Shown here: positions 1-25,016 of the stretch, piece after piece
Position numbering within the stretch: position 1 is the first letter of the stretch
How the letters are laid out: every line of letters starts with the position of its first letter
Assembly: GCF_006345805.1 (NCBI RefSeq)
Contig: NW_021833412.1
Location: forward strand, 1-25,016
Source of the DNA: Octopus sinensis
Lineage: Eukaryota
Reading direction: 5' to 3'
DNA length: 25,016 bases
Translations under genes and position numbers: made by a program
Notes under the pieces: generated by a model
What the model saw: the letters and a program-made list of their open reading frames with translations, nothing else
What the model was told of the DNA's origin: nothing
The model's database searches: none

Positions 1-174
1 GGCAGTCTTCTTCTAGTTCCAACTGACAGTCAAACAACGGCTAGTCTAGTTTGACGACTACTTTTGTGGTGCACTCAACCGAGACAGGTCTAATTCTTTG
101 AGGTAGTTACATCTTGGTTTATAAATTGACTGAAATAATGATATCGGTTTATATTAGTGGTAAATTATTAATAT

Positions 175-1480
<1,306 letters not shown>

Positions 1481-1845
1481 TGACTCGTTGTTACAATTAT
1501 TAATAATTATAGGCCGTCATCAACGCAAAAATAATGTGTCGATATCTAATTAGAGTGCACTGATGTTGCTTCAAACGTTAGATTATCGATTTCGATTCTT
1601 CACACAATCTACTATTTTCTCCAAATAATAAACCAAAACTCTGCAGAAGAGGAAAATTTGACAAATATGCAAATTTAAGTATTCAAATTAATGAATATTT
1701 CATTGAATAATTCGAATTTTTTCACATTTCTATTAAATATTCATAAAAGTCAGAAACTTTTGGTTCATTTTAATATAAATATTCTTGAAATCTAAAATCT
1801 TGGATTTACCTTGAATTGAAGCTAGCAGAATCAAAATCTCTATTT

Positions 1846-2210
1846 ACGGATACTCAATGGAGACATTTCCTTGATTTTTCGGGATCCCGCCTTTCGGGGC
1901 TAATTTAATTGCCTAAACAAATTTCCTTCCAGTGGAGAACGTCTTCAGACGTTGGTATCAAAGATCGCTTTTTGAAGGTCATCCCCGAATCAATACCACA
2001 CCACTCGGTGTTGATGTCAAAGATGTCTGTAAAGCAGGTGCACAAGGAGTTCAACAAAAGGTCCTAAGGTATCCAGTAGGAATCCTTTTAATTTTTAAAC
2101 TGGATGTTCGTAATGCTTTTAGCAGCATTCGGCGTGATCATCTCCTCAAATGTATCTATATTCACTGCCTGGATTTATTTCTACTTCTATGTTTACCCTA
2201 TGCGCCTATC
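1846..2210 (+). mobile_element. Decayed reverse transcriptase fragment of a CRE-like (RLE-type) non-LTR retrotransposon
   Basis: Frame from 1893 reads FGANLIA*TNFLPVENVFRRW...LGVDVKDVCKAG...KLDVRNAFSSIRRDHLL..HCLDLF. This matches CRE-type RT motifs GANLIAL.K/RPIAVG.TFRR, QLGVGV.GGCEA and KLDF.NAFNSIRRD. It has an in-frame stop and no YxDD region. Confidence 0.75.
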
Positions 2211-2669
2211 CAAATTAGAGTCGCATGTTGCTTCCTTTCTCTTGAACAATTTTTGTTTAACGCACATCTACTTTTTTCTTCGGTCTCCTGCTGTCAGTCT
2301 GAAAAATTCCTTTCGACTTTTTAACTTCCATGTCCCGCTCGTTGACAATGATTTTAAACACGCTTATTGATTTTGAACACGTTTAAAGGGGGAAGCTCCT
2401 AATCCGGGACAGGGGCATTGGTCTTTGCTGTTGTGTTAATTTTACTCTGCCTTGCTAACTCTCATCCGTGTTAATAATATGGGCATTCATCTTTTTTACT
2501 GCGATCTAGTTTATCAAACTTACTATTTCTAGACAGATTATTACTTATTTGACTCTAAAACTTTCAAGATTTCTACAAATTTAAATTCAAATAATTATAA
2601 AAATAATTTGTTTTATGCATTCAGTTGTATTCAATTCAGTTAAATATATAAAGTTGCCAAGTAACGTTT

Positions 2670-3722
2670 ATGAAACAGCTCTTCATTTTAATTATATTTT
2701 TTGAAAGTTGTAAATTTAATTGTATTTCAGGCTATAGGTCGTGCTTCTGCGATTGGACATTAAATTACTGTGATCATCAGTGTTGCTGTGACAGAGATTG
2801 CTCATCCGATTTGATTAACCAATACGAAAATATGGGGAAATGTTTACTTAACATGTAAAATTAATATTAACACTCCTAGAACAAGTTCATTATATTGCTT
2901 TGACAATTCTTTCATATCGTTTTATGAAGGTTTTGTGCATCAGAATAAAGGTGTATATTGCAAAGCAACACGTATTTATTATCACAAAATGTAACACAGA
3001 AAAGCCAATTGTAGACGTTTCAACTGCCTCTTGTTCCCCAACGAGCAATAATATTGCTATTCTTGAGGCATATAATTCATTAAAAAAATATTCGGAGTTC
3101 TCTCCCAAGCTTTTAAATGTAAAATAGTTTGTAATATTTCATAGGTTTACCCAAAACACTCAAATTCATACTTTTTGAATGAAAATATATCAATCATGTT
3201 TATATTATCTGCATCTATAGCTTGCGTAGAAACCAAGTTAATAACAAAACGGAATTATGCTGCAACATCAACAACATCGTAAGATTCGGGCAAAACATAA
3301 CTTATAAGTATTCTATCATAAAGCAAACCAGTAGTTGCCCGAATATAACTCCATCTTGTTTTGAGCATTGGGCTGTACTTGAAAGTCCTGGTGCAAGTTC
3401 AAGAGTTGTCACCACAAAGACATGTTCCCCGTCAGTGAGTCGTGATTTTTTATCTTTAGTGCAAGACTAGCAATAATTTAGTAATCTATATTCAAATACT
3501 TCATACATTGTCGACTCTTCAATTTGACTTTGGAGCCATTATTAGACATGTTCACGTATTTATAGACAATAACACTACTGTATGAGTTAACATAATGTAT
3601 AGAATACTCAAAAGAAAATTAATATACAATTTACGATATTAGTTCAGATCAATTATTAAGACTTAAACAAATAGAAACTAAATCATTATTGTGACTTATT
3701 TTACATTCATTGTTTTTTGTAA
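2670..3722 (+). CDS. TCTN: Tectonic-family (ciliary transition zone) protein, short, ~281 aa predicted, 9 exons
   Basis: Hydrophobic N-terminus, then CFCDWTLNYCDHQCCCDRDCS (Tectonic motif CxCDxxxxxCDxxCCCDxDC). GT-AG introns 2707-2730, 2855-2879, 2972-2999, 3119-3144, 3198-3220, 3435-3459, 3580-3602, 3642-3674 keep one frame (846 nt). The last two exons are least certain. Confidence 0.75.
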
Positions 3723-3841
3723 TTTTGGATTTACTTTTGATTTTACAAATTAATATGCTGCATAGAATAAAATCAACAAACAGTACTTTGTTAAATTAAC
3801 AAACTTATTATTTGTCATAGTGCTCAAGATTAACTTTTTTA

Positions 3842-4172
3842 TTAATCCGGGTGGCACCTAGACCAAATTACATAGGTCTTGTTCATCCTAGGATTCGCTC
3901 ACTCAATGGACCACGTTACTCAGCCCACCTCAAAGCGAGGCAAATGCAATCCTCTTTATTGTTTGCTAACATAAGTATCCTTAAAGTCATTTCACTGTAA
4001 TCACTCAGTTCAAGTTTAATGGATTCTAAATTAGCTTTACTTTTAAATGTTACTCTCAGATTAATAATTTTATATGGAACCAAAATTGGCAAGCCGTCCT
4101 TAGTAAATCAGGCTTTTTAAGCACCTTGATTTGTCGAAATAATTTAACAATATTTAAACGAAATTGAAAAGT
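3842..4172 (-). other. Possible exon series or gene remnant of unknown product, no 5' end found
   Basis: Open frame ...LFRQIKDGLPILVPYKIINLRVTFK...CICLALRWAE with plausible 26- and 32-bp GT-AG introns. It starts at an acceptor (TAG at 4175-4173) with no nearby donor or ATG. Confidence 0.3.
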
Positions 4173-4248
4173 CTAGATAAAATTAGTTTTTAATTAGTGT
4201 GTCTGCTTTCAGTCGATTCTCCTTCTCATCGAGCCCGTGCCAATGTCT

Positions 4249-5040
4249 TCAACGGGCACACTTATCCATTTTACATGACAGGCTACTTTTTGGTTGTTCC
4301 GATTCTATGGTCTCACTTGGGGAATCTTCCTCCATCGTTGCCTTTGCAAACCGGGTCATTTGACGATCTTCGGGAGGGTACATTCCAAACTTATAATCTG
4401 TACGCATGCTCTCCAATGTTTTCCCGACGACTAGATGTAAGCTCTTGTAGGTCCTTCGAGGTATAATTTACTCACAGCACTGTCCCACGTTAGTACCAGT
4501 GGTACTATAGTTACCTTTGCGTTGTGGATTCTCCCTGTTCACTGGCAAGCAAATCGTACTTATGGACTTTTTCCACCTCAACTTGCTTTATGTTTTTTTG
4601 GGAGGTGATTCTAATCTCAATAAGCGTGATTGTGTTCCTCATTTTGTCAAAGATATCCGGCTTGTTATTCTCGACACTCAGATCCGTACTTATTGTGTGT
4701 CAATACGAATCTCCACAGAGTTATTCGCAATCACTGACTGAACAGAATGAGTTTTCAACCTCCTGGGTTTCTTGATTCCATACATCGTGCATAAATGCAG
4801 ATGTATACACTTCACTACTTCGTTTTGTTTTTTGAGTAGTCACTATTTAGCATTCGACTACACCTCGTCGCTAAGTGACCAACTGTCTAACTAATGAGAG
4901 GTTTCACCAATATCAGCGTCGGGATCATTTAAACACTCAAAGAGATTTGCATGCAATGGTTTTTTCCTTATTTGCTCAATCAAGCGGTTCTTCTACACTT
5001 CCCACAGCATGTTCAAATCAAGGTACTCAGTTTCTTGGAT
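4249..5040 (-). mobile_element. Decayed 3' part (zinc knuckle remnant + restriction-like endonuclease) of an R4/Dong-like non-LTR retrotransposon
   Basis: Across frameshifts and stops: KKPLHANLFECLNDPD; TVGHLATRCSRMLNSDYSKKQNEVVKCIHLHLC; HSVQSVIANNSVEIRIDT; NKPDIFDKMRNTITLIEIRITSQKNIKQVEVEKVHKYDLLASE; KVTIVPLVLTWDS; AYI..KTLES. These are the RHN, PD..D/E and EK..KY motifs of RLE domains. Confidence 0.85.
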
Positions 5041-5059
5041 TCTGTATTTGCGCTTGAAA

Positions 5060-5645
5060 TATTCTGCGATTGTGGCCAAGTTAGTTTTCTTTGCCTGAAT
5101 GATTTGCAGAATCCAATCTTTCTATCTTTTAGGACTTTTCTTTTAAGAGAATCTGTGTCGGTCGAGTTTAACGATTTAAATAGGATGCTGAGTTTTTTTT
5201 GTTTTTTTGCCAATTTGTTTATTTCTTTGTCAAAAGTTCTCATAAATCTCCTCGGACGATTTCCAAGTACCATCTGAGTAGCCTTTTTAACTCTGATCAA
5301 AATATACTTCCATAGCAGTCCAGCAAACACATTTGAGTTAATATTGTCCAATAGTTTTCAGTATTTTCTCTTCATATTTTATATGGGTATAGTCTGAAAA
5401 ACATAGGATCTCCACGGCCAAGTTCCTGCCTTGTGTAGTAGTTGCAAGTACTCCGCAAAATCCAAAACGTTGCTTTAGAACGAGACGTGCCATCAGTAGT
5501 CGGTGATCACTGGATCATGGCACTGTATGTACAGGAGTGCGTGAGTATATCCTTCCGTGTTTGTCTGCACAGTATGTAATCGGTTTGGTTGATACAATAT
5601 TTATCTTTCATACTGGAACATTCAAGCAATTCTCTTCCAGCATAA
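5060..5645 (-). mobile_element. Decayed APE endonuclease C-terminus and linker of an RTE/L2-type non-LTR retrotransposon
   Basis: GRELLEC, NQTDYILCRQ (~5590-5561, APE 'IDYIL'), SDHRLLMARLVLK (from 5511, APE 'SDH'), then the linker LWKYILIRVKKATQMVLGNRPRR..FDKEINKL. Contains stops and frameshifts. Confidence 0.7.
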
Positions 5646-6569
5646 GTGATTCTTTTTTCTCTTTTATAATTGAAGAATTAAAAAAAAATATCAACAAATA
5701 TTTGGAATAAACGTATATTTGTTCAAAAAACATAAATTACAAAGTTTTTTAAATAATCAATTCTTATAAATTTTTAAAAACGATTCCTTAAAAAAACATT
5801 TTATTATAAGTCATTAGTTAAGTAGAAATCAGTTTTAATCCATTACTAAATATATGAAAAAGTGATAGGTTTAATAATGCAAAGACAAGAGTCGACCATG
5901 ATTGTCTGCACAATCAGAGCGGCTATTTTTTTTACTGGCAAGCTTAATTCAAAAGTCTTGAGCTAAAATATTTATAGAAAAAAAGTCAATGATTTATTTT
6001 TATTCGTTTTGATAACATATCTGATAGTTCTAAAAACTCTATTTGTGAATAAATGATCTTAAACAAACATAAACTATGCAACACCTCTGCGTTTTAATTA
6101 AAAACTGACAGAAGATAAAAAAACAATTTATTTATAATTAGAACATATTTTTGTAACATGATTTTTACTTGCAAATCAGAAACCAATTAATATCATAATG
6201 CCATTTACATCTGCTTCGATACTTGTCTAATTCAAGAATCTATTGAGAAATTAGTACTTGACAAAATGCAATGTATTAACAAAACTAGTTATCTCAGAAT
6301 GTTAAATTTTCTAACCTGCACATGATCAATTATTGAACAATTATTTATATTATTTGAAGAAATGCTAAAAGAAGGGATCATTAATGATTTGGATTGATGA
6401 GTAACATACCACTGACATAGTAAAAACAAAGTCATTGAAGAAGTCGTTACTAATAATTGCTACGAGACATTCTTTCAATAATTTGCTTTGATCTTTGTAA
6501 AGAATAATTTAATGACTGATTGCGCGAATCTAGATTATAAATTCTAGATTAGCGATAGGGAATTTTCAA

Positions 6570-7175
6570 ATGTTTAATTTTGGATATGACTTTGACAGTC
6601 TGTTTATAGACCTGCACATCCAACATTTCAACAACTTGATGTATTATTATTACTATCAGTGGATCGACAATATCAACAAAAATTTCAATCAAAAAAAGAA
6701 GGGATTTTTAATCAAAGACATTTTACCTGAACAAGATGTAAAACCGTCGAGGAATTCTATACGGATGTCAAAAAAGAAAGGCTTGAAAAATAAAGAATTA
6801 CAAAAGAAAGAATCTAAAAGCAGCACATTATTGCTATGCAGTTACTGTGGGAGAGGATATGGTTTTAAAAGTGCATTAAAGATGCATGTACAAACGCACC
6901 TTCTGCTCTGTGAATGTAAGGTGTGCGGAAAGCACTTTTCGAGGGCCTGGCTGCTGCAAGGTCACATGCGAACTCACACTGGAGAAAAACCATACAAGTG
7001 TTCTATTTGTAATCGAGCATTCGCGGATAAATCAAATCTCAGAGCTCACGCTCAAATTCATTATCGGACCAAGAAAAACATCTGTAATGTATGTGGAGAC
7101 ACTTTCTCGAGACTTTCGCAGCTGAAAAAGCACTCTCGAGTGTGCTTCCAAAATATTAATGTCCCGGAAAATTAA
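6570..7175 (+). CDS. snail: Snail-family C2H2 zinc-finger transcription factor (4 fingers), intronless
   Basis: [68 protein letters not shown] is diagnostic of Snail/Slug (FSRPWLLQGH, FADRSNLRAH). Start codon is less certain. Confidence 0.93.
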
Positions 7176-7833
7176 TATTATTAATTTATCTGAAAGTAAT
7201 AAATATTTAATTTTTTCGTGAATAATTGATTGACTTGCTTTGTAAAAATGAATTAATAGCCCAAGAATCAAGACAAATTATGTTTTTTAATTGCCCGCAG
7301 GTAATAACATTGTTTTTGATGTGTCGTTAATCTGTAAAACATAATGTCGATCAATAATACATAAAAAGACGGTACAGTTACATTAAATTATTTTTTAGCC
7401 TGTTAATTATTTTAATTGCTCATAAAGTCTGTGATTTGAATTACAATATTTCTATCAATTTTGATTATTTTATAGGATTATAGTGTTTAGACGAGTTTTA
7501 ATTTGCTACAATCCAATAAAATTAATAATCACTGCATGTGATTTGTAATACAAATATTAACGGGATAATCTACAAAGTAAACATAAACCATTATTATTTA
7601 CACTAATTGATCAGGTAGATAATTCACTTATAAAATAATGGTGTGAAAATGTTTTAATACAATTAATCAATAAGGCTAAATTAATACAAAAAAAGGAGAC
7701 ACAATTAATATCAACACAACAGAAAGCATCTCTCACTACTATTTCTGTTCGGTTTTAGACGAATTGCCTTTGAAGACAGTCGGAAGAGCGAAATTTTTAA
7801 AAAAATTGCTATGGAAAAAGACCACTAAATAGA

Positions 7834-9160
7834 CTAGAACGGAGTCAAATAAGTAGGCTATAAAAATATAGAAAAAGCACCAAGTGCACCTCTCCACAAG
7901 ATAATAAAGAAATACTAAGGAAACCAAATAAAAATCAACGATATATACACCGATTTTTAAATACATTGGCAGAAACATCCCGCTTGGAAGCAGCAAAAAC
8001 CGAAGGAGACACAACAAGATAGTCTTTGTATTTATTACTTCTTAGTCGTAGTCGACGTTGTTCGAACTCTTCGTGGTCACTGCAAGATTTATCATCTGCT
8101 CGACGCGAGCGTTTACACAGCGGAGACATTATGGAGTTGAGTAACTTTCTTGATCTCGTCTTGAGACCTTTTTTCTGCCTATTCTTTAGCCTTTCTCCTA
8201 TAGTATCGCCAGGAATTTCCTCTCGTGGATCAACATGTGGAAAAGTAGTTATTTGGGTATTAGTGGCCTGGTCGCTAAAAATAATGGAATATTGCTCCCT
8301 CAATGCATCATGAGAAAAACACACGACCTTCTACATGTAAATCACAACCAACCTCCTCAATTGAGGGAACAACAGTGCTGGACAACGAATGAGCACACGT
8401 CGGGGCCTCTGCAACTCTTAAAAGAGCACTACCTTCCAATATCCGATCCAATGACCTGTCAGAAGAAAGTCTGGTTTGGTTAGGGGATGAACAAACTACT
8501 AACATAAAAAGAGCGATTTCCATTGTATTGAATGTACCACTCGATCGAGCAATCCGTTCAATTTCAGACTCAACTGCCTCTACTTTGAGAAGGAGGAGAG
8601 AATTGCTTTCCAAAACAGCCGAGTGGGAACGAAACAGAGAATGCATACGATTCTCCAAAAGAGTATGGCGCGAACTCAGTGGGAAGGCACAATTGCCGAC
8701 ACTACATTGAGGAGATAACGACGAAAAATGGGCATTCTTGTAAGGAGGCTGAGGCGACTTAAAATTAGTCGCATTTAGTTGAGTCCCCACTAAACCAGGA
8801 TCTATTTCACTCAGATGTGACTGTTGATGAGTCACGGACTGCCCAATCAGCTGTGTATATTCTTTGAACACATTCCTGGAGTAACAAAACACAATTAACA
8901 TGAGTTCATTGAATTGTCCGACAACGTCAGCCATGAGATTCCGACCGTGCATATTTAATCCTTCGCCTTCTCCATTAGCGACATTACTTGACAAATAAAC
9001 TGTTAACGATAATTCGAATTATTACTCGAGGATTGGTCAGTGGCGTGGTAGGGATGTTCTCTTCTCCTGTTAGTGAAGTGACGAGGGAAATGATGTAGTT
9101 CTTTACATCATTACAAATTGAGTCAACAATTCGTCTGTTTTCCTTTGTCGGAAATGACTG
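7834..9160 (-). CDS. Unidentified multi-exon gene; boundaries approximate
   Basis: ORFs 8308-8994 and 7935-8324 join in frame through a 22-bp GT-AG intron (gttggttgtgatttacatgtag). Further tiny introns are plausible at both ends. No family recognised. Confidence 0.45.
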
Positions 9161-9199
9161 TTATTTATCCAATTTGCATAAAACTGCAATTCTTTAGAG

Positions 9200-9485
9200 T
9201 CAGCGATTTAGAGTCATTTTCAAAGGAGAAAGTTGATAGGCCATCAGGACGCTTACCATCCTCCCGAAACAGGCCGACCAGTTCAAACTGTTTCGAGGAT
9301 CCGCTTGACTATGTCGTTTAGGGCAGTATGCTGAGGGAGGCATCCGCAATTTCTCTAGCACGATAATGTGTGAAATCCAAATGAGTCAGCGGTCGATCCG
9401 CAGCGGCACCGGTGTTACCGGCATAAGTTTAGCCGAGGCGCAATGAGAAGCCGATCCTCAGGCAATCATTGTCCAATAAGGTTCC
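9200..9485 (-). mobile_element. Decayed C-terminal fragment (CCHC knuckle + start of RLE) of a CRE-like non-LTR retrotransposon
   Basis: GTLLDNDCLRIGFSLRLG / HRCRCGSTADSFGFHTLSC / PQHTALNDIVKR / LVGLFREDGKRPDGLSTF matches the CRE-type pattern GTLLD..LR...LRLG, C.CG...D..G.H.LSC, RH.ALND, EP.GL.R.DGKRPDG. Contains stops and frameshifts. Confidence 0.85.
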
Positions 9486-12400
9486 CTGAAAAAATGAGCT
9501 CGATTGATATCACACACGTGGAGAACTGACTAGGGATCTTTATAATTACGAAAATCTGGTTGAAAATTTTAAAAAGCCAGAATAGAGTAGAAAAAAGGTT
9601 TTAGACGAGCTGTAAAAAGCGCATATTATCGAGAAATATTTCAAACTGATCCCCTGAAAAAATGAGCTCGATTGATAACACACACGTGGAGAACTGAGTA
9701 GGGATCTTTATAATTACGCAAATCTTGCTGAAAATTTTAAAACGCCAGAATAGAGTAGATAAAAAAGTTTTAGACGAGCTGTAAAAAGCGCATAATATCC
9801 AGAAATATTTCAAACTAATCCCCTGAAAAAATGAGCTCGATTGATATCACACACGTGGAGAACTGAGTAGGGATCTTTATAATTACGCAAATCTGGTTAA
9901 AATTTTAAAACGCCAGAATAGAGTAGATAAAAAGGTTTTAGACGACCTGTAAAAAGCGCATATTATCCAGAAATATTTCAAACTGATCCCCTGAAAAAAA
10001 GAGCTCGATTGATATCACATACGTTGAGAACTGAGTAGGGATCTTTATAATTACGCAAATCTTGCTGAAAATTTTAAAACGCCAGAATAGAGTATATAAA
10101 AAGGTTTTAGACGACCTGTAAAAAGCGCATATTATCCAGAAATATTTCAAACTGATCCCCTGAAAAAAAGAGCTCGATTGATATCACATACGTGGAGAAC
10201 TGAGTAGGGATCTTTATAATTACGCAAATCTTGCTGAAAATTTTAAAACGGCAGAATAGAGCAGATAAAAATGTTTTAGACGAGCTGTAAAAAGCGCATA
10301 TTATCCAGAAATATTTCAAACTAATTCCCTGAAAAAATGAGCTCGATTGATATCACACACGTGAAGAACTGAGTAGGGATCTTTATAATTACGCAAATCT
10401 GGTTGAAAATTTTAAAACGCCAGAATAGAGTAGATAAAAAGGTTTTAGACGACCTGTAAAAAGCGCATATTATCCAGAAATATTTCAAACTGATCCCCTG
10501 AAAAAATGAGCTCGATTGATATCACATACGTGGAGAACTGAGTAGGGATCATTATAATTACGCAAATCTTGCTGAAAATTTTAAAACGCCAGAATAGAGT
10601 ATATAAAAAGGTTTTAGACGACCTGTAAAAAGCGCATATTATCCAGAAATATTTCAAACTGATCCCCTGAAAAAAAGAGCTCGATTGATATCACATACGT
10701 GGAGAACTGAGTAGGGATCTTTATAATTACGCAAATCTTGCTGAAAATTTTAAAACGGCAGAATAGAGCAGATAAAAATGTTTTAGACGAGCTGTAAAAA
10801 GCGCATATTATCCAGAAATATTTCAAACTAATTCCCTGAAAAAATGAGCTCGATTGATATCACACACGTGAAGAACTGAATAGGGATCTTTATAATTACG
10901 CAAATCTGGTTGAAAATTTTAACACGCCAGAATAGAGTAGATAAAAAGGTTTTAGACGACCGTAAAAAGCGCATATTATCCAGAAATATTTCAAACTGAT
11001 CCCCTGAAAAAATGAGCTCGATTGATATCACAAACGTGGAGAACTGAGTAGGGATCATTATAATTACGCAAATCTTGCTGAAAATTTTAAAACGCCAGAA
11101 TAGAGTATATAAAAAGGTTTTAGACGACCTGTAAAAAGCGCATATTATCCAGAAATATTTCAAACTGATCCCCTGAAAAAATGAGCTCGATTGATATCAC
11201 ATACGTGGAGAACTGAGTAGGGATCTTTATAATTACGCAAATCTTGCTGAAAATTTTAAAACGGCAGAATAGAGTAGATAAAAAGGTATTAGACGAGCTC
11301 TAAAAAGCGCATATATCCAGAAATATTTCAAACTAATTCCCTGAAAAAATGAGCTCGATTGATATCACACACGTGAAGAACTGAGTAGGGATCTTTATAA
11401 TTACGCAAATCTGGTTGAAAATTTTAAAACGCCAGAATAGAGTAGATAAAAAGGTTTTAGACGACCTGTAAAAAGCGCATATTATCCAGAAATATTTCAA
11501 AATGATCCCCTGAAAAAAAGAGCTCGATTGATATCACATACGTGGAGAACTGAGTAGGGATCTTTATAATTACGCAAATCTTGCTGAAAATTTTAAAACG
11601 CCAGAATAGAGTAGATAAAAAGGTTTTAGACGAGCTGTAAAAAGCGCATATTATCCAGAAATATTTCAAACTAATCGCCTGAAAAAATGAGCTCGATTGA
11701 TATCACACACGTGGAGAACTGAGTAGGGATCTTTATAATTACGCAAATCTTGCTGAAAATTTTAAAACGCCAGAATAGAGTAGATAAAAATGTTTTAGAC
11801 TAGCTGTAAAAAGCGCATATTATCCAGAAATATTTCAAACTGATCCCCTGAAAAAATGAGCTCGATTGATATCACACACTGGAGAACTGAGTAGGGATCT
11901 TTATAATTACGCAAATCTTGCTGAAAATTTTAAAACGGCAGAATAGAGCAGATAAAAATGTTTTAGACGAGCTGTAAAAAGCGCATATTATCCAGAAATA
12001 TTTCAAACTAATTCCCTGAAAAAATGAGCTCGATTGATATCACACACGTGAAGAACTGAGTAGGGATCTTTATAATTACGCTAATCTGGTTGAAAATTTT
12101 AAAACGCCAGAATAGAGTAGTTAAAAAGGTTTTAGACGAGCTGTAAAAAGCGCATATTATCCAGAAATATTTCAAACTAATCCCCTGAAAAAATGAGCTC
12201 GATTGATATCACACACGTGGAGAACTGAGTAGGGATCTTTATAATTACGCAAATCTTGCTGAAAATTTTAAAAAGCAAGAATAGAGTATATAAAAAGGTT
12301 TTAGACGAGCTGTAAAAAGCGCATATTATCCAGAAATATTTCAAACTGATCCCCTGAAAAAATGAGCTCGATTGATATCACACACGTGGAGAACTGAGTA

Positions 12401-12697
12401 GGGATCTTTATAATTACGCAAATCTGGTTGAAAATTTTAAAACGCCAGAATAGAGTATATAAAAAGGTTTTAGACGAGCTGTAAAAAGCGCATATTATCC
12501 AGAAATATTTCAAACTAATCCCCTGAAAAAATGAGCTCGATTGATATCACACACGTGGAGAACTGAGTAGGGATCTTTATAATTACGCAAATCTTGCTGA
12601 AAATTTTAAAAAGCAAGAATAGAGTATATAAAAAGGTTTTAGACGAGCTGTAAAAAGCGCATATTATCCAGAAATATTTCAAACTGATCCCCTGAAA
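9484..12697. repeat. Tandem satellite array, 19 units of 168-169 bp plus 8 bp, with dimer/trimer higher-order structure
   Basis: Unit starts (CCCTGAAA) at 9484, 9652, 9821, 9989, 10158, 10327, 10496, 10665, 10834, 11002, 11171, 11339, 11508, 11677 (GCCT variant), 11846, 12014, 12183, 12352, 12521, with a partial at 12690. Units are highly similar and have no spacers. Confidence 0.97.
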
Positions 12698-12762
12698 TAA
12701 GATTGACTCCCAGACTGGCCTATTCACAGATTGACTCCCAGGTAGTCCCTCTTCTCCATCAG

Positions 12763-14788
12763 ATGCACTCCAACTCCATCAAACTCCGCAAATTCTTTTT
12801 TCGACGACGTGACGAGTTGTGCCACAACTTGCTATCGTCGCCCGCCCTTCTGACCACCCCGGACAATGACCCTTTCCTCATGTCCACTCACGACACGCAG
12901 TCTTTGGATTACGTCACTCACCAAACAAGTCGTTACTCGTCCGGCAGTTTCGTCTATTATTTCAAAAAGTGGTCGACTCTCTTAATTCCGAGTACTGGGT
13001 ATAGACGTATTCTCGCGGTGTCCTCCCTTTATGCCCGGAATGGGGCTGTCTTCTTGTCCGGCATTTGCTTCTGCTTCCCAAACGAACTGTACAACCTGTG
13101 TGGAGGGGCACTGCATGTCATGTTCATGCCACAAGTAGTCCCCACACTCATCCCTAGGAGGTGTTCATTGTGGGCAAACAAGAGGAGGTGCTTTTGGACT
13201 GCGTGGAAGGACCCTGTTTTGTCATGTTCATGAGTGACTACACTCACTTCTTCCCACCAGTTTTGCGTGACTCTTCAATGTTAGGACTATAGCACGGATA
13301 ATATTCACGTCTGTGAGTCTTCCTACAGTCACAGCAAAAAGGAGATCAAGAAAATTAAAGTTTTCTCTCATTTGCCAACACAGAACTGGAAACTCACTCC
13401 CAAAGATGTTACATTTTCTCGGAGGAGCTCAGAATCTTCTTTTCCACGTTTTGAGTTTAATTCGACTTGCTTTCCCTACTTGTCGGACAGTCATGTTGTC
13501 CCCGACTGATTATTCCAGTTGACCATTCACCTCAAAACTGAGGAGGGAAGGAGATTCTATGCACAAATCAACTGTCCTGGTTCACTTGGACTTGTCCGAC
13601 TGGGTATGACTGGGGTGGCCATTTCAGGGAATGTCTACGCCTTCTCCAACGGGGAATCAGATAAATTCATTTTCTGCCAACAGATTTTCATGTTATTCGG
13701 TCGGGTCATTTTAGTGACGCGACTGACAAAATTGTCATCGAGGGTCTTTTCTTCGAGCCGATGCAACAAGAATTCCCCATTCCTGGCCAACCTTCGAGCG
13801 TGCATGTGGCGGTGACTACCCACCGAGTGCAATGTTTGGTTGCCTCAGTAAAGCACCGTGTCGAAGTGATGGGTGCGAATGCATTTTCGCAATGTGAGTG
13901 TGGTGTAATATTCCAGTCAGGACAACCGAGGTGCCCAATGCCCGTGTTTTCGTATGTCGTCATTCCATGGACAGTGAACGAGGACTTGTCCCTCTTTCAG
14001 CCGACTACCAACTCCCCAAAGCATTTCCCCATTCTCCATTTGTAGGTGTTTGGTGCAGCACAGAATAAGTCCTACAGAGAAGACGAAATCCTCCACTTTG
14101 GGGAACCATTCGACCTGGCAGTAAGTCCGTCCATCATCTGTCAGCAATTCACGGCGAGCGACCAATACGGTGGGACGTGTTTTCTGGGGAATCCGTACAG
14201 TCACCAGCTGTATGGCAAATATCCTGATATTCCCAATTCCTTCATTGCAGATGCCACTTTTAGAGAAAAGAAGCGGCCAGGGCGGAAGGTGGGGAGTTTT
14301 ATGAATAGTCGTATTAGAGAAAAGTAGTCGATTTGGGTGTTTCATTGCATCCGGCCAACTCGAGGAGTACTGATGCTATCCCACATGGGCATTTCTATTC
14401 CGGGAGGCCCTCGACCGTCGATCCTCAAAGGCATCCTTTCCCACGACGTGCCCCCGAAACATCACGTGACTCCCCCTCATTCACAGTGAACAAGTGCAGA
14501 AGAACCAGACCCAGTCATTGGATATTTATGCAAAGTAGGTTTATTCACTTTCCCAGGTTTATTGACATGATGAAAAGTAAACGAAAACACATGAGTGACT
14601 GGGATCTCATTAGGAATTTCGACACCAAGTCAATCAAGTCCCCAATCGACATGCATAAGGCAAAAACGTGGTTGCGTGAGGATATTGATGGAATAAGTGA
14701 GCGGGAGATCCTCCACAAGTTGATTGAATATCGCAAGCAACTTGTTAAAGACTCTCTTGAGATTGCAGCTTCCATTAATAAAATGTGA
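12763..14788 (+). CDS. Unidentified multi-exon gene; 5' and 3' ends uncertain
   Basis: Successive ORFs link in frame through typical tiny GT-AG introns (e.g. 13604-13627, 14121-14144, gttattcggtcgggtcattttag, gtggggagttttatgaatagtcgtattag). Splicing around 13230-13290 could not be resolved. No family recognised. Confidence 0.6.
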
Positions 14789-14900
14789 TTTGTCCATCTA
14801 CTCTATTTAGACGTGTGGTAGCAAATTGTTCATTCAATTCTGTAGGGGTCTCAATTTATATTATTAAAATATTTAAATTGCATTAAATATTATTAGTCTA

Positions 14901-17900
14901 ATGGTGAATGCTGATTTCATTAAGAGAAAACATCGCCCTCATATCTGCATAAAATGTTCTCAAGATGTGCATCCTCTGTTGATGACCACCCCAAGCCTCC
15001 TGTTCGACCAACAAGTTAACCATCATTTCACAAGTGTCCGCCACATTGATGTGTAGTGTCCATTCGGGATGTCTCAATCCCAAACATGTGCTTTCATTTC
15101 GACGAATTGGGGAATAGTGGACCAGGACAATTCATGGACGTGGTTCCTTCGATCGTGTCGAGTTGCATGTCGAGTGACTGTCCTGACATGTTCATTGAGT
15201 GCGCCAATGCATTGTTCGACACAACTGACAAATTGGACTTTGAGTTCTTCGGGAGGTTTGTGGGAGGTTTGGGGAGTTGACCATTGAAAGTGATATTCGT
15301 CACCACCTCCCTTCACTCCAACACACAAACCATCGACAAACTCAAGGAAATGACTAAGGATGTGTACGAGTCGGGGAATTTGATCAGTCCGGGAATTCCC
15401 TCGACCTACATTATACTCATCCCACCACACTCCACTCACTCCCCCACTCTCCTCCACGCTGTTTCATATGTTTTTGGAGACGTCCACTTAATCGGTGCCT
15501 CGGTAATCGGCCTGATTATACTCCAGGACTGTTCTCTGTTTGGGGACCTGTTCTCTCGCTTTGCCCACTCACAGATCCTCCCTTGGCTGGAAAAGGAGTT
15601 CGCTGCACTCTCTTCCGTGCTAGCAGGGCGGAGGGGATTCCAGAAATCAATCATCACTGCTGCCAAACGATTTTTTTCCCCGTCCAAAACTGTTTTGGGA
15701 TCAGTGCTGACTGAGTCGGGGATTACTCGGGCAATGTAGCACCAACTGCCTCACTCCCAGTTTCCCCCCTCAGTCCGACGAGATGCGCCTCAAAAAATGG
15801 GCGGACTTGGCCTTCTCCTTCCAAATGTATTCATTGGCCAACGAGGCCTACGCCTTTCTCCGCAAAGACTTCCACGAACAGCGCTGTTGGGCGCAGTACG
15901 CCCACGTGCAGGAGATGCACGGACTGTCTTCATTCCTTGCCCCCGAACTGCCCTATTCCATCGAGTCCTCCGTGCTGGCCTGTTCCTGCTACATGAACAC
16001 CTGCAAGTGTGCCCACCCCTCTATTCAGGGACTTCCGGCGAGCATTCCGTGCGATGGTGTACCGGCTGCTCTGCGCCTCCCCCGATGACCTCGTCGTGTT
16101 CTCCAGGGAAATGCAGTTGCTCATAGAAATGGTACTGTCCCCGTTATATTCCAGAGTGACAATTTTTTCATTACTGCCCTCCTCTCCCGACAGGTGGCCC
16201 TTCTCTGGCGACAATCCTTTCCACGTCGGACTGCCAAATACTTGTTCCACATGATGAGTGCTGCTTTCGGCTTCAAACAAATCCACTTTTCCGTTCGACT
16301 GTGTGCTCTACGTCTAGGAACCCCTGGCGAGACACATTTTGTCCGAACTGTACTATATTACTCCCTCCACCTGGAAGTTCATTGGGGTGTGTATTCTGAC
16401 TCATCGGTAGAAGGCAGTCACTGCTAATTATGTCCGTCTGGGAAACTGTGAGGCCACGCGAGCCCGTCTCTACGCTCGCCTGATCGAGTTTGGGGGGGAA
16501 AACACGGACTGTCAATTCGAGTACTTGCGGGAACTGACAAAGATGATTGTGTCCATGGAGGATAAACCATTGACGAGTCTCCTCTCCATCCAACTCGAGG
16601 TGGTCGCATATCTCCATTCCTTCGATAGTTTGCTTAATGTCCTATTCCAGCTTACAGGGCGTCCTTCTCTCCAGCCACGGTAGACGTGTTGACAGACTTA
16701 AAAGAGAGTGTCTACCAACACTACGTTGGACTTGGAGGTGGCGGTGTGACTTTGTGTGATTCGGGGATTGGATCACGGTGCGAGAAGGGGGTCAGCATAG
16801 GACTGGGAGGTCTGTGTTTGTGCTGAGTCTTAGAGACTGTCTTTATATTGGGTAAACTACACAACAGCATTGGTGTGTCCTACGAATATTGTAGTGTGAG
16901 GTTGGACTGGGTATTGGAGAGTGGGGGTGGGACGACCACCTTTTCCTTCCCCTCTCCCACGTCTCGACAGGTGATGGAGGGAGTGGACTCGATTCGACTC
17001 GAGGCAGTGACATCCGACTGGGTGCACTTTAGACTGAGTGTATGTCCACTCGTCGTCGGGGAGTACTCACTCCAGTCCATTTCCTGCCAAGTGAGGGGGA
17101 CTGCTTCATTTGGACGATCCACCGAGTGGGTGCCCGTCTGTCTGCCTGTGTGTTCTCTATTCCTCCATGTGATTGACCCAATGCCTCTCCTCCGAGTACT
17201 ATTTCATATCGAGGCAGGTTGATGTCGATGTGGCTGATTTGACACTCCACGTGGGGGAAATTGGGTGTTTCACGTGCCACCTCACCAACATTGGGGGAGA
17301 CCGGCTGATCTCTCCACTCAAAGTGTTCTCACTGCATCCCCACATTTGTCAACCTGATGGACACACCTCTCAAGATCACGTCGAAATTGGCCAATCACTC
17401 GCACAAAACGAGTCATTCACGACGACATTGCACTTGGGCCATCCTCAAATGGATAAAATGTGTGTTCTGTTCGCATACCAGACGAGCACACCCAAATTGT
17501 ATGTCCTTGTGTTATACATAGAATCCGCACTTCGTGTATTGTCGTCAACCTCCATCTCCTGTCCAGTGTGTATTCCAAACTTGTCTGTCATATGTCGACT
17601 CCCCCCCAATGTGCTGTTGTCGTCCAAGTGGATGTCCCCCTCTCTTTAGTATTCTGGTTGGCTGCATACTAGTTTGTGTACACACCATCTTCGGTTATGT
17701 GTTATTCACACTGTTTGGAACTGGATCGTGTTGTGTGTCCTCTTCGGAGTGTATCCAGGGGACAGTCCTTGTCGATGGTCCTCTATTTCAACCTAATCAA
17801 CTCTCCCAAGTTGGAATGGTCGAAAGCATTGATTGCAAGTCATACATCCGAGAGTTGGGAGGAATTGTTTTCCAAATATGCAAGCAGGGAAATCCACAAA

Positions 17901-18443
17901 ATGGGGAGTGTCCCGTGGAGTACTCGAGTGGAATTGCTCACTATTCAATGGAAAGTATTCGCCCACTACTATTTGTAGGCCTCCAAAGACGGGATTGACA
18001 TTGCTGGCCAGAATTACCTAATCCCCCCCTCCACTAATGGTGTTCCTCCCCTCAAAGTTGAGGTCATGTGTCCCCCTATTGTCAATCACGATTTTAACGT
18101 GTCCAAGTTGAGATGACTGACTACTGGCAGGTCGTGCATTGTGCCCGTCGGCTGTCTTCTTCATAATAGTTCCCACAGGACGGCCACCGTCGTCGTATCT
18201 GTAGATCGTGGACGTATGAGGTATGCATTGCGTGTCCTATTCCACAGGCAATATTTTTGTTTTGGGAATGCCACAGTCCGGGTTATAGTCGAGCCTCATT
18301 CTTCCGCTCAGTGTGAGTTCCATTTCATGTTTCTGCGTCCTGGTTCCTTTTGTCTTGATTGCCTCTCGGTTACCTGTGACAACCATTTTGACGGGTTCTC
18401 TATTTCCCCATCTAACCATTATATATCCATTGCTGTACCGTGA
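14901..18443 (+). CDS. TRAPPC8: Trafficking protein particle complex subunit 8 (Trs85)
   Basis: QILPWLEKEFAALSSVLAGRRGFQKSIITAAKRFF (cf. LPHIEK.IRQLNDQL..RKGLSRSLFSATKKWF), FPPQSDEMRLKKWADLAFSFQMYSLA..AY..LRKDF (cf. ELQIRKMADLCF..Q.YDLAY..Y..AKKDF), AKYLFHM, and FEYLREL. Many 22-25 bp GT-AG introns (15034-15056, 15267-15290, 15736-15760 etc.). The 3' exons were not all traced. Confidence 0.88.
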
Positions 18444-19190
18444 CTTTTTGAATAAATAGTCCTCTATTTATCTTTTGACTAATATAGTCATTTTAGTTTT
18501 ATTTTAATGCTGCAATTTTTGATATTTTGGTTATTTTGGCCAAGTTCTATAAACAAGTAGTCCGCAAATTAGAAGGTTTCGTTTTTATGCTGAGTGATGT
18601 AGTGTTAAAGCCAATGATGCACAAAAACAAGCAAATGCTACCACTTTCTACCGGTCTGTCAGTGACACGGCTTTTATGTCTATTTTTATTTATAAACACA
18701 ATCATATTCCAGCGCGACTTTACTCAAAAGACCAAATCCTGCACATCTTTCTTTATCAGGTTGCTTTTCCGACTCTACAAACAAATCTAGACAACTAATT
18801 TCCATTGTTAAAACTTATTAAATAAGCATAGGCATTAATTACTAACTTGAAAGACTGTCTAATGTTTTTTTAATAAATACAAATATTGTTTATTATTTGC
18901 ACTTTTAGTTTAAATTGTAAATCATTATTATAATGATCTGATCAGACCTCCCAATTGACTGGAGTTATTTTCCTGAAATTACTCCTCCCAATTGCGGAGT
19001 GTTTGCAGGTGGAATGGCTGTTTCTTATTTTGATTTTATTGGTGCGATGTATCACTGTGTCTGAGTGGAGGGGATACTTTTTACTAGAACATGCAATTGG
19101 TTAGACTGACCGAAGTAAAAAACATCCTCCGCACAGCACAGCTAGGGCGAGGACGGGTCCGAACAGCCAAGCATAGTAAAGATACATTAA

Positions 19191-20095
19191 TTGTGTTGTG
19201 CGTTATGCTCGAACTTTAATCCAATTATATCGCCAGCGTCAATCGTCCGAAATACCACAAACTGTTCTCTTTATGCCTCACCTCCCTTAATGAGATATTT
19301 TGTTCCTGCAGGAAAATATAAAATAAACGCCAGTTCATTGTCAGTTTCTGGGAAAACAAATGTACAATGTAGTCATCGTCATCAAGCCGAGAAATTCGTC
19401 ACAAAGAAGTACTGCGTTTTATTAGACCATTTCCTAATAACATCATTTTCGATAGATTATTTGTCCGAGGAGGTGCCACTCCTTTAGTCTCCTCAGATCT
19501 CTCTTGTTTGGACTATTGTCAGTTATTCATCCAGTTTCCTTGTGTACTCTCTCTGAACCAGTATTCTATCATGTTGTTATGTGTGAAAGGAATTCATTTC
19601 AAGCAGATAATAAACATTAAGACACAGGTGGACAGGGAACTTGCTTTGAAATGTGGCGAGAATATGCAGTATTAAAACCCTTCCTGAAGAAGTGAACTCC
19701 TTCCTGTTTCTTTCAAAAAATTGTTAGAATCACTTGACTACTTAAAGGATACATGGCAAGTCGTTGATCTGGAATGTCTTCTGTTGTAGGTTAGGACAGT
19801 TTGTGCAAGAATTGCTTAACTCTCTGTATATTCAGGGTACAACAAATCTGGGCATTTCTCCAAACAATTCACAATCCAGTAAACTCGATTTTTTTCAGAA
19901 AGTAATTTTTCCATGTGGTATATTCGGCACATTCAGGAATCCGAGTACACGTCGTTTTTGAATTCGTCCCACTTCGAGACGAGTAGTGTCATTGGGGCCC
20001 TTGAAAGGATGATTAAAACACCTGGGAGGGAAACTGTGTGGTTGCTCAAGAGGATCACACTGAAGAAACTGTTTAGCTATCCGCAGCACGGCTGA
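19191..20095 (+). CDS. Probable unidentified multi-exon gene
   Basis: A stop-free frame at ~19373-19675 joins the 19191 ORF via a 29-bp GT-AG intron. The last exon (19938-20095) follows a good acceptor. The minus strand is closed by many stops here. No homology recognised. Confidence 0.4.
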
Positions 20096-20341
20096 TTCTC
20101 CACTCTTGGAATGAAGACTGCACAATTAATATACTATCGGGATTAGTGCTCTCAAAAATATCGAGCACCCAAATCTATTTTCTGTAAGATTTTAAAGCCT
20201 TTTATTAAAAAATAGCGCATTTAATTATTTTTTTCTAAATTTAAGTCAAAACAAGAAACAACTTTTATCCCAGTGGGTGTATTGATGTGGGCGCACTTAC
20301 AATATAATTGAGATTTATAGAATGGTGCCTAATTGCTAGAC

Positions 20342-21284
20342 ATGTCGCCCGGTTTGTTGACGAGCGTCCTCAGTGTCAAGAAGGAGCTGGATGCATTAAT
20401 GGAGGATGGCGTGATGGTTTGGTGGAGTAATAATAGCAGGACGACGGAGGCATAATCATTCTGCTGAGGCAATTGGAAGGACTGGCACTCACCCTCGACA
20501 TTTTGGCCGTATGCCCCTAATTGACTACTCACAGAAAACTAAAATTGGCCTGACTGTGAATAAGATCCGGAAAAAGTCGGAAAATGGGGAGATTTCGTCG
20601 CTCTCAAAGTCATTGATTCAGAAATGGAAGAAGCATTTAAACTGCGAACCAGCAAAGGAGATGCAGCCCGACCGACTGTCCCCCACCGACGACCCAACTC
20701 GGATTAAGTGTAGGTCAATGCTGCTGGATGCCCTGAGTGGGGGGACTGTGCGGGAACCCCATTGGGAGGACATTGCGGCAATGATCGAGGAGGATATCCT
20801 TTTTTATATTCCCACCTTCTCCTGTAGTCTCCTTAACTCACTCATTCACAAATCTTTGTCAACCACAAGTCGCGCACTGATTCGGCCTACAAAACACGAA
20901 TTCGGAGTCGTGTCATGAATTTGAAGGACCCCAACAACCCCGAACTGCGGAGGAATGTCGTGTCGATGGTCATTTCCCCCGCCAAGTTCGCCAGCATGAC
21001 CACCGAGGTTGGTCCCCCTCTAATCCCCAGGAAATGGCCAACGACGAGTTGAAATCCCTGGTAGTCCAATTGACGAAGGACTCCATCAACAAATCTCAGT
21101 TGGCGGTGACCACGGGGACACACACCACCCAAATTAAGTGCGGCAAGTGCAAACAAAGCGACGTGTTGTACAACCAGCTGCAGACACGGAGTGCAGACGA
21201 GCCAATGACCACCTTCTGTCTTTGCAATGCTTGTGGTGCTCGCTGGAAGGTTCACACATTTTTATTCAACTCCAGTTCTGCTAA
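20342..21284 (+). CDS. TCEA1: Transcription elongation factor S-II (TFIIS), 6 exons, ~262 aa
   Basis: [81 protein letters not shown]. Introns: 20417-20439, 20509-20534, 20794-20849 (AT-AC), 21008-21030, 21250-21275. Exons total 789 nt, in frame. Confidence 0.96.
20794..20849 (+). other. U12-type (minor spliceosome) AT-AC intron, 56 bp
   Basis: 5' site ATATCCTT, branch point TCCTTAAC at 20830-20837, 3' end CAC. Removal gives [18 protein letters not shown] and restores the TFIIS frame. I found no GT-AG solution. Confidence 0.92.
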
Positions 21285-21504
21285 GAGGCATATTACTGGC
21301 ATCCTTTTCTAGTAACTTGTTCAACCTTTATTATGAGGGCAGTCTTCTTCTAGTTCCAACTGACAGTCAAACAACGGCTAGTCTAGTTTGACGACTACTT
21401 TTGTGGTGCACTCAACCGAGACAGGTCTAATTCTTTGAGGTAGTTACATCTTGGTTTATAAATTGACTGAAATAATGATATCGGTTTATATTAGTGGTAA
21501 ATTA

Positions 21505-22816
<1,312 letters not shown>

Positions 22817-23181
22817 TGACTCGTTGTTACAATTATTAATAATTATAGGCCGTCATCAACGCAAAAATAATGTGTCGATATCTAATTAGAGTGCACTGAT
22901 GTTGCTTCAAACGTTAGATTATCGATTTCGATTCTTCACACAATCTACTATTTTCTCCAAATAATAAACCAAAACTCTGCAGAAGAGGAAAATTTGACAA
23001 ATATGCAAATTTAAGTATTCAAATTAATGAATATTTCATTGAATAATTCGAATTTTTTCACATTTCTATTAAATATTCATAAAAGTCAGAAACTTTTGGT
23101 TCATTTTAATATAAATATTCTTGAAATCTAAAATCTTGGATTTACCTTGAATTGAAGCTAGCAGAATCAAAATCTCTATTT

Positions 23182-23546
23182 ACGGATACTCAATGGAGAC
23201 ATTTCCTTGATTTTTCGGGATCCCGCCTTTCGGGGCTAATTTAATTGCCTAAACAAATTTCCTTCCAGTGGAGAACGTCTTCAGACGTTGGTATCAAAGA
23301 TCGCTTTTTGAAGGTCATCCCCGAATCAATACCACACCACTCGGTGTTGATGTCAAAGATGTCTGTAAAGCAGGTGCACAAGGAGTTCAACAAAAGGTCC
23401 TAAGGTATCCAGTAGGAATCCTTTTAATTTTTAAACTGGATGTTCGTAATGCTTTTAGCAGCATTCGGCGTGATCATCTCCTCAAATGTATCTATATTCA
23501 CTGCCTGGATTTATTTCTACTTCTATGTTTACCCTATGCGCCTATC
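23182..23546 (+). mobile_element. Second copy of the decayed CRE-like RT fragment
   Basis: Same sequence as 1846-2210. Confidence 0.75.
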
Positions 23547-24005
23547 CAAATTAGAGTCGCATGTTGCTTCCTTTCTCTTGAACAATTTTTGTTTAACGCA
23601 CATCTACTTTTTTCTTCGGTCTCCTGCTGTCAGTCTGAAAAATTCCTTTCGACTTTTTAACTTCCATGTCCCGCTCGTTGACAATGATTTTAAACACGCT
23701 TATTGATTTTGAACACGTTTAAAGGGGGAAGCTCCTAATCCGGGACAGGGGCATTGGTCTTTGCTGTTGTGTTAATTTTACTCTGCCTTGCTAACTCTCA
23801 TCCGTGTTAATAATATGGGCATTCATCTTTTTTACTGCGATCTAGTTTATCAAACTTACTATTTCTAGACAGATTATTACTTATTTGACTCTAAAACTTT
23901 CAAGATTTCTACAAATTTAAATTCAAATAATTATAAAAATAATTTGTTTTATGCATTCAGTTGTATTCAATTCAGTTAAATATATAAAGTTGCCAAGTAA
24001 CGTTT

Positions 24006-25016
24006 ATGAAACAGCTCTTCATTTTAATTATATTTTTTGAAAGTTGTAAATTTAATTGTATTTCAGGCTATAGGTCGTGCTTCTGCGATTGGACATTAAA
24101 TTACTGTGATCATCAGTGTTGCTGTGACAGAGATTGCTCATCCGATTTGATTAACCAATACGAAAATATGGGGAAATGTTTACTTAACATGTAAAATTAA
24201 TATTAACACTCCTAGAACAAGTTCATTATATTGCTTTGACAATTCTTTCATATCGTTTTATGAAGGTTTTGTGCATCAGAATAAAGGTGTATATTGCAAA
24301 GCAACACGTATTTATTATCACAAAATGTAACACAGAAAAGCCAATTGTAGACGTTTCAACTGCCTCTTGTTCCCCAACGAGCAATAATATTGCTATTCTT
24401 GAGGCATATAATTCATTAAAAAAATATTCGGAGTTCTCTCCCAAGCTTTTAAATGTAAAATAGTTTGTAATATTTCATAGGTTTACCCAAAACACTCAAA
24501 TTCATACTTTTTGAATGAAAATATATCAATCATGTTTATATTATCTGCATCTATAGCTTGCGTAGAAACCAAGTTAATAACAAAACGGAATTATGCTGCA
24601 ACATCAACAACATCGTAAGATTCGGGCAAAACATAACTTATAAGTATTCTATCATAAAGCAAACCAGTAGTTGCCCGAATATAACTCCATCTTGTTTTGA
24701 GCATTGGGCTGTACTTGAAAGTCCTGGTGCAAGTTCAAGAGTTGTCACCACAAAGACATGTTCCCCGTCAGTGAGTCGTGATTTTTTATCTTTAGTGCAA
24801 GACTAGCAATAATTTAGTAATCTATATTCAAATACTTCATACATTGTCGACTCTTCAATTTGACTTTGGAGCCATTATTAGACATGTTCACGTATTTATA
24901 GACAATAACACTACTGTATGAGTTAACATAATGTATAGAATACTCAAAAGAAAATTAATATACAATTTACGATATTAGTTCAGATCAATTATTAAGACTT
25001 AAACAAATAGAAACTA
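24006..25016 (+). CDS. TCTN: Tectonic-like gene, second copy, cut by the window end
   Basis: Same sequence as 2670-3680. Confidence 0.75.

Follow-up and report, generated by a model that had tools for sequence, protein, structure and literature searches.

A predicted U12-type AT-AC intron in a TFIIS gene whose other introns are ultrashort

Minor splicing relies on cooperative recognition of an intron's donor and branch site by the U11/U12 di-snRNP, with U4atac/U6atac.U5 completing catalysis. The closest described relatives of the intron reported here are found in vertebrate genes for the transcription elongation factor TFIIS. TCEA1, TCEA2, and TCEA3 of human and mouse are minor-intron genes with ATATCCT donors (Olthof et al. 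2019 supplement, PMC6717393), and the donors of all of them are given there as ATATCCTT. The minor intron of human TCEA1 is listed with the junction AAG/ATATCCTTT and the branch site TTTTCCTTAACG (PMC6717393 supplement). A preliminary description of the present DNA had named the vertebrate TFIIS/TCEA genes as hosts of AT-AC introns, and that background was correct because TCEA1, TCEA2, and TCEA3 of human and mouse appear in the PMC6717393 supplement; we also verified an AT-AC intron in frog TCEA2.

A second point of comparison is the compact genome of the stramenopile Blastocystis, in which hundreds of minor introns, mostly of the AT-AC subtype, have a mean length of ~42 nt and a median of 39 nt (Larue and Roy 2023, PMC10639083). 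The same pan-eukaryotic survey found that the lengths of minor and major introns are correlated between species (Spearman 0.90), and that introns of <30 nt are dropped by standard pipelines (PMC10639083). Animal introns of <30 nt are reported only from myxobolid myxozoans and Dicyema (PMC13644364). Our search of a literature library for U12 introns in dicyemids found no paper.

The TFIIS gene and the signals of its AT-AC intron

The window, which is the whole stretch of 25,016 nucleotides analysed here, carries a TFIIS gene on its forward strand. The gene model was assembled from the three-frame forward translation (from 20343), over whose frames the coding sequence was scattered. The features of the gene are as follows.

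20342-21284, plus strand: TFIIS (TCEA-like) gene of 6 exons and 262 aa, assigned by Pfam domains and homology
20342-20416, 20440-20508, 20535-20793, 20850-21007, 21031-21249, and 21276-21284, plus strand: TFIIS exons
20417-20439, plus strand: U2-type GT-AG intron of TFIIS, 23 nt
20509-20534, plus strand: U2-type GT-AG intron of TFIIS, 26 nt
20794-20849, plus strand: predicted U12-type AT-AC intron of TFIIS, 56 nt, phase 1, placed by frame, conserved residues, and matching ortholog position
20794-20802, plus strand: 5' splice site ATATCCTTT, the U11/U6atac recognition motif, an exact minor-class donor consensus
20830-20837, plus strand: branch-point sequence TCCTTAAC, the U12 pairing motif, an exact consensus with its second A at 20836
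20847-20849, plus strand: 3' splice site CAC, whose AC (20848-20849) brings the coding sequence back into frame
21008-21030, plus strand: U2-type GT-AG intron of TFIIS, 23 nt
21250-21275, plus strand: U2-type GT-AG intron of TFIIS, 26 nt

The reading frame started with an ATG at 20342 and closed with a TAA ending at 21284. The product contained the full domain set of the family, namely a Med26-type N-terminal domain (Med26, E = 1.5e-13), the TFIIS central domain (TFIIS_M, E = 7e-34, 117.1 bits), and, at the C-terminus, a zinc ribbon carrying the acidic RSADEP loop (Zn_ribbon_TFIIS, E = 1.2e-17). A homolog search placed it at 44-55% identity to metazoan TFIIS, and the Cys4 of the zinc ribbon and the RSADEP loop were invariant in a four-way alignment. 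All five introns occupied positions common to frog TCEA2 in the alignment, which backs the TFIIS model as a whole.

The full sequence of the intron at 20794-20849 was ATATCCTTTTTTATATTCCCACCTTCTCCTGTAGTCTCCTTAACTCACTCATTCAC, with the layout ATATCCTTTTTT...TCCTTAAC (20830-20837)...CAC. Its donor matched the extended U12 consensus /RTATCCTTT and was identical to that of human TCEA1 (PMC6717393 supplement). The distance from the branch adenosine A20836 to the intron end at 20849 was 13 nt, within the ~10-15 nt expected of U12 introns, and no AG occurred between the last in-frame stop (TAA, 20834-20836) and the return of conserved coding sequence. The termini, AT...AC, are one of the two types allowed for U12 introns (AT-AC or GT-AG). 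By all sequence criteria the intron is classed as U12-type, and the exact minor-class donor, branch site, second A at 13 nt from the end, and CAC named in the preliminary description were all confirmed.

We found that the frame shifted into stops when 20794-20849 was retained. Since the rest of TFIIS was intact and conserved, this segment must be spliced out. Every frame-restoring GT-AG, GC-AG, AT-AC, and mixed pair was enumerated. The GT-AG and GC-AG alternatives either deleted conserved TFIIS_M residues or kept intron-derived ones, and the block they damaged was the conserved region around ...IF.....YK.RIRSR. Their TFIIS_M scores fell to 79.8-90.2 bits versus 117.1 bits for the AT-AC model, a loss of 27-37 bits. 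Removal of 20794-20849 was the only splice that preserved both the frame and all conserved TFIIS residues, as the preliminary description had proposed from the frame.

The same enumeration bears on the reading that the motifs are chance matches and that another non-canonical splice is used. The donor motif by itself lends this reading something, as RTATCCTT was not enriched in the 25 kb window (4 occurrences versus 2.2 expected from shuffles). The branch motif TCCTTRAC occurred once on either strand versus 1.8 expected from shuffles, and that sole copy, on the strand of the donor motif, started 36 nt downstream of the start of ATATCCTT, at the required intron site. From the motif densities, the joint chance of donor, branch, spacing, frame, and ancestral position was estimated at ~1e-8. 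This joint estimate and the domain score lost by the alternatives make chance matching extremely improbable.

A relaxed scan of the window for arrangements of donor, branch, and acceptor returned no second convincing case. One further U12-like candidate, of the GT-AG type, was considered on the minus strand at 19752-19704, with GTATCCTT at 19752-19745. It read GTATCCTTT, with ATTCTAAC 22 nt further on and an AG after that, at 19710 or 19704, which would give 43 or 49 nt. It was rejected for its poor branch motif and lack of a gene model; Pfam gave no match there, and the HMMER matches of the neighbouring ORF at 19898-20125 were translated tandem repeats with scores inflated by repetition. The RTATCCTT motifs at 3975 and 5547 were likewise set aside, having no credible branch site or gene model.

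Orthology of the minor intron across animals

The genomic loci of three homologs were fetched and their exon junctions located, and the spliced junctions translated to the annotated proteins. The introns at the corresponding position are listed below with that of the window.

This window, 20794-20849: 56 nt, phase 1, ATATCCTTTT...TCCTTAAC...CAC
Pelobates fuscus (frog) TCEA2, 15842-16025: 184 nt, phase 1, ATATCCTTTC...CCCTTAAC...CAC
Haliotis (abalone) TFIIS, 5439-6420: 982 nt, phase 1, GTATCCTTCC...TCCTTAAC...TAG
Ephydatia (sponge) TFIIS, 1724-2050: 327 nt, phase 1, GTATCCTTTT...TTCTTGAC...TAG

In the four-way alignment of window, frog, abalone, and sponge, the split codon fell in one column for all four sequences. 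The distance from branch to 3' splice site was similarly short in the three orthologs. The alignment of position and phase with vertebrate TCEA that had been suggested as a check thus came out in favour of identity (same column, phase 1, checked in frog TCEA2). On this alignment the intron at 20794-20849 is assigned as orthologous to the vertebrate TCEA minor intron. It shares with the intron of TCEA1, TCEA2, and TCEA3 the gene family, alignment column, phase 1, ATATCCTTT donor, TCCTTAAC-type branch site, and AC acceptor. It differs from them in length (56 nt versus 184 nt in frog TCEA2 and 438-3511 nt in human, PMC6717393 supplement) and in its host genome, which has U2 introns of ~26 nt. The Haliotis and Ephydatia introns agree with it in position, phase, and U12-type donor and branch site, but have GT-AG termini and lengths of 982 and 327 nt, whereas the window's intron is AT-AC as in vertebrates.

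The orthologous intron in sponge TFIIS indicates that the intron predates the sponge-bilaterian split. TFIIS of Drosophila simulans (TfIIS) and Daphnia magna was uninterrupted at the site. Since both arthropod genes were uninterrupted, the intron was lost there by deletion and not by conversion to the U2 type.

These comparisons also bear on the reading that there is no intron, in which the 56 nt would be coding sequence or an insertion and the break in frame an assembly or sequencing indel, or the mark of a decaying pseudogene. Signs of assembly redundancy are present, the window ends being 99.9% identical copies. Against this, the 56 nt had no counterpart in any TFIIS homolog, and with them removed the alignment was gap-free over the junction. 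The bounds of the segment coincided exactly with the ancestral intron position and carried exact U12 signals, and the remaining gene structure was intact, with start and stop in place and neither the other exons nor the four GT-AG introns disrupted. We regard the no-intron reading as highly improbable. What was observed directly for 20794-20849 is its signals, its orthology, and the need to remove it for the frame; the segment is very probably a genuine U12-dependent AT-AC intron, the ortholog of an ancient metazoan TFIIS/TCEA minor intron.

Neighbouring genes, intron sizes, and affinity of the source

Several other features were recognised in the window.

1-3680 and 21338-25016: direct copies, 99.9% identical (3 mismatches and 1 indel over 3680 nt)
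175-1480, minus strand (ATG 1480, stop 175): MAPKAPK2/3-like kinase gene, 352 aa, nine GT-AG introns; second copy at 21512-22816
2672-3470, plus strand, second copy at ~24008-24806: signal-peptide-like start, then CxCD...CDxxCCCDxDC
6534-7172, plus strand: ORF with four C2H2 zinc fingers
9484-12697: satellite array, 19 copies of a 169-nt unit with 94% match, between the putative Snail-type gene and TRAPPC8
~14300-18440, plus strand: large gene resembling TRAPPC8/Trs85, one ORF of which matched Pfam TRAPPC-Trs85 with E = 2.4e-14

The end repeat had a period of ~21.3 kb, its second copy started just downstream of TFIIS, and the kinase gene was contained in both copies. Tandem duplication of a large segment, read-through of a circular molecule, or tandem assembly of haplotypes could each account for the copies. 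The kinase product was 55-60% identical to animal MAPKAPK2 in a homolog search. A homolog search with the concatenated TRAPPC8 sequence gave no match; this gene was detected by Pfam only and is strongly diverged. It lay inside a GC-rich stretch (44-52% at 13000-18000, versus 29-43% elsewhere in the window). The zinc-finger signature of the ORF at 6534-7172 is one that we take to be typical of the Snail/Scratch family. The sequence at 2672-3470 scored 20.8 bits, narrowly short of the 22-bit cut-off, against the DUF1619 N-terminal domain, which belongs to the Tectonic family of the ciliary transition zone.

The preliminary description had stated that the other introns are GT-AG and nearly all 22-35 bp long. 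This held for the 13 other introns that we verified, four in TFIIS and nine in the kinase gene (27, 28, 24, 24, 35, 26, 25, 26, and 32 nt): 13/13 were GT-AG, with lengths of 23-35 nt and a median of 26 nt. The AT-AC intron, at 56 nt, was accordingly about twice the local U2 length, which had also been proposed. Little was conserved in the local U2-type donors past the GT. Dicyemid introns are alike in being ultrashort, with a median of 27 nt (PMC6543705), and in having donors with little beyond GT, their 5' boundary signal being the weakest known (PMC2483917). The local lengths agree as well with the reported restriction of animal introns of <30 nt to myxobolid myxozoans and Dicyema (PMC13644364).

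Homolog searches with TFIIS, the concatenated TRAPPC8, and the kinase returned neither a self hit nor a close relative, the best matches being generic bilaterian and cnidarian proteins at 44-60% identity, so that the protein collections searched contain no protein of the source, transcript-derived ones included. The window had a GC content of ~38%, versus 36.7% in D. japonicum and 29% in Henneguya. It was repeat-rich, and its kinase and TFIIS were moderately conserved. The Tectonic-like match, if real, argues for a ciliated animal over a myxozoan. Intron size, GC, repeats, moderate conservation, and the possible Tectonic-like gene fit a dicyemid-like spiralian better than a myxozoan, and we favour that source, short of proof, also because minor splicing is reported as lost in Myxozoa (PMC10639083). 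If the source were a myxozoan, the TFIIS minor intron would contradict that reported loss.

Minor splicing and the length of the intron

The preliminary description had concluded that this animal keeps a functional minor spliceosome. The part of that conclusion that stood is that a retained, working minor spliceosome is the best, though indirect, explanation of the intact signals and the orthology; no gene for its RNAs or proteins could be added to it from the window. An Rfam scan (E<=1) of the window gave no U11, U12, U4atac, U6atac, or other snRNA gene, and no minor-spliceosome protein gene was present in the 25 kb. Because these genes are absent from the window, we infer the machinery, and with it the actual excision of 20794-20849 and the presence of minor snRNPs in the organism, from the intron itself. 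The same intron occurs in TFIIS of sponge, abalone, frog, mouse, and human, which makes it very probable that minor splicing still works here. Its 17 perfect signal bases, set against the nearly unconstrained U2 signals and the diverged TRAPPC8, point to ongoing selection by a working minor spliceosome.

The proposed sequence of events starts with the joint binding of donor ATATCCTTT and branch site TCCTTAAC by the U11/U12 di-snRNP. U11 would then be replaced by U4atac/U6atac.U5, and excision would occur at the AC that lies 13 nt past the branch adenosine. Joining of the exons would make the Glu codon G/AA and lead to full-length TFIIS. In evolutionary terms, the genome has reduced its U2-type introns to ~26 nt with degraded signals; the TFIIS minor intron has retained all of its minor-class signals and has become no shorter than 56 nt.

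It is conceivable instead that the minor snRNPs were lost and that the minor-class sequence was kept, with removal now carried out by the major (U2-type) spliceosome or a hybrid pathway. Fast-evolving animals have lost the minor spliceosome, among them nematodes, myxozoans, oikopleurids, and tardigrades (PMC10639083), and a window without a minor snRNA gene in the Rfam scan agrees with such a loss. The signals themselves speak the other way, since 17 bases would not stay perfect where TRAPPC8 is barely recognisable, and the length of 56 nt lies outside the 23-35 nt range of the U2 introns nearby. It is also generally known that neither U1 nor U2 pairs with ATATCCTTT or TCCTTAAC, that AT-AC introns of the U2 type have U2-like donors, and that minor introns are deleted or converted once their machinery is lost. 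We therefore consider removal by the major spliceosome or a hybrid pathway quite improbable, and the preferred reading remains excision by a minor spliceosome.

The suggestion that U12 splicing might reach its lower size limit at 56 nt did not hold, as the minor introns of Blastocystis have a median of 39 nt (PMC10639083) and one intron sets no limit. Blastocystis resembles the present case in having mostly AT-AC minor introns in a compact genome, and differs in being a stramenopile with hundreds of them, versus one animal intron of 56 nt here. A short minor intron in a genome of short introns fits the trend of the length correlation. A lineage-specific floor on U12 intron length could exist within animals. 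Doubtful, and put forward only tentatively, is the claim that no minor-class intron had been documented before in any animal lineage whose introns are ultrashort (<30 nt), and that the U12 minimum in this lineage is about twice the U2 length. If this were true, that minimum would reveal a physical limit on how short a bridge the U11/U12 di-snRNP can form between donor and branch site.

The class of the intron, its host gene, and its mechanism are well known, and its survival is of the expected kind with no new mechanism, so that the gain is incremental. What makes it interesting is how it differs from the ultrashort U2 introns around it. Gene prediction that does not allow for AT-AC termini would break the TFIIS gene, and the intron offers a concrete test case for the shrinkage of U12 introns in an animal. 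Together, our results suggest that one of the oldest minor introns of animals, present in sponge and human alike, has survived here with its signals perfect, and that even extreme miniaturisation of introns, with the U2 signals almost wholly eroded, does not by itself eliminate minor splicing.
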